Virus record (IMG/VR): IMGVR_UViG_3300017978_000236
Length of the DNA: 64,000 bases
Source of the DNA: an uncultured virus (IMG/VR IMGVR_UViG_3300017978_000236)
Taxonomy: Duplodnaviria; Heunggongvirae; Uroviricota; Caudoviricetes; Crassvirales
Direction: 5' to 3' (one strand)
Part shown: positions 1 to 64,000 of the stretch, piece by piece
Position numbering within the stretch: position 1 is the stretch's first letter
Layout of the letters: each line of letters opens with the position of its first letter
Position numbers and translations under genes: made by a program
The notes under the pieces: model-generated
What the model saw: only the letters and a program-made list of their open reading frames with translations
What the model was told of the DNA's origin: nothing
Databases searched by the model: none

Positions 1-201
1 AAAACCAAAGATATAGCTAAAGTCTCTTCTGTAAAAAAGTTAAATGTAAAAAGAGAGGGATCTAAAAAAGTATTTGTTAAGAAAGTCGACAAGAAAGCAA
101 ACTATTGGATGTATCTTTGGTTTTTATTACCTGTAGTATTAATATGGTTATTAGAAAGATATGGTAAGTATCTATTTCCATTTTTAAAGTTTTTTAAATA
201 A
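1..201 (+). CDS. Partial CDS (5' truncated), C-terminal transmembrane segment; possible unimolecular spanin-like lysis protein
   Basis: Frame 1 is open to TAA 199-201 and reads ...KKANYWMYLWFLLPVVLIWLLERYGKYLFPFLKFFK, a hydrophobic stretch flanked by basic residues. Confidence 0.45.
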   Translation, partial: KTKDIAKVSSVKKLNVKREGSKKVFVKKVDKKANYWMYLWFLLPVVLIWLLERYGKYLFPFLKFFK

Positions 202-207
202 AATAAC

Positions 208-215
208 TATATTTG
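208..215 (+). promoter_or_regulatory. Bacteroidota sigma70-type -7 element
   Basis: TATATTTG(CA) matches TAnnTTTG, 25 nt upstream of the ORF at 241. Confidence 0.65.
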
Positions 216-240
216 CATACTAATTTAATTAAATAAACAC

Positions 241-519
241 ATGAAAGACAAAAAAATTTCAGATATGGTTGAAAATCGTATCACAGAACATCAATTAGGA
301 AAGTTACGTAACTTCGAAGAATCATTTGCTAAAGGCAGAGATATGATTGGAGGAATGACTCTTCAATATGAGTTTCAAAAATCTTCTTTATTAGCTCAAA
401 TCGCAGAGCTTGACAAAGACTTTCAAAAACTTAAGTCAGATTTAAAAGATCAATACGGAGATATTGATATAGATTTGACCACTGGAGTCTATACCGTTAA
501 AGAGGTTACAGAAGAATAG
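241..519 (+). CDS. Hypothetical coiled-coil protein
   Basis: 92-aa ORF between a promoter and a terminator. Confidence 0.75.
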   Translation: MKDKKISDMVENRITEHQLGKLRNFEESFAKGRDMIGGMTLQYEFQKSSLLAQIAELDKDFQKLKSDLKDQYGDIDIDLTTGVYTVKEVTEE

Positions 520-524
520 AGAAC

Positions 525-548
525 AAGCCATCCTAACCGATGGCTTTT
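525..548 (+). terminator. Intrinsic terminator
   Basis: AAGCCATC-CTAACC-GATGGCTT hairpin followed by a short T run. Confidence 0.6.
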
Positions 549-561
549 AAAATTTAATACA

Positions 562-777
562 ATGCAAGAAATAAGAAAAGTCAGCATAGGGAATGACTAC
601 AAAAACTCTATGCATTATGTTGTTGGTCAAACTGTGTTTGGAAATTACGTAATACACACAATACAAAGAGTAGATACTGGTATATTAATCTGGATAGAAA
701 AAGACAAGGAAGTTGTTTGTTGGAAAGAGATAAACAATTATGTCCCTATGGCTTTAGAATTTAATATCAATTTCTAA
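562..777 (+). CDS. Conserved phage hypothetical protein
   Basis: 71 aa, IRKVSIGNDYKNSMHYVVGQ motif; translationally coupled (TAATG) to the next gene. Confidence 0.75.
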   Translation: MQEIRKVSIGNDYKNSMHYVVGQTVFGNYVIHTIQRVDTGILIWIEKDKEVVCWKEINNYVPMALEFNINF

Positions 778-1358
778 TGAGATCTCCATATAACTTTATA
801 GTATCTCCTCTTGGGGATAATTACAATAATACTAAAAAGATAGGTGGAAAAGATGTTATCATAAATACATCACTAGAATCGGCTAAGTATGTTAATAGAT
901 TAGCTGTAGTAATAGAAACACCTCATCATTATAATGGAGATGTTGAACCTGGCGACATAGTTGTAATACATCATAATGTATTTAGAACTTATCACGATAT
1001 GAAAGGTAGGCAAACTAAATCTCCAGAGTTTTTTAGAGATGACTTGTATATACTAAGTCCAGAAAGGATTTATTTGTACAAAAGAAACGGTATATGGAAC
1101 TCACATTTAAACTATTGTTTTGTAAAACCAATTGCTACTATACAGAATGAAAGTCTTCACATAGTCGACAAAGAAGAGAAGCATGTTGGTATAATAGTTT
1201 ACCCAAGCAAAAATCAAATTAAAAACTTAAACTTAAATAGCGGAGACATGGTGGCTTTCACCAAGAATAGCGAGTATGAGTTTGAGATAGATGATCTGAA
1301 AATGTACAGAATGTACGATAGAGACGTTGTAATCGAATTAAATAATTATGTTGTATAA
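777..1358 (+). CDS. GroES-like co-chaperonin, apparently two tandem GroES-like folds
   Basis: AVVIETP...VEPGDIVVIHHNVF and CFVKP...GIIVYP...SGDMVAF..NSEYEFEIDDLKMYRM each resemble a GroES beta-barrel. Confidence 0.6.
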   Translation: MRSPYNFIVSPLGDNYNNTKKIGGKDVIINTSLESAKYVNRLAVVIETPHHYNGDVEPGDIVVIHHNVFRTYHDMKGRQTKSPEFFRDDLYILSPERIYLYKRNGIWNSHLNYCFVKPIATIQNESLHIVDKEEKHVGIIVYPSKNQIKNLNLNSGDMVAFTKNSEYEFEIDDLKMYRMYDRDVVIELNNYVV

Positions 1359-1641
1359 CCATCAAGAATTAAAGCAAATGATTATAGACGCTGCTTATAA
1401 GTCTGTAATCGAGTTAGTTAAAGTATTGGCTGATGAAATTATATCTGACGATAACATAGATGATGTGTCAGCTGATAAAATGAGGAACGCTGTATTAGCT
1501 AAGAAAACAGCTTTAGATGACGCATTCTATATATTATCAAAGATAGAGAGCGAACAAAAAATACTTGAGGGTACAGATAAAGAAGAAGTAGATGAAATCA
1601 AATTCCAATCTTTTGCAGAAAAACGAAGTAAAGGAAGATAA
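1348..1641 (+). CDS. Putative terminase small subunit
   Basis: Small helical protein overlapping the start of the large terminase; positional inference. Confidence 0.5.
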   Translation: MLYNHQELKQMIIDAAYKSVIELVKVLADEIISDDNIDDVSADKMRNAVLAKKTALDDAFYILSKIESEQKILEGTDKEEVDEIKFQSFAEKRSKGR

Positions 1642-3859
1642 TAGTATTTTTAGAATTGTAAACAAAATACAATCTAAAGACGTTGATAGATTAAACAAGA
1701 AGAAAGAATGGAAGTATGGATATAATCCAGAGTTCGATGTTGTTGTTATATCTAAAGACGGTACTATTGGAGAGGTATATGAAATTCAAGGATTACATAT
1801 AGCACTTCCTTCAACACCAAAGAGTGTTTATAAAAGAGACAGAAAGAAAGAGGAACAGTATTGGGAACCTTTTGAGTATCCTAAAGAGCTACAAAAAATA
1901 ACGTCTGTATTTCAATGGAATGAATATCCAAATGAATTTAAAAATAAATATGTAGACTACATTGAGAATGAGTTTGATAGACGAGAAGAAGGGTTCTGGT
2001 TTATGAATAATGGAACTCCTTGCTATGTAACTGGTACTCATTACATGTATCTACAATGGACTAAAATAGATGTTGGTCACGCTGAATTTAGAGAGGCTAA
2101 TAGAGTGTTCTTTTTATTCTGGGAGGCTTGTGTTGCTGACGAAAGAAGCTACGGAATGTGCTATTTAAAGAATAGACGTTCTGGTTTCTCATTTATGTCT
2201 TCGGCAGAATTAGTTAATACAGCTACTCTAGCAAGAGATAGTCGTATTGGTATTCTATCTAAGACAGGTTCAGATGCTAAGAAAATGTTTACTGATAAAG
2301 TTGTTCCAATCTCTGGTAATTATCCATTCTTTTTTAAACCAATTATGGATGGTATGGATAAGCCAAAGACAGAATTAGCTTATCGTGTACCAGCTTCTAA
2401 AATTACAAAGAACAACATGTCATCTTTAAAGGATGATGTTGATGGATTAGATACTACTATTGACTGGAAGAATACCGCAGACAACAGTTATGATGGGGAG
2501 AAATTATTAAGACTAGTTCATGACGAGAGTGGTAAATGGGAGGTTCCTAATAATATCTTAAATAACTGGAGGGTTACTAAAACATGTTTACGTTTAGGTA
2601 GAAGAATCATTGGTAAATGTATGATGGGTTCTACTTCGAACTCTATAGCAAAAGGTGGTGGGAATTACAAGTCTTTATATAACGATTCAGATGTTACAAA
2701 GAGAAATGCAAATGGACAGACACTTAGTGGACTTTATGCTTTATTTATTCCAATGGAGTGGAATTTTGAAGGATACATTGACATATATGGTCAACCAGTC
2801 TTCAGAACGCCTGAGAAGCCTATTAGGGACATTCAGGGAGGCTTTATTTACACAGGAGTAATAGACTACTGGGAGAACGAAGTTAGTGCCTTAAAAAACA
2901 ATTCTGATGCTTTGAACGAATTCTATAGACAATTTCCAAGAACAGAGAGTCACGCATTTAGAGATGAGGCTAAAAACTCATTGTTTGATTTGTCAAAGAT
3001 ATATGAGCAAATAGACTACAATGATGGATTAGAGATAAACCAAATTGTGAACACGGGTAAATTTGCTTGGAAGAACGGTGTTAAAGATAGTGAGGTTATA
3101 TGGACTCCAAATAGAGATGGTAACTTTAAAGTAACTTGGTTTCCAAATAAAGAAAATACAAATGTTGTAGATATGAAGAACGGTAGGAGACATCCTGCTA
3201 ATGCACATATAGGCGCTTTTGGTTGTGATACTTATGATATATCTGGAGTTGTAGGTGGTGGAGGGTCTAAAGGTTCTTTACATGGTCTTACGAAGTTTAA
3301 CATGGAGGATGCACCGAGTAATTTCTTTTTTTTAGAATACATAGCAAGACCTAGGACTGCTGAAGAGTTTTATGAAGATTGTTTGATGGCTTGTGTGTTT
3401 TATAGTATGCCTATATTAATTGAGAACAACAAGGTTGGTCAGTTAAAGTATTTTTATAATAGAGGATATGATAAGTTCTGTCTAAGAAGACCAGATAAAC
3501 ACAAGAATGATTTGAGTCAATCTGAGAAAGAGCTAGGAGGTATACCTTCGTCTATGCAAGTAATTGAGCTTCACGCAAATGCAATTGAGGCTTACATAGA
3601 TCAATATGTCGGAATCGATTACAGTGGTCAGTTCAGAGAAGCTGGTAAGATTGGTAATATGTATTTCAATAGAACTTTACTTGATTGGGCTAATTATGAC
3701 ATTTCTAACAGAACAAAATTTGATGCTTCTATTAGTAGTGGTTTTGCGATTATGGCTAATCAAACTTATGTAGTTAAGCCAATTAGAAATAATAAAGAAA
3801 TATTGTTTAATTTTGCAAGATATTCCAATAAAGGATTACAAAGCGAATTATTAAAATAA
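1592..3859 (+). CDS. terL: Terminase large subunit
   Basis: Walker A-like KNRRSGFS, Walker B LVHDESGKW, coupling motif MMGSTSN, RNase H-like GCDTYD and IENNK. Confidence 0.92.
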   Translation: MKSNSNLLQKNEVKEDNSIFRIVNKIQSKDVDRLNKKKEWKYGYNPEFDVVVISKDGTIGEVYEIQGLHIALPSTPKSVYKRDRKKEEQYWEPFEYPKELQKITSVFQWNEYPNEFKNKYVDYIENEFDRREEGFWFMNNGTPCYVTGTHYMYLQWTKIDVGHAEFREANRVFFLFWEACVADERSYGMCYLKNRRSGFSFMSSAELVNTATLARDSRIGILSKTGSDAKKMFTDKVVPISGNYPFFFKPIMDGMDKPKTELAYRVPASKITKNNMSSLKDDVDGLDTTIDWKNTADNSYDGEKLLRLVHDESGKWEVPNNILNNWRVTKTCLRLGRRIIGKCMMGSTSNSIAKGGGNYKSLYNDSDVTKRNANGQTLSGLYALFIPMEWNFEGYIDIYGQPVFRTPEKPIRDIQGGFIYTGVIDYWENEVSALKNNSDALNEFYRQFPRTESHAFRDEAKNSLFDLSKIYEQIDYNDGLEINQIVNTGKFAWKNGVKDSEVIWTPNRDGNFKVTWFPNKENTNVVDMKNGRRHPANAHIGAFGCDTYDISGVVGGGGSKGSLHGLTKFNMEDAPSNFFFLEYIARPRTAEEFYEDCLMACVFYSMPILIENNKVGQLKYFYNRGYDKFCLRRPDKHKNDLSQSEKELGGIPSSMQVIELHANAIEAYIDQYVGIDYSGQFREAGKIGNMYFNRTLLDWANYDISNRTKFDASISSGFAIMANQTYVVKPIRNNKEILFNFARYSNKGLQSELLK

Positions 3860-3861
3860 AT

Positions 3862-6285
3862 ATGAGTCAAGACTTTTCATTACCTAACGTATATTTTCCA
3901 GATCAATTAGCTGACGACAATACAAAGTTGAGCGAAGAATATGGTAGAAGTGTAGGACATGCAATACAGGGGGAGTGGTTTAGAAAAACTTCTTTAAATG
4001 GTTCTAGATTTTATACAAATAGAGATCACTTTCACAAATTAAGATTATACGCTAGAGGAGAGCAATCTGTTCAAAAGTATAAAAAAGAAATGAGTGTCAA
4101 TGGTGATATTTCATATCTTAATGTTGACTGGACTCCAGTACCAATTATACCTAAGTTTGTAGATATTGTTGTTAACGGAATGTCTAATAGACAATACGAA
4201 GTTAAAGCTGAGGCTATAGATAGTATGTCTTCTATGAAAAAAGGAGCATACAAGATTGAAATAGAAAAAGCTATGGTTGGTAAGAACGTATTAAAAGACG
4301 CTAAGGAATTACTTGGTGTAGATATGTATCCAATACCAGAAGAAAACATGCCAGCTGATAAGCAAGAATTAGATCTTCACATGGAGTTCTATAAAGATGA
4401 AGTTGAGGTTGTTGAAGAAAAAGCTATTGACAATGTTTTAAAACTAAACAACTACGATTTAATTAAAAGAAGAATAGATGAAGATGCAACTGTTTTAGGT
4501 ATATCAGCTGCTAAACATTCATTCGATACTCATAATGGTATTAAGATAGAATACTGTGATCCAGCCAATATGGTCTGGTCTCCAACAGAAGATCCTACAT
4601 TTGAGGATTGTTATTATTTTGGAGAGGTAAAGAATGTAAATATAACAGAATTAAAAAAAATAAATCCTAATTTAAGTCAAGAAGATATTAAAGAGATATC
4701 AAAACTAGCTTCAAAATGGGACGCTTACCAAAATATACAAGGAGGAAATTCAACTGGAGGTAACTTAAATAACAATAGCGCAACTTTGCTATTCTTTGCT
4801 TTTAAAACAGATATGAATATCGTTTACAAAAAGAAAAAGAACGGTAATGGTGGTGAAAAAGTAATTAAAAGAGACGATTCATTCCAAGGTCCTAAAACTG
4901 GTGAAGCTCAATTTGAGAAATTATCTAAAAGAATTGATGTTTGGTTTGAAGGTATATTAGTAATGGGTACTAACCACATACTTAAGTGGGAGGTTATGAA
5001 GAACATGGTTAGACCAAAGTCTTCTATATCAAAAGTATATGCTCCTTACGTATTATCTGCACCTAGAATGTATAGAGGTTCAATTGATTCTTTAGTTAAA
5101 AGAATGATTCCTTTTGCCGATCAAATACAATTAACACACTTAAAATTACAACAAGTAATTTCTAGTATGAAACCTGATGGTGTTTACTTAGATATAGACG
5201 GATTAAATTCTATCAACCTAGGTAACGGTATGACTTACACACCAGAAGAGGCTTTAAATTTATATTTCCAAACTGGTAGTGTTATTGGTAGAAGTATGAC
5301 TGAGGATGGTGAATTCAATAATGGTAAAATACCAGTGCAAGAATTAACCGCTTCTGGAGCTAATGCTAAGATACAGTCTCTTATAGGAATGTACAATCAA
5401 TACTTAGGTATGATTAGAGCGGTAACTGGATTAAATGAGGCTAGAGATGGAAGTATGCCAGACGAAAATAGTTTGGTTGGTACTCAGAAGTTAGCAGCAT
5501 TAAATTCAAATACAGCTACAAGACATATTCTTCAAAGTGGTATTTTTACAACAAGAAGACTTGCTGAATGTATTTGCTATAGAATGTCTGATGTATTAGA
5601 GTATTCTGATATGAAAGAAGACTTTGCCAATATGATTGGAGGAAGTTCTATGGATGTTATTGAGAAAATAAAAGATTTGCATTTATATAATTTTGGTATT
5701 TACATTGATTTAATGCCAGATGAGGAAGAAACTCAAATGCTTAATCAAAACATACAAGCCGCACTAGCTGCTGGTAAAATTGATATTGATGATGCTATTG
5801 ATATTAGAAACGTTAAAAACGTAAAAATAGCTTCTCAATTATTAAAAGTAAGAAAGAAGAAGAAAGAGGAGAGAGACCAAGAGAATCAAAAGAAAAATTA
5901 CGAGTCTCAGGCACAAGCACAAGCTCAGTTAGCAGAAGCTACTTCTCAATCTAAAATGCAGTTGGTTCAAGCAGAGTCTCAATCTGATATTCAATTAGAA
6001 CAATTGAAACATCAAAACGAAATGGAGAAGCTTAGAATGGAGTTTGAAATGAAAGCTGAATTAATAAAGCTTCAAGAAGGAATGAAGTCTGAGATTAAAC
6101 AAAGCGAGATGGCTATGTTAAATCAAAAGGAACAAGAAAGAGAAGACAGGAAAGACAAAAGAACAAAGCTTCAAGCAACTCAACAATCTAAAATGATTAA
6201 ACAAAGAGCTAAAGATGAAGATGCTATAGACTTTGAAGAAGAAGAAGATTTAATGGGTATAGACGACTTATTTAGTGGTATTTAA
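3862..6285 (+). CDS. Portal protein
   Basis: 807 aa directly after terL; WTPVPIIPKFVDIVVNG motif; long C-terminal coiled coil. Confidence 0.88.
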   Translation: MSQDFSLPNVYFPDQLADDNTKLSEEYGRSVGHAIQGEWFRKTSLNGSRFYTNRDHFHKLRLYARGEQSVQKYKKEMSVNGDISYLNVDWTPVPIIPKFVDIVVNGMSNRQYEVKAEAIDSMSSMKKGAYKIEIEKAMVGKNVLKDAKELLGVDMYPIPEENMPADKQELDLHMEFYKDEVEVVEEKAIDNVLKLNNYDLIKRRIDEDATVLGISAAKHSFDTHNGIKIEYCDPANMVWSPTEDPTFEDCYYFGEVKNVNITELKKINPNLSQEDIKEISKLASKWDAYQNIQGGNSTGGNLNNNSATLLFFAFKTDMNIVYKKKKNGNGGEKVIKRDDSFQGPKTGEAQFEKLSKRIDVWFEGILVMGTNHILKWEVMKNMVRPKSSISKVYAPYVLSAPRMYRGSIDSLVKRMIPFADQIQLTHLKLQQVISSMKPDGVYLDIDGLNSINLGNGMTYTPEEALNLYFQTGSVIGRSMTEDGEFNNGKIPVQELTASGANAKIQSLIGMYNQYLGMIRAVTGLNEARDGSMPDENSLVGTQKLAALNSNTATRHILQSGIFTTRRLAECICYRMSDVLEYSDMKEDFANMIGGSSMDVIEKIKDLHLYNFGIYIDLMPDEEETQMLNQNIQAALAAGKIDIDDAIDIRNVKNVKIASQLLKVRKKKKEERDQENQKKNYESQAQAQAQLAEATSQSKMQLVQAESQSDIQLEQLKHQNEMEKLRMEFEMKAELIKLQEGMKSEIKQSEMAMLNQKEQEREDRKDKRTKLQATQQSKMIKQRAKDEDAIDFEEEEDLMGIDDLFSGI

Positions 6286-6293
6286 AATATTCA

Positions 6294-6301
6294 TAACTTT
6301 G
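6294..6301 (+). promoter_or_regulatory. Bacteroidota -7 promoter element
   Basis: TAACTTTG(CA) upstream of the scaffold and capsid genes. Confidence 0.65.
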
Positions 6302-6329
6302 CAAAAAATTTAATTTAATATTTAATATA

Positions 6330-7439
6330 ATGGAAGGATTTACTTTTAAAGTCTTAGATGACGATGGTGAAGTACAAAATCAAGTTATTAGCAATCAAGT
6401 TGAAGACGAGGTTGTAGATAACGAGTTAGAAACTGTAGAAACAGTTGAAGATGATTCACAAGTAGAAGAGACGCAAGTTGAAGATACAGAGGTAGAAGAA
6501 ACACAAGTAGAAGATGTTCAATCACAAGACATCGATGACGCTAGAGTATTAAGCTACTTAAAAGAAAGATATCAAAAAGAGTATGACTCTTTAGATGAAG
6601 TTCTTACACAAAAAGAAAAAGCTGAGTTACCAGAAGACATTAAGAAATTAATGGAGTTTGGTGTTGACAATTATCTTAAAATAAATAGAGATTGGAACTC
6701 AGAGAATGATGCTACTATTCTAAAAGAATATTACAAGCAAACAAAACCTCATCTAGATGATGAAGACATTAATTATTTATTAGAGGAAGAGTATTCTTAC
6801 GATGAAGATATTGATGACGATAGAGATATCAAAAAGAAAAAGGTTGCGTTAAAAGAAGAATTGTTTAGAGCTAAAAGTTATTTAAATGATTTAAAGGAAC
6901 AATATAAGGTTGATCTAGGGTCTAGGTCTACTGAAGTTCCAGAGGATTATAAAGAAGCTTTTAATTTCTATCAAGAATATACCGAGAACTCGAAGAAAGA
7001 ATCAGAGATTGCTCAACAAAAGTCTAGTGTATTTTTAGACAAGACCAATAGATTATTTAATAGTGAATTCAAAGGTTTTGAATTTAATCTAGGAGATAAG
7101 AAACAGGTTTTCAAACCTAGCGATGTGCTAGAAACTAAAAATGCTCAATCAGATATTAGCGGTATTATCGCTAAGCATTTAGATGAGAATGGATATTTAA
7201 AAGACGAACACCAGTATCACAAAGCTCTAGCTATGTTTAGAGACCCAGATGGTTTCGCTAAGTTCTTTTATGAACAAGGCAAGTCAGATGCAACTGGAAA
7301 CGTAATTAAAGATGCAAAAAACATTGAGATGTCTGTAAGAGACAATAAGGATGTGACACCAAAGGGTGATGGTCCTAAAATGAGAGTGATTCCTAGCGAT
7401 GATTTTGAGGGTGGTATGAAAATTAGAAAAAGAAAATAA
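6330..7439 (+). CDS. Putative capsid scaffolding protein
   Basis: Highly acidic N-terminus with QVEETQVED-type repeats; lies between portal and capsid genes. Confidence 0.65.
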   Translation: MEGFTFKVLDDDGEVQNQVISNQVEDEVVDNELETVETVEDDSQVEETQVEDTEVEETQVEDVQSQDIDDARVLSYLKERYQKEYDSLDEVLTQKEKAELPEDIKKLMEFGVDNYLKINRDWNSENDATILKEYYKQTKPHLDDEDINYLLEEEYSYDEDIDDDRDIKKKKVALKEELFRAKSYLNDLKEQYKVDLGSRSTEVPEDYKEAFNFYQEYTENSKKESEIAQQKSSVFLDKTNRLFNSEFKGFEFNLGDKKQVFKPSDVLETKNAQSDISGIIAKHLDENGYLKDEHQYHKALAMFRDPDGFAKFFYEQGKSDATGNVIKDAKNIEMSVRDNKDVTPKGDGPKMRVIPSDDFEGGMKIRKRK

Positions 7440-7461
7440 TAATTAAACACAAACACAAAAC

Positions 7462-8829
7462 ATGGCTCAAGCTGTAAATTTTACAAGTAATGCTATCACT
7501 GGTGGAGCTCAATTAACTCCAGCTCCAGTTAAAGCTACATTATCTACTAACTATGTAGGTACATTTGACTTTTTGTCACATGAATTACCAGACCTTTACG
7601 AAAAAGAATTCGAAAGATTTGGAAATCGTTCTATCGCATCTTTCTTACGTTTAGTAGGTGCTGAAATGCCTTCTACTTCTGATTTGATAAAATGGAGTGA
7701 GCAAGGTCGTCTTCACGTATTTGGAACTGCTACTAAAGCAACTTCATCTACTATTACTTTTGGTGCTGCTCATAACGTACGTTTAAACCAAACTGTAGTT
7801 ATTAGTGATACTTCTAACGGAGTTACTATTAAAGCTTTAGTTACTGCTATTGATGCTGACGGTGTAACAATTACTGTTGCTCCTTATAGCGCTGCTAACT
7901 TAGCTGCTTTAAGTACTGTTTCTGGTGCTTTGAAAGTATTTGTTTACGGTTCTGAATTCAAAAAAGGAACAGGCGGAATGGCTGGTTCTTTGGAAGCTCA
8001 ATCTGACATCTTAGAAACTAACCCAATTATCATCAAAGATAAGTATGAGGTTAACGGTTCTGATATGGCTCAAGTTGGTTGGATTCAAGTTACAACTGAA
8101 AATGGTGCTGACGGATACTTATGGTATTTGAAATCTGAGCATGAAACTCGTTTACGTTTCGAAGATTACTTAGAAATGTCAATGGTTGAAGGTGAGCCTG
8201 CTGCTGCTGGTTCTGCTGTAGCTGCTGCTGGTTACAAAGGTACTAAAGGTTTGTTCTACGAAATCGCTAATAGAGGTAACGTTGGAACAGGTGCTATCAC
8301 TGATAGAACTGACTTAGAAAACATTATCAAAGTGTTGGATAAAGAAGGTGCTATTCAAGAAAACGTATTGTTTGTTAACAGAAAAACATCTTTCGAGATT
8401 GACACTGTATTAGCTGCTCAAAATAACTTCGGTTCAAGTGGAGCTTCTTACGGATTGTTTGACAACGAACAAGACATGGCTTTGAATCTTGGTTTTAAAG
8501 GATTTAACTTAGGTTATGATTTCTACAAAACTGACTGGAAATATTTGAACGATGCTACAACTAGAGGTTCTATCTCTGACATCGATGGTGTATTAGTTCC
8601 TGCTGGAACATTGACTGTTTATGACCAAGTTCTTGGTAAAAATGCTAAACGTCCATTCTTACACACTCGTTACAGAAAATCTGAAACAGAAGATAGAAAA
8701 TACAAATCTTGGATTGTAGGATCTGCTGGAGGAGCTTCAAACTCTGACATCGATGCTATGTCTGTTAACTTCTTATCTGAAAGAGCTTTAGTTGTTTTAG
8801 GTGCTAACAACTTTATGTTGTTGAAATAG
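7462..8829 (+). CDS. Major capsid protein (crAss-like HK97 fold)
   Basis: 455 aa, WSEQGRLH motif, strongly biased codons (GCT, TTC, AAC, CGT), followed by a terminator. Confidence 0.88.
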   Translation: MAQAVNFTSNAITGGAQLTPAPVKATLSTNYVGTFDFLSHELPDLYEKEFERFGNRSIASFLRLVGAEMPSTSDLIKWSEQGRLHVFGTATKATSSTITFGAAHNVRLNQTVVISDTSNGVTIKALVTAIDADGVTITVAPYSAANLAALSTVSGALKVFVYGSEFKKGTGGMAGSLEAQSDILETNPIIIKDKYEVNGSDMAQVGWIQVTTENGADGYLWYLKSEHETRLRFEDYLEMSMVEGEPAAAGSAVAAAGYKGTKGLFYEIANRGNVGTGAITDRTDLENIIKVLDKEGAIQENVLFVNRKTSFEIDTVLAAQNNFGSSGASYGLFDNEQDMALNLGFKGFNLGYDFYKTDWKYLNDATTRGSISDIDGVLVPAGTLTVYDQVLGKNAKRPFLHTRYRKSETEDRKYKSWIVGSAGGASNSDIDAMSVNFLSERALVVLGANNFMLLK

Positions 8830-8857
8830 TAGTTAATAACTTTTTATTAATATCATT

Positions 8858-8884
8858 AAGGGTAGACTTCGGTTTACCCTTTTT
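8858..8884 (+). terminator. Intrinsic terminator after the capsid gene
   Basis: AAGGGTAGAC-TTCG-GTTTACCCTT followed by a T run. Confidence 0.85.
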
Positions 8885-8934
8885 GTTTTATATTTGTACT
8901 GTAATGTTTTATTTTAAAGACTCTCATTTTTTTT

Positions 8935-8973
8935 AAACCACTAATTAGTTAATTCTTTTTAGTGGTTTTTTTT
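8935..8973 (+). terminator. Second intrinsic terminator insulating the tRNA operon
   Basis: AAACCACTAA...TTAGTGGTTT followed by a long T run. Confidence 0.7.
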
Positions 8974-9000
8974 GTTATATAAAAATAAGTTGTATATTTG
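8971..9000 (+). promoter_or_regulatory. Promoter of the leader/tRNA operon
   Basis: TTTG at 8971-8974 (-33) and TATATTTG at 8993-9000 (-7); ATG follows 4 nt later, which suggests a leaderless mRNA. Confidence 0.75.
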
Positions 9001-9004
9001 CACA

Positions 9005-9076
9005 ATGAAAAATACAAAAAACAATAGTCTACGTCACCCGCAACAAGATAATCTCTTGGGTGGAATTGGTGTGTAG
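9005..9076 (+). CDS. Attenuator leader peptide, 23 aa (MKNTKNNSLRHPQQDNLLGGIGV)
   Basis: ATG 9005 to TAG 9074-9076; consecutive CTA CGT CAC CCG CAA CAA at 9029-9046 match the downstream tRNA anticodons. Confidence 0.8.
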   Translation: MKNTKNNSLRHPQQDNLLGGIGV

Positions 9077-9131
9077 TATTGTTATAAAAATATATTTGAA
9101 CCAAAGCCATCCATATCGGGTGGCTTTTTTT
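9035..9131 (+). promoter_or_regulatory. Transcription attenuator with mutually exclusive 1:2, 2:3 and 3:4 hairpins
   Basis: 1:2 is CACCC/GGGTG plus AAGA/TCTT; 2:3 is TGGGTGG-AA-TTGGT (9057-9070) with ACCAA-AG-CCATCCA (9100-9113); 3:4 is the terminator. Confidence 0.75.
9103..9131 (+). terminator. Conditional (attenuator) terminator just before the first tRNA
   Basis: AAAGCCATCC-ATATC-GGGTGGCTTT, ending in a 7-T run. Confidence 0.85.
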
Positions 9132-9135
9132 ATTT

Positions 9136-9208
9136 CGCGTAGTGACAAAATTGGTTACGTGCCCGCCTTGGAAGCGGGAGACTGTAGGTTCGAGTCCTGC
9201 CTATGCGA
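9136..9208 (+). tRNA. tRNA-Pro(TGG)
   Basis: Acceptor CGCGTAG/CTATGCG; anticodon arm CCCGC-CTTGGAA-GCGGG; T arm GTAGG-TTCGAGT-CCTGC. Confidence 0.9.
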
Positions 9209-9213
9209 CAAAA

Positions 9214-9285
9214 TACAGTATGATGCAATGGTTAGCATACGAGATTTTGACTCTCGCTATCTAGGTTCGAGTCCTGGTACTGTAA
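9214..9285 (+). tRNA. tRNA-Gln(TTG)
   Basis: Acceptor TACAGTA/TACTGTA; anticodon arm CGAGA-TTTTGAC-TCTCG; TTCGA T loop. Confidence 0.9.
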
Positions 9286-9290
9286 CAAAT

Positions 9291-9364
9291 GGTGTTATTG
9301 CGCTTAACGGCAAGGCGGTTGGACTGTGAATCCAATTATATGAGTTCGAATCTCATATAACACC
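9291..9364 (+). tRNA. tRNA-His(GTG)
   Basis: G-1:C73 identity pair; acceptor GTGTTAT/ATAACAC; anticodon arm TTGGA-CTGTGAA-TCCAA. Confidence 0.9.
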
Positions 9365-9367
9365 CAA

Positions 9368-9442
9368 TTTAGTATAGTTCAATGGATAGAACAACAAGCT
9401 ACGAACTTGTAAATGGGAGTTCGAGTCTCTCTACTAAAACCA
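9368..9442 (+). tRNA. tRNA-Arg(ACG)
   Basis: Acceptor TTTAGTA/TACTAAA with encoded CCA; anticodon arm ACAAG-CTACGAA-CTTGT. Confidence 0.9.
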
Positions 9443-9444
9443 AT

Positions 9445-9526
9445 ACCGAAATGACGTAAAAACGAATTGGCAGAGTATCCAGTCTTAGAAACTGGGGTTT
9501 TATGGGTTCGAGTCCCATTTTCGGTA
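9445..9526 (+). tRNA. tRNA-Leu(TAG), atypical (short variable region, enlarged D region)
   Basis: Acceptor ACCGAAA/TTTCGGT; anticodon arm CCAGT-CTTAGAA-ACTGG; T arm ATGGG-TTCGAGT-CCCAT. Confidence 0.8.
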
Positions 9527-9543
9527 CAAATAAAATAAATTCG

Positions 9544-9551
9544 TACTTTTG
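9544..9551 (+). promoter_or_regulatory. Bacteroidota -7 promoter element
   Basis: TACTTTTG(CA) upstream of the ORF at 9578; restarts transcription after the tRNA cassette. Confidence 0.6.
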
Positions 9552-9577
9552 CACTTTAATTTTAATATAATTTAATT

Positions 9578-10354
9578 ATGGCAAGACCAGTTACAAAGAA
9601 GGAGCTTCCTTCTAAGAAAGAATTTGAATTTAAAGATAGAATGTATCTTTTAAAAGGTAATGCAACACCAATCTCTTTTATGTTGCGTTCTAAACATTCA
9701 CCAAACAAACCACTTTTATATTTTGATCAAGAGTATAAAGTTAATCGTGCTTTAAGATGGAGTGATAATCAAACTTCTCCATTTATCGATGAGCAAGACG
9801 GATACGCTGTATCTACTCCTATTATTTTTGAGAATGGGTCCTTGTTTGTAAAGAAAGAACAAGTAGAATTACAAAAGTTCTTATCTATTTATCACCCAGA
9901 TAATAACAATGCTTATTACGAATTTGATGCTGAAGAAAAAGCAGCTGAAGAATATGATGAATTAACAGCCAAACTTGATGCTCAGGTTACAGCTAGAGAA
10001 ATGCCTATTGAAGAATTAGAGGCTATTGCTAGAGTGGTATTGAAAGGTAAAGTTGAATTGCTTACTTCTTCTGAATTAAGAAGAGATATGTTGATTTACG
10101 CTAGTAGAAATCCAGCAGAGTTTAATTCTTTAGTTAATGATGATTCTGTTAAGTTTAGAAACATTGCTATTAGAGCTGTACAGATGGATATCATCAATGT
10201 AAGTTCTGATGGAAGAACTGTTAATTGGAGCGGAAAAGACAAAGGAAGAATTATCACTGTACCATTTGGAGAGAATGCTTATTCTGCATTAGCTGCTTTC
10301 TTCTTGACGGATGAAGGTATGGATGTATTGTCTGATATTTCAAACAAATTGTAG
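9578..10354 (+). CDS. Conserved phage protein downstream of the capsid gene (possibly structural)
   Basis: 258 aa, well-biased codons, own promoter and terminator. Confidence 0.7.
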   Translation: MARPVTKKELPSKKEFEFKDRMYLLKGNATPISFMLRSKHSPNKPLLYFDQEYKVNRALRWSDNQTSPFIDEQDGYAVSTPIIFENGSLFVKKEQVELQKFLSIYHPDNNNAYYEFDAEEKAAEEYDELTAKLDAQVTAREMPIEELEAIARVVLKGKVELLTSSELRRDMLIYASRNPAEFNSLVNDDSVKFRNIAIRAVQMDIINVSSDGRTVNWSGKDKGRIITVPFGENAYSALAAFFLTDEGMDVLSDISNKL

Positions 10355-10385
10355 TATATTGTGTTAAATAACGATCAATTATAAT

Positions 10386-10418
10386 AAAAGCGCTCTCGAA
10401 AGGGGGTGCTTTTTTTTT
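10386..10418 (+). terminator. Intrinsic terminator
   Basis: AAAAGCGCTCTC-GAAA-GGGGGTGCTTTT followed by a T run. Confidence 0.8.
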
Positions 10419-10420
10419 AT

Positions 10421-10428
10421 TAACTTTG
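10421..10428 (+). promoter_or_regulatory. Bacteroidota -7 promoter element
   Basis: TAACTTTG(CA) upstream of the tail operon. Confidence 0.65.
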
Positions 10429-10444
10429 CACAAAATAACTAATT

Positions 10445-11122
10445 ATGATGATTAACGATGTAAGAAACATAGTTGACTTTATTTTGAATAAAGAAAGCCG
10501 TGGATACATAACTCCTTTGCAGTTCAACACATTTGCTAAACAGGCACAGCAAGAGATTGTTGATGATTATTTTTATGAGTATAATAAAGCGATAGTAGGT
10601 AAAACACAAAGGGTTAACTATAAAGATACTGTAACAAGAATAAAAGAAGCTATAGATGCTTTTATAGTTGCTCCTACTACAATGACGTTTTCAGGTGGAT
10701 TTTTTAACAGTCCATCTAACTTATACACTACAATAAATATAATTTACAATGGTAAAGAGGTAGAAGAAGTTTCTAGAGAAAAACTATCTTACTTCTTAAC
10801 TAATAATGTGGCTGGACCAAGTGTATTCTATCCTGCATACGTAAAATACGAAGATAAATATAAAGTATATCCAGATACAATTGTCTCTGGTGTTCAAATA
10901 ATATACTTCAGAAACCCTAAGGATCCAAACTGGACCTACGAGATGATTGGTGGTAACGCTATATTTAATCCTTCTAAACAAGGATTCCAAGACTTAGAGA
11001 TTGGGTATGATGATAAGTTTAAAATTATATCTAAAATATTAAAGTACGCTGGTTTAAATATGAGAGAGCCTGATATTGTTGGTGCTGCTATAGCACTTGA
11101 AAACCAAGAGGACGCAAAATAA
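10445..11122 (+). CDS. Tail adaptor / ring protein
   Basis: LNKESRGYITPLQFN and YFRNPKDPNWTY motifs typical of crAss-like ring (tail tubular) proteins; position. Confidence 0.65.
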   Translation: MMINDVRNIVDFILNKESRGYITPLQFNTFAKQAQQEIVDDYFYEYNKAIVGKTQRVNYKDTVTRIKEAIDAFIVAPTTMTFSGGFFNSPSNLYTTINIIYNGKEVEEVSREKLSYFLTNNVAGPSVFYPAYVKYEDKYKVYPDTIVSGVQIIYFRNPKDPNWTYEMIGGNAIFNPSKQGFQDLEIGYDDKFKIISKILKYAGLNMREPDIVGAAIALENQEDAK

Positions 11123-11133
11123 AAATATAAGAG

Positions 11134-11997
11134 ATGACTGATTTCGAATACTACGAGAATAGTGGGGCAAACCCTAAAGATGAGAATTGGGGTAATTATC
11201 AATATGTATTATTAAAAGATATTATAAATAACTTTTATATGATGTATGTTGGTGATGATAAAATAATAAATGACTGCAAAAGATATGAAGTTATATTTCA
11301 TGCTAAGAGAGGTCTTCAAGAATTAAACTACGATGTTGCTAAGGAAGTAAAAGCTATAGAGCTAGAGTTACCGACTAATCTTCAATTACCAGTTCCAAGA
11401 GACTATGTAAATTATGTTAGAATAAGTTGGGTTGACGAAGACGGTAATTTTAGACCTATAATTAGAAATAATCAGTCTGGTATTGTAAATTCATATCTTC
11501 AAGATAATAATTATAATATACTTTTTGATACCAATGGTCAAGCATTAGAAGGTACTTCAACTACAGAACTAAATAGTAGAAACCCAAAGTCAAATAATTT
11601 AAATGACAGTGGATCTACTTATTTAAATGGAGGTAGATTTGGTATAGATGGAAAAACAGCTAATCAAAATGGAACATTTGTCATAAACAAGAATTTAGGT
11701 GTTATGAGATTTAGTTCTGATTTAGTTGGTAAAACTATAGTAATAGAATACATTTCTGATGGATTATCTGATTTGTCAGAAGACGAAATAAAAGTAAATA
11801 AATTAGCTGAGAAGTTTTTATATCAATTTATAAAACACGAGATACTTACAAATAAGTTCGGTGTTCAAGAATATATAGTTCAGAGAGCTAAAGTAGAATA
11901 CAGAGCAATTAGAAATAACACTAAAATTAGAATGTCAAATATTCGTTACGATGAAATTTTACAATCTATTAGAGGTGGAAGTAACTGGATAAAATAA
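11134..11997 (+). CDS. Second tail ring / tubular protein
   Basis: LPVPRDYVNYVRISW and IEYISDGL motifs; position. Confidence 0.65.
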   Translation: MTDFEYYENSGANPKDENWGNYQYVLLKDIINNFYMMYVGDDKIINDCKRYEVIFHAKRGLQELNYDVAKEVKAIELELPTNLQLPVPRDYVNYVRISWVDEDGNFRPIIRNNQSGIVNSYLQDNNYNILFDTNGQALEGTSTTELNSRNPKSNNLNDSGSTYLNGGRFGIDGKTANQNGTFVINKNLGVMRFSSDLVGKTIVIEYISDGLSDLSEDEIKVNKLAEKFLYQFIKHEILTNKFGVQEYIVQRAKVEYRAIRNNTKIRMSNIRYDEILQSIRGGSNWIK

Positions 11998-11998
11998 T

Positions 11999-14900
11999 AT
12001 GGAGTTAAAAAAGACTTTTGTAGGTGGGTTAATGAACAAAGATTACGATGTTCGATTAATACCAGAGGGAGAGTATATTGATGCTGAGAATATCATAGTA
12101 TCAAACTCAGAAGGTTCTAGTTTAGGTCTTGTTCAAAAATCAAATGGATTAGATAAATTAACTAATTTAACTTTACCACTTAACGCTGTTACTATAGGAA
12201 GTATAACAGACGAGGGTAACGAATGTATTTACTGGTTTGTTACTTCAACTGCTGGTAATTTTGTATACGAGTATAATATATTAGATAATGAATCTTTATC
12301 TATAATCTTATCAGACACAAGATCTGGTTCTGCTAACGTATTAAACTTCAATTCTAAGTATAAAATAACTGGGGCTAATGTAATATATAATTCGTTTAAC
12401 AAGGAAAAACTTCTTGTATGGACGGACGACTTAAACCCTATACGCTGTATAAACGTAAATAGAGCCAAATCCTGGGCTGTAAATGGTTTTGCAACACAAG
12501 ATATCAGTTTATACAAAAGAGCTCCGTTTAGAGCTCCTAAATGTACTCCTACTCAGTTTGGTGATGGTACTGAAAATAATATAAAAGAAAGGTTTTTATC
12601 TTTTGGATATAGATATAGATATTTAGATGGAGAGTACAGTGCTACTTCTGCATTTAGTAATCCTCAATTTTATCCTTCTGATTTCTCATTTAATTTTTCT
12701 ACTCAAGAAAATAATGGGATGGTCAATTCATTTAACGCTATAAACGTTGGTTTTAATACTGGTGACAAAAACGTAACTGATGTACAGTTGTTGTTTAAAG
12801 AAAGTAATAGCGGAACGATATATGTTATTGAGAATTTAAACAAAGAAAAAGAAAAGTACGGAAATAATGCCGACAAAACTTTTTTATTTTCTAATAATAA
12901 AATATACTCTATACTTCCAGAGGATGAAGTAAATAGATTGTATGATAATATACCAGTTGTTGCAAAGGCTCAAGAATTTATAGGTAACAGACTTATGTTT
13001 GGTAACTATACTGAAGGTAGAGATCTTGTAGATATATCTGGTCAAAAAATAAATGTAGATTTTAAAACATCTTTTGTTGCTAAAGATTTAAAAGAAAATT
13101 TATTGAATACTACTGTTTCTAGTAGTGAAACTACGAATAATGTTTTAAACATACAGTTAGCACCGTCTGATATTGAAAAAGGTAAAATACTATCTATATC
13201 ATTTAGAGCTAGTAGTGATACCCCTTTCTTCGGTAACTACATGTGTGATTTATCTTTTTATTTAGAGAAAACATATTCTAGTGCTTTTGAACTTTCTCAA
13301 TCTGAAGAGTTTATTACTTTTTTAACAACTGTAGCAAGTAATAACTTTAGAAACGCTGATTTAAATAATACAGAACCTAATAACGATATAGAATCTTATC
13401 CTGATAAGTATAAGCCATTTGTATTGTTAACCGCTACTTCAAGTAATGTATTAAGTTTAAAAATACCATACATAAGACATAAAATAGATAGTACTCCTAA
13501 TGATACAAATGATTCTTTATTTACTTATCAAAACGAATACTATCACATAAAAGTAGATAGTGTAAATGTTTTTTCTTCAGATGATAATGTTTATGCTAGT
13601 TGTAAATCAATTAGAAGTTATGAAACTGGTATCGTATATTTAGACGAAGAGGGAAGATATTCTACTGTATTAACCAGCAAGGATAACACTATATTTATAC
13701 CAATTAAAAATAGCGTTACTAGTAATAACTTAAAATTAGAAATAAAAAGTAAAGCTCCTGCTTGGGCTAATAGATATAAAATATTTGTAAAAGATAGTAA
13801 ATTAAATTATCATACTATATATTCTGTTATCGCTTATGAAGACCAAGGGTTTATTTGGTTGAAGTTAGAAGGTCAGGATAAACAAAAAGTAAAAGAAGGA
13901 GACTATTTAATAGTAAAGAAAAATGTAAACGGATTTACCGATAACGTTGAAAAACTTCAAATTTTAGACTACGCTACAAGCGCAAGAGATTTTATTAAAG
14001 ATAATAAAAACCCTGCTGGTACAGATATAATAGAACCTTCTGGAGTATATATAAAAGTAAAATCATCATCTAATTTAACAATAGATGGAGCTGAGAAAAA
14101 CTTTTACGAGTTCAAGAAAGAGGCTATGGATACTGGTGACAACTTCTTTGTTTTTGCTGGAGGAGCTGCTGGCTTCTCTGTAAACAAAGGAACTTTAAGT
14201 CTTCCAGTTGTTGAGGACATTCCAATACCTCCTGGCAGTAGAATAGAAATAGAAATAAAAAACGAGAGAAGTGGTTTAACTACTGTAGAGTTTAAGAAAG
14301 AATATATATCTAGTGATAGTTATAACGACTTTCAAAGTTGGTTTCAAACAGAAGGAGATGGATTAGGTGATTTTAAAACCTATGAATTTGTAAGAGGATT
14401 TACAAAACCTTATGATACTGGTACTGGTACATTTGGAACAAAATTACCTAATAGAGGAGAGACAATAACGTTGAATCCTAATGGGTATTTATATTTAAAA
14501 GTAAAAAACCAATTGAATGGTAATGGGCAAAATCGTTCATTCTTAAATGCAAAAATAACTATAACAACTGGGTATAGTTTATTGATATTTGAAACTGATT
14601 CTATTGATAATACATCAGAAGTTTTTTACGAAACTCAAGATACTTATCTTATACAAAATGGTCTTCATATGTCTAATAAAGACGAATACCCTACTGATGT
14701 TGATCAAACTTCAAATGTACCAGCTATTATTAATTTGAATTGGTTTAATTGCTTTACTCAAGGTAATGGAGCTGAGAGTTACGTTATTAAAGATGTTTTT
14801 AATAAAAACTTTTTATCTACTAATTCAAGACCAAATGCTGTACAATTAGACGGATATAAACAAGTAAGGAACATAGCTTCTATAACTTATAGTGGACCTT

Positions 14901-17900
14901 TTGATAAAACAACTAATTATAATTCATTGAATGAATTTAACTTATCAAGAGCAAACTATAAAGACTTAGATGACAAATACGGAAGTATTCAAAAAATACA
15001 TTCTAGAGATACTGATTTAATAGTATTCCAAGAAGATAAAGTACACAGAATACTTTATAATAAAAATGTTTTATTTGATGCTGTAGGTGGTGGTAGTGTA
15101 TCTTCTATTGAAGATGTTCTTGGTCAAGAAATTCCTTTTGCTGGAGAATGGGGTATTAGTAGAAACCCAGAGAGTTTTTCATATTATGCAAACTCAATAT
15201 ATTTTACAGATACAAACAAAGGAGCTGTTTTAAGATTAGGTGGAGATGGATTAGAGCCTATATCTAGATACAAGATGCGCGATTGGTTTAAAGACAATTT
15301 AAAAGAATATAAAAATAACTTTAAGTATGGTGGGTTTGATCCTATCCATGATAATTATATTTTATCATTAGCTACAGATAAAGTTGACTATACAGCTTCT
15401 CTTATTTGTGGTCAAGCAATACAATGGTTGAACATACCATCTAATAGTTCTTATACTTATAATATAGAATTAGGAAATAACATAGGCAATCATCTTGTTA
15501 ACTATACAATTCCAGGAGGAAGTATTTTTGATTTTGAAATGGTTACAAATGGAGTTACTACTTACCTTGAAAATGCAACTGGTACTGGAAACTTCACTGT
15601 TCCTAAAACCACTACTGTATCAAGTGGTGTTTTAACTATATACAATAGAGAGAATACAATGGGATCGTTGTCTCTTAAAAATGTATGTGTTGGAAATCCT
15701 GAGTTAGAAGTAATTACTTTAGTTGTTGGAGATAGTTTAGACACTAATAAATCTATGACTAATAAATACGAATGGACAAATTCAGCTACGGCTACTAGTG
15801 GAAGTTCTTCTTTATTAGATGTATTTGCTGTTGGTGATGTAACTAGATTTAATTCTGATACAGGTGAAGAGGGTGAGAATGAAATACCTTATAATAACTC
15901 AGTAATAAAAGTAACTTCTACTAAAGCTACTGGACAATTTACGTCTTGTAATAGAATAGGATATGTTATTACTGCTAGTGATTTAACACCTCAACAAATA
16001 TTAGATTCTGCTACATATCCTGCAATCACAAATTCTGGAGATGATAACTATATTCAATTTACATTCAATAGAACTGGATCTCAAAAACTTTATTTAGTTT
16101 GGGATTATATAGATACTGAAAATTGTGATGTAGAAGCTACTCCTATAAGATTGTGTTTTAACGAATCAGATTATGCTTTAGCTTGTGAATGCGATGTTGT
16201 TCCAGTTAACTGTGTTGTTTCTGATTGGGGACCTTGGTCTACTTGTGTAGGAGGTACTCAAAGCAGAACACGTACTGTAATCACACCATCAGTTGGCGGA
16301 GGAACAGCTTGTCCTTCTTTAACAGAAAGCAGAAGTTGTATACCACCAGTAGACTGTGTTGTGTCTGAATGGAGTCAATGGTCAGATTGTGTAGATGGTT
16401 TCCAAACTAGAAGTAGAACTGTAATCACTCCAGCATCAGGTGGAGGCGCAGCTTGTCCTAGTTTAACTGAAACTAGAACTTGTTCAAGTATAGCAATAAC
16501 TAATGTAATATGTAACGATTCAGATGGAGGAAATACAGTTACTAAAAGATTTAGAATTACAATAGGTAATGCTCCTGTTAATTATACGATTAATCAAGGA
16601 ACAGTTGTTAATACAGCTGGTCTACAATATTCTATTGTTTCAACTCCTGGAGATGCTTACATACAAGTTGCATTTAAACCTGCTTTGACATTAGGAAACG
16701 AATTCTCTATTGAGTTACTACTCAAGAATTCTTCAGGTAATGTTGTTGGTACTAATGTTACTCAAACACTATACGGTGACTACCAAAGCTACTTACCTTC
16801 TTGTGTACCAGTAAACTGTGAAGTATCTGAATGGAGTGCTTGGTCTGCATGTTCAGATGGATCTTCTACAAGAACAAGAACCGTTGTTACTCAACCTAAC
16901 TGGTTAGGTACTGCTTGTCCTACACTTAGTGAAACAAGATCTTGTACTAATTGCGTAGTTTCAGAATGGTCAGCTTGGTCAGACTGTGTTGACGGAACTA
17001 AAACCAGGACTAGAACAGTAATTACCCCTGCATCAGGTGGAGGAACCGAGTGTCCTGTATTAACTGAAACAATAACTTGTTCTGGTATAGACATAACAGA
17101 TACTATATGCAATACCGATGGTGGTAGTACAATTACAAAAAGATTTAGAATAGCTTTAAATAACGCTCCTAGTACTTATACTATTGAATCAGCACCTGGA
17201 ACAGTTATAAATCCAGCTGGACTTGAATACTCTATAGTATCAACACCTGGAGATTGTTACATACAAGTTGCTTTTAGACCTGCCGTAACTTATGGAAATG
17301 AGTTTTCTATTCAATTATTGTTAAAGAACTCGTTAGGAAATACAGTTGGAATTAGCGGATCAGAAACTATGTATGGTAATTACCAAAGTTTCTTACCATC
17401 TTGTTTTCCAGTAGATTGTGTTGTATCTAACTGGAGTGCATGGTCTAATTGTGACGGAGGTACTCAGAGTAGAACTAGAACAGTTATAACACAACCAAAC
17501 TCACTTGGAGCTGCTTGTCCTGAACTTACAGAGACAAGAAATTGCCCAGTAGACTGCGTTGTTTCAGCTTGGTCAGCTTGGTCTACTTGCGATGCGGGTA
17601 CACAGACTAGAACTAGAACTGTTGTAACACCTGCTTTAAATGGTGGAGCTGCTTGTCCAGTGTTATCAGAAACTAGAGATTGCGCTATGGATTGCGTAGT
17701 ATCAGCTTGGTCTGATTGGAGTACTTGTTCAGAAGGTGTTCAAACTAGAACTAGAACAGTTGTAACTCCGTCTATGAATGGTGGGGCTGCTTGTCCTGTA
17801 CTTTCTGAAATGAGAGGATGTTCAAGTATAAATTTAGGATCTGTAACTTGTAATACTCAAGAAAACAATACTGTTACAAAACGATTTGCAATATCAATAG

Positions 17901-19555
17901 CAAACCAACCAACAACTTATACTATATCAAGTAGAAATGTACAAAATTATGCTGGACTACAGTACTCTATAGTATCTACTCCTGGAAATGCTTACTTAGA
18001 AGTAACATTTAGACCTTCTGTTACTTACGGAAATGAATTCTCTATTGAGCTTTTATTAAACAATACATCTGGATTTATAGTTGGAGCTAGTGGTATTCAA
18101 ACAGTATATGGAGAATATCAAAGCTATTTACCAGCTTGTTATCCAATTAACTGTGTAGTTTCTGATTGGAGTGATTGGTCTACATGTACAAATGGAACAC
18201 AAAGCAGAACTAGAACAATAATAACTCAGCCTAACTCATTAGGTACTGCGTGCCCTACTTTAACAGAAACAAGAGATTGTCCTGTTGATTGTGTCGTATC
18301 AGCTTGGTCTGATTGGTCGTCTTGTAATGGTGGTACTAAAACCAGAACCAGAACAGTGATTACACCAGCGATGAACGGAGGAGTTGCGTGTCCTGTATTG
18401 TCAGAGACTGTTGATTGTCCTGTAGACTGCGTTGTGTCTGAATGGTCTGCGTGGTCTGCATGTTCAGATGGTTTAACAACTCGTACTCGTACAGTTGTGA
18501 CACCTGCCTTGAATGGCGGAGCATCTTGCCCTGTATTATCTGAAACTGTAGGTTGTTCAACAATAAGCTTAACAAGTACAATATGTAATACTGACGGAGG
18601 TAATACGGTTACAAAAAGATTTAGAATAGCTTTATCTAATGAACCTTCAAACTATACTATAACAACTGGAACAGTTAATAACTACGCTGGTCTATCATAT
18701 TCTATAGTTGCTACTCCAGGTGATTCTTACTTACAAGTTGCATTTAATCCTAGTGTTACTTACGGAAACGAGTTATCTATTCAATTAGTATTGAAAAACT
18801 CTTCAGGGGTAACAGTTGGTACTAGTAGTCTTCAAACGGTATATGGTACTTACCAAAGTTACTTACCATCATGCTTCCCTGTTGATTGCGTAGTGTCTAA
18901 TTGGAGTGCTTGGTCTACATGTGTTGATGGAAGTCAAACTAGAACTCGTACAGTTATAACTCAACCTCAAAATGGTGGAGCATCTTGCCCTGTATTATCA
19001 GAGACACAAAGTTGTGCTATGCCAGTTGACTGTCAAGTTTCAGCGTGGAGCGAATGGTCAGCATGTTCTGATGGATTCCAAAGTAGAACAAGAACAGTTG
19101 TTACCCCTGCGTCAGGAGGAGGAGCTACTTGTCCATCACTAATAGAGTATCAAGAATGTGTGATGCCAGTTGATTGTCAAGTTTCAGCGTGGTCTGATTG
19201 GAGCACTTGTTCTGGAGGAAGTCAAACGAGAACCCGTACGGTTGTAGTACCTGCATCAGGCGGAGGTGCTGCTTGTCCAGTATTATCTGAAACTCAGAGT
19301 TGTACAGAAACACCAATATGTACTAGTTACATTGTTGGATATAGTTCTTCTTCAGAAAGTGTAGCATGTTCTAACTACGGAATGGGATCAACTATATCAG
19401 TAGGTATAAACGCTTTGGATTGGGCAGATGCTACTTTCTTACACAGAAGTTGTGGAATATTAGCTGCTAGAGGTGCTGGATGGTACTCTGCTGATGGATT
19501 AAGTAGATACTGGAATGGATCTGCATTTACATCATCAAATGTTTGTGTTTACTAG
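11999..19555 (+). CDS. Tail nozzle/stabilization protein (N-terminal part) with a C-terminal extension of 13 TSP1-like repeats and 4 copies of a ~105-aa spacer domain
   Basis: N-terminal GLMNKDYDVRLIPEGEYIDAENI, GNRLMFGNY and GEWGISRNPESF motifs of crAss-like stabilization proteins; repeats from 16.2 kb. Confidence 0.8.
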   Translation: MELKKTFVGGLMNKDYDVRLIPEGEYIDAENIIVSNSEGSSLGLVQKSNGLDKLTNLTLPLNAVTIGSITDEGNECIYWFVTSTAGNFVYEYNILDNESLSIILSDTRSGSANVLNFNSKYKITGANVIYNSFNKEKLLVWTDDLNPIRCINVNRAKSWAVNGFATQDISLYKRAPFRAPKCTPTQFGDGTENNIKERFLSFGYRYRYLDGEYSATSAFSNPQFYPSDFSFNFSTQENNGMVNSFNAINVGFNTGDKNVTDVQLLFKESNSGTIYVIENLNKEKEKYGNNADKTFLFSNNKIYSILPEDEVNRLYDNIPVVAKAQEFIGNRLMFGNYTEGRDLVDISGQKINVDFKTSFVAKDLKENLLNTTVSSSETTNNVLNIQLAPSDIEKGKILSISFRASSDTPFFGNYMCDLSFYLEKTYSSAFELSQSEEFITFLTTVASNNFRNADLNNTEPNNDIESYPDKYKPFVLLTATSSNVLSLKIPYIRHKIDSTPNDTNDSLFTYQNEYYHIKVDSVNVFSSDDNVYASCKSIRSYETGIVYLDEEGRYSTVLTSKDNTIFIPIKNSVTSNNLKLEIKSKAPAWANRYKIFVKDSKLNYHTIYSVIAYEDQGFIWLKLEGQDKQKVKEGDYLIVKKNVNGFTDNVEKLQILDYATSARDFIKDNKNPAGTDIIEPSGVYIKVKSSSNLTIDGAEKNFYEFKKEAMDTGDNFFVFAGGAAGFSVNKGTLSLPVVEDIPIPPGSRIEIEIKNERSGLTTVEFKKEYISSDSYNDFQSWFQTEGDGLGDFKTYEFVRGFTKPYDTGTGTFGTKLPNRGETITLNPNGYLYLKVKNQLNGNGQNRSFLNAKITITTGYSLLIFETDSIDNTSEVFYETQDTYLIQNGLHMSNKDEYPTDVDQTSNVPAIINLNWFNCFTQGNGAESYVIKDVFNKNFLSTNSRPNAVQLDGYKQVRNIASITYSGPFDKTTNYNSLNEFNLSRANYKDLDDKYGSIQKIHSRDTDLIVFQEDKVHRILYNKNVLFDAVGGGSVSSIEDVLGQEIPFAGEWGISRNPESFSYYANSIYFTDTNKGAVLRLGGDGLEPISRYKMRDWFKDNLKEYKNNFKYGGFDPIHDNYILSLATDKVDYTASLICGQAIQWLNIPSNSSYTYNIELGNNIGNHLVNYTIPGGSIFDFEMVTNGVTTYLENATGTGNFTVPKTTTVSSGVLTIYNRENTMGSLSLKNVCVGNPELEVITLVVGDSLDTNKSMTNKYEWTNSATATSGSSSLLDVFAVGDVTRFNSDTGEEGENEIPYNNSVIKVTSTKATGQFTSCNRIGYVITASDLTPQQILDSATYPAITNSGDDNYIQFTFNRTGSQKLYLVWDYIDTENCDVEATPIRLCFNESDYALACECDVVPVNCVVSDWGPWSTCVGGTQSRTRTVITPSVGGGTACPSLTESRSCIPPVDCVVSEWSQWSDCVDGFQTRSRTVITPASGGGAACPSLTETRTCSSIAITNVICNDSDGGNTVTKRFRITIGNAPVNYTINQGTVVNTAGLQYSIVSTPGDAYIQVAFKPALTLGNEFSIELLLKNSSGNVVGTNVTQTLYGDYQSYLPSCVPVNCEVSEWSAWSACSDGSSTRTRTVVTQPNWLGTACPTLSETRSCTNCVVSEWSAWSDCVDGTKTRTRTVITPASGGGTECPVLTETITCSGIDITDTICNTDGGSTITKRFRIALNNAPSTYTIESAPGTVINPAGLEYSIVSTPGDCYIQVAFRPAVTYGNEFSIQLLLKNSLGNTVGISGSETMYGNYQSFLPSCFPVDCVVSNWSAWSNCDGGTQSRTRTVITQPNSLGAACPELTETRNCPVDCVVSAWSAWSTCDAGTQTRTRTVVTPALNGGAACPVLSETRDCAMDCVVSAWSDWSTCSEGVQTRTRTVVTPSMNGGAACPVLSEMRGCSSINLGSVTCNTQENNTVTKRFAISIANQPTTYTISSRNVQNYAGLQYSIVSTPGNAYLEVTFRPSVTYGNEFSIELLLNNTSGFIVGASGIQTVYGEYQSYLPACYPINCVVSDWSDWSTCTNGTQSRTRTIITQPNSLGTACPTLTETRDCPVDCVVSAWSDWSSCNGGTKTRTRTVITPAMNGGVACPVLSETVDCPVDCVVSEWSAWSACSDGLTTRTRTVVTPALNGGASCPVLSETVGCSTISLTSTICNTDGGNTVTKRFRIALSNEPSNYTITTGTVNNYAGLSYSIVATPGDSYLQVAFNPSVTYGNELSIQLVLKNSSGVTVGTSSLQTVYGTYQSYLPSCFPVDCVVSNWSAWSTCVDGSQTRTRTVITQPQNGGASCPVLSETQSCAMPVDCQVSAWSEWSACSDGFQSRTRTVVTPASGGGATCPSLIEYQECVMPVDCQVSAWSDWSTCSGGSQTRTRTVVVPASGGGAACPVLSETQSCTETPICTSYIVGYSSSSESVACSNYGMGSTISVGINALDWADATFLHRSCGILAARGAGWYSADGLSRYWNGSAFTSSNVCVY
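16202..19303 (+). repeat. Intragenic array of thrombospondin type-1-like repeats (2-S-2-S-3-S-3-S-3; S = spacer domain)
   Basis: Consensus PVDCVVSxWSxWSxCxxGxQTRTRTVxTPxxxGGxACPxLxETxxC counted 13 times. Confidence 0.9.
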
Positions 19556-19584
19556 AATAAATATATAATTAACAATAAATAAAT

Positions 19585-20091
19585 ATGGCTACAAGCTCAT
19601 TATATTACATAGATTCCAGCAGTTTTAATACTGCTGTTTCTGTGTATACAGATCAAGAATTAACGATCAAAGCTCCTGATGGATATTATTCATTTAATGG
19701 ATTATACAGAAAACAAATTTTTGGTAAATTACAAGACGTTGCTAACTGTAATGGTGGAGCTGTACCTGTAGACTGTGTTGTGTCTGAATGGTCAGAATGG
19801 TCTATTTGTTCTTCTGGATCTAAAACAAGAACTAGAACGGTGATAACACCAGCCTCTGGAGGTGGAACAGCTTGTCCTGCTCTTACAGAAACTGTTACAT
19901 GTTCTTCTGAGGAAGCTTGTACTAGTTACACGCATATAGCTAGTAGAGATGCTTTAATAACATACACAGCTTGTAACGGAACACCTAAGTCAATAAGCAC
20001 GTCTAGATTTAGTAGTTATACTTTCTGTGCAATAACTGGAAGTGTAGAAGGTGGAGCTGGTCAATGGAGTACTAACGGATTCTGTAGTTAA
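19585..20091 (+). CDS. Small Cys-rich tail accessory protein with one TSP1-like repeat
   Basis: KAPDGYYS N-domain, then PVDCVVSEWSEWSICSSGSKTRTRTV...C at 19765-19902. Confidence 0.75.
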   Translation: MATSSLYYIDSSSFNTAVSVYTDQELTIKAPDGYYSFNGLYRKQIFGKLQDVANCNGGAVPVDCVVSEWSEWSICSSGSKTRTRTVITPASGGGTACPALTETVTCSSEEACTSYTHIASRDALITYTACNGTPKSISTSRFSSYTFCAITGSVEGGAGQWSTNGFCS

Positions 20092-20102
20092 AAAATTAAG
20101 AT

Positions 20103-20861
20103 ATGTCAAAAACAATAAGTTTCGATGAAAAAAATAATGGATGGACATCTTTCTGGTCTTATAAACCAGAATGGATGACTAGACTAGGGAATAACTTTTA
20201 CTCTTTTAAATGTGGTCAATTATTTAGACATCATTCAGAAACCAGTAATAAAAATTTCTTTTATAATGATAGTGGTGTATTAGTAAACCACGATTCTTAT
20301 GTTGAATTTGCTTTTAATCAAGAACCGAGTGATGTTAAACATTTTAAAACAATATCATTAGAGTCTAGTGATAGTAATTGGGATATAGAGATACTAAGTA
20401 ATCTAGATGCTGGTTACATAGATAATACCCACTTTGAGACTAGAGAGGGTGAATACTATGCTTACATAAGAAGAGATGAAGATGATTTACTTGACTTCAC
20501 TCAAATATCTGTTCAAGGATTAGGTACTCCAACATCAAGAAGTGGAAACACTTATACGTTTAGTTCGTTACCTTCTTTCTTATCAGAGGAAGATTGTTTA
20601 TATTATTCAAATCCAAGTAATGGTTCAATAGTAAAAATTGGTAGATTAGTTTCTTTTAATCAAACTCAACTCACAACTGTAACACCGTTACCTAACACAG
20701 TAATTATAAACAATGCTTTCTATTTTATAGCTAAAAATTCAGAGGCTGAGAGTTTTGGAGTTAAAGGATATTTTGCTAAAGTAAAATTAACTTCAACTGG
20801 TATTGGAACACCACAAGATTTATATTCTGTAAACTCAGAAGTATTTAAATCCTTTCAATAG
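20103..20861 (+). CDS. Tail protein resembling the C-terminal part of the nozzle/stabilization protein
   Basis: TISFDEKNNGWTSFWSYKPE, KHFKTISLES, FETREGEYYAYI and GVKGYFAKVKL motifs. Confidence 0.65.
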   Translation: MSKTISFDEKNNGWTSFWSYKPEWMTRLGNNFYSFKCGQLFRHHSETSNKNFFYNDSGVLVNHDSYVEFAFNQEPSDVKHFKTISLESSDSNWDIEILSNLDAGYIDNTHFETREGEYYAYIRRDEDDLLDFTQISVQGLGTPTSRSGNTYTFSSLPSFLSEEDCLYYSNPSNGSIVKIGRLVSFNQTQLTTVTPLPNTVIINNAFYFIAKNSEAESFGVKGYFAKVKLTSTGIGTPQDLYSVNSEVFKSFQ

Positions 20862-20937
20862 GTATTAAATAAATCTTTAATAGGGTATTAAAGAAAAGTT
20901 TAAAGATAATAATAAATATATATATAAATATATATAC
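20861..20937 (-). repeat. Dispersed iteron-like element, copy A
   Basis: The reverse complement reads (TA)n...ATTATCTTTAAACTTTTCTTTAATACCCTATTAAA. Confidence 0.8.
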
Positions 20938-20944
20938 AATTAAG

Positions 20945-20952
20945 TATCTTTG
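20945..20952 (+). promoter_or_regulatory. Bacteroidota -7 promoter element
   Basis: TATCTTTG(CA); implies the next gene starts at ATG 20968. Confidence 0.65.
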
Positions 20953-20967
20953 CATAAATTAAATCAA

Positions 20968-21360
20968 ATGGAATTTAGATATATTGAACAGTCGGACTAC
21001 GAAACGTTAGTTGATTGGTGGAAGTTTTGGAAGTTTCCAGCTCCTCCAATTGAAATGCTACCAGATTCTGGTGTGATTGTGAACAAAAACGGTGTAGATA
21101 TATGCGCTGGTTTTATATATTTCACAAATAGTAAGACATGTTGGATTGAATTTATAGTTTCAAATCCAAATGTAAGGCAAAAAGAAGACCGTAGAGAGGC
21201 GATAATTAGTTTGATAGACATTTTATGCTCTATAGGTAAAAACAACGGTTATACGATAGCTTATACGTCTTTAAAAAATCAGAGTCTACAGAACAAATAT
21301 TTGGAATGTGGATTTGCAGAGGGAAGTAAAAATTGTAATGAATACATAAAACGATTATAA
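20968..21360 (+). CDS. GNAT-fold acetyltransferase-like protein
   Basis: ICAGFIYFTNSKTCWIEFIVSNP and KYLECGF fit a GNAT pattern; start moved from TTG 20950 to ATG 20968. Confidence 0.55.
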   Translation: MEFRYIEQSDYETLVDWWKFWKFPAPPIEMLPDSGVIVNKNGVDICAGFIYFTNSKTCWIEFIVSNPNVRQKEDRREAIISLIDILCSIGKNNGYTIAYTSLKNQSLQNKYLECGFAEGSKNCNEYIKRL

Positions 21361-21361
21361 T

Positions 21362-22087
21362 ATGGCAGCAATAACATCAGCCGCTGTGGCTGTAGCTGGA
21401 GGAGCTTATCAAGCTATAAGTTCAGCTAAACAAGCTAAAGAGGCTAAAGACGCTTTAAATAATTTAAAGATACCTGAATTAAAAAATATAGCTGAGGGTC
21501 TTCAAGTTAGTACTTTAGGTGCTGATTTGCAAAGAGAAGAACTTGGTAAACAATATTCAAGCGGAGTAGATGCTTTAAGAAGTGGTGGAATAAGAGGAGT
21601 TATAGGTGGTCTTGGAGCACTGAATGCTCAGCAAAATTTATCTGCTAGACAGATAGGAGCTGACTTGGATATGCAACAAAAACAGATAGATCAAATTAGA
21701 GCTCAAGACGAGGCTAGAATTCAAGGAACTCAAGAACAGAGATATCAAGCTGATGTAGCTGCTTTGTCATCTCAATATAATGCTGGTCAACAAGGTTTGA
21801 TGCAAGGTATATCTGGAATGGCTCAAGGAGTTGCTAGTGGTGCTCAAATGATGCAAAGTCAAAAGAACTTTAATAAAATGATGGATAGTGGATTACCTAA
21901 TGCTGGAGCTAATGCACCAGTAATAAGTGGTTTGAATGCAGCTGGATTAGTTAATACTGCTTCAAGTGTTTTACCTACAGCTGCAAATATAGCTTCTGGA
22001 TATTATTCAGTTCCTCAAATGTCTCCTGCTGGTTTGGTATATAAAAATATTCTACCAACGGCAAATGTAAAAATTAAAAACCCTTAA
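21362..22087 (+). CDS. Putative internal virion / ejection protein
   Basis: Ala/Gly/Gln-rich with a hydrophobic N-terminus; position after the tail genes. Confidence 0.6.
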   Translation: MAAITSAAVAVAGGAYQAISSAKQAKEAKDALNNLKIPELKNIAEGLQVSTLGADLQREELGKQYSSGVDALRSGGIRGVIGGLGALNAQQNLSARQIGADLDMQQKQIDQIRAQDEARIQGTQEQRYQADVAALSSQYNAGQQGLMQGISGMAQGVASGAQMMQSQKNFNKMMDSGLPNAGANAPVISGLNAAGLVNTASSVLPTAANIASGYYSVPQMSPAGLVYKNILPTANVKIKNP

Positions 22088-22090
22088 TAA

Positions 22091-23530
22091 ATGGCAATAG
22101 GTAAAGCAGGTGCATACGCTACGGTAGAAGGTCCTAAAGTTGATTTTGGCGACATAGCTTTAAATGCGCAAAAAATCCAACAGGCTGACTTAGATAGGAT
22201 GAAAGAAATGATTCCTAAAAAAGAAAAAGAAAAAGAAGTGTCTCCTTATGAAGCTCAAGTTAGTTCTTCTGGGGTAGCTTCTTTTGACTATACTATGCAA
22301 AATCTCGTTAAGAAAACAGTTGATGTTATTAATGAGGCTAAAAAAAGTGGAGATAATGCTACTTACTCTAGAGCTGACGTAGCTATAAAAACATACAAAA
22401 ACTCAACTGAAATAGCTAAAGAAGGTTATAAGTATTTCACAGAAAAGCTAAGAGACGGTAAAGTAAGTGGTTTAGATAAGGATAAGATTCAAAACGTATT
22501 ATCACTTAACGATGTTAGCAGTGTTGTAGCTGAGGTTAGTGATGAAGGAGAAGTGTTTTTTTCTTTTTTAGATAAAGAAAAGAATGAAGATGGTACTGTT
22601 AAAACTAAGAAAGTTAGGTTTGGAGATAAGTATGTTGATAAGATAAATGCCAACGATATCTCTAATTTCATGACTGATATTTTACCTCCTGTTGACGTAT
22701 TGAGTGCGTCTAAAAAATTCGCTGAAAATACTGGTGCAAATAAAGTAAGTGTTGAAAACGGGAATGTTACTGTAGCAAGAACTGATTATACAAAAGAAAA
22801 TTTAGCTTTACTTAGAGATTCTATATCTTCAAAGATAAAGTCAGATTCAGACTTTTTTGAGGATGTTTGGTATCAATCAAACCCATCAAAAAATAATGTT
22901 AGAAAGCTTCCGTCTGAATATACAGAGGAAGATTATAAACAAGCTGAGGATTTTCTATACGACCAAACTAGAAGAAATTTTGACTCTTCTTATACTAAGT
23001 CTGTTGATGAGCCAACAAGAATAAATATAAATAACGGTAAGGAAGATAAAACAAATTATGTTTCTCCAGAAGTTTCTGAAAAAATAGAGACTTACAGAAA
23101 AGGTAATAAGGTTACTGGAAGAAGAGCTACTGGATATATGTTGTCGATAAATCAAAATGATGATAATATATTTGTTGGAAGTCAAAAGGCTCAGTTAGAA
23201 GGTACTGGTTATGACAATAAATCTAAAAGATTTTACATTAGTTACTATGCTAAGGTAGGTGAAAATAAAAAAGTTAGTGGTGGTTCCGAATCAACTAGTG
23301 TATCAGAAACAAGATATATACCTTTAAACGGAAAAGGTGCTAAGGTTTCTTTAGCTAATACAATTATACCTAAATTATCTTTTCAAGATGAAAATGGAAA
23401 TGTAAGAAAATACAAGGATGTACAAGAAGTTATAGAGGCTATAAAAAGAGCTGATCCTAATGGAAAATATTTTGGAGGAGCATCAAGTAATAAAAGTAAA
23501 AAAACAAACGACCCTTTAGGTATACTATAA
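22091..23530 (+). CDS. Putative internal virion / ejection protein
   Basis: 479 aa, ends DPLGIL; second gene of a three-gene ejectosome-like block. Confidence 0.55.
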   Translation: MAIGKAGAYATVEGPKVDFGDIALNAQKIQQADLDRMKEMIPKKEKEKEVSPYEAQVSSSGVASFDYTMQNLVKKTVDVINEAKKSGDNATYSRADVAIKTYKNSTEIAKEGYKYFTEKLRDGKVSGLDKDKIQNVLSLNDVSSVVAEVSDEGEVFFSFLDKEKNEDGTVKTKKVRFGDKYVDKINANDISNFMTDILPPVDVLSASKKFAENTGANKVSVENGNVTVARTDYTKENLALLRDSISSKIKSDSDFFEDVWYQSNPSKNNVRKLPSEYTEEDYKQAEDFLYDQTRRNFDSSYTKSVDEPTRININNGKEDKTNYVSPEVSEKIETYRKGNKVTGRRATGYMLSINQNDDNIFVGSQKAQLEGTGYDNKSKRFYISYYAKVGENKKVSGGSESTSVSETRYIPLNGKGAKVSLANTIIPKLSFQDENGNVRKYKDVQEVIEAIKRADPNGKYFGGASSNKSKKTNDPLGIL

Positions 23531-23533
23531 TTT

Positions 23534-26500
23534 ATGGAAGAAGAAGTTTTAAATCCAGTAACTCCTCAAGAGTTTTCAAGTAAGATAAAAGCTAAGTATC
23601 CTCAATATAAAGATATTGACGATGTTTCTTTGGCTAAAAAAATGGTGGAGAAATATCCAGAGTATTCTGGACAAGTAGACTTTGGCTTAAAAAAAAAAGA
23701 AGAGCCCAAATCTACCTATCGAAAAAATCTTTTGGAATTGGCATCGAAACCAAAAAAGCAAGGTACTTTATTGGGTACAGAGCCTCAAAAGAAAACTTCG
23801 GAATCGGAATCTTTAAATGGAACTACAAAGAGTAGATTTGGTAAAGTAGCTCCTTCTAAACCAGCTCCTGTTGGAATGAAGAAACTTAATGGTAAGTTAT
23901 CTAACAATGATTTATCTAAGATGAAGGCTACTAATAAGCCAGAGGCTAATGTAATACAACAACCTAGTGAAAATAAAAGAGACGGGTTTCTAGATTACTT
24001 AAGTGATACTGCTGAGGTTGGTATACTTTCTACTGAAAAATTCTTAGCTGATACACCAGAAATGATGTACGACTTATATTCAAAAGCAAGCATACTTCCT
24101 AGTGGTCAAATAGAAGGAGCAATTGCTGAAGCAACAGGTGTTACTCCATTCAAAAGAATGCAAAAGCAACTAGGATTTGAAAACATACCGTCTAATATAC
24201 TTAAAGAAAAAATAGATGGTTTAAATCAAAGAATTCAAGTAAAAAGTCAAGATTATGGAGGGGACCCTTTATCAGCCATTGAACAAGGTAGATATTCAGA
24301 TGCTGCTAAATTAATAGCTGGCTCAACACTTCAATCAGCACCAATGATGGCTATAGCTATAGGTACTGGAGGTGGGGCAGCTGGTCTAGCTTCAATTGGA
24401 GTGATGACCGCTTCTGGTAAATATCAAGAAAATTTACAAAATAAAGAGTTATCTCAAAACCAAAGACTATCGAATGCTGCCGCTTCTGGTGTGTTAGAGT
24501 CAACTTTAGGTCATTTCTTTTCTGGAGCTTCTGGAGCTGTAGCTAAAAGAATACTTAAAGATAAAGGTGTAGAGGCAGGTTCTAAAATATTATCTAACTC
24601 TTTCAGAAGATTTGCTGAAAAAAACATAATGAAAAGTCCTGTAATAGGATTTTTTGGTGAAGTACTTGAAGAAACTGCTGTAGATGGTGGAGAGCAAGCT
24701 AACGATATCATTGCTGGTATTAGAAAAGAATTTGATGGTAGATCAGCTATTAATTCTGGTTTATCATCTTTAGGTTTAGGTAGTACGAATACTGTTTCTG
24801 TTTATGGAGCGAAAGCATATATATCTTCTAAGAAATATGTTCAAATAAAGAAGACTAATAAAGCTATAGCTAGACTTCAAAACGAGATTAACAATGAAGG
24901 AATTAGCGAAGAGAGTAAAAAGATTTTTCAAATAAAATCAGAGGAACTTATAGCCAACAACAAGAGAGCTTTAGGAGAAGAGATTGAGAAATTAAAAACA
25001 CTTTCTCCAGAAGATAAAGCTTTACTTAAAAAAACTAATTCTGTTATAGATGAGGTATCTACCTCAATGGATAACATAAAAGAAGACAAGACTTTATCTC
25101 CAGAAGCTAAAAGAATAGCTACTGCTGAGATATACAAAGACTACGTTGAAGCTGCTAAAGTTAAAAGAGGAATTTTATCAAAATTAAAAGATGTAAAGGT
25201 AGAAGGTGATTTCACAGATTTCACTGGAGTACCATTGGATTTTGATATAGAGACTAGTGGCGTTGGATCTTTACCAATCAATAAACAAAGCGAGTTAAAT
25301 AAGAAAGCTCTTGAAGAATTAAATGCAGAGTTAAATCCAACTGGTATGGAACAAGTAGATATCACTAAAGATATGGTATCTGAAAGAGCTAGCAAACTGT
25401 ACGATAAGGAAATAGAATCTGCTCAAAATATTCAAGAAGAAGTTGTAATTCCTGAAGAGGAGGTTAAACAACCAGATACGGTTGAAGAACAAGATACAAC
25501 TGTTACTGAAGAAAAGCCAGTTGAAGAAACTAAAGAAAAAGAGCCTACAGAATTAAAAGAGGTTAAGGATCAAGCTATAGATATTTTTAAAGCTGGATTA
25601 GATGCTATAAAGATTACAAAGGCAACATCTAAAGCTAAGTTAAAATCAGTTACTAGCATTATAGATTCTTTAACTAAAGGAGAAGATGGTAAGTCTAAAG
25701 CTGGTAAGATAACTACAAAACAAGCAAACTCTTTAATTAAAAGAATAGGTATTCTAAATTTAGATAATCCAAAAACAACGGATAAACTTATAGATTACGC
25801 ATCTAAAATTATAGATAACGCTGAGCACAAAGATAAGTTAGATAACTTAGACGCTGTAATGTCTGGTATTAAATCAAAGCTAAAATCTAAAGATATAGAT
25901 CCAGATTTAAAAGACTTAGCTAAAAAACTTGTATCTATAAAACCTAGAGATGTAGAAGATTTAGATGCTTATTTTGATATAGCTTCTAATGTAAATGACA
26001 ATATCAAAGGATCAACAGCTGTAGGTAGTAAGTTAAAAATTGCAGATGCAATAGATAAGTCTAAATTATCAGAGTATGTAAATACAGAGATAGCTAAAGC
26101 AAATGAATCTAGAGCAAAACAAATAGAAGATTCTTTTTATGAGATGACTGGTTTAGATCCAGAAGAATTTTCATATGAGGATATTCAAGATATTATGTAC
26201 AATCCTAATTCTGATAAGGAAAGTAAATATGATGAAGCAGATTTAAAAGAAAGAATAAACAAAGCTTCAGATAGTATTAAAGGTATTGTATCTAGTATTG
26301 TTGAAAATGGAGTTGATCCATTTACTGGAGAGACAGTTGAAATACCAGCAGATAAAAAGAAAGATATTAAAAAATTATTAGATATCAATGTAAATGAGTT
26401 GTCAAAAAAAGACGCTTTGTTATATACTGATATCTTAAATGATATAGTAGTAAATGGTGATTCTAATAAGATAAAACTATTTAATATTAAAGTAGAGGCA

Positions 26501-28771
26501 AATAATACTGCTAAAAAATCTATATCTAAATTTTCTGGAAAAACAGTAAAACTATTTGGTTTTGAAAAACTTGGTAGAATTTGGAATGATCAAATCGCAA
26601 GTATACCACTTGTAACAGAGTCTATATTTAAAAGTCAAGTTTTAGGGGAAGAGTTTCTAGGTACTATTGGTTTTGATAACTTACGAAAAGGAACAAATAA
26701 AGCCACTAGAGAGATTAACGCTTTCTTTAAAGAAGTATCTGACACTTATAGTAAAACAACGCCTAACGGAGAAGATTTCACATCTAAATTCAATGACCAC
26801 GAAAGAGGTATGACTGCATTTATGATTATGAGTACAGATCCTGAAGATTTCTCTAGAAATAAGAAGTTAATAGAGGGAAGTATAAATAATCTTTCTAATG
26901 GAGATTCTGATCAAGTTGAAATAGCCAAATCTCATAAAGAAGTTTATGATAAGATACTTAAAGATTCAAATTCAGTAGAAGATGTTATTGAAAAAGCAGA
27001 CGATATAAATGTTGAAGCTGTAAATAAATTTATCGATTTCAATAAATCTAAATATGCTGAGAAAGAGGATGTGTCTAAATCAATATATAATTCTTCTTTA
27101 GCTGATAAGAAAAACTATACTGCCATATCTTATAAAAAGATGACGCCTAGTGATGTAAAAATTGACGATGTAGATGCTTTTGACTCTTCAATATTAAGTT
27201 CTAAAGAAAAAATATACGATAAGAAATCTGGTACATTTATAGAGTCTACAAAGCCAACTGCTGTTAAGGATAATAGTTTTATTAGTTTAGACTTTTTATC
27301 TGATAACGAAAGAAAGATGAAGGAATCTTTAATAGACACTTATACTGCTGAAGATATTCAATTCATGAAAACGTTTTTGGATTCTGATTATATGAAGAAG
27401 ATAATTCCAAATAAACCAGATAGAGATATATTTATTGGTAGAATAAAAGAGTATGTTAAAATAAAGAGAAATAGACAGATTGATATTTCTCCAGAGGCTT
27501 CTAGAGAATTTGCTAAAATTTTAGATAAGACATCTAGATTAGCAGTAGCAAGATCTCTTGGTGGTGTTGGACAAGCCGTAAATCAAACTATACCAGTAGC
27601 AGCGAGTACTATTATAAATTCACAAAGATTAGATATAATAGATGCCATAGATTCTGATTGGAATAATTTGATTAATAACTCAGGATATGATATAGCTAAT
27701 AGAGGTTTAGAGTCTGCTTCTGATTACGCTGCTTTTACTAAAATATTAGACCAAGCAAGTGATAAAACATTAGACAAGGCTATTGATATAATATCAAAAG
27801 GTCAAGAATTCTGGTTAAAAAGATTCTTAGGTAAGCCAGATGTTTTTATTGCTAGAGCATCTTGGATTTCATTCTATAAGAAAGGATTAGCGCAACAAGG
27901 AAAGTCTACTAACATAGATCCTAAAACACATGAGATAAATGATGAGGCTGCTAGATATGCTCAAGCACAGGTAGACAGACAACAAAACCCGTCTGATACT
28001 TCACTTGAAGGTAAGTTATTATCAAGCAAGAATTCTACTACTAAGATAGCTAGAACTATTTTACTTCCATTTGCTAAGTTTGCACTTAACCAAAAATCTA
28101 GGATGTATAATGATGCTAGGATATTAACAAGTAATTCTTCATCAACTAGCGAGAAGAGAAAAGCAACGTTATCTATAATAGGACTTGGAGTTGAGATGTA
28201 TACATTCCAAATAGTATCTGGATATGTAAAAGACTTAGTCGAAATGGGTGTTGATAACGCTATGGGATATGAGGAAGATGAGAAAGAAAAGAAAGAGAAA
28301 GAAAAAAGAAATGCAGAATCTGCTTGGCTTAACTTTACTTCAAATGTAATTTCTCCAGTACCAGTATCCGATTTTATTTTTCAAGAGTTAGTTGGAATAG
28401 GTGTTGACATTGGTCAAGACTATTTTGAAGTACCTGAAGAAGACAGGATTGATGTTAAATCTTATTCTGATGGAGGATTGAAGAAGTTTGGTACACTTGG
28501 AATAAGTGCTCAAGGTGTTACTAAGGAGATACCAGAATATGAATCTTTAATAAAAGAAGGTAAATTTAAAACAAGGAGAGGTGTTGAGAAGCAAATCTCT
28601 AAAGAAGATTTAGAGACATTAAGATCTTTAAGAATTCCGTTTTACTTAAATCAAGGTGGTATATTACCTAGAGAGGTTTCTTACTCTATAAAGAGAGCTA
28701 TGAAGGTGGCTAAACAAAGAGCCGAAAAAGAAGAATATAAAGAATCTAAACCTAGAGGAATTAGATTTTAA
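23534..28771 (+). CDS. Large internal virion / ejection protein
   Basis: 1745 aa, helical, with Gly/Ala membrane-like segments; N-terminal KIKAKYPQYKDIDD motif. Confidence 0.6.
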   Translation: MEEEVLNPVTPQEFSSKIKAKYPQYKDIDDVSLAKKMVEKYPEYSGQVDFGLKKKEEPKSTYRKNLLELASKPKKQGTLLGTEPQKKTSESESLNGTTKSRFGKVAPSKPAPVGMKKLNGKLSNNDLSKMKATNKPEANVIQQPSENKRDGFLDYLSDTAEVGILSTEKFLADTPEMMYDLYSKASILPSGQIEGAIAEATGVTPFKRMQKQLGFENIPSNILKEKIDGLNQRIQVKSQDYGGDPLSAIEQGRYSDAAKLIAGSTLQSAPMMAIAIGTGGGAAGLASIGVMTASGKYQENLQNKELSQNQRLSNAAASGVLESTLGHFFSGASGAVAKRILKDKGVEAGSKILSNSFRRFAEKNIMKSPVIGFFGEVLEETAVDGGEQANDIIAGIRKEFDGRSAINSGLSSLGLGSTNTVSVYGAKAYISSKKYVQIKKTNKAIARLQNEINNEGISEESKKIFQIKSEELIANNKRALGEEIEKLKTLSPEDKALLKKTNSVIDEVSTSMDNIKEDKTLSPEAKRIATAEIYKDYVEAAKVKRGILSKLKDVKVEGDFTDFTGVPLDFDIETSGVGSLPINKQSELNKKALEELNAELNPTGMEQVDITKDMVSERASKLYDKEIESAQNIQEEVVIPEEEVKQPDTVEEQDTTVTEEKPVEETKEKEPTELKEVKDQAIDIFKAGLDAIKITKATSKAKLKSVTSIIDSLTKGEDGKSKAGKITTKQANSLIKRIGILNLDNPKTTDKLIDYASKIIDNAEHKDKLDNLDAVMSGIKSKLKSKDIDPDLKDLAKKLVSIKPRDVEDLDAYFDIASNVNDNIKGSTAVGSKLKIADAIDKSKLSEYVNTEIAKANESRAKQIEDSFYEMTGLDPEEFSYEDIQDIMYNPNSDKESKYDEADLKERINKASDSIKGIVSSIVENGVDPFTGETVEIPADKKKDIKKLLDINVNELSKKDALLYTDILNDIVVNGDSNKIKLFNIKVEANNTAKKSISKFSGKTVKLFGFEKLGRIWNDQIASIPLVTESIFKSQVLGEEFLGTIGFDNLRKGTNKATREINAFFKEVSDTYSKTTPNGEDFTSKFNDHERGMTAFMIMSTDPEDFSRNKKLIEGSINNLSNGDSDQVEIAKSHKEVYDKILKDSNSVEDVIEKADDINVEAVNKFIDFNKSKYAEKEDVSKSIYNSSLADKKNYTAISYKKMTPSDVKIDDVDAFDSSILSSKEKIYDKKSGTFIESTKPTAVKDNSFISLDFLSDNERKMKESLIDTYTAEDIQFMKTFLDSDYMKKIIPNKPDRDIFIGRIKEYVKIKRNRQIDISPEASREFAKILDKTSRLAVARSLGGVGQAVNQTIPVAASTIINSQRLDIIDAIDSDWNNLINNSGYDIANRGLESASDYAAFTKILDQASDKTLDKAIDIISKGQEFWLKRFLGKPDVFIARASWISFYKKGLAQQGKSTNIDPKTHEINDEAARYAQAQVDRQQNPSDTSLEGKLLSSKNSTTKIARTILLPFAKFALNQKSRMYNDARILTSNSSSTSEKRKATLSIIGLGVEMYTFQIVSGYVKDLVEMGVDNAMGYEEDEKEKKEKEKRNAESAWLNFTSNVISPVPVSDFIFQELVGIGVDIGQDYFEVPEEDRIDVKSYSDGGLKKFGTLGISAQGVTKEIPEYESLIKEGKFKTRRGVEKQISKEDLETLRSLRIPFYLNQGGILPREVSYSIKRAMKVAKQRAEKEEYKESKPRGIRF

Positions 28772-28776
28772 AAGAT

Positions 28777-28800
28777 AAAGCCTCTAATTAAAGAGGCTTT
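28777..28800. terminator. Bidirectional terminator between the convergent late and early arms
   Basis: AAAGCCTCT-AATTAA-AGAGGCTTT. Confidence 0.75.
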
Positions 28801-28882
28801 GTTTTAAATGAAATTAAGCATGAATATTGAGACGAAAACTATTATTGTTAAGGCAGTAAAAAGTATCGTCTCTATTTTTTTT

Positions 28883-29335
28883 CTAAGCATTTAGTAGTTT
28901 TTTTACCTGTTCAAGTACAAATTCGCATTGACCTTGATTTCTAGGTGTGAATAATACGTAGTTTAATTTGTTGTCTGCTATCCATTTCTTGAATAACTTA
29001 AACCTCATTGAGAATACATCTGTAGCAAGACCTTTACATTCTATTATTATACGTTGATCTCCATTCTCTACAATAAAGTCTGGAGTATATATAATACCAA
29101 GGTGCTTTTTATTACCTTTATTTACAAGGTTGTTCTTGCTATTAATAGTTTTCTCATAAGATGAGTTAGGGAAGAAGAAAGAGTCGATGATTGTGAACTT
29201 CTCTTCCTCATACTTACACTTAACTCCATTGTCATCTAGAAGCTTAAACATGTAAACCTCTAGACGACTTTGAAAGTTTTTACCTTTGTACTCAGTCTTT
29301 TTAGCCCTGATTAAAGGCGTTCCTTTTTTACGCAT
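28883..29335 (-). CDS. PD-(D/E)XK endonuclease (T7 endonuclease I / DUF1064-like resolvase)
   Basis: FQSRLE, YTPDF and IIECKG motifs. Confidence 0.75.
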   Translation of the reverse strand: MRKKGTPLIRAKKTEYKGKNFQSRLEVYMFKLLDDNGVKCKYEEEKFTIIDSFFFPNSSYEKTINSKNNLVNKGNKKHLGIIYTPDFIVENGDQRIIIECKGLATDVFSMRFKLFKKWIADNKLNYVLFTPRNQGQCEFVLEQVKKLLNA

Positions 29336-29787
29336 TACAATGTGCTTTTTAATTTTTCTAAGTACAACACGAAGTCCATAGCCTCTTGCTTAGCGTGTTC
29401 AATCCATTCTAATGTAGATAATTTGTTACCATCTAATGTAGTACCGTATTTTTTAATACCAACATCGGATCTATCTCTTAATTGGTTTACCACTGATTCA
29501 ACAATAGGGTCTGGTTTTACCACTTGTGGTTCTTTTACCCTTATTCCATCAACACCGAATATAACTGAAGCATCTCTCTCTATCATATCGTAAAAGTTTT
29601 CTAAAGTAAGAGCGTCTCCGTGAGCGTTACATACATCTGACCAGTAATCCATACCTTCCTTTGTTTTTGAAAAGTCAAATGCAGCAGCTACTACTGTACT
29701 ATCATCCGCTAAACCTCTTTGCTCTATCATTCTTTTAAGAGCTTTCTTTTTTAAATCTTTCGGTAATTCTTTAATTTTTACAAACAT
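29335..29787 (-). CDS. Hypothetical protein with a C-terminal all-alpha NTP-pyrophosphatase-like domain
   Basis: GIKKYGTTL...WIEHAKQEAMDFVLYLEK. Confidence 0.5.
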   Translation of the reverse strand: MFVKIKELPKDLKKKALKRMIEQRGLADDSTVVAAAFDFSKTKEGMDYWSDVCNAHGDALTLENFYDMIERDASVIFGVDGIRVKEPQVVKPDPIVESVVNQLRDRSDVGIKKYGTTLDGNKLSTLEWIEHAKQEAMDFVLYLEKLKSTL

Positions 29788-29814
29788 TTTTAATTTAATT
29801 TAGATTAATAATAG

Positions 29815-29956
29815 TGACCGAGACAGGATTCGAACCTGTACGATAGTTATAAGGAATTGTGCGAACTGTTACCCCAAGCACTTAACGGGTTTAAACTACC
29901 TTACCTCTTTAGCGTCTACCACGCCAGGGACATCCCTAGCCTTCCGCCACTCGGTC
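29815..29956 (-). ncRNA. tRNA-like RNA (Leu-type scaffold) with insertions and no canonical anticodon arm
   Basis: Acceptor GACCGAG/CTCGGTC+A; D arm TGGCGGAA...TGGTAGACGC; T arm ACAGG-TTCGAAT-CCTGT; 142 nt long. Confidence 0.65.
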
Positions 29957-30251
29957 ATTTTAGCACCCTCTTTCTTATCCCGCTTATGGATTTTACACCA
30001 TAAGAATTGCGGTAAGAGTAGGGTCACGTAGTCAATAAGCTACCTCTACATTAAATATCACTATTTAATAGTCACTGTTCTGACTTATTAACTACTTGCT
30101 GAGAACTCATTTGTGTTGTGGAGGTATTAAAGTCGTAAAACATACTGAGCTTTCTCAAGGCTCCAACACATCTACCATTACCGATAGTATCTTCGATAGT
30201 TTCTCAAGGTACAAGTTATGCACACTATCAGGTATTCAATGTTTAACCTTG

Positions 30252-30325
30252 TGGACCAAGTAGGACTCGAACCTACGACCTTGACATTATGAGTGTCCTG
30301 CTCTAACCAACTGAGCTATAAGTCC
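30252..30325 (-). tRNA. tRNA with CAT anticodon, probably Ile2 (lysidine type); elongator Met not excluded
   Basis: GGACTTATAGCTCAGTTGGTTAGAGC...CTCATAA...GTAGGTTCGAGTCCTAC TTGGTCCA. Confidence 0.85.
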
Positions 30326-30455
30326 ATTACTAGTCTTTCCTAGTAGTCATTTAGGCAGCACCGTCCTAAAACGCACTTTAGACGAAAAGGTCTAGGTTTT
30401 TGAATTCGCAGAGTTGTGTTTTACCTTTAAAAAAACTCCGTAGTGCTTATCATTA

Positions 30456-30463
30456 CAAATGTA
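30456..30463 (-). promoter_or_regulatory. Bacteroidota -7 element driving the minus-strand RNA cluster
   Basis: TACATTTG on the minus strand. Confidence 0.6.
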
Positions 30464-30468
30464 AAATA

Positions 30469-30804
30469 TTATATTAATTTATCAAAGATTAATATCTTTT
30501 TTTCTCTAACTTCCTCAATATTTTCTATGAACTTATGTATGAAGTCAGATAGTAATATAGAGTCAGCCTCACTAAGAGAAGCTATATCTTCAATCATTTG
30601 GTTTTTAAAGTTAAGAGAGTTAGTTAACATCTCAGGATCTTCTTTATAAACCCTATGGTAGTTTTGCATTATATCGCTCTCTAATGCATCTTTAAACATG
30701 TTAGCAGTATTCTTTGCTCTACCTTTTAATTTGTACTCATCCATAAGCTCTAAAGCCAATTGAAGAGTAACTAACAACTCAATTCCATTCTTTACATTAC
30801 TCAT
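30469..30804 (-). CDS. Hypothetical protein
   Basis: 111-aa ORF in the minus-strand operon. Confidence 0.7.
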   Translation of the reverse strand: MSNVKNGIELLVTLQLALELMDEYKLKGRAKNTANMFKDALESDIMQNYHRVYKEDPEMLTNSLNFKNQMIEDIASLSEADSILLSDFIHKFIENIEEVREKKILIFDKLI

Positions 30805-31171
30805 AATACTTCTCTCTAATTATTTCTAAATTAAAATCATCATCAATTGAACATAACATACCGTCACTAAAATACAAGTTATCATTGTTCTTAAATTTTT
30901 CAATTACCTCATTATACGAATGCTGTACACTAGTAGTAAAATGAAAAGACTTCTTATCTTGTTTTTGAATATCAATCATCATATCTAGATAAAGATCTGT
31001 ATCAATACCTATTACTAAGTCTGTAGAATTTTTGTTGTCAGCATACTTAAAAATCTCAGCTCTTAACACTGTTATGTTTTCTAGCTGTGTTACAGGTTTG
31101 ATAGACAAATCTGCATTGATAATGAGATTTTCTATCTTATCATTTTTCTGTGTGTCTTTTTTTCTAATCAT
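30797..31171 (-). CDS. Hypothetical protein
   Basis: ORF overlapping its neighbours by a few bases. Confidence 0.7.
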   Translation of the reverse strand: MIRKKDTQKNDKIENLIINADLSIKPVTQLENITVLRAEIFKYADNKNSTDLVIGIDTDLYLDMMIDIQKQDKKSFHFTTSVQHSYNEVIEKFKNNDNLYFSDGMLCSIDDDFNLEIIREKYYE

Positions 31172-31445
31172 CGTAATTTACTTTATTTACTATCTCATTA
31201 ATTAAATCTACATACTCTCTATCGGTAAGAACCATGTACCTACCATCTTTATTAAACACCTGCATTTTATAAACAGAAATGTTTATTTTTTTGTCTTCTA
31301 TACAAGCGTATAAGGTAAAGTCAACAACGAAATCATCGTCTAAACTTACATTGTAGTATTCCTTTCTGAATCCTTTCTCGCTTAACTTTACCTTTATACT
31401 TTCTTGTAACTTCATTTTATTTGTCTTTAACAAATTGACCATCAA
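31164..31445 (-). CDS. Hypothetical protein
   Basis: ORF in the operon; the true start is probably the internal ATG near 31415. Confidence 0.65.
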   Translation of the reverse strand: MMVNLLKTNKMKLQESIKVKLSEKGFRKEYYNVSLDDDFVVDFTLYACIEDKKINISVYKMQVFNKDGRYMVLTDREYVDLINEIVNKVNYDD

Positions 31446-32007
31446 CCATCTTACCAGTTCTCTTAGATATTACATTGTATGCTGAGTTTAGACAGTCTGT
31501 CAAATGTACTCCTTGCATCTTAGCCTGAATGATTATAGTAACTAATATATCTCCAAGAGCATCTATTATTTCATTAATATCATCCTTATCTATTGCATCT
31601 ATAAGCTCATTACATTCTTCAAGAGTCTTTAAAGCCTGACCAGTAGGATTGCCTTTATCCATAATGCCTTTATCTTCAGCCCAGTTCAGAACCATAAACT
31701 CTAACTGATCATAGTTATATACACTACTTATTTCAAAGTAAGGAGCTACCATATTGTAGTCTCTTCTTAAATCTGAGTTGTACTTTAATGAGTCTTCAAA
31801 GTTCTTGACTAGATAAACAGCACCACTGTGGTCTTTCCTTCCTACATAGTCAACTAAATCTTGATATCTTACATTTGGTACTAACTTCTTACAGAAGTAA
31901 TAGAATAAAGATTTTGCTCTAACATTGTGCATCTCTCTATTCTGGTTTTTTAATTCTAAACCTAACTTATCTTCTATAATACTAGCTATACTTTCTAACG
32001 TGTGCAT
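31417..32007 (-). CDS. DnaA domain IV-like HTH fused to a MazG-like NTP pyrophosphohydrolase
   Basis: N-terminal VRAKSLFYY...VGRKDHSGAVY; C-terminal WAEDKGI...QALKTLEECNEL...DALGDILVT...AYNVISKRTGKMVDGQFVKD. Confidence 0.7.
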   Translation of the reverse strand: MHTLESIASIIEDKLGLELKNQNREMHNVRAKSLFYYFCKKLVPNVRYQDLVDYVGRKDHSGAVYLVKNFEDSLKYNSDLRRDYNMVAPYFEISSVYNYDQLEFMVLNWAEDKGIMDKGNPTGQALKTLEECNELIDAIDKDDINEIIDALGDILVTIIIQAKMQGVHLTDCLNSAYNVISKRTGKMVDGQFVKDK

Positions 32008-32158
32008 ACTTCTCTCCTTTTAAAATTGCTATTTGTAATTGTAACTCTCTCTTATCATCAACTAACGACTCATCGTTACTACCCATTTTTAATAGGTATT
32101 TTAATTTAGCATCTATAATGGCTAATTCCTCCTGTAAGTTTTTAATAGCGTCTATCAT
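31982..32158 (-). CDS. Small hypothetical protein (58 aa), not in the ORF track
   Basis: MIDAIKNLQEELAIIDAKLKYLL...; fills the gap and is coupled to the upstream stop. Confidence 0.55.
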   Translation of the reverse strand: MIDAIKNLQEELAIIDAKLKYLLKMGSNDESLVDDKRELQLQIAILKGEKYAHVRKYS

Positions 32159-33765
32159 TACTTAAGTGTTGTAAATTTATTATTAATTATGTGTACGTGA
32201 TGTCCCTTACCATTGGGGTATATAACGAAGTTTGAGTTCATCCAAGAACTGGGTCCTTTATTATATCCAACTCTTAAGTAAGTAAGAGTACCAACAGAAC
32301 AATGACCATCTTCTCTACACGGTGTATGTGTATGACCAGTTACATTTTTAGTATTGAGGTTTTTGAATTGAATAACTCCACCTCTACTACCATTAGTACC
32401 TAGATGACCATGCATTCCACACTCCCAATCTTTTATTCTGTAACTTTCATCAATTCCTAAGCATCTAACATTGTCTACTTCTGATTCTTTTAAGAACATT
32501 GGTATCACTCCTTTGTGATTTTCGTCATTCATTAATAGATTAGACAAGTGTAAATACTCTCTTTTGTTTAAAGATTTTCTCCAATCAACATCGTTAAGCC
32601 ATCTATCTAAAAACTCATCATGATTACTTCTAACCATTATAAATTTGTAGTCTTTGTACAAATCAAAGAAGTATTTCATATCATACAATTCTAACCCTAA
32701 AGAATTACTACCATCATCTTCTCTCTTAAGAAGTTGAAACGGTTGGTTTCTTTCGTGATGTGAAATAGAATGACCATTAAAAACGTCATGAAGAATAATA
32801 TCATTGCACTTTAAATAGTCAGCCATTTCAAATGATGATTCAAGAATATCATTATTTGTCTCTCCTAAGTGTAAGTCTCCGAATATAATTGATTCGACAC
32901 CACTATGAAGCATTACCTCACCGCCTGACACAAAGTATTTTAAGTCATAGAATGATCCGTCTTCATCACATTGAACTTGTCTTATGTGAAATGAATCTCC
33001 GTCAATCTCCACAATAACAAACCCTAGAGTGTGGTGAAACTCACCTTTCTTACCAGACTTAGTATCAGTATAGTTCTCAACAGAAACACTACCTGTGGAT
33101 AGCAATAACTTATGAGGATAACCGTCTAATATAGGTAATGATTTTAGGTGAACCCTTGGATGACCAACTATACAACTTTCAATACCAGTCATACCATTTA
33201 ATCCAGATAATGGTGTTGATGCAGTAGGCTGTATCTTAACATCCGATAGAAGACAAAGGTTGTCGTGTATTTTATGTCTGTTAGCGTCTAAGTATTGTAT
33301 AACTCTAGGATGCCATGTGTTACTAAGATTCTTTTCTTTTGCTTGAGTATTTTTATTAGATTGAATTGACGTTGGATTTTTATACCTACCCGCAATAATA
33401 TGTATTGAAGCATCTATGTGTTTAGCATACTCCTCAATATTAGTCAAGAAATCTTGATGGATTTCAGTTTCTGATTGACACCAAGAGAAGATATACTTCT
33501 TCTTACTTTTGTCAATAACCTTTGTCTTAGCTTCTTTGAATACATCAGTCTCTTCTATGTTGTCTGACGTGCTGTTTGTAATGCCTTTTTTACTTAAAAA
33601 TCTAGACATTGTCCTTCTTCTTGTGTCATTAAACTCAACATCTAAATCATTACATGCGTTTTTAACCGCTTCTGTTATAGATATTTCGTTATTGCTATAC
33701 AAGAACTCTACTCTGTCCTTTAGTTTTAAAAATAATTCTCTCTCTTTTTTTTCTTTTTTACTCAT
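32158..33765 (-). CDS. Calcineurin-like metallophosphoesterase-domain protein
   Basis: FGDLHLG, LHDVFNG, SNHDEF, HGH and GHTH motifs. Confidence 0.75.
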   Translation of the reverse strand: MSKKEKKERELFLKLKDRVEFLYSNNEISITEAVKNACNDLDVEFNDTRRRTMSRFLSKKGITNSTSDNIEETDVFKEAKTKVIDKSKKKYIFSWCQSETEIHQDFLTNIEEYAKHIDASIHIIAGRYKNPTSIQSNKNTQAKEKNLSNTWHPRVIQYLDANRHKIHDNLCLLSDVKIQPTASTPLSGLNGMTGIESCIVGHPRVHLKSLPILDGYPHKLLLSTGSVSVENYTDTKSGKKGEFHHTLGFVIVEIDGDSFHIRQVQCDEDGSFYDLKYFVSGGEVMLHSGVESIIFGDLHLGETNNDILESSFEMADYLKCNDIILHDVFNGHSISHHERNQPFQLLKREDDGSNSLGLELYDMKYFFDLYKDYKFIMVRSNHDEFLDRWLNDVDWRKSLNKREYLHLSNLLMNDENHKGVIPMFLKESEVDNVRCLGIDESYRIKDWECGMHGHLGTNGSRGGVIQFKNLNTKNVTGHTHTPCREDGHCSVGTLTYLRVGYNKGPSSWMNSNFVIYPNGKGHHVHIINNKFTTLK

Positions 33766-33925
33766 TTTCTAAGTCATTAATTATTGAATTTAAAATTGTT
33801 ATTAAATTTGTTATTGATGATTTAAAATCTTCTGTACTATCAAAGTAAGATTCATATATATCATCTGATGCGTCATTAATTTCCTTCATAGTGAAGTTAA
33901 TGTAACCTAGTTTTTTGTTATCCAT
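33758..33925 (-). CDS. Small hypothetical protein (55 aa), not in the ORF track
   Basis: MDNKKLGYINFTMKEINDASDDIYESYFD...; preceded by TAATTTTG at 33949-33956 (minus strand). Confidence 0.55.
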   Translation of the reverse strand: MDNKKLGYINFTMKEINDASDDIYESYFDSTEDFKSSITNLITILNSIINDLENE

Positions 33926-33987
33926 TGTTATATATTATTTAATGGATTCAAAATTATAAAATAAAGTTATAAAATCACTATGATTTG

Positions 33988-34269
33988 TTAATTATTTTTA
34001 TCATACACTATTTTGTACATTTCAAACACCTTGTCCCAAGCGTCAAACTCTGAGAATGTTTGTCTATTATCTGGTAAATCTCTTTTGTCTGTATCTTTTC
34101 TCAAGAACACTGGTTTTTTATAATCTTCAAGACGATGCTTTTCTACCCAGTACATAGTTGGTCTGTCTGGTATTGGATGTATGCATACAGCTAATCCAGT
34201 GCTTACAGAATATCTAGCATACTCTAATTGTTTTAGAGTAGGGGAATATATCTTTTTAACTTTTGCCAT
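33988..34269 (-). CDS. Hypothetical protein
   Basis: 93-aa ORF in the operon. Confidence 0.65.
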   Translation of the reverse strand: MAKVKKIYSPTLKQLEYARYSVSTGLAVCIHPIPDRPTMYWVEKHRLEDYKKPVFLRKDTDKRDLPDNRQTFSEFDAWDKVFEMYKIVYDKNN

Positions 34270-34958
34270 AAGTTCTCACTTCTTTCTATTACATTTCCAT
34301 TACTACTTAGCTTACCAAACTTACCATCTGTCACTACAGAACCATTGCTATATAAAGTTTCTCCAACTGAAAACTTTAATACACCTGCATTAATAATGTC
34401 TTCAGTGTTATGTATGTGACCAAACAAACAAAGTCCTGGCTTAATTTCTCGAACTCTATTAAATAAAGACCTATCCCCACAGTGCTCCATTCTTCCATCT
34501 CTATTATAAGATTTATCAAGAGCTCCCTTAGGTGGTCCGTGAGTAACAACTATGTCGCAATCTTCATTCATAGCTTTCCTCCAAAATCTTTCTAACTTTA
34601 CTCTGTCTCTCATGAATGCCCAATTACCAAACCTTGGAGTGTGTGGAGATCCAAATATTTTAAGACCTAGTATTGTTGTATACTCATTCTCTAGGTATGT
34701 AATACCAGCCTTTTGAAAATCTTCTTTAGTTACAAGTTTACTCTCTATACTTGTATCGTGATTACCAGCTACATACACTTTGTTTTTAATAGGTATATCT
34801 TTATACCAATCAATAAACTTTCTAACCTCGCTCTCATTATTAAATGGATCTCTTGAGTTACTACAATCTCCTGAATGTATTACTATATCTATTCCATTTG
34901 GAATATCTAATAGACTGTGAAACCCATGCGTATCACTTATATGCCATATCTTTATCAT
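34233..34958 (-). CDS. Metallophosphoesterase (MPPED-like)
   Basis: ISDTHG, HSGD, AGNHD, THGPP and FGHIH motifs. Confidence 0.88.
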   Translation of the reverse strand: MIKIWHISDTHGFHSLLDIPNGIDIVIHSGDCSNSRDPFNNESEVRKFIDWYKDIPIKNKVYVAGNHDTSIESKLVTKEDFQKAGITYLENEYTTILGLKIFGSPHTPRFGNWAFMRDRVKLERFWRKAMNEDCDIVVTHGPPKGALDKSYNRDGRMEHCGDRSLFNRVREIKPGLCLFGHIHNTEDIINAGVLKFSVGETLYSNGSVVTDGKFGKLSSNGNVIERSENLWQKLKRYIPLL

Positions 34959-34960
34959 AA

Positions 34961-35185
34961 TTAATCTTCGTGTTTATGTTCAAATTCAACTTCATAACCT
35001 AACTTTTTTAACACAGCTTCTAATGAATTCTCTACATCCATTCCTATATAACTGTTATCGTGTACTTGTGGGTTAGGATGTTCTAATTTTTCTCCGTTTA
35101 AATACAAATAAGTACCGTAAGAAGTACAGCAACCATCACCGCAAGTATAGTCCCAATCTTCAAGTGTTATTTTTAATTTTTCCAT
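34961..35185 (-). CDS. Hypothetical protein
   Basis: YTCGDGCCTSYG motif. Confidence 0.7.
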   Translation of the reverse strand: MEKLKITLEDWDYTCGDGCCTSYGTYLYLNGEKLEHPNPQVHDNSYIGMDVENSLEAVLKKLGYEVEFEHKHED

Positions 35186-35187
35186 AG

Positions 35188-35571
35188 TTATATTTGTTTA
35201 AATTTATTAAAAAATCTCTCTACACTTTCAAGTTCTAGCTTATGTAATTTATTTATTTGTCTAATTCTAGATTCCTTAGCATCTTCTAACGAACTAAATA
35301 TGTGATCACAATTAATTCTTAGTGTAGTTAAATCAGTATCTTCAATAAAATCATGAGCCAATCCCTTTGGTATCTCTATTTTGTATATCATCTCTGGATT
35401 TAACCTATCGTTAAGTTCTACACCTTTTATTATACCTCTGAATATATTGTCATTTCCATAAGCCACAAAAACAGATTCACCTATATTAAATTTCTTTTCA
35501 TTTCTTAGAAATCCATAATATCTATCATAACTGTTTTGAAACGATACTTTGTATATGTTATCTATTGTCAT
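35188..35571 (-). CDS. Hypothetical protein
   Basis: 127-aa ORF in the operon. Confidence 0.7.
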   Translation of the reverse strand: MTIDNIYKVSFQNSYDRYYGFLRNEKKFNIGESVFVAYGNDNIFRGIIKGVELNDRLNPEMIYKIEIPKGLAHDFIEDTDLTTLRINCDHIFSSLEDAKESRIRQINKLHKLELESVERFFNKFKQI

Positions 35572-35756
35572 AATCCTTTTTGTTTTTTAAATTCTTTTAA
35601 TGTTAATTTTGAAACGTGACCATCCATTAACCACTTTGCAAACTCAATAGCGTAATCATCTGAATGAATTTCTATTAATTCAGCAACGTGTTCTCTGTTA
35701 TAGTATTCATTAATCCAATCAATCAAAATATTTTGAAATTTTTCTTTTAGTGTCAT
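35568..35756 (-). CDS. Hypothetical protein, paralog of the next ORF
   Basis: Shares MTLKEKF...DDYAIEFAKWL...FKKQKGL with 35753-35971. Confidence 0.7.
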   Translation of the reverse strand: MTLKEKFQNILIDWINEYYNREHVAELIEIHSDDYAIEFAKWLMDGHVSKLTLKEFKKQKGL

Positions 35757-35971
35757 AATCCTTTTTCTTTTTTAAATTTTTTTAACATATCCTGATCTGA
35801 ATAGCCAAACCATTTTTCTGCGTTTTCTGGTGTGTCTTGTTTCCTTAACCAATTCGCAAAATCGATAGCGTAATCGTTTGCTATCTCTGTACATTTGTTA
35901 GCAACATTATCTGTACGTTCATCGTTCCATCCAGAAACTATTTCTTTATACTGTTCTTTTATTGTTTTCAT
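35753..35971 (-). CDS. Hypothetical protein, paralog of the previous ORF
   Basis: MKTIKEQY...NDYAIDFANWL...FKKEKGL. Confidence 0.7.
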   Translation of the reverse strand: MKTIKEQYKEIVSGWNDERTDNVANKCTEIANDYAIDFANWLRKQDTPENAEKWFGYSDQDMLKKFKKEKGL

Positions 35972-35973
35972 AT

Positions 35974-37725
35974 TTAAAATGGTATATCATCGAACGCATC
36001 CTTTGGATCGATAAATATTTCTGTTTTAGGTTTATAAATAGGAGAGACGTCATCGTTGTACTCTCCAATAATGTATGGTAATCCATCGTCATTAACTGAG
36101 TAATCAAAGTCAGCGATTGGAAATCCACGTGTATGTGTGAAGTGAGCGGTGATATGTGTGTCGTTATTAACGACAGAACAAACTGTCTCAGCTTTCTTTA
36201 AAACAGAACTACCAATGTGACCTACAGCCTTAGCACTACCATAGTTAGAGTGAAGAATTGTTGTTAAGTGAAATTGCTTATCATCTGTCCACTTCATAAT
36301 CTTTTGAATAGCACTTTGGCTTTCTTTCAAATCATTGAAGTCATCGACTAAGTCAGCAAGTCCGTCAATACCAACCAACCCTATGTTGTCTTTCATGTCG
36401 CTCTCATAAATCAACCACTCTATAAACTCAAGACGTTGCTTAGGTTCGTATGGTCTTAATGCGAATGGTTTATAGAATTCACATTCTGTATCGCCAGTCA
36501 TACGTAGAACCCTTTTAAATACGTTTTGAGCGTGGAAAGCTGATTGCTCAGTATCAATATCAATTACAAAGCAATCTCTGTCTCTGTGGCTTTTAATTGA
36601 GTCAGCATACTGATTAGTTTTACCACCTATGTACGATGCCATAATCATAGACTTCAAGAAAGTCTTTTTAGACTTAGACGCACCGACAATACAAGAGAAG
36701 TTTCCGTATGTACCGAAAGGTATAGGGAATACTCTAGTACCTAGATTATGTTCTCCTATACTGATAGCTACTGGTGGATACTCAATCTTCTTACGTACAT
36801 CAACAAATGAACTATCGTATATGTTTTGAAAGTTTATATTTACTTTCTTCTCTGCTTGAATAGATACTGGTGAATAGTCATCAAACTTAACATCTTCACT
36901 AAATGTTTTAGTGTTGAATAAATGAGACTTTCTATACGCACTCTCTACGCAGTTTCTTATCTCTTCTTCATCGAATCCGTGATGAGCAAATTGCATCATA
37001 AATCCTTTGGCTTCTAACTCACTAATACCAAATTCATTGAATGCCATAGATAAGATATAAACATTTCTGTTTCTTTCTCCCTCTACCATTCCATACCTTT
37101 CGCTCCACCACTTCATCAATCCAGATATAATCTTTTGATTATCCTGAATCTCTACTCTGAATTCTTTCTTTACAATCTCTTTAGGTTTTACCTTATCAAT
37201 AAAAGTCCCACTATCTTTATTAATGAAGATGTATTTATCAGAACTCATGTAGCATATTCTACTTTCGTTTACGCAACTTTCATCGAAATACTTAGAGTTA
37301 TAATATTCTTTAAGTGATAGAAAATGAGCTCTGTGGTCCTTTATTACTTTTGGTATCTTAACTATTAACTTAAGACCATCACCAGATGGAGACACAAATA
37401 CAGAGTATGTGTAGTCGTCATTTATAAGCAAATCTCTATAGTCATTTAATGATTGTGAATCTTCAAAACCATCAAAGTCAAGACAAATGAAACCACTGTG
37501 ATTTACAAAAGCATCATCACTTCTACTACTAAACTCACCAGAAAACAAGATGCAAGGTAACTTCTTCTTTATCTGATTTCTAGAAGATTTATCTTTCTCT
37601 AGTCTGATAGTCTCAACTATCGCTGAACAACTCTCACTCTTTATTTTACTAAGTACATAGTCTATGTCTGCGTACTTAGGTGTCTTAAGTGTGTATAAAT
37701 TATCAAATATCGTTACCTTACTCAT
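35974..37725 (-). CDS. Primase-helicase (BT4734/VirE-N-like domain, PriCT, RecA-like AAA_25 ATPase)
   Basis: KKKLPCILFSG, ICLDFD, SPSGDGLK, GERN, Walker A variant GASKSKKT, IDTEQ, IDGLAD, GHIGS. Confidence 0.8.
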   Translation of the reverse strand: MSKVTIFDNLYTLKTPKYADIDYVLSKIKSESCSAIVETIRLEKDKSSRNQIKKKLPCILFSGEFSSRSDDAFVNHSGFICLDFDGFEDSQSLNDYRDLLINDDYTYSVFVSPSGDGLKLIVKIPKVIKDHRAHFLSLKEYYNSKYFDESCVNESRICYMSSDKYIFINKDSGTFIDKVKPKEIVKKEFRVEIQDNQKIISGLMKWWSERYGMVEGERNRNVYILSMAFNEFGISELEAKGFMMQFAHHGFDEEEIRNCVESAYRKSHLFNTKTFSEDVKFDDYSPVSIQAEKKVNINFQNIYDSSFVDVRKKIEYPPVAISIGEHNLGTRVFPIPFGTYGNFSCIVGASKSKKTFLKSMIMASYIGGKTNQYADSIKSHRDRDCFVIDIDTEQSAFHAQNVFKRVLRMTGDTECEFYKPFALRPYEPKQRLEFIEWLIYESDMKDNIGLVGIDGLADLVDDFNDLKESQSAIQKIMKWTDDKQFHLTTILHSNYGSAKAVGHIGSSVLKKAETVCSVVNNDTHITAHFTHTRGFPIADFDYSVNDDGLPYIIGEYNDDVSPIYKPKTEIFIDPKDAFDDIPF

Positions 37726-37728
37726 ACG

Positions 37729-37950
37729 TTATACTTTGAAATATTTAGGATATTTAGTTCTCTTTAAATGTCTTTTATGTCTTTGAATAACTTCATGCGC
37801 TTCATAGTATGTTTTGTTATGAGAATATTTTTCTGTACTCGACCAGCAGTAGTTATCTATATTATCTATTGATTCCCATCTAAATAAGAAACATTGTCTA
37901 TATTGAGGTATAAAAGTATATTTATCTATTTGTTTTATTCTATAACTCAT
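37729..37950 (-). CDS. Hypothetical protein
   Basis: 73-aa ORF in the operon. Confidence 0.6.
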   Translation of the reverse strand: MSYRIKQIDKYTFIPQYRQCFLFRWESIDNIDNYCWSSTEKYSHNKTYYEAHEVIQRHKRHLKRTKYPKYFKV

Positions 37951-38606
37951 AACTTAAATGCTTTTAATGTATGTTCAAATGGATTTCCATCTATGTTTTT
38001 AACTAACTCTAGCATCTTCTGTGCTAATTCTCTAACCTCAACCTGTGCATGTTCAGAGTTTCTTAGTCCTTGAAAGTGTGCAAAGCTTCGGAAGTTAAAT
38101 GATATGTCCATAGTAATCTGACTATTCATTGTCTTGAAAAATCTTGCTGATTCCTTAGCTCTCTTACGACCAAGTATTGGAGTTAAATCTTCAAGGCATT
38201 TATGATACCAATGATTAGCATTTGTAGTAAACCATTCTAAATGCTCATACCAATTGGTATTTCCTACACTCATCATTTCTAATGAGTCTAAGTATTTCCA
38301 ATCTTCAGGTAAATAAGTTTTATCTTCCTTAAGTTCTTTATACCTAGCACTCTCTCCATTTATACTAACACCAATACGATGTTTAAGTAAATGAATATGT
38401 GTTGCTTGGTCTACATTAACCAAGAAATGTAATTGACTTTTCTCGAATGGTGTATGATGTCCTTCTGACGCTAACATATCTAACAAGTTTGGTATTCTAA
38501 CCGTCTTGCTCTCTGTTAACTCTCTTGATGTAGATGTCCATGCTGACTGAGCATGTATTGAATCTGAACCGTAATAACCTAATAACTCAACACTGTTTTC
38601 GTTCAT
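37947..38606 (-). CDS. thyX: Flavin-dependent thymidylate synthase
   Basis: GHHTPFEK, KHRIGVSINGESARY (RHR-x7-S-x-R variant), NFRSF and RNSEHAQVEVR. Confidence 0.9.
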   Translation of the reverse strand: MNENSVELLGYYGSDSIHAQSAWTSTSRELTESKTVRIPNLLDMLASEGHHTPFEKSQLHFLVNVDQATHIHLLKHRIGVSINGESARYKELKEDKTYLPEDWKYLDSLEMMSVGNTNWYEHLEWFTTNANHWYHKCLEDLTPILGRKRAKESARFFKTMNSQITMDISFNFRSFAHFQGLRNSEHAQVEVRELAQKMLELVKNIDGNPFEHTLKAFKL

Positions 38607-38623
38607 ATTATTTTTTTTAATTA

Positions 38624-39184
38624 TTAATTATATATTTTGTAAAACATTACAAATACTTTTCTACTATTAGTAAACTTATTAGGGTATTTACTATGAAAGT
38701 AATTACAAGGATAAGATACTACTCTATTCTTTTTGTGACCAATAACGGTTCTTAATGTCCAATAACTTGGGAAGTCTGCATCGTGAACTATCATTTTATT
38801 AAACTTATCTTCATCACCATCGAAAATATCTCCAAGCTCCTTGTGTTCCCAAAATGCGGTACCATTCAACCCAATCTCTTCTATGTCTGATATGAATAAA
38901 ACCAACGCTCTATCGGGTTGCTCTCCATTGATAATTGAATCATTGTGTATTCTCCAATCATCATCTTGACCTTCCTTAGCCTCCCTAAAGAAACTAAGTA
39001 CATTGGTTACATTGTTACCCTCTATTTCTGATATCTTATTACATATCATCCTTATAAAGTCATTCGTAGGATACTTAACCCAAAATGATTTGCCTGGCGT
39101 ATCTACTTTCTCGTACTCCGATTCATCTTTGTTTAAGAAGTCAATCAAGTAGTCGTCTAAAAAATTATCTTTTATGTAAATCAT
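38624..39184 (-). CDS. 2OG-Fe(II) oxygenase-like protein
   Basis: HxD (RIHNDS), GTAFW, NRVVSY..YFHS and distal R. Confidence 0.7.
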   Translation of the reverse strand: MIYIKDNFLDDYLIDFLNKDESEYEKVDTPGKSFWVKYPTNDFIRMICNKISEIEGNNVTNVLSFFREAKEGQDDDWRIHNDSIINGEQPDRALVLFISDIEEIGLNGTAFWEHKELGDIFDGDEDKFNKMIVHDADFPSYWTLRTVIGHKKNRVVSYPCNYFHSKYPNKFTNSRKVFVMFYKIYN

Positions 39185-39617
39185 CTTTATTTTTTTTTAG
39201 TTACATACCCTTTGCACTTATTACAAAGAACATCATCAGTCCAACCTATGCTTATGGTAGCATAACAACTATTACATAAAGTAGCTCCGTTACCACCATT
39301 TAGTTTGTGTATAGGTCTCATAGCTTCTCTATTTCTTTTCTTACGTTATACCAATACGAAGAACCAGTTTCTGATATCAATTCATCTACAGCTATTAATG
39401 CACATTTCTTAGCTTCAATAACTCTTCCGTCATAAATCTGTAGGTACTTATTAACCAACTCTATTGCTTTATCTTTTACTATCATTTCAGCATGTATTTA
39501 ATTGGTTTTACATCTACGTGATTCTTAGCTAATTCTTTAGCCTTTTCTTTTAACTCAATGTTTAGTTCAAAAATACTTTTCTTCTCTTTCAAACCTCTTG
39601 CTTTTCTTACTGGCATA

Positions 39618-40295
39618 TTATATTCCCATTGATTTTAATAATTCTTTTCTCTTACTCGCTGCTAAATCTTCTTTACTTATACCTGCGCTGCCTGAGTTTA
39701 CATATTTCTCAAACTTATCTGGTCTTGATATGAATTCTAGAGTCAAGTACTTTGGATTTGCTTGGTGAAATTCATCTTCAAAGCAATTCTTTATAGCTTT
39801 AGTTATATCTGATTTAGTATAACCATCTCTCAACCTTGCTCTAAATTGTTTCTTAGCCTTATCTGCTACCGTTCTAATTTGTTTCCCAGTAATATGATTA
39901 AACCACTTCAATAAAGAATCAAAATCAATATCATCTGTATTACTATTTATAGTAATATTATTATTATCTTTAAACTTTTCTTTAATAGGGGTATCTAAGT
40001 TATCTTTAATACCTAAAAGCAATACAATCTCCCTATTTTTTATTTCTTTAGAACCATCTTTGTATATCATTCTGGTCTCAACATACCCATACTTTACTAA
40101 TTGAGAAACCCATTTAGATATAGATATAGTACTTACACCATACAGGTCTGAAAAGTACTTATTTGAGGCATTACAGACACCATTCTTGTTACATAGACAA
40201 GTTATCTCTGCAAACAATAATTTTGCGTTAGGAGATAGATTTTCATCATACCTAACTTCAGCGGGTATTATTGCGTAATAATTTGGCTTCTCCAT
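39618..40295 (-). CDS. Replication initiator (N-terminal wHTH, lambda O / replisome-organizer-like)
   Basis: YYAIIPAEVRYD.NLSPNAKLLFAEI..L....GVCNASNKYF; C-terminal RPDKFEKY; iteron-like repeat inside the linker. Confidence 0.8.
   Translation of the reverse strand: MEKPNYYAIIPAEVRYDENLSPNAKLLFAEITCLCNKNGVCNASNKYFSDLYGVSTISISKWVSQLVKYGYVETRMIYKDGSKEIKNREIVLLLGIKDNLDTPIKEKFKDNNNITINSNTDDIDFDSLLKWFNHITGKQIRTVADKAKKQFRARLRDGYTKSDITKAIKNCFEDEFHQANPKYLTLEFISRPDKFEKYVNSGSAGISKEDLAASKRKELLKSMGI
39953..40013 (+). repeat. Dispersed iteron-like element, copy B, inside the initiator gene (candidate origin)
   Basis: ATTATCTTTAAACTTTTCTTTAATAGGGGTATCTAAGTTATCTTTAATACC. Confidence 0.75.
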
Positions 40296-40372
40296 TAAAA
40301 TAAGGGGTTAAAAAACCACCTAAAGAATAATCAATAGGTGGTTATAGTTGTGTGTGTTTTAGTAATTAATTC

Positions 40373-40672
40373 CTAGAAAGGCAAATCATCTACTACTTCT
40401 TGTGCTTTAGCTTTAGCTTTAGGAGCTTGTGCTGGTGATGATTGTGAATCTTTATCCCAAATAATATTACCGCTTCCTAAATAGTTTTTCGGTGTCTTAG
40501 AAGATACTTCTTCTTTAGTTTGACTTTGCCAAACACTAGCTATCTTACCATACTCATTAACTTCATCATTTAAAGCAACAGTGATGTTTGCGTAAGTTCC
40601 TTTCTCTCCCTTGATAAGTTTAGACTTGTCTAGTGCTGATAGATTAATACTGATTCCAATTCCTTTACTCAT
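40373..40672 (-). CDS. Putative single-stranded DNA-binding protein
   Basis: Short beta protein, flexible linker and acidic DDLPF tail; follows ERF and the exonuclease. Confidence 0.7.
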   Translation of the reverse strand: MSKGIGISINLSALDKSKLIKGEKGTYANITVALNDEVNEYGKIASVWQSQTKEEVSSKTPKNYLGSGNIIWDKDSQSSPAQAPKAKAKAQEVVDDLPF

Positions 40673-40733
40673 AATTTATTTATTTAATTTAATTTCTAAG
40701 AGATTTTATTTCCGTATCTCTTTTTAACGGATG

Positions 40734-40741
40734 CAAATGTA
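40734..40741 (-). promoter_or_regulatory. Bacteroidota -7 promoter element
   Basis: TACATTTG(CA) on the minus strand upstream of the SSB gene. Confidence 0.65.
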
Positions 40742-40784
40742 TATAGTTATTAAGAAACCAACAAAACAATTATTAAAATAATTT

Positions 40785-41456
40785 TTAAATAGTCTTTATA
40801 AATTCTCTACACTTAATTACTTTCTCATCGATGAGGTTTATCATCTCATCATCTCTGTCTAATTCAAATACCTTGATACGATTCTCTAGTGGTATATGAG
40901 AATATGTTTGAGACTCTCTAACTTCCTCTATAAGTACATCTAAGAAGTCGTCAGGTAATTTCTCCTTGTACATAATACTCTTAGCCTCACGAACAATAAT
41001 ATCCTCAGGCGTATCTAGTAATACATATACTAACTTAGCTTTTTTCTTGCCAGTCAACCTCATATACCCTTGCAACTGACAAATGTAATTCTTGTTAGTA
41101 ATCTTCTTTTCTAATATAGGAAAGCTAGATAATGAGAAGCTACATTTAATATCTAATACCTCATCATCGGAAATTAAGTCAGGTGTCCCTTGAATATAAT
41201 CATCCTCGAAGAACTCGTCATTCTTGACATGATTGGTTTTGAACACAGTGTTGTATGCCCTAATAGCCTCATCTTCTAACTGCAAACCTTTGTCTGTATA
41301 TTTAGAAGATATATCTGTTCTAACACCAAAAGTCTTCTCTAGATACCAATTGTTTAGATGCGTCTTTAGTGTTGCTGATATAGGCTCAGACTTTGAACGT
41401 GCTTCAGTGAAGAGAGCTCCTAGTGCGGAGCATCTCATCTTAAATTGTTTATCCAT
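40785..41456 (-). CDS. YqaJ / lambda-exonuclease family protein
   Basis: RCSALG, GLQLEDEAI, GTPD, LDIKCS and QLQGYM motifs. Confidence 0.85.
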   Translation of the reverse strand: MDKQFKMRCSALGALFTEARSKSEPISATLKTHLNNWYLEKTFGVRTDISSKYTDKGLQLEDEAIRAYNTVFKTNHVKNDEFFEDDYIQGTPDLISDDEVLDIKCSFSLSSFPILEKKITNKNYICQLQGYMRLTGKKKAKLVYVLLDTPEDIIVREAKSIMYKEKLPDDFLDVLIEEVRESQTYSHIPLENRIKVFELDRDDEMINLIDEKVIKCREFIKTI

Positions 41457-41515
41457 TTATTACTACTATTATCATCATTAATAAAAATGCTACGAATGTT
41501 ACAAGCTGTTTCATA

Positions 41516-42061
41516 CTACGTCAATTGCTTTAGTTGTTCAGGTGTCAATTCAAATGCGCCAATCAAAGCTTCTTTGGAATACTTACCCTCGTTAATAGAT
41601 TTTAAAGCCTTATCGAATCTGTCTTTACTTATAGATTGTTTCTTGTGGTCGTTAGTAGCATCTGCGTCTTGTGTGTCATCAATAAGTAATAGATTACCTA
41701 GTGCGTACTTCTTAGCGTAAGATGATGCACTACCGAACTGCTGAGGTACAGCCATACCTTTCTGCATTAAATCTACACCTACTATAGCTGACGAACTGAT
41801 TACATCTCCACTATCAACATCATGTATTGTAGCTACACTATCAATGATTGGTGGTTCGCTAGTGATTAGCTTCTCTGATATTGTGAAGTATACTCTGTAC
41901 TCAGCGTTGAAAGGTTTTAAACCCTCTAGAATATCCTCTGCACTTCTGAAGTTATACTTTGCAAATGCATTGTATCTACTTTTGTTCGCCTTGAAACGAA
42001 TCTGAATCTCACTTAGTTTCTGTGCTAATGAAATTGTCTTTGGTGTTTTTTCTACAGCCAT
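41516..42061 (-). CDS. ERF-family ssDNA annealing protein
   Basis: YNFRSAEDILE and QQFGSASSYAKKYALGNLLLIDDTQDAD. Confidence 0.88.
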   Translation of the reverse strand: MAVEKTPKTISLAQKLSEIQIRFKANKSRYNAFAKYNFRSAEDILEGLKPFNAEYRVYFTISEKLITSEPPIIDSVATIHDVDSGDVISSSAIVGVDLMQKGMAVPQQFGSASSYAKKYALGNLLLIDDTQDADATNDHKKQSISKDRFDKALKSINEGKYSKEALIGAFELTPEQLKQLT

Positions 42062-42114
42062 AATTTAATTAAATTTAAAGTTCAAAATTAGTGTTTATAA
42101 TTATCAAAAACAAA

Positions 42115-42519
42115 TTATGTTAATAACTCTTTTTCTAAAGATGGGTATCTATCTATAATATTCTTACATCTCTTAGAGTATTCTCCTAATATATTATTAG
42201 CCTTATCTATCATCTTCTTACTAGACCTTTTATTAGTAAGAACCGAACCATATCTTTTAAACAATACATCATAAGACTTATAGCTATCTCTAGCTGCTGC
42301 TTGAAAGACCCCGTGCTCTAGTATATAATCCATATCTTCATCGGTTAAATTTCTATAGATTGTTTTTCTAGTTGTATAACATCTATAAACATCCACATCA
42401 CCACTAACATCTTTCTCAAACTTAAATCCTGAGAAGAATATACAATGATTACTACCGAATTTAAAAACAGGTAGCTTATAATCAAGCATTTTCTCGTAAA
42501 CTATTTTTTCTTTACTCAT
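42115..42519 (-). CDS. Hypothetical protein
   Basis: 134-aa ORF. Confidence 0.7.
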   Translation of the reverse strand: MSKEKIVYEKMLDYKLPVFKFGSNHCIFFSGFKFEKDVSGDVDVYRCYTTRKTIYRNLTDEDMDYILEHGVFQAAARDSYKSYDVLFKRYGSVLTNKRSSKKMIDKANNILGEYSKRCKNIIDRYPSLEKELLT

Positions 42520-42532
42520 ATATTTGTTTTTT

Positions 42533-42772
42533 TTATAAATAACTTTCTAAATACTCCTCTAAATCTTCACCATTTTCATTTTGAAATATATCTGGACACA
42601 TTCCATTAGTATACCACTCTAGAACAATTAAATATACCTCCTCTTTTGTTAGTTCTAGTCTTTCAATTACAGGTCTGCCATCTTCAAAATCAGCGTGTTC
42701 TTTACAAACTCCACATATACCAGTGCCTTCTACCCATTCAGTAGCTCCACAGCAATCACTTACCATACTCAT
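42533..42772 (-). CDS. Small zinc-ribbon protein
   Basis: SDCCGA...GICGVCKEHA. Confidence 0.7.
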   Translation of the reverse strand: MSMVSDCCGATEWVEGTGICGVCKEHADFEDGRPVIERLELTKEEVYLIVLEWYTNGMCPDIFQNENGEDLEEYLESYL

Positions 42773-42773
42773 A

Positions 42774-43010
42774 TTAAAAAAGTCTTTTAATTTGGTTAAT
42801 ATCCATAGACAATATACTAGTTAAAGCATCGTCTACCTCGTGTTTTGTATTAAGTATTTTAAATAACAAGTGTACTTTGTTGGTTGTCAGTCTTCTACCT
42901 CTAGAGAATAATTTTACTCTATTTAAAGTGTCTTGAAATTCAATGTGTTCTTGTGGTGTTGTTAATGGTTCTCCATTATCATTAACCCATTTTCCGTTAA
43001 CTACTTTCAT
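42774..43010 (-). CDS. Hypothetical protein
   Basis: 78-aa ORF. Confidence 0.7.
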   Translation of the reverse strand: MKVVNGKWVNDNGEPLTTPQEHIEFQDTLNRVKLFSRGRRLTTNKVHLLFKILNTKHEVDDALTSILSMDINQIKRLF

Positions 43011-43022
43011 CTTTATTTATTT

Positions 43023-43601
43023 TTAAAATTGTATTTGTGAATAATCAATAGTTGCGAACTGTCCATTCGTATACATTAACATACCACCATGACCCTCTGG
43101 CATAGAATAAATAGACAATCCTCCTAATAAATCCTCGTGATAAGACCATTTGCTTATTCTACTCATTGACCTATCTCCCCATCCAACTCCTCGAATAGGA
43201 ATTGTATTTTCTGGTGTAAATCTAGTAAAGTAACTCATTAAGTAAGGTTTTACAAATTCATTATCTACCTTTCTAAAATTACTTATACTTTGATAAGTCC
43301 AATCATCTCCGAATGTTTCATCAAAAAATCCAACTCCAACAACTTGGTCTTCGGTCTTTTTATAAACTAATATCTCTGAATTTGAAACGCTACTTTCAAA
43401 ACTACCAAGATACCAACCCTCACCACTCCATTCATTTGTAGATATATTTACTCCCGAAGAAACTAAATTTGCTCTTTGCTCTAATACTGGTGCTTCCGTT
43501 ACAAATAAGTCAGGGAACCATTGTTTTAATTTTACTTTACTAGCCAAAGAATCTTTGGATAGTTGCATTATTTGCTGTTTTGTTATACTATGTGTGCTCA
43601 T
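43023..43601 (-). CDS. Hypothetical protein
   Basis: 192-aa ORF. Confidence 0.7.
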   Translation of the reverse strand: MSTHSITKQQIMQLSKDSLASKVKLKQWFPDLFVTEAPVLEQRANLVSSGVNISTNEWSGEGWYLGSFESSVSNSEILVYKKTEDQVVGVGFFDETFGDDWTYQSISNFRKVDNEFVKPYLMSYFTRFTPENTIPIRGVGWGDRSMSRISKWSYHEDLLGGLSIYSMPEGHGGMLMYTNGQFATIDYSQIQF

Positions 43602-43604
43602 GTT

Positions 43605-43805
43605 TTATGATTGTGAATTAAATATTAAATCCTCTATACTATCTATTTTTAATCTCTCTTTATAAACAATCTTTGCATCGTTAAAGGTTAGGTTCAACTC
43701 TAATTGAATCTTTCTTATCTGATTGATTTCTTCATAATAGTTTTTGTCAATCTTCATAACCTCTAATGCGATGCAAAGTCTGTTTGTTCTTCTTCTTTTA
43801 TTCAT
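43605..43805 (-). CDS. Small basic hypothetical protein
   Basis: 66 aa; weakly resembles 47061-47264 (RRR N-terminus, F/Y-N-D/E-AK). Confidence 0.6.
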   Translation of the reverse strand: MNKRRRTNRLCIALEVMKIDKNYYEEINQIRKIQLELNLTFNDAKIVYKERLKIDSIEDLIFNSQS

Positions 43806-45558
43806 TAATAACTTCCTCCATTTTATATATTACTTCTCCGTCTTTGATTACTTCAATCAATTCGTCAGTAGTAGTGCTCTTAATAGCCTCTACTAAGTCA
43901 TCATTTGTATACCAATTAGTGAATACTGAAACGTTTACCTCATTATTGTTAGTGAAGTATTTAACATTAATCTCATCACCATCTATAAACCAATACTCTC
44001 CGTCTAAGTCATTGAAATATGCCTCTTCACTTAAACAATGTGTACCATCATTAAGGTAACAAGCGTCATCCATATAAACATATTCTTCGTATCTTCTAGA
44101 CTCCTCACAATCGATGTATGTAGTGTCAGCATCTTCGTCAACCCAAATATCTTTGTACTCTAGGTAAACACAATTTTCTTTTAACTCATCACGTCCTGAG
44201 TTATCTGCGAACACACAATAATCAGCTCTGTAATACTCGCTTTGACTCTCAACCCAACAAGCATCATCTAAATGAATTCTATCATCGCTTCTAGCACAAT
44301 AAACATAGTCATCATCATTACCCTCGAATGTTTCTTGAGAACCATCAGTATCTGTGAACTCATAACTTCCGCTACCATTTGTAAGTATCATAGTATCTGA
44401 GTCAATATCATCTGTATACTTGAATGTATCCATGTAAGGCATACTGCGTATATTCTTAACAGTTATTCTATACTCATCAGAGAAACAACCATCGCTATTA
44501 ACCCATGAATCATTGTCATTGTAAGATTGATTCTCTTTGTGCACATAGCCATTGTCTATTGCATATCTCTTGAACTTCTCTATAGTTACATCTGTACCAT
44601 AGATTCTATCCATTACAGCAGTACCACAATTGGTATTCCATAACAATGCACGACCAACTACTTTATCATCATCGTTTAAAGCTACTAATAACTTAACTAC
44701 ACTCTCATTAGCTGCATAGAATCGTATATACCCAGAGCAATGGTCGTATCGCATACAACTACTACCTAGTGATGCAGTTTCTTCGTTGGCATAGTTACGC
44801 TCATCGTAATATTTAACTATATCGTCACCTGACACAACTTTGAACTCTATTTTAGTAACATAAGCAGCTACTGCCGCATTGTTTAGTTGCTCATAAAACC
44901 TATTAGAATACTTAAATCTTAACGGCATCTTTTTAATACCTCTAACGAACTTAGCATTTATTCTATTGGTCTTGCTCCATTTACCACTATCTCCAATCAC
45001 AGTAGCTTTACCCTTTGGTATATAGCTAATCTCAAAATCCTCATCACATTCTTTTGCATCGAAGTTTCTATCAAATACTTTTGAGAAGTTACACATTGAT
45101 AGTCTGTAATACAATTCTAAGTCAAACAATCTAGCTTCGTTTGGATTGTCAAATGACGTGCGTTGTAATATGCTGTGAATTTTATACAAGAATCTATCTG
45201 ATATAAGTTTCTTATCAAAATCAGTTCTTGCTGTATCAATCATAGCCATCATCATAGTTTGTGACTTGGCGTTTTCTAAACAATAAATAACATCTAAAGA
45301 ATCTGTATATGAATCGTAAAACTTTTCTTCGTATAAATTATTATTTATGTATTTACGCATAAACTCATACTCTAGAGTATTTCCATTTATATTTACATAG
45401 TCTAAAAAACCATCTATGCATCTTCTAAATGAATAAGTATTGTTCATTTCCCATCTAGTATCTCCAGATATTAATTTGTCAAGAGCAGCACTCTCCTCAT
45501 CTTTGCCAAGTTGTGATAAAATTTCTGATATGTTGATTATATTGAATTTAATTTCCAT
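43798..45558 (-). CDS. Conserved phage protein with a Cys/Asp-rich repetitive C-terminus
   Basis: SLGSSCMRY, GRALLW, MDRIY and PYMDTF motifs. Confidence 0.7.
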   Translation of the reverse strand: MEIKFNIINISEILSQLGKDEESAALDKLISGDTRWEMNNTYSFRRCIDGFLDYVNINGNTLEYEFMRKYINNNLYEEKFYDSYTDSLDVIYCLENAKSQTMMMAMIDTARTDFDKKLISDRFLYKIHSILQRTSFDNPNEARLFDLELYYRLSMCNFSKVFDRNFDAKECDEDFEISYIPKGKATVIGDSGKWSKTNRINAKFVRGIKKMPLRFKYSNRFYEQLNNAAVAAYVTKIEFKVVSGDDIVKYYDERNYANEETASLGSSCMRYDHCSGYIRFYAANESVVKLLVALNDDDKVVGRALLWNTNCGTAVMDRIYGTDVTIEKFKRYAIDNGYVHKENQSYNDNDSWVNSDGCFSDEYRITVKNIRSMPYMDTFKYTDDIDSDTMILTNGSGSYEFTDTDGSQETFEGNDDDYVYCARSDDRIHLDDACWVESQSEYYRADYCVFADNSGRDELKENCVYLEYKDIWVDEDADTTYIDCEESRRYEEYVYMDDACYLNDGTHCLSEEAYFNDLDGEYWFIDGDEINVKYFTNNNEVNVSVFTNWYTNDDLVEAIKSTTTDELIEVIKDGEVIYKMEEVINE

Positions 45559-45586
45559 GGTTATATTATTTTATGTTATGTTATTT

Positions 45587-53691: not shown

Positions 53692-54193
53692 CATTCATTT
53701 GTCTAATTAATTTAGCATACATCTTATCGCTAAAAGACACGTTACTTTTAAACAAAGGATTTATTTGGGCGTTCTGAGGTATAGCCTCACCTTCTAGATG
53801 TCTATACATTTTATTACATGCCATCTTATATTTATGAGTAAGGACATATAGTTTCTTCTCTCTAGTACCTTCCCTCCATACTTTCACTATCTCTCTCTCC
53901 TCAAATTTATCTATCCAGTTCATTGTAGAGAAACCAAGTGTACATGCGTAACTATTAAATGTTTCTTTTGTAAATACATTCTCATCGTATAGAAATAAAA
54001 GTAATTCTAGTTCAGATAAACTTAACTCATATTTCTTTTGTATGTACTTCCTAGCTACTCTAAAGTACTTTAAGTATGATGATGCCTTCTCGTTAAAATG
54101 ATAGTTTTTAGGTTTATCAAGTTTGCGTTTTGACACAGCAACTTCCTTCTCCTTTATTATCCTATTCATTTTTCTATAAATGATTTTCCCCAT
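53669..54193 (-). CDS. Putative MarR-like winged-helix regulator
   Basis: YELSLSELELLLFLY helix and wing ending LYVLTHK; the only minus-strand gene in the late block. Confidence 0.55.
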   Translation of the reverse strand: MGKIIYRKMNRIIKEKEVAVSKRKLDKPKNYHFNEKASSYLKYFRVARKYIQKKYELSLSELELLLFLYDENVFTKETFNSYACTLGFSTMNWIDKFEEREIVKVWREGTREKKLYVLTHKYKMACNKMYRHLEGEAIPQNAQINPLFKSNVSFSDKMYAKLIRQMNEKRKGVE

Positions 54194-54213
54194 TATATTG
54201 TATTAAATTACTG

Positions 54214-54244
54214 CAAATGTAAAATAAAAAAATATGTAACTTTG
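54214..54244. promoter_or_regulatory. Overlapping divergent promoters
   Basis: TACATTTG(CA) on the minus strand at 54214-54221 and TAACTTTG(CA) on the plus strand at 54237-54244. Confidence 0.7.
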
Positions 54245-54267
54245 CAAAGATTTATAATTAAGTTGTT

Positions 54268-54534
54268 ATGGTTAATAAAAAAGAAATGTCTTGCAATAGT
54301 CCAAAAAGGACTCCAGGTCATCCTACAAAGTCTCATATTGTTAAGACTTGTTATGATGGTACTGAGAAGATTATACGTTTCGGAGAGCAAGGAGCTAGCA
54401 CTGCTGGAAAGCCTAAGTCTGGAGAAAGTAATCGTATGAAAGCAAAGAGAGCTTCGTTTAAAGCAAGACATGGAAAGAATATAGCAAAAGGAAAATCAAG
54501 TGCAGCTTATTGGGCTGATAAAGTTAAATGGTAA
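54268..54534 (+). CDS. Small basic conserved phage protein
   Basis: KIIRFGEQGA...RASFKARH...SAAYWADKVKW. Confidence 0.75.
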   Translation: MVNKKEMSCNSPKRTPGHPTKSHIVKTCYDGTEKIIRFGEQGASTAGKPKSGESNRMKAKRASFKARHGKNIAKGKSSAAYWADKVKW

Positions 54535-54538
54535 TATT

Positions 54539-54709
54539 ATGGTAAGAAAATCAAAGGGATTAGGAGACTCAATAGAGAAACTAACAAAGGCTACTGGAAT
54601 AAAAACCTTAGTTGAGAAGACGGTTCCAGATTGCGGATGTCAAGCTAGACAAGAAGCATTAAATAATCCAAATCTATTAGTAAACAAAATATTTTATAAA
54701 GAAAAATAA
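54539..54709 (+). CDS. Small basic protein
   Basis: [19 protein letters not shown]...[12 protein letters not shown]; start placed at ATG 54539. Confidence 0.7.
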
Positions 54710-54710
54710 T

Positions 54711-54842
54711 ATGCCACTAAAGAAAGGATGTAGTAGTAAAGTTATATCTTCTAATATAAAAATGGAGATGAAACATGGTAAACCACAAAAACAAGCTATA
54801 GCTATTGCGTTGTCAAAGGCTGGTAAAACTAAAAAGAAATAA
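54711..54842 (+). CDS. Small basic protein (43 aa), not in the ORF track
   Basis: [43 protein letters not shown]. Confidence 0.75.
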
Positions 54843-54844
54843 TT

Positions 54845-55384
54845 ATGGCAATTGATCCACCTGTAAAGACTAAGGTAACTGTAGATCCAGACACTGGAGC
54901 TAGAGTATTCAACCAATCTTGGAGTTCTGAGATTAAAAAGAAACAACCAATCGTTAGAAAACCAGTTAGTAGAGATACATTTGTAACTGAGAAAAAAGCA
55001 GTTGTAAAACCTACTGCTAAACTTGTTGCTAAAGAAAGCGTTGAGAAAACATCTGGAGAAAGAAAATTCTCAGAAGTTGTTGTTCCTAAACCAGCTCCAG
55101 CTAAGGGAATGGAATTAAAAGGTAATGCAAACATGAAAAATAGAGCTCCTCAATCAATTCACAAAGAGAAGCTTAAGATAAAAGCTAAATACGATAGTGA
55201 AGCATTTGACAAGAGGGTTATGGAGATGTATCCAGGGAAAACACTTGAAAAAGCAACTGAGAAGTATTATAATGTAAAAAGAAGACAAGATAAAAGAGGA
55301 GAGAGAGAAGTAGAGAGAGACTGGCAAAGTAGAGTTGGTGGATCTAATTCTAAAAATAAAGATAGCGCTTGTAGAACTTGCTAA
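54845..55384 (+). CDS. Basic hypothetical protein
   Basis: 179 aa, Lys-rich, ends ACRTC. Confidence 0.7.
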   Translation: MAIDPPVKTKVTVDPDTGARVFNQSWSSEIKKKQPIVRKPVSRDTFVTEKKAVVKPTAKLVAKESVEKTSGERKFSEVVVPKPAPAKGMELKGNANMKNRAPQSIHKEKLKIKAKYDSEAFDKRVMEMYPGKTLEKATEKYYNVKRRQDKRGEREVERDWQSRVGGSNSKNKDSACRTC

Positions 55385-55397
55385 TAAATAAATAGAT

Positions 55398-55526
55398 ATG
55401 AAAAAAGTAATGGTTAAAAAGGAAATGCCTAAAAAGGCTATGGTTAAAGGAGATGCTAAAAAAGCACCTAGTAAAAAACAAGAAGCTTTTCTTAAAATGA
55501 TAGCTGCTAAATCTAAAAAGAAATAA
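55398..55526 (+). CDS. Small Lys-rich protein (42 aa), not in the ORF track
   Basis: MKKVMVKKEMPKKAMVKGDAKKAPSKKQEAFLKMIAAKSKKK. Confidence 0.65.
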   Translation: MKKVMVKKEMPKKAMVKGDAKKAPSKKQEAFLKMIAAKSKKK

Positions 55527-55529
55527 GAC

Positions 55530-55829
55530 ATGTTACAGCCTAAAAAAAAGAATACAAAAGTAATAGTTAAACCAAAGTTTACAATGTTTGGTCAAGCTAA
55601 TGCTGCTAGAAATAACTCTGAAGGAGAATACACTGACACACCTGCTAAAAGACAAGACAGCCTAGAGTATAGAGCTGGATTTAATTTAGGTGTTAGAAAC
55701 AAATTAAAAGGTCAGACTAAGAAAATGTACCAAGAAACTGAATTCCAAAAGATGGGAAGATGGGAAGGTCAGAATCATTCTTTTAAAAACGAAGATGCTA
55801 AAGTTATAGCTAAAAAAGTAGGTAACTAA
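55530..55829 (+). CDS. Basic hypothetical protein
   Basis: 99-aa ORF in a tightly packed operon. Confidence 0.7.
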   Translation: MLQPKKKNTKVIVKPKFTMFGQANAARNNSEGEYTDTPAKRQDSLEYRAGFNLGVRNKLKGQTKKMYQETEFQKMGRWEGQNHSFKNEDAKVIAKKVGN

Positions 55830-56080
55830 TGGGACTAGGTAGAACTGCTAAATATTATAGAGAAAATCCAGAGGCTAGAAAAAAGCATCAGAAAACTTCT
55901 AAAGAAGCAGCAGCTAAACCTGAAGCTATTAAGAAAAGAATGGAGGCTAATAAGTTCAATAGAATGAAAGGAACTTATGGTAATGGAGATGGAATGGATG
56001 CAAGTCATGTTAATGGAAAGGTAACAAAACTTGAGAAGGCAAAGACAAATAGAGCTCGTGGTGGAGCTTTAAAAAAATAA
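55829..56080 (+). CDS. Small basic protein, degenerate HNH-like
   Basis: GDGMDASH...EKAKTNRAR. Confidence 0.6.
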   Translation: MGLGRTAKYYRENPEARKKHQKTSKEAAAKPEAIKKRMEANKFNRMKGTYGNGDGMDASHVNGKVTKLEKAKTNRARGGALKK

Positions 56081-56083
56081 TAA

Positions 56084-56428
56084 ATGAAAGACAGTTGCTA
56101 TAAAAAAGTAAAGGCTCAATATGATGTTTTCCCATCAGCAAGAGCTTCTCAGGCAATTGCCAAATGTAGAAAAGCTAGTGGAACTGTTAAGAAAACAGAG
56201 AAAGGAACTAGTCTTAAAAGATGGGAGAATGAAAATTGGGTAGATACTAAGAGTGGGAAAGCTTGTGGTGCTGGTGGTAAGAACGAGTATTGCAGACCTA
56301 CTAAAAGAGTTTCTTCTAAAACTCCTGTTACAAAATCAGAGATGTCTTCTTCAGCACTAGCGAAAAAGAAAGCTGAGAAAAGCATAGTTGGTATGGGTAG
56401 TAGGGTAAAATCCATTAAAAAAAAATAA
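56084..56428 (+). CDS. Basic Cys-containing conserved phage protein
   Basis: DSCYKKVKAQYDVFPSARAS, LKRWENENWVD and YCRPTKRVSSKTP. Confidence 0.75.
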   Translation: MKDSCYKKVKAQYDVFPSARASQAIAKCRKASGTVKKTEKGTSLKRWENENWVDTKSGKACGAGGKNEYCRPTKRVSSKTPVTKSEMSSSALAKKKAEKSIVGMGSRVKSIKKK

Positions 56429-57127
56429 ATGGCTAGAATAAGCACTTATGAAATAGATTCTCTTGTTACGGCTAACGACAAATGGATTGGTACTGATTTT
56501 AGTGGTGGGATAACTAAAAACTTTACACCACAGAAGTTAGCTGATTTCTATAATGAGTCTGGTATATTAGGAGTTGTCAATCAGATAAACTTTAAGTACC
56601 ATCAAACATTCATTGGAGAAAGACCAGTGGGATCTTTAACTACATCAGCTCAAGCACCCACTTTCTCTTCGTTAACTAACATAAAGGTTAGTGAAAAGAA
56701 TAGTGGGTTAAAGTATATAGTAGACGTTCTTGAATCTTTCTTGAACGATACCATAATGATTGGCGATACGTCAGACCCAAACAAATTTGCTATATATAAT
56801 TTAAAAAATATACAGCAAGACACATTAGATCCAAAGTTCTACAATCTAACATTAGAATTTGTAGAAGGAAATGGAAGTCTACAAGATACACACGTATACG
56901 GAATAACTTCGTTAGCAGATAGCTCTTCTAAAGATAAGCATTTTGTACATACTCAAAACTCGGCATCTAGCTCTTGGAGTATAACACACGGTCTTAATAA
57001 ATACCCTTCTGTATCAATAATTGATTCGGGTAATAATATCGTAGTTGGAGATATAGAATACACATCATTAAATACATTAACATTAAGATTTAACGCTTCT
57101 TTCTCTGGAAAAGCATATCTAAACTAA
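56429..57127 (+). CDS. Putative tail fibre-associated structural protein
   Basis: MARISTY N-motif; C-terminal WSITHGLNKYPSV...FSGKAYLN. Confidence 0.65.
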   Translation: MARISTYEIDSLVTANDKWIGTDFSGGITKNFTPQKLADFYNESGILGVVNQINFKYHQTFIGERPVGSLTTSAQAPTFSSLTNIKVSEKNSGLKYIVDVLESFLNDTIMIGDTSDPNKFAIYNLKNIQQDTLDPKFYNLTLEFVEGNGSLQDTHVYGITSLADSSSKDKHFVHTQNSASSSWSITHGLNKYPSVSIIDSGNNIVVGDIEYTSLNTLTLRFNASFSGKAYLN

Positions 57128-57140
57128 TAATAAAGAAAAC

Positions 57141-58193
57141 ATGAAACACTTAAGTAATTTAGATTTAACGGGTAATCAGTTACAGAATGCTGTAATACAT
57201 CCGCTTGGAACACCTCCTTCTGGACCTAGCGAAGGTCAGATATATTTTGACTCTTCTGCTGGAGATAAAAAATTATACTTCTTTAATGGTACTCAATGGA
57301 TTGCTATTCAAGATACAGATAATTATGTTGATGAGGTAGCTTTTTCAACTGGAACTGGTACATTAACCTTAGGTAGATCTGGAGCTTTAGCAGACTTAAC
57401 TGTTAGCTTAGATGGTAGATACTTGACAGCTCACCCAGCTACAAGCCCATCTCCATCTGTAAACAATTCTGGAAGAACATATATTCAAGATATAACATTA
57501 GACTCATTCGGTCATATTGTTGGTATTACATCAGCAACTGAGACTATGGAGGGTAAAATCTATAGCGTATCTGTAGGTGCTGGTGGAGCAAACTCTGCTA
57601 CTATTGTATTAGCAGATAATGAAGGAGGAAGTGATACAGTTACTATCTCTGGCACTACTGGTGAAATACAGGTTACTGAAAGTGGAGATCAAATAAATAT
57701 TGGATTACCTGATGATGTAAACATTACTAACGACTTAGTTGTTGGTGGTAACTTAACTGTTAATGGATCTGTTACAACTGTTAATACAGAGACAATTTTA
57801 TTAGCTGATAACATCATAACTTTAAATAGTAATGCTACTGGAACACCGACTGAAAATGCAGGTGTTGAAGTAGAGAGAGGTGATTTAGCTAATGTATATA
57901 TTAGATGGAATGAAACAAGTGATAGATGGGAATTTACAAATGACGGTACTAACTATAGTGTTATACCAGTTGGATCAGATTCTCACTACGCTACATTTAT
58001 AGGAGGTGCTACTTCTATACCAGTTACTCATAACTTGGGAACTAAAGACGTAAGAGTTGAATTGTACGATGTTGCAACTTCAGAAACAGTTTATTCTGAT
58101 ATTGTTAGAACTAGTAATAGTGTAGTTACAATTTCATTCACAACTGCTCCAGCTACAGCTTCAATAAGAGTATTGATTAGCAAGGTTGGATAA
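57141..58193 (+). CDS. Putative tail fibre / structural protein
   Basis: GNLTVNGSVTTVNTE..LADNIITLN, AGVEVERG, WNETSDRW and VTHNLGT. Confidence 0.7.
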   Translation: MKHLSNLDLTGNQLQNAVIHPLGTPPSGPSEGQIYFDSSAGDKKLYFFNGTQWIAIQDTDNYVDEVAFSTGTGTLTLGRSGALADLTVSLDGRYLTAHPATSPSPSVNNSGRTYIQDITLDSFGHIVGITSATETMEGKIYSVSVGAGGANSATIVLADNEGGSDTVTISGTTGEIQVTESGDQINIGLPDDVNITNDLVVGGNLTVNGSVTTVNTETILLADNIITLNSNATGTPTENAGVEVERGDLANVYIRWNETSDRWEFTNDGTNYSVIPVGSDSHYATFIGGATSIPVTHNLGTKDVRVELYDVATSETVYSDIVRTSNSVVTISFTTAPATASIRVLISKVG

Positions 58194-58212
58194 TAAATAA
58201 TAAAATCTCAAT

Positions 58213-61200
58213 ATGAGCCAAAAAATAAAAACATCCGTTGAAATCGACGGCTCTTTAAGTGCTTCACAAATAGCTAACGCCACAACAGATACTGATAAGT
58301 TTTTGGTATCTGATGGCGGGACTATAAAATATAGAACAGGAGCTGAGTTAGCTACTGATTTAGGAATATCTGCTGGAGTAACTTCTAAAGTTCAACACCA
58401 AGTAAAGGCAGGTGTTGCAATAAATAAAGGTCAAGCAGTTTATGTAACAGGTGCAGATGGAACTAATATGATTGTTGGGTTAGCATCTAATGCTACTGAA
58501 GCAACATCATCTAAAACAATGGGATTACTTAATGCCACTGTTTCTGCTAACGGTTTTGCAGATGTTATAACTGAAGGATTGTTAGATGGTTTAGACACTA
58601 GCACAGCCGTTGTTGGTAATCCTGTTTGGTTAGGAACTGGAGGAAATCTTATTTATGGATTGGCTAATAAACCATACGCTCCAGCGCATTTAGTATTTAT
58701 TGGTATTGTTACTAGAGTTAACGCTAACAATGGAGAAATATTCGTTAAGGTACAAAATGGGTTTGAACTTGACGAAATACATGATATAGACCTAAAAACT
58801 ACAACACCTATTAATGGTCATCTATTAGGATATAATGGAACATTATGGGTAAACAAAACAATAGCTGGTTGGTTAGGATATACACCACAAGCGCAACTTA
58901 ATGGAACAGGATTTGTAAAGGCATCAGGTACTACAATTACTTATGATAATACATCTTACTATCCAGCTTCAAACCCTAATGGGTATATTTCTACTTATAC
59001 AGAAACGGATACATTAGCATCGGTTACAGGTAGAGGTGCTTTAACAAATACGCCAATATCTATTAGTGCTGGGACATTAAACCACTTGACTCTAGCAGAA
59101 AGATTTAATCTTGTTGGTGGATCAAATTTCCATATTACAAATAACGCATATTACGATTCTGGTTTTAAATACAAGTTTGCTGACTTGGCAACTAAACTTG
59201 CATTACAAGCTGATGGAATACTTTCGTACCAAACAGCTGTAACTGGTACAATTGGTGCTGCTGTAACTTTTGATACAAAATTTTCTGTAGACTCTAGTGG
59301 TAATTTAACAGTACCTGGTACTTTAAGTGCTTCTGGATATAATAAAACGAATTGGGATACAGCTTTTGGATGGGGTAACCATGCAGGTTTATATTTAGGA
59401 ATAAATTCAAAAGCAGCAGACTCAGAATTATTAGATGGTATAGATTCTACTAGAGTAATATTTGGTGATAACTCTACTGGTACAATTAGTATAAGTGACG
59501 CTACTTTAAACGGAGCTTTAAAAAGCGGATTTTATACAGTAGGAACAGGAGGGATACCAAATGCTACTAGTGTTAACTTTGTCTTACACACTGCTTATAA
59601 TGGAGTTGGTAATGCCGCTGGGTTTGACTTGGCGTGTAATGATAGCACTACTAGTTCATTTTATTTAAGACCAGCTACTGGCGGAGGCAAGGGATCTTGG
59701 CAAACAATTGTTACTTCGGCGAATATTGGATCATACGCTGTTCCTTCATCAAGAACAATAACTATTAACGGTGTATCGCAAGATTTATCATCCAATAGAA
59801 GCTGGACTGTAAGCGGAACAGTAACATCTGGAGTTAGTATAACTTCTGCTGGATCAGCTAATAACACCCCATCAACACCTTCTGTTAATATAGGTATGTA
59901 TGTTGATACATACGCTTTTATAGATTTAGCTACTGCAAACTCCCAAGGGAGCTGGATAGATTTTAGTAAAGCAGATGGAAGTGATTACGGTGGTAGAATT
60001 AGATATGTAAACGTAAGTGATTATTTTAGTATATCAGCTGGAGCTAACGAACAGGTGAGAATATTTAGTTCAAACGCAGAAGCATTAGGTTCTTTTAGAG
60101 CTCCATTATTCTACGATTCAAATGACACGTCATATTATGTAAATCCAGCAGGGGCTTCTATATTAAACGGATTAAAGCTAGTAAGTTCAGGTGATCAAGC
60201 TTCTGGTAATGATTATACTTTATGGATACAAGGAAGTAGTAATGACTGGGGAATTGCGGTTGATAAACCATCGTCAGATTATTCTTCTAAATGGAATTTA
60301 GCAGCATCTCATTCTTATGGACTTCAGGGTTTAAAAAATTCATCTGAATACTTTAGGGTAGGTACTGATTTAATGTACCATGATACTCAAATGAGATCGC
60401 CTATATTTTATGATAATAACAACACGGGTTATTATGTAGATCCTGCTTCAACAAGTAATTTAGCATTACTTAGTCTTTATGGTCATGATAATCAATTAAA
60501 AATAAATACTTATTCTGGTGGAGCTTCAGGATGGTTTGCTCAAGAAGCAGGAGTAAATAAATGGGAGACTTATCATTATCAGGGTAGATACAGATGGTAC
60601 AATTATACTACAGCTCAAGAAGAGGCGTTTTTAGATAATTCTGGAGGATATTTTCAAGTTAGGACATCTATGAGAGCCCCTGTATTCTATGATTCAAATG
60701 ATACTACATATTATTTTGATGGATCAGGAGGTACTAGACAGAGCAGATATTTAACAATATCAGGAGGAGGGTCTGGAAATAACGGTAATGAATTAGTTGT
60801 AGGAAATACTTCTGTACAGTACTCATTACAAGATACAAACTTACGCCCAATTATACAGGCTACAGGTGCTTATCCTGTTTTAACGCTAAATCATACAGTA
60901 ACATCAAATGGTTCGCACGGAGCTACCGTTCAATTTACTTCAAATGGAGTTGGTAATCAATTTGTTATAGGTAGTAGTGGTAATGGATCAAGATTAGATA
61001 TAGGAACAGCATCAAATTCAAACTGGAATCCACATAATGGTATTGATAACTACCAAGGGACTACTGGATGGAGAATGGATACTTCTGGAAATGTTCATAA
61101 CTTAGTATCTAATAGATCTCCTATATATTACGACTATAATGATACTGGATATTATTTTAATCCTAATACAGATGCTTCCCATAGATTTCAAACGCCTAGC

Positions 61201-62394
61201 GGATATATTGATATAGGTCCAAAAAATAGCGGAACTTGTCATATATATACAGATAGATCTAGTTTTTATTTTAATAAAGATATACTTGTAAACGGAAGCA
61301 CTGTATTAAATACAAGTAATGCTCCAAGAGCTGCAAATTCTTATGTAATGTTTTACGAAGGATTTACATTGAATGCTAACGATATGAGCACGAACTCAAC
61401 TGGGTTCACTTATTCAAATAATGCCCCATGGACTGGACCTGTAGCTAGATTTAGTACTGGTGGTGGATATGATTTATGGTTAAACGCTAGTTATGGAAGT
61501 AACGGTACTGGATTATCTTATAGAACTAGAAATGGTGATGCTGGTTCATATAACAGTTGGCATAGAATATATTCGGACTCTTACAGACCTTATGCAGATG
61601 ATTCTGGAACAACGGGTCAAAGAAGCTTTAACTACTTATACGCTAGTTCTTATTTAGAATCTGGAGGAGCTGTATATGGAACTATATTTTATGATAACAA
61701 CAATAGAGGTTATTATATGGATCCAGATGGTACATCTCAATTGTCATCTATATATACAAATAACTGGGTAAGAGTACAAGGTGATAGTGGAGTTTATTCT
61801 CAGGATTATGGTGGACATCTTAGAAGACCAGTAAATGCTTCTCATGGTACATGGGAGATTTTTGGATATAACAAGAACGGTTATGCTGGAATGAATGTCT
61901 ATGATCCACAAGGATATAATAATAATTATATGCATGAGAGTGGTAATGGTGGACTTTATCAGCAAAACGGTAATGGCTGGATATACTATCACTCTAGAGG
62001 AAATGCGTGTTTGGGTATCATGACTTCGTCAACGTCATCGGCATATAAATTATATGTTGGCGGATCAATTTACGCTGAAGGAGATATTGTTGCGTACTCT
62101 GATAGAAGAAAAAAAGAGAATATAATTACTGTAAATAATGCTTTAGATACTGTAAATAAACTAAGAGGAGTATACTATAATAGAATAGATGATAATTCTA
62201 AGAAAAGACAGATAGGTGTAATTGCTCAAGAAATACAAGAAGTATTACCTGAAGTTGTTACGTATGCTGAAGACCTTGACGAATATGGTGTGTCTTATGG
62301 AAATATAACAGGATTATTAATTGAAGCAATAAAAGAACAGCAAACACAAATAGAAGAATTAAAAGAATTAGTAAACAAATTAATAAATAAATAA
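58213..62394 (+). CDS. Long tail fibre with a C-terminal intramolecular chaperone (peptidase S74)
   Basis: YSDRRKKENI cleavage motif, IGVIAQEIQEVLPEVV, final coiled coil; internal FYDxNxTxYY repeats. Confidence 0.88.
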   Translation: MSQKIKTSVEIDGSLSASQIANATTDTDKFLVSDGGTIKYRTGAELATDLGISAGVTSKVQHQVKAGVAINKGQAVYVTGADGTNMIVGLASNATEATSSKTMGLLNATVSANGFADVITEGLLDGLDTSTAVVGNPVWLGTGGNLIYGLANKPYAPAHLVFIGIVTRVNANNGEIFVKVQNGFELDEIHDIDLKTTTPINGHLLGYNGTLWVNKTIAGWLGYTPQAQLNGTGFVKASGTTITYDNTSYYPASNPNGYISTYTETDTLASVTGRGALTNTPISISAGTLNHLTLAERFNLVGGSNFHITNNAYYDSGFKYKFADLATKLALQADGILSYQTAVTGTIGAAVTFDTKFSVDSSGNLTVPGTLSASGYNKTNWDTAFGWGNHAGLYLGINSKAADSELLDGIDSTRVIFGDNSTGTISISDATLNGALKSGFYTVGTGGIPNATSVNFVLHTAYNGVGNAAGFDLACNDSTTSSFYLRPATGGGKGSWQTIVTSANIGSYAVPSSRTITINGVSQDLSSNRSWTVSGTVTSGVSITSAGSANNTPSTPSVNIGMYVDTYAFIDLATANSQGSWIDFSKADGSDYGGRIRYVNVSDYFSISAGANEQVRIFSSNAEALGSFRAPLFYDSNDTSYYVNPAGASILNGLKLVSSGDQASGNDYTLWIQGSSNDWGIAVDKPSSDYSSKWNLAASHSYGLQGLKNSSEYFRVGTDLMYHDTQMRSPIFYDNNNTGYYVDPASTSNLALLSLYGHDNQLKINTYSGGASGWFAQEAGVNKWETYHYQGRYRWYNYTTAQEEAFLDNSGGYFQVRTSMRAPVFYDSNDTTYYFDGSGGTRQSRYLTISGGGSGNNGNELVVGNTSVQYSLQDTNLRPIIQATGAYPVLTLNHTVTSNGSHGATVQFTSNGVGNQFVIGSSGNGSRLDIGTASNSNWNPHNGIDNYQGTTGWRMDTSGNVHNLVSNRSPIYYDYNDTGYYFNPNTDASHRFQTPSGYIDIGPKNSGTCHIYTDRSSFYFNKDILVNGSTVLNTSNAPRAANSYVMFYEGFTLNANDMSTNSTGFTYSNNAPWTGPVARFSTGGGYDLWLNASYGSNGTGLSYRTRNGDAGSYNSWHRIYSDSYRPYADDSGTTGQRSFNYLYASSYLESGGAVYGTIFYDNNNRGYYMDPDGTSQLSSIYTNNWVRVQGDSGVYSQDYGGHLRRPVNASHGTWEIFGYNKNGYAGMNVYDPQGYNNNYMHESGNGGLYQQNGNGWIYYHSRGNACLGIMTSSTSSAYKLYVGGSIYAEGDIVAYSDRRKKENIITVNNALDTVNKLRGVYYNRIDDNSKKRQIGVIAQEIQEVLPEVVTYAEDLDEYGVSYGNITGLLIEAIKEQQTQIEELKELVNKLINK

Positions 62395-62397
62395 ATA

Positions 62398-62766
62398 ATG
62401 GCAATTACGTACACATTTAAAGTAAACAAAATTGAAGTTGCTCCAGTACTTGGAGAATTAACGAATGTTGTAACAAGAGTTAGATATGATTATAAAGGAG
62501 TTGATGAAAATGGAGTTGAAGGTATATTTCCTGGAGTAACTCCGATGCCTTCTCCAACTGATGCTGCTTTTAAACCATTGGCTGATCTAGTAGAGGAAGA
62601 TGTAATATCTTGGCTAGAGGTTCATGCAGACAAACATCACATGAAAGATGTAATTGGCAAGCAAATTAGCAGTAAAATTACACCTAAATATGTTGATACA
62701 CCACTTCCATGGGTTGAAATTGCAGAACCTGTTGAAGAGTTAGTTGAACCACAAGAAGAAGTATAA
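62398..62766 (+). CDS. Tail-fibre-associated hypothetical protein
   Basis: 122 aa, FKPLADLVEEDVISWLE...PLPW. Confidence 0.6.
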   Translation: MAITYTFKVNKIEVAPVLGELTNVVTRVRYDYKGVDENGVEGIFPGVTPMPSPTDAAFKPLADLVEEDVISWLEVHADKHHMKDVIGKQISSKITPKYVDTPLPWVEIAEPVEELVEPQEEV

Positions 62767-62768
62767 TT

Positions 62769-63296
62769 ATGACAATGCCGTCATCAGGAACTATTAGAAT
62801 GTCTCAAATCAATACTGAATTGGGACGTTCTAGTACTGCTACAATATCATTAGATACAGCAGAGAATGGTGGATACGCTACTATAAACACTGCTAGTTCT
62901 AGTAGACCTAATGGTAGTAATCCAGCTTCTATGTCTGAATGGTATAGTTATAATCATAGCGCTTCATCTGGAACAACAATTACATGGAGATTAATAAGAC
63001 CAACAACAACTGGAGGGGTGTTAACTATTAATAAAAATGGTTCTCAGGTAATTCAAACAAGTACAAATGGTGCTTCTGGAACATTTGTAGCAGCTATAGG
63101 AGATACTATATCTATTACGTTAACAGAAGCTTTAAAAATAAGCGATAGAATAGATATTCTTGTAGATCAATACTCTTATGGAGGAGGTCAATTATATGAA
63201 GCAGTAGGTATAAATAATGGACCACAGTCTTTAAGTTTTACTGTGCAAGCTATATATACACCATATTTTATAACAGGTCAGCAACAGTTCTGGTAG
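62769..63296 (+). CDS. Putative distal fibre / adhesin-like protein
   Basis: MPSSGTIRMSQINTELG...SMSEWYSY N-motif and a beta-rich C-terminus. Confidence 0.6.
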   Translation: MTMPSSGTIRMSQINTELGRSSTATISLDTAENGGYATINTASSSRPNGSNPASMSEWYSYNHSASSGTTITWRLIRPTTTGGVLTINKNGSQVIQTSTNGASGTFVAAIGDTISITLTEALKISDRIDILVDQYSYGGGQLYEAVGINNGPQSLSFTVQAIYTPYFITGQQQFW

Positions 63297-63309
63297 AATT
63301 ATTTAAAAA

Positions 63310-63879
63310 ATGATAAATAAAAACATATTATTAGAAAAGTTACAGGATAATAAAATATCTGGTTTGTTAAATAAATTACCAACTACGCCTATAGAATTCG
63401 GTGGTTACAAAGCTGAAGTTAGTGAAAGTAATAATTATATTAACCTATACAATCCAGAAAATAAATTAATATTAGAAGATTTATCTTTTTATATTACGGT
63501 ATTTACGCCTGAACTTTTAGATAAAGAATTTAATTCTATATTAATAGGAGGTTTAGGTTTAGGATTAATTCCTTTTGTAGTACAATATTTTTGTGAAACT
63601 ATAGATGTTATTGAGAATAATAATAATATAACACAAATTAATCAACAGTTAGGAGCTCTTGACTCTAAAGTTAATATTATCAATGATGATATATTTACTT
63701 TTCAACCTACCAAAATGTATGATGTTATTGTAATGGATATATGGTACGAACCAATAACTATAGATGTTATAGATACATTAAACTCTATTTATTTTCCATT
63801 TTTAAATGAAGGAGGTTTTTTATATTATCCAATAAACGCAACAAGTAAAGAAGAATTACCAGTAATAATAAAAAAATAA
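63310..63879 (+). CDS. Class I SAM-dependent methyltransferase-like (spermidine-synthase-like) protein
   Basis: ILIGGLGLG, DVIE, DDIF, YDVIVMDIW and LNEGG. Confidence 0.75.
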   Translation: MINKNILLEKLQDNKISGLLNKLPTTPIEFGGYKAEVSESNNYINLYNPENKLILEDLSFYITVFTPELLDKEFNSILIGGLGLGLIPFVVQYFCETIDVIENNNNITQINQQLGALDSKVNIINDDIFTFQPTKMYDVIVMDIWYEPITIDVIDTLNSIYFPFLNEGGFLYYPINATSKEELPVIIKK

Positions 63880-63880
63880 A

Positions 63881-64000
63881 ATGGCAAAAACAAAAAACGA
63901 ATCTGTTAAGTTAGAAAAGAAAAAAATAAGTCGCCCTGGTGTTCATTCAAAAACAAAGACATCAAAGCTAAAAGACTCTAAAAATTATAAAAAAACATAT
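63881..64000 (+). CDS. Partial small basic protein (3' truncated)
   Basis: MAKTKNESVKLEKKKISRPGVHSKTKTSKLKDSKNYKKTY, open to the window end. Confidence 0.6.
   Translation, partial: MAKTKNESVKLEKKKISRPGVHSKTKTSKLKDSKNYKKTY

Follow-up and report, generated by a model that had tools for sequence, protein, structure and literature searches.

Multivalent leader-peptide attenuators are known from the enterobacterial amino-acid operons ilvGMEDA and thr, and the trp, his, leu and pheA leaders belong to the same class. In E. coli, the pheM leader attenuator controls the pheST operon (phenylalanyl-tRNA synthetase). Phage tRNAs, on the other hand, are commonly regarded as constitutive cargo. A full-text search of the literature for attenuation of tRNA genes by a leader of this kind yielded no earlier description.

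A transcriptome study of Flavobacterium psychrophilum, in the part of it that was accessible, describes leader-peptide attenuation ahead of amino-acid operons (PMC9723704). Host clade and mechanism class are the same as for the element reported here; the targets in that part of the study are host amino-acid operons, and tRNA genes are unmentioned there. An inducible long tRNA gene array is described for Anabaena sp. PCC 7120 (PMC8421152). Its likeness to the proposed phage element lies in supernumerary tRNAs that are silent by default and induced on impaired translation. The Anabaena array is bacterial, however, and no such mechanism is given for it ('attenuat', 'leader' and 'terminator' have 0 occurrences in the full text). 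Phage-encoded tRNAs are reported to replace host tRNAs lost to immunity and thereby to evade tRNA-targeting defences (PMC11555353, PMC11464382). The accessible portions of both papers apparently concern the action of the tRNAs and not a sensing-dependent control of their transcription.

The DNA analysed here (the window, 64,000 nucleotides) comes from a freshwater phage of the Flavobacteria type, in which five spare tRNA genes sit behind a codon-matched leader and a putative RNA switch (Table 1). A sequence-only reading had described this arrangement, and every feature it listed is present at or near the coordinates it gave. The layout is common to 14 further leaders and to three in cultured phages (Maribacter phage Panino and Cellulophaga phages Calle_1 and phi19:1), which places the element in cultured phage-host pairs as well. 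Its anatomy, statistical improbability and recurrence, the covariation of leader codons with the array and the covariation of both helices are shown by this analysis. Most likely, the element is a ribosome-mediated, multivalent leader-peptide transcription attenuator that governs the phage tRNA operon (probability about 0.78). The tRNAs are probably made only when the leader codons matching the array are decoded slowly.

Table 1. Features of the leader, the switch and the tRNA array in the window.
Feature	Position	Strand	Basis and remarks
Promoter	8971..9000	+	TTTG 8971-8974 (~-33); -7 box TATATTTG 8993-9000; read from sequence
Leader ORF	9005..9076	+	23 codons + stop; reads MKNTKNNSLRHPQQDNLLGGIGV*; predicted leaderless
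Regulatory codon run CTA CGT CAC CCG CAA CAA (Leu Arg His Pro Gln Gln)	9029..9046	+	also 5' strand of the 1:2 hairpin
Segment 2 (antiterminator 5' strand)	9057..9071	+	within the last ORF codons; -15.9 kcal/mol, z -4.7
Segment 3 (antiterminator 3' strand)	9099..9112	+	overlaps the terminator 5' arm (9103-9112)
Intrinsic terminator	9103..9134	+	stem 9103-9112 / 9118-9127; loop 9113-9117; T run 9125-9135 interrupted by A9132
tRNA-Pro (TGG)	9136..9209	+	ARAGORN; Rfam tRNA 55.1 bits
tRNA-Gln (TTG)	9214..9286	+	ARAGORN; Rfam tRNA 61.3 bits
tRNA-His (GTG)	9292..9365	+	ARAGORN; Rfam tRNA 53.8 bits
tRNA-Arg (ACG)	9368..9442	+	ARAGORN; Rfam tRNA 64.8 bits
Atypical tRNA-Leu(TAG)-like gene	9444..9527	+	ARAGORN 9461-9527
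-7 box of the next structural gene, TACTTTTG	9544..9551	+	precedes ORF 9578-10354; marks the 3' end of the cassette

As in the enterobacterial attenuators, a short promoter-proximal ORF carries consecutive regulatory codons that cover several amino acids, with rare synonymous codons among them. An intrinsic terminator is likewise combined with a mutually exclusive antiterminator, and the stop codon is sited so that a finishing ribosome would cover segment 2. The locus differs in that tRNAs would be regulated instead of biosynthetic enzymes, the product acting directly on the sensed step. It also differs in belonging to a phage of Bacteroidetes hosts, in its predicted leaderless mRNA without a Shine-Dalgarno sequence and in its weak 1:2 hairpin. 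The pheM leader is similar insofar as a leader-peptide attenuator controls a component of the decoding apparatus and not amino-acid synthesis; unlike the phage element, it is bacterial and controls the synthetase for a single amino acid. The Rfam leader families are not reached at this locus. Phe_leader (RF01859) attains 28 bits where its gathering score is 55, and Trp_leader (RF00513) 15.2 bits where it is 41; both matches cover only the terminator part.

T-box riboswitches also read the status of tRNA, and the outcome is either a terminator or an antiterminator. Unlike the element described here, they contain no ORF and recognise uncharged tRNA by direct binding, with only one specifier codon. 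A switch of this type, with leader triplets pairing directly to tRNA anticodons and without translation, would be in line with the complementarity of the triplets to the anticodons and with the terminator/antiterminator architecture. It is nevertheless extremely improbable. Neither a T-box (stem I specifier loop, conserved T-box sequence) nor any other riboswitch is found among the 21 Rfam matches at E-values up to 10. Furthermore, the triplets in every case share the frame of a start codon that lies at the predicted transcript start, and no in-frame stop codon precedes segment 2. We know of no precedent for six to eleven adjacent T-box specifiers.

The promoter that the sequence-only reading had placed ahead of the leader is present and is of the Bacteroidetes type. 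Its -7 box (TAnnTTTG) was assigned by eye and by comparison with PMC6847099; it is not a sigma-70 promoter, and a sigma-70 promoter scan detected nothing at the leader. According to the accessible part of PMC6847099, the -7 box of F. johnsoniae spans T-12 to G-5 and the start site follows 4-5 nt further on. With this geometry, +1 falls on A9005, which is the first base of the leader ATG. The spacing between the -7 box and the ATG is exactly 4 nt, with the same box, in 11 of the 18 leaders. A leaderless mRNA, opening with its AUG at +1, is predicted from this arrangement.

All five tRNA genes that had been announced behind the terminator (Pro-TGG, Gln-TTG, His-GTG, Arg-ACG and Leu-TAG) are found there, the Leu gene being atypical. 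ARAGORN assigns it a length of 67 nt and places the anticodon at position 26; its Rfam tRNA score of 27.6 bits lies below the gathering score of 29. An 8-bp acceptor pairing is possible between 9444-9451 and 9519-9526. The tRNA-Pro gene begins five bases after the terminator. No promoter fits into this gap, and the tRNAs therefore depend on read-through.

The 23-codon leader and its six-codon run at 9029-9046 are present as originally described. In the leader ORF, six of 22 codons match tRNAs of the array. All six are consecutive, and all five tRNA species are represented; the longest cognate run in the other two frames is 1. A cognate run of at least six codons occurs in 0 of 20,000 ORFs simulated from the codon frequencies of the long ORFs in the window (13,829 codons). 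The run is identical in the window and in leaders L004, L016 and L019, while the flanks vary. If decoding of A, G and U by U34 is admitted in family boxes, the run has p <0.002 in 12 of 15 leaders and is not significant in the other three (L036a, L017 and L033). The codon choice is unusual for the phage. CCG accounts for 4% of the Pro codons, CGT for 8% and CGN as a whole for 11% of the Arg codons and CTA for 10% of the Leu codons of its genes, yet CCG, CGT and CTA are used in the leader. Among leaders whose arrays contain Arg-ACG, CGN accounts for 8 of the 13 Arg codons (p 1.6e-5).

Pairing of segment 1 to the G-rich segment 2 needs C-richness, and CNN triplets are therefore favoured in one frame of this particular leader. 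The preference for CNN triplets in a C-rich strand that pairs with GGGUGG would suit a constitutive, leaky terminator, or a processing or insulating element, behind a strong promoter; ORF and codon match would then be incidental or a by-product of structure. This explanation is decidedly unlikely. It does not account for the absence of the codon run from the simulations or for the preservation of frame, start codon and stop position in 18 leaders of divergent sequence. A C-rich strand, moreover, cannot explain the leaders with UNN-type, Glu, Lys or Tyr codons.

The intrinsic terminator, originally placed at 9103-9131, is confirmed as a stem of 10 pairs (9103-9127, -14.5 kcal/mol) followed by the T run. 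Four terminator-like sites including this one are present in the region 8000-11000 (mean of shuffled sequences, 1.0), and a terminator is found in 15 of 15 leaders. In a plain MAFFT alignment, 95% of the cells of the 3:4 helix are paired and 6 of 10 pairs are altered on both sides. The 2:3 antiterminator had been claimed for 9057-9070 with 9100-9113. It is real, with slightly shifted borders (9057-9071 with 9099-9112, -15.9 kcal/mol), and only 1 of 500 shuffles is as good. The antiterminator duplex is better than shuffled sequences in 11 of 15 leaders (at most 2.6% of 500 shuffles as good), and in 7 of 11 lineages the own terminator arm is the best antiterminator partner (p 1.2e-5). On the plain MAFFT alignment, 81.8% of the cells of the 2:3 helix are paired (shuffles, 71.6%), with both sides altered in 6 of 11 pairs. 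Covariation of the antiterminator also argues against a merely leaky terminator.

The 1:2 pairing is seen in the minimum free energy fold (9030-9041 with 9060-9073), in a register that differs somewhat from the one claimed. As a duplex it is no better than shuffled sequences (0.37 in the window; 0.05 or less in 1 of 15 leaders). The alignment supports it moderately: 72% of its cells are paired (shuffles, 66%), with both sides altered in 8 of 24 pairs. The proposed translation-sensing switch with a leader of array codons passes the comparative test; its 1:2 pairing is the weak part.

Segment 2 ends 3 nt ahead of the stop codon, and 10 nt separate it from the codon run. Nascent, truncated transcripts were folded with the ribosome footprint masked, the readout being the probability of the terminator 5' arm having become paired by that stage. 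This probability is 0.84-0.86 with a ribosome on the run, 0.39 without a ribosome and 0.04 with a ribosome at the stop codon. In these models, segment 2 is hidden by a ribosome at the stop codon and stays accessible when the ribosome is on the run. Folding at equilibrium, likewise with the ribosome masked, does not discriminate, as the terminator is favoured in nearly every state; the preference would also suit a leaky terminator. If the attenuator operates as proposed, the switch must therefore be kinetic.

That the leader ORF is translated, where transcription starts, in which direction the switch acts and what triggers it physiologically are inferences. Host RNA polymerase would start at about A9005, and the transcript would open with the AUG of the leader. 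The ribosome would then have to decode six consecutive codons cognate to the five downstream tRNAs. With fast decoding, it would reach the stop codon (9074-9076) and mask segment 2, the terminator would form and transcription would end 1-8 nt ahead of tRNA-Pro. Shortage of any of the five aminoacyl-tRNAs would stall the ribosome on the run, leaving segment 2 free to pair with 9099-9112. This pairing would block the terminator and the polymerase would enter the array, from which RNase P would release the tRNAs. As the new tRNAs would relieve the stall, the circuit would act as negative feedback on codon-specific decoding capacity.

None of the 15 analysed leaders lacks the ORF, and the three cultured phages retain it too, with the order of the peptide scrambled. 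Recurrent N-terminal MK..K.N and C-terminal GG.GV motifs and the good folding of the transcript (z -4.2) could point to a functional small peptide, or to a 130-nt terminated transcript that serves as a small RNA with a target of its own, unrelated to tRNA control. Such a function is very improbable. The central residues keep their composition in scrambled order (LRHPQQ, QHLPQP, QRLQHLP and others), and it is on segment 2 that the conserved C-terminal codons fall. The dependence of the tRNAs on read-through across the 5-nt gap is likewise at odds with it.

Covariation of leader codons with the downstream anticodons had been suggested as a check in related genomes. The codon content indeed shifts with the array. 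Of the 69 amino acids served by the arrays of 14 representative leaders, 67 are found in the own leader (Fisher p 9e-12), although this and the other p-values overstate independence because the leaders are mutually related. When the arrays are permuted among the leaders, 6 of 20,000 permutations match as well. The arrays of L024, Panino and Calle_1 gain Glu-TTC and Leu-TAA, and their leaders gain GAA/GAG and TTA. L017 has additional Tyr and Ser-TGA tRNAs in the array and TAT and TCA/TCG in the leader. The array of L049 (Pro Tyr Gln Lys Lys) is preceded by a leader with the core YQTKQYQPK. L034 and L036 each have a second leader of UNN codons (FSFCLSYWLSF and LYSFYCLLSS, respectively) ahead of an array of the Tyr/Phe/Leu/Ser/Cys type. 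The sub-arrays of the relatives group by the first codon letter into CNN, UNN and ANN sets.

The match is imperfect in several leaders. L025 and L030 lack Arg codons despite an Arg tRNA, and L036a contains Leu codons although the Leu-TAG gene belongs to the preceding sub-array. In an array-type swap, the own array type is the best or tied-best scorer in only 9 of 15 leaders, which is attributed to most arrays being of one kind and to some tRNA-like genes being uncalled. Such mismatches, together with phage-rare codons (CCG, CGT, CTA) that would slow any ribosome, agree with the same attenuator hardware sensing general translation capacity or amino-acid supply through any slow ribosome, the codons just tuning its sensitivity. 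This variant is unlikely, as it gives no need for codons that track the array (Glu, Lys, Tyr, Ser and the UNN sets) across lineages.

Homologous arrays with no leader ORF had been named as evidence against the attenuator. They do occur, as a minority, in one lineage (L006-8 and L050; L006-8 were refetched from the same contigs as L018/22/26). This lineage has the same promoter and tRNAs and also a terminator, and its ORF leader has been replaced by an ORF-less one. A terminator with the same tRNAs and no ORF is also what a leaky terminator would lead one to expect.

If the attenuator reading is correct, transcription of the tRNAs would be coupled to a direct read-out of the decoding of their own codons, as a self-limiting feedback. 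It would carry leader-peptide attenuation from amino-acid metabolism over to the tRNA pool and into viruses, and would supply natural modular sensors for codon-specific decoding. The sequence-only reading had suggested a counter-defence purpose, with replacement tRNAs made after an anticodon-nuclease attack, which corresponds to the tRNA role given in the accessible parts of PMC11555353 and PMC11464382. Each sub-array with its own-codon leader might then be a codon-class-specific decoding sensor in an inducible sense-and-repair counter-defence. This reading is rather doubtful, and plain feedback between supply and demand fits equally well. If the sensor reading applies, an anticodon nuclease or a loss of position-37 modification that hits one tRNA class would induce just the matching set. 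The attenuator would make the debated role of phage tRNAs (codon supply or counter-defence) testable.

Eight of 20 metagenome loci (L031, L032, L035, L038, L039, L041, L044 and L048) were set aside as apparent chance 18-mer matches with coding-like or repeat sequence upstream. In L046, the tRNA-Pro word follows another tRNA-like sequence and no leader is present. Tenacibaculum phage pT24 (hit H11) was rejected as a tRNA leader, its similarity extending no further than the promoter and the first part of an ordinary CDS. No comparable leader was found at the tRNA-Met of the window (30251-30325, minus strand).

The public runs consist of contigs, which neither show nor exclude transcription. One contig of RNA library X15 is identical to 9225-9449, another, from a relative, ends at 8892 and no contig covers 8928-9214. 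Run X17 contributes just a 37-nt piece with a loose end, and X16 gave no match.

A second perfect -7 box is located at 9091-9098; it could initiate transcripts at the terminator stem, which counts against control by the leader. In relatives without tRNAs, the upstream unit is joined straight to the equivalent of the promoter of the next structural gene.

The tRNA array is most likely controlled by a leader-peptide attenuator (probability about 0.8), and comparative evidence, namely the match between leader codons and arrays and the covariation of two RNA helices, supports this reading well. The window stems from a Flavobacteria-type phage and has a GC content of 32.5%. Its 455-aa protein (7462–8826) matches phrog_13704, a family of virion structural proteins (E 7e-103). 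In a tblastn search this protein hit 85 records of phages, none reaching 60% identity: 68 Flavobacterium, 15 Cellulophaga, one Maribacter and one unnamed. Two structural genes flank the cassette of leader and tRNA genes.

Features of the leader and tRNA cassette in the window
Feature	Coordinates	Strand	Basis
TTTG	8971–8974	+	read from sequence
Bacteroidetes -7 box TATATTTG	8993–9000	+	read from sequence
Leader ORF, MKNTKNNSLRHPQQDNLLGGIGV and stop	9005–9076	+	ORF call
Codon run CTA CGT CAC CCG CAA CAA	9029–9046	+	in frame of leader ORF
Terminator hairpin, 10 pairs, then T run	9103–9127	+	terminator scan
tRNA-Pro(TGG)	9136–9209	+	ARAGORN, Rfam
tRNA-Gln(TTG)	9214–9286	+	ARAGORN, Rfam
tRNA-His(GTG)	9292–9365	+	ARAGORN, Rfam
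tRNA-Arg(ACG)	9368–9442	+	ARAGORN, Rfam
tRNA-Leu(TAG)	9461–9527	+	ARAGORN; below Rfam gathering score

The ORF, ARAGORN and terminator calls agree with the anatomy proposed in the sequence-only reading, i.e. a leader codon run, a terminator and five matching tRNAs. In the window's own ORFs of at least 200 aa (13,829 codons), array-cognate codons account for 7% under strict wobble and for 9.5% once U34 is allowed to read U as well in family boxes. Six of the 22 leader codons are cognate, all six are adjacent and all five tRNA species are represented. The remaining two frames have a longest cognate run of 1, and none of 20,000 simulated ORFs contained a run of at least six. In phage genes, 90% of Arg codons are AGA/AGG and 59% of Leu codons are TTA. 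By contrast, the leader picks CGT for Arg (8% in phage genes) and CTA for Leu (10%), which belong to boxes read by the array, and this synonymous choice is telling. As phage genes seldom contain the array codons, the tRNAs are no obvious codon-usage supplement; this rarity leaves room for the counter-defence purpose proposed in the sequence-only reading.

Rfam supports the Pro, Gln, His and Arg tRNAs with 54–65 bits; tRNA-Leu(TAG) reaches 27.6 bits (gathering score 29). The latter is atypical (9444–9527): the ARAGORN call is 67 nt long and has its anticodon at position 26. An acceptor pairing of 8 bp is possible, which would give 83 nt with an odd D region and without a long variable arm. Similar calls of 66–67 nt are found in the related loci L004, L010, L030, L034 and L036. 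In run X15, an RNA library from freshwater, one contig has the same sequence as 9225–9449, across three tRNAs, which is compatible with a polycistronic precursor, although contigs cannot show transcription. A lone tRNA-Met(CAT) at 30251–30325 (minus strand) has a -7-box-like motif upstream and neither a codon-run leader nor a preceding terminator.

A sigma-70 scan detects no promoter at the leader. According to a study on F. johnsoniae (PMC6847099), the -7 box spans T-12 to G-5, with 4 or 5 nt between box and start site in most promoters. By this geometry, +1 falls on A9005, with which the leader ATG begins, and the leader mRNA is therefore predicted to be leaderless. In F. psychrophilum, only 5.5% of mRNAs are of this class (PMC9723704). 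In 11 of 18 leaders, a box with five or six of six positions matched lies exactly 4 nt before the start codon. The other seven have spacings of 1, 3, 5, 9, 9, 12 and 13 nt, the two shortest after poor or uncertain boxes. The T run of the terminator ends five bases before tRNA-Pro; there is no space for a promoter in between, and thus the array depends on read-through.

A perfect TAnnTTTG box at 9091–9098 lies between leader stop codon and terminator, with a predicted start at ~9103, where the terminator stem begins. Transcripts from this box could contain the terminator without the segment that pairs with its 5′ arm. In most relatives five or fewer of its six positions are matched. Directly upstream of the leader, a second small unit (8889–8975) comprises a -7 box (8889–8896), a conserved CTCTCAT with a T run and a terminator hairpin (8935–8968, z -3.65). 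All close relatives have it, even those that lack tRNAs, and its hairpin arms vary while complementarity is kept. The unit could represent a small RNA or serve as back-up terminator behind the capsid-like gene.

If the leader is matched to the array, its codons in each relative should be those read by that relative's array. Of the loci listed below, those with L numbers are viral or metagenomic; a and b denote the first and second leader of one locus.

tRNA arrays and leaders of related loci
Locus	Array	Leader
L025, L029, L034a	Pro Gln His Leu-TAG Arg	cores QHLPQP, QHLPQP, QHLPQR
L024	Pro Glu Gln His Leu-TAG Leu-TAA Arg	LLHTRLELQPEQH
Panino	as L024	QRLHQELEQP
Calle_1	as L024, Leu-TAG not called	RLLHQEPLEQLRLP
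L017	adds Tyr-GTA and Ser-TGA	includes TAT, TCA, TCG
L049	Pro Tyr Gln, HNH-like ORF, Lys Lys	YQTKQYQPK
L034, second leader	Tyr Phe Leu-TAA Ser Ser Cys	MKKFSFCLSYWLSF...
L036, second leader	Ser Leu Leu Cys Ser	MKKTTLYSFYCLLSS...

The predicted covariation of leader codons with arrays is borne out. Among 14 lineage representatives, the array amino acid occurs in the leader peptide for 67 of 69 pairs of leader and amino acid, the two misses being Arg in L025 and L030. The association has an odds ratio of 25 (Fisher p 9e-12; the leaders are mutually homologous, so this and all other p-values overstate independence). With arrays reassigned at random among the leaders, a match as good arose in 6 of 20,000 permutations. 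In leaders with Arg-ACG arrays, 8 of 13 Arg codons are CGN, compared with 11% in the background (nominal p 1.6e-5). The L024 leader has 12 cognate codons out of 25, a run of nine and all seven species covered. Residue order is scrambled among lineages and composition is kept, which points to selection on codon content and not on the peptide. Against the reading, the run statistic is non-significant in three of 15 leaders (L036a, L017 and L033), and the leader's own array type is best or tied-best in only nine of 15 when array types are swapped. Likewise, L036a contains Leu codons although its Leu-TAG gene is located in the preceding sub-array. Pairing with segment 2 requires a C-rich codon-run strand (segment 1), and this requirement by itself favours CNN triplets in the window leader; as a complete explanation it fails on the UNN, Glu, Lys and Tyr leaders.

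The antiterminator (2:3) pairs segment 2 (9057–9071) with segment 3 (9099–9112; -15.9 kcal/mol, z -4.7, one of 500 shuffles as good). In leaders of 22–25 codons, segment 2 lies within the last ORF codons. The 2:3 duplex is better than shuffles (≤2.6% as good) in 11 of 15 leaders, the exceptions being L034a, L036a, L034b and L036b. The terminator (3:4) is present in all 15, with -10.8 to -17.5 kcal/mol. Segment 2 co-changes with the terminator arm (GGGUGG/CCAUCC, GGGAAG/CUUCUC, GGAGGG/CCUUCC), and in seven of 11 lineages the own arm is the best partner of the leader's upstream region (nominal p 1.2e-5). On a plain MAFFT alignment (A1) of 10 leaders, 81.8% of the 2:3 cells are paired (shuffled 71.6 ± 2.3%, 0/500 as high; slid partners 35–58%) and six of 11 pairs are changed on both sides. 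For 3:4 the values are 95% (shuffled 82.9%) and six of 10. Of the three alternative pairings claimed from sequence, these two hold. The anti-antiterminator hairpin (1:2), taken from the window MFE fold (z -4.2), is only moderately supported on the alignment (72%, shuffled 66%; eight of 24 pairs changed on both sides) and is not better than shuffles in the duplex test (window 0.37).

In masked-ribosome folding, the terminator is favoured at equilibrium at nearly every ribosome position; any switch is therefore kinetic, as in classical attenuators. For a nascent transcript that ends at the terminator loop, pairing of the terminator 5′ arm has already occurred with a probability of 0.84–0.86 with the ribosome on the codon run, 0.39 without ribosome and 0.04 with the ribosome at the stop codon. 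Anatomy and comparison suggest the following course. During fast decoding the ribosome would reach the stop codon and mask segment 2, so that the terminator forms. Slow decoding at any of the six codons would leave segment 2 free, the antiterminator would form and polymerase would enter the array; the tRNAs made would then lift the stall.

Judged by its sequence, the element would work in the same way as the multivalent leader-peptide attenuators of amino-acid operons, all of whose testable hallmarks it shows apart from a firm 1:2 hairpin. By sequence the element belongs to none of the Rfam leader families, and it is not a T-box. A full-text literature search gave no account of tRNA genes under an attenuator or a leader peptide, and the paper on a stress-induced Anabaena tRNA array (PMC8421152) does not contain "attenuat", "leader" or "terminator".

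A search with the neighbouring 258-aa protein gave 15 loci. The array is present in five (L004 and L010 with five tRNAs, L006–8 with four called) and absent in ten, including L001–3, L005, L009 and L011 at 84–97% protein identity. Thus, the promoter-leader-terminator-tRNA unit is a cassette between conserved flanks. Compared with window 8976–9543, the flanks of these six loci are joined cleanly with the whole cassette missing, so that the cassette behaves as a mobile module.

An exact 18-mer of tRNA-Pro found 15 viral and 20 metagenome loci. A short ORF and a terminator lie directly 5′ of tRNA-Pro in 12 viral loci, and both are present in 10 metagenome loci. Homologous arrays lacking a leader ORF, which the sequence-only reading had named as counting against it, do exist: three viral loci (L018, L022 and L026, on the same contigs as L006–8) and one metagenome locus (L050) have the same promoter and tRNAs, a terminator and an unrelated RNA of ~70 nt without start codon as leader. 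This ORF-less leader (L006:2468–2546, also in L007, L008, L018, L022, L026 and L050) has its own terminator (MFE -22.9 kcal/mol, z -2.1). In metagenome locus L046 the tRNA-Pro word sits behind another tRNA-like sequence; eight metagenome loci looked like chance 18-mer matches and were set aside. The element also occurs in three cultured phages, Maribacter phage Panino (leader annotated as hypothetical CDS0063) and Cellulophaga phages Calle_1 and phi19:1, and attenuator control of the array is open to testing in cultured phage-host pairs.

In L034:1–1901 and L036:879–1854, tRNA sub-arrays are sorted by first codon letter: CNN (Pro Gln His Arg-ACG Leu-TAG), UNN (Tyr Phe Leu-TAA Ser-TGA Cys, plus Ser-GCT) and ANN (Thr Arg-TCT Asn Met). 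The CNN set and the UNN set have separate leaders. These classes coincide with position-37 modification classes. At L049:265–672 and L049:1448–1800, a partial GOLLD RNA match just 5′ of the array (78 bits; gathering score 150) and an HNH-like ORF between tRNA-Gln and the two tRNA-Lys genes are found. Directly after the array of L034, a phage-like contig, a permuted tmRNA is matched at 1959–2228 (53.5 bits, gathering score 47).

Follow-up and report, generated by a model that had tools for sequence, protein, structure and literature searches.

A predicted codon-sensing attenuator upstream of a mobile five-tRNA module in an uncultured phage

The window, that is, the whole stretch of 64,000 nucleotides analyzed here (nearly all of a 65,218-base virus record), carries a mobile module of five tRNA genes preceded by a predicted codon-sensing attenuator; the match between this tRNA set and the TrmD class of the host family is seen in the sequence, and from these features we infer a link to host defence. 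Here it is proposed, with a probability of about 0.6, that five tRNAs for the C row of the codon table, all without G37, lie behind a stalling attenuator that would be turned on when the host tRNAs with G36 and G37 fail, most likely through a host defence or toxin. The original prediction concerned the tRNA genes, and its interpretation is partly supported but incomplete, as the leader, promoter and terminator upstream had been overlooked. The capsid protein (7462-8829) matched 85 phage records, all below 60% identity, with Flavobacterium (68), Cellulophaga (15) and Maribacter (1) as host genera; because the matches are phages of these genera, the host is probably a member of the Flavobacteriaceae.

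The array consists of five tRNA genes in tandem, placed between the capsid gene and its downstream neighbor in the structural module:

9136..9209, + strand: tRNA-Pro(UGG), A37 at 9172 (ARAGORN, Rfam)
9214..9286, + strand: tRNA-Gln(UUG), A37 at 9250 (ARAGORN, Rfam)
9291..9365, + strand: tRNA-His(GUG), encoded G-1, A37 at 9329 (ARAGORN, as 9292-9365; Rfam)
9368..9442, + strand: tRNA-Arg(ACG), A37 at 9404 (ARAGORN, Rfam)
9445..9526, + strand: tRNA-Leu(UAG), A37 at 9489, short variable region and enlarged D loop

As had been claimed, all five combine G36 with A37, one for each amino acid of the CNN row, and the anticodon loops described before were reproduced from the sequence and with ARAGORN. 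The Rfam tRNA model fits all five, the Leu gene scoring 27.6 bits, slightly below the 29-bit cut-off. The ARAGORN pairing of tRNA-Leu is wrong, and the sequence gives a 7-pair acceptor stem (9445-9451/9519-9525), A9526 as the discriminator, a D loop that is enlarged and, in place of the long variable arm, a variable region of 6 bases, whereas the host gene is long-armed; the gene reads as real, though odd. A tRNA-Leu(UAG) with a D loop about 7 bases larger, two bases before the anticodon stem and a variable region of 6-7 bases is shared by the window and the loci L001, L127, L148, L307, L325, L334 and L537, and this form is mis-called or missed by tRNA finders. Short-armed Leu tRNAs also occur in C1 mycobacteriophages according to the accessible part of PMC10264068, so the form in the window is not unique. 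Among tRNAs neighboring an Arg(ACG) anchor at other viral loci, 84 of 412 have G36, and against this background five out of five G36 would arise by chance with p ~0.0004; five out of five A37 is much less special (~0.03, as the product of the per-type background rates). With five tRNAs between structural genes, the array is not of the long type, in which most isotypes lie beside RNA repair genes.

Upstream of tRNA-Pro, the following elements were found:

8858..8881, + strand: terminator-like hairpin closing the major capsid gene, which would insulate the module from upstream transcription
8972..9000, + strand: Bacteroidota-type promoter motif (TTG 8972-8974, TAnnTTTG 8993-9000)
9005..9076, + strand: leader reading frame, 23 codons and a stop
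9029..9046, + strand: sensor run of six C-starting codons (codons 9-14: Leu, Arg, His, Pro, Gln, Gln)
9057..9070, + strand: predicted antiterminator arm (9057-9063 pairing with 9107-9113, and 9066-9070 with 9100-9104)
9103..9135, + strand: intrinsic-terminator-like hairpin, 10 pairs and a T tract, ending at the first base of tRNA-Pro

The sequence TAnnTTTG is taken here to be the Bacteroidota promoter consensus. Because the motif ends four bases before the leader start, the message is probably leaderless, and the exact motif lies 3-5 bases 5' of the start codon in 17 of 37 loci. The leader frame is kept across aligned relatives, with one 3-base indel. The sensor run includes all five amino acids served by the array, while the longest run of C-starting codons elsewhere in the phage is three (14,034 codons in 25 long genes).

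Folding predictions indicate that this region is very probably a ribosome-stalling transcription attenuator. The free leader folds into the terminator (-34.9 kcal/mol, z -3.3). When a ribosome footprint is masked over the run, 9057-9070 pairs with the 5' arm of the terminator (-18.9 kcal/mol in the nascent chain), whereas with the ribosome modelled at the stop codon the terminator alone forms. For a stall at the His codon, the best fold of the full-length chain is the antiterminator; for a stall at the last Gln codon it is not, and the switch would therefore depend partly on folding order. A protector (1:2) hairpin from the run to the arm is present in the best fold of the window, yet the window stands at 111/200 in the shuffle comparison, and such a hairpin beats shuffles in only 2 of 36 loci. 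No Rfam leader or riboswitch family reached threshold in the window or in seven loci, the best leader match being Phe_leader (28 bits against a threshold of 55), which covers the terminator only.

The sensor was examined comparatively in 37 Pro-first loci having a frame that ends 50-85 bases upstream and a terminator, with L344 added by hand; L172, which has no run and no switch, was dropped, leaving 36 loci. The switch codon was defined as the one where the antiterminator is lost, read from folding alone. C-starting codons account for 208/324 in the nine codons before the switch and 33/355 after it, and C occurs at codon positions 1, 2 and 3 in 208, 78 and 46 of the 324 codons, which places the signal in frame, because C is concentrated at position 1. 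An origin of the C-richness as a pairing artefact was ruled out by codon position and by pairing of the run that is no better than in shuffles. The non-CNN codons of the leaders match the extra tRNAs of their operons in 27 cases (permutation mean 5.9, maximum 16 in 5000), a count that overstates independence because the Phe, Trp, Cys and Thr cases are probably one lineage. By amino acid, matches with and without the tRNA were 5/6 and 1/30 for Glu, and 4/4 and 0/32 for Phe, and UUA or UUG is found in the leader of 4/4 operons with tRNA-Leu(UAA) and 2/32 without. The misses were Lys (0/2) and Ile, Asn, Ala and Val (0/1 each); the extra tRNAs of Panino behind these misses are part of a following block with its own matching leader. 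Leader arms pair with their own terminator arms at -12.0 kcal/mol, compared with -6.9 kcal/mol for the arms of other loci, a test with some circularity, since the arm had itself been placed by this fold; the pairing is better than in own shuffles in 26/36.

The identity of position 37 in the host family was read gene by gene in a Dokdonia bin (G001) and in Flavivirga amylovorans (G003). Among the matches listed, G37 is found in 8/8 and 9/9 housekeeping G36 genes, respectively, and in 0/29 and 0/29 of the other tRNA genes, one Ser loop being mis-registered. The expectation that host isoacceptors carry G37 is thus borne out, A37 not being native in these genomes, and the anticodon loops of the array differ from those of the host-family isoacceptors. 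A pattern search covered 35 genomes of the family of G003, with the matches listed coming from 32 genomes and read by eye; among them, housekeeping G37 was found in at least 32 genomes for Arg(ACG), at least 31 for Gln and at least 19 for His. A37 in His or Arg genes was seen, among the matches listed, only in three clustered accessory arrays, and certain extra rows resemble chance matches. Pro and long-armed Leu(UAG) of Flavobacteriaceae have G37 among the matches listed. TrmD methylates the G36-G37 class of tRNAs. Judged by these anticodon loops, the G36-G37 class in the sampled Flavobacteriaceae coincides exactly with the C row of the codon table, and the array covers the TrmD class of the host family, because the housekeeping counterparts have G37 and other tRNA classes do not (gene by gene in two genomes). 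The array tRNAs themselves, with A37 in 5/5, fall outside the TrmD substrate class.

A37 had also been proposed as the marker of a bypass. In support, the 21 of 36 leader operons that are G36-only as chained (one of them, L211, containing an unassigned call) include 17 that are wholly non-G37, three that are mixed and one (L327) that is all G37, and 91 of the 98 G36 genes in these operons are non-G37; over all leader operons, 22/36 are wholly non-G37. However, A37 is also found in 132 of 258 distinct G36 tRNAs from 203 other viral and metagenomic loci, where it may be native to some of the hosts, and four leader operons (L216, L317, L327 and L358) have G37 in every G36 tRNA seen. One sibling family has His with U37, and the common feature is thus the absence of G rather than the presence of A. 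The loops therefore read as A37 being enriched in the module, and neither peculiar to it nor required by it. Other phage tRNAs often depart in the opposite way, to G37 (Phe 29/55, Leu(UAA) 14/34). Long accessory tRNA arrays in Flavobacteriaceae and Chitinophagaceae genomes (L338-L349) adjoin genes for RtcB, a release-factor homologue, RlaP, Band 7 and RNase H-like proteins; in these arrays A37 is present in 22/23 G36 tRNAs, and Phe and Leu(UAA) often have G37.

The leader and array recur together in 36 distinct operons, including those of the cultured phages phi19:1, Calle_1 and Panino (and phi38:1); these operons share ancestry and are not independent origins. The pattern scans left position 37 free, and the patterns used bias the sample toward the C-row block. 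In phage phi19:1 the tRNA set is identical and uniformly A37, leader and terminator are both present, and tRNA-Pro is unannotated; Panino, Calle_1 and phi38:1 have the block plus Glu and Leu(UAA). In phi38:1, the hypothetical protein annotated as gp070 (L537 668-850) is this leader frame, begun at a start farther upstream. Of 553 clusters with enough upstream DNA, 407 remained after collapsing at 90% identity, 28 of them being Pro(UGG)-first cassettes covering at least four of the five amino acids. A leader with at least five C-starting codons in eight precedes 23/28 of these cassettes and 28/379 of the other clusters, and such a leader together with a T tract precedes 22/28 and 10/379, seven of those 10 being likewise Pro-first; a T tract is present in 25/28. 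Because the flanking genes vary widely between loci, and the array is present in only 1 of the 68 capsid-gene relatives that extend 800 bases downstream, the five-tRNA operon is seen here as a mobile module. Among further scans, one of genomes for the tRNA-Pro type of the window gave no match, a second gave 12 loci, chiefly long accessory arrays but also one cassette (L344, on a phage-like contig in a Bacteroidota bin), and two of viruses returned mostly loci already known.

Departures from the common arrangement were also found. The leader start has been lost in L296. In three close siblings (L101, L119 and L136) the promoter motif and all five tRNAs remain, but ~75 bases 5' of tRNA-Pro the leader gives way to an unrelated, structured element that ends with a terminator; this element has no leader frame and no Rfam match, and would be a second way of gating the array. 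Further tRNA blocks in L082 (Panino), L354, L327 and L177 are each preceded by a short frame in which the amino acids of that block are abundant, together with a T tract, the leader-bearing blocks being Ala/Lys/Ile/Gly (Panino, L354), Asp/Asn/Phe (L327) and Cys/His/Leu/Arg. A tRNA-Glu, outside the G36-G37 class, has been added in 6/36 operons.

In the proposed mechanism, the first step is visible as the promoter motif, the leader with all five codon types consecutively and the terminator directly before tRNA-Pro. Folding predicts that a ribosome stalled in the run would free 9057-9070 to pair with the 5' arm of the terminator, allowing read-through, and that a ribosome past the run would cover 9057-9070, letting the terminator form. 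The tRNAs then made would cover the G36-G37 class of the host family with an A37 that cannot accept the TrmD methyl, and host synthetases would charge them, restoring decoding. The trigger, the weakest step, would be loss of the G36-G37 class during infection. A37 (U37 in some His genes) may be a later escape change in a module that first worked by dosage, and the operons L148, L202 and L294, with both G37 and non-G37 tRNAs, fit an arms race.

A refill-on-demand module is well supported and is the simplest reading: the leader would gauge how C-starting codons are decoded, and slow decoding would admit transcription into the array. That the C-row class was chosen and G37 lost suggests a failure striking the G36-G37 tRNAs jointly, and a class-directed host attack as its trigger has roughly even chances, a defence aimed at tRNAs with m1G37 being plausible. 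The other leader-gated blocks, the added tRNA-Glu and the leaderless siblings stand against a class-directed attack; since other blocks have their own leaders, the sensor is no proof of a CNN-specific attack. The array may instead be a general refill on demand, in which infection or starvation depletes many tRNAs, several leader-gated blocks respond, the C-row block is the one retained here and A37 only spares the wait for the host methylase. This agrees with the leaders before other tRNA blocks, with mixed operons carrying Glu, Thr, Phe, Trp, Cys and Tyr, and with the frequency of A37 in phage tRNAs and bacterial accessory arrays; it is nonetheless rather unlikely, given the G36-only content of 21/36 leader operons (as chained, a share inflated by the block-derived patterns) and the low use of C-starting codons by the phage, since a general shortage gives no reason to retain the C-row block so often.

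A second alternative, improbable in our judgement, takes the loss of m1G37 itself as the trigger (TrmD inhibited, or SAM or magnesium short), with A37 tRNAs as the bypass. The array set corresponds to the host-family TrmD class and nearly all G36 genes of G36-only operons are non-G37 (91/98), and upon m1G37 loss in E. coli, ribosomes stall at these codons and the leuL and ilvL attenuators open, as reported in the accessible part of PMC8384417. Excerpts of PMC8643618 describe A37-bearing Arg tRNAs recoded to CCG that arose in trmD mutants; these E. coli results also favor the main reading, whereas the poor charging by E. coli ProRS of tRNA-Pro unmethylated at G37, described there too, counts against it. 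Against the second alternative, versions with G37 throughout behind strong leaders (L327, L317) would serve no purpose, pre-existing methyl marks should outlive one lytic cycle, and comparison of the phage proteins with Pfam (62) and PHROGs (64) recognised no SAM lyase or TrmD-like gene. A phage-made cause (SAM lyase, tRNA nuclease or methylase mimic) was rejected on the same searches, a weak result because most small proteins are without any match.

The all-G37 modules also qualify the earlier claim that the set bypasses an attack on G36-G37 or m1G37 tRNAs: it gains from the contrast with the host genes, whereas L216, L317, L327 and L358 would be no help against TrmD loss. Because extra copies would offset the destruction or blocking of tRNAs and not the loss of TrmD, the former is favored in the proposed reading, a class-wide failure of host G36-G37 tRNAs. 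Tentatively, a Bacteroidota immune effector may disable all m1G37-bearing tRNAs as one class, with phages trading a sensor and refill module whose tRNAs are invisible to it; no effector with G36-G37 specificity was found in the literature searched or in this phage.

Constitutive expression or leaky termination for codon supply, with the leader as a structural by-product, is very improbable: leaderless siblings exist and contigs from two RNA-labelled libraries, possibly DNA, span the terminator, but the in-frame C enrichment, the cargo-matched leaders, the switch geometry and the low use of C-starting codons argue against it. Codon compensation was ruled out by that low use, with C-starting codons making up 9.8% of 16,267 codons in the phage and 37/454 in the capsid gene. 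Each of 20 RNA runs contained small shares of the stretch, none of them half, and the contigs of four runs are scattered pieces of relatives.

Leader-peptide attenuators of amino-acid operons also include trpL, hisL and thrL. Similarly to the leuL and ilvL attenuators of E. coli, the window has, as a prediction from sequence, a short leader, a run of sensing codons, mutually exclusive antiterminator and terminator, and multivalent sensing. Unlike amino-acid operon attenuators, the predicted one here would control tRNA genes and not biosynthetic enzymes, occurs in phages, is apparently leaderless, would sense five tRNAs united by positions 36-37 and has no Rfam leader family at threshold. Phage tRNAs with anti-defence roles include, in the available text of the respective papers, tRNA-Tyr against retron-Eco7 (PMC11555353), tRNA-Thr against P2-OLD (PMC12445682) and tRNA-Lys against PARIS. 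Like the array, these differ from the host tRNA in the anticodon arm or are over-supplied (PMC11555353, PMC12445682, PMC11464382, PMC10264068); however, they involve one tRNA type per named effector, with a strong promoter for Tyr, compared with a five-tRNA class and predicted conditional expression in the window. The effectors described in the accessible parts of the literature act on other tRNAs: bacterial Schlafen on Lys and others (PMC13056530), P2-OLD on Thr and A37-bearing arms (PMC12445682) and retron-Eco7 on Tyr (PMC11555353).

Bacterial long tRNA arrays (the trn operon, L-arrays) hold spare tRNAs that are silent until translational stress, according to excerpts of PMC8421152 and PMC10272220; in the window such conditional silence is only predicted. 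The array also resembles the long arrays of Bacteroidota genomes in having A37 at G36 tRNAs, but those are long and lie beside RtcB/RlaP, with a TrcR repressor in Anabaena in the text available, whereas the window has a five-gene module with a leader. In the literature searched, in which subscription journals were thinly covered, neither a leader-peptide attenuator controlling tRNA genes nor phage tRNAs avoiding m1G37 were found. G37, A37 and TrmD are not mentioned in the main text of PMC10264068 or in PMC8421152, A37 tRNA-Pro is not addressed in the available portions of the preprint 10.1101/2022.05.14.491930 or the review PMC13191261, and the only tRNA genes mentioned in the accessible part of the phi38:1 transcriptome paper (PMC5335546) are those of the host.

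It has long been asked why phages carry tRNAs, and a leader that spells the codons of its own operon would tell which tRNA failures a phage expects. The leader is a possible damage reporter, and the question is testable in cultured phage-host pairs, the carriers being the Cellulophaga phages phi19:1, phi38:1 and Calle_1 and the Maribacter phage Panino. A class-wide trigger would suggest a defence guided by an essential tRNA methylation, and if the class-wide effector exists, the leader reporter and the A37 and G37 versions would form a ready screen for it. Natural tRNA sets without G37 would also test TrmD bypass at the tRNA level.

Other features of this phage include a second tRNA site, at 30251-30325 (- strand), with a tRNA of CAU anticodon alone among the middle genes, called Met(CAU), for which Met or Ile2 is possible. 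The tail region encodes a protein of 2518 residues that, together with the next gene (11999-20091), has many cysteine- and tryptophan-rich repeats, which we take to resemble thrombospondin type 1 repeats, presumably unusual for a phage. The phage also encodes a GroEL-like chaperonin and two GroES-like proteins (51579-53410 and 777-1358), the call at 777-1358 being a PHROGs match and the remaining ones made by eye. In L002, the nearest array-free relative (85% capsid identity), the array site 3' of the capsid gene has an HNH-like endonuclease frame, recognised by eye.
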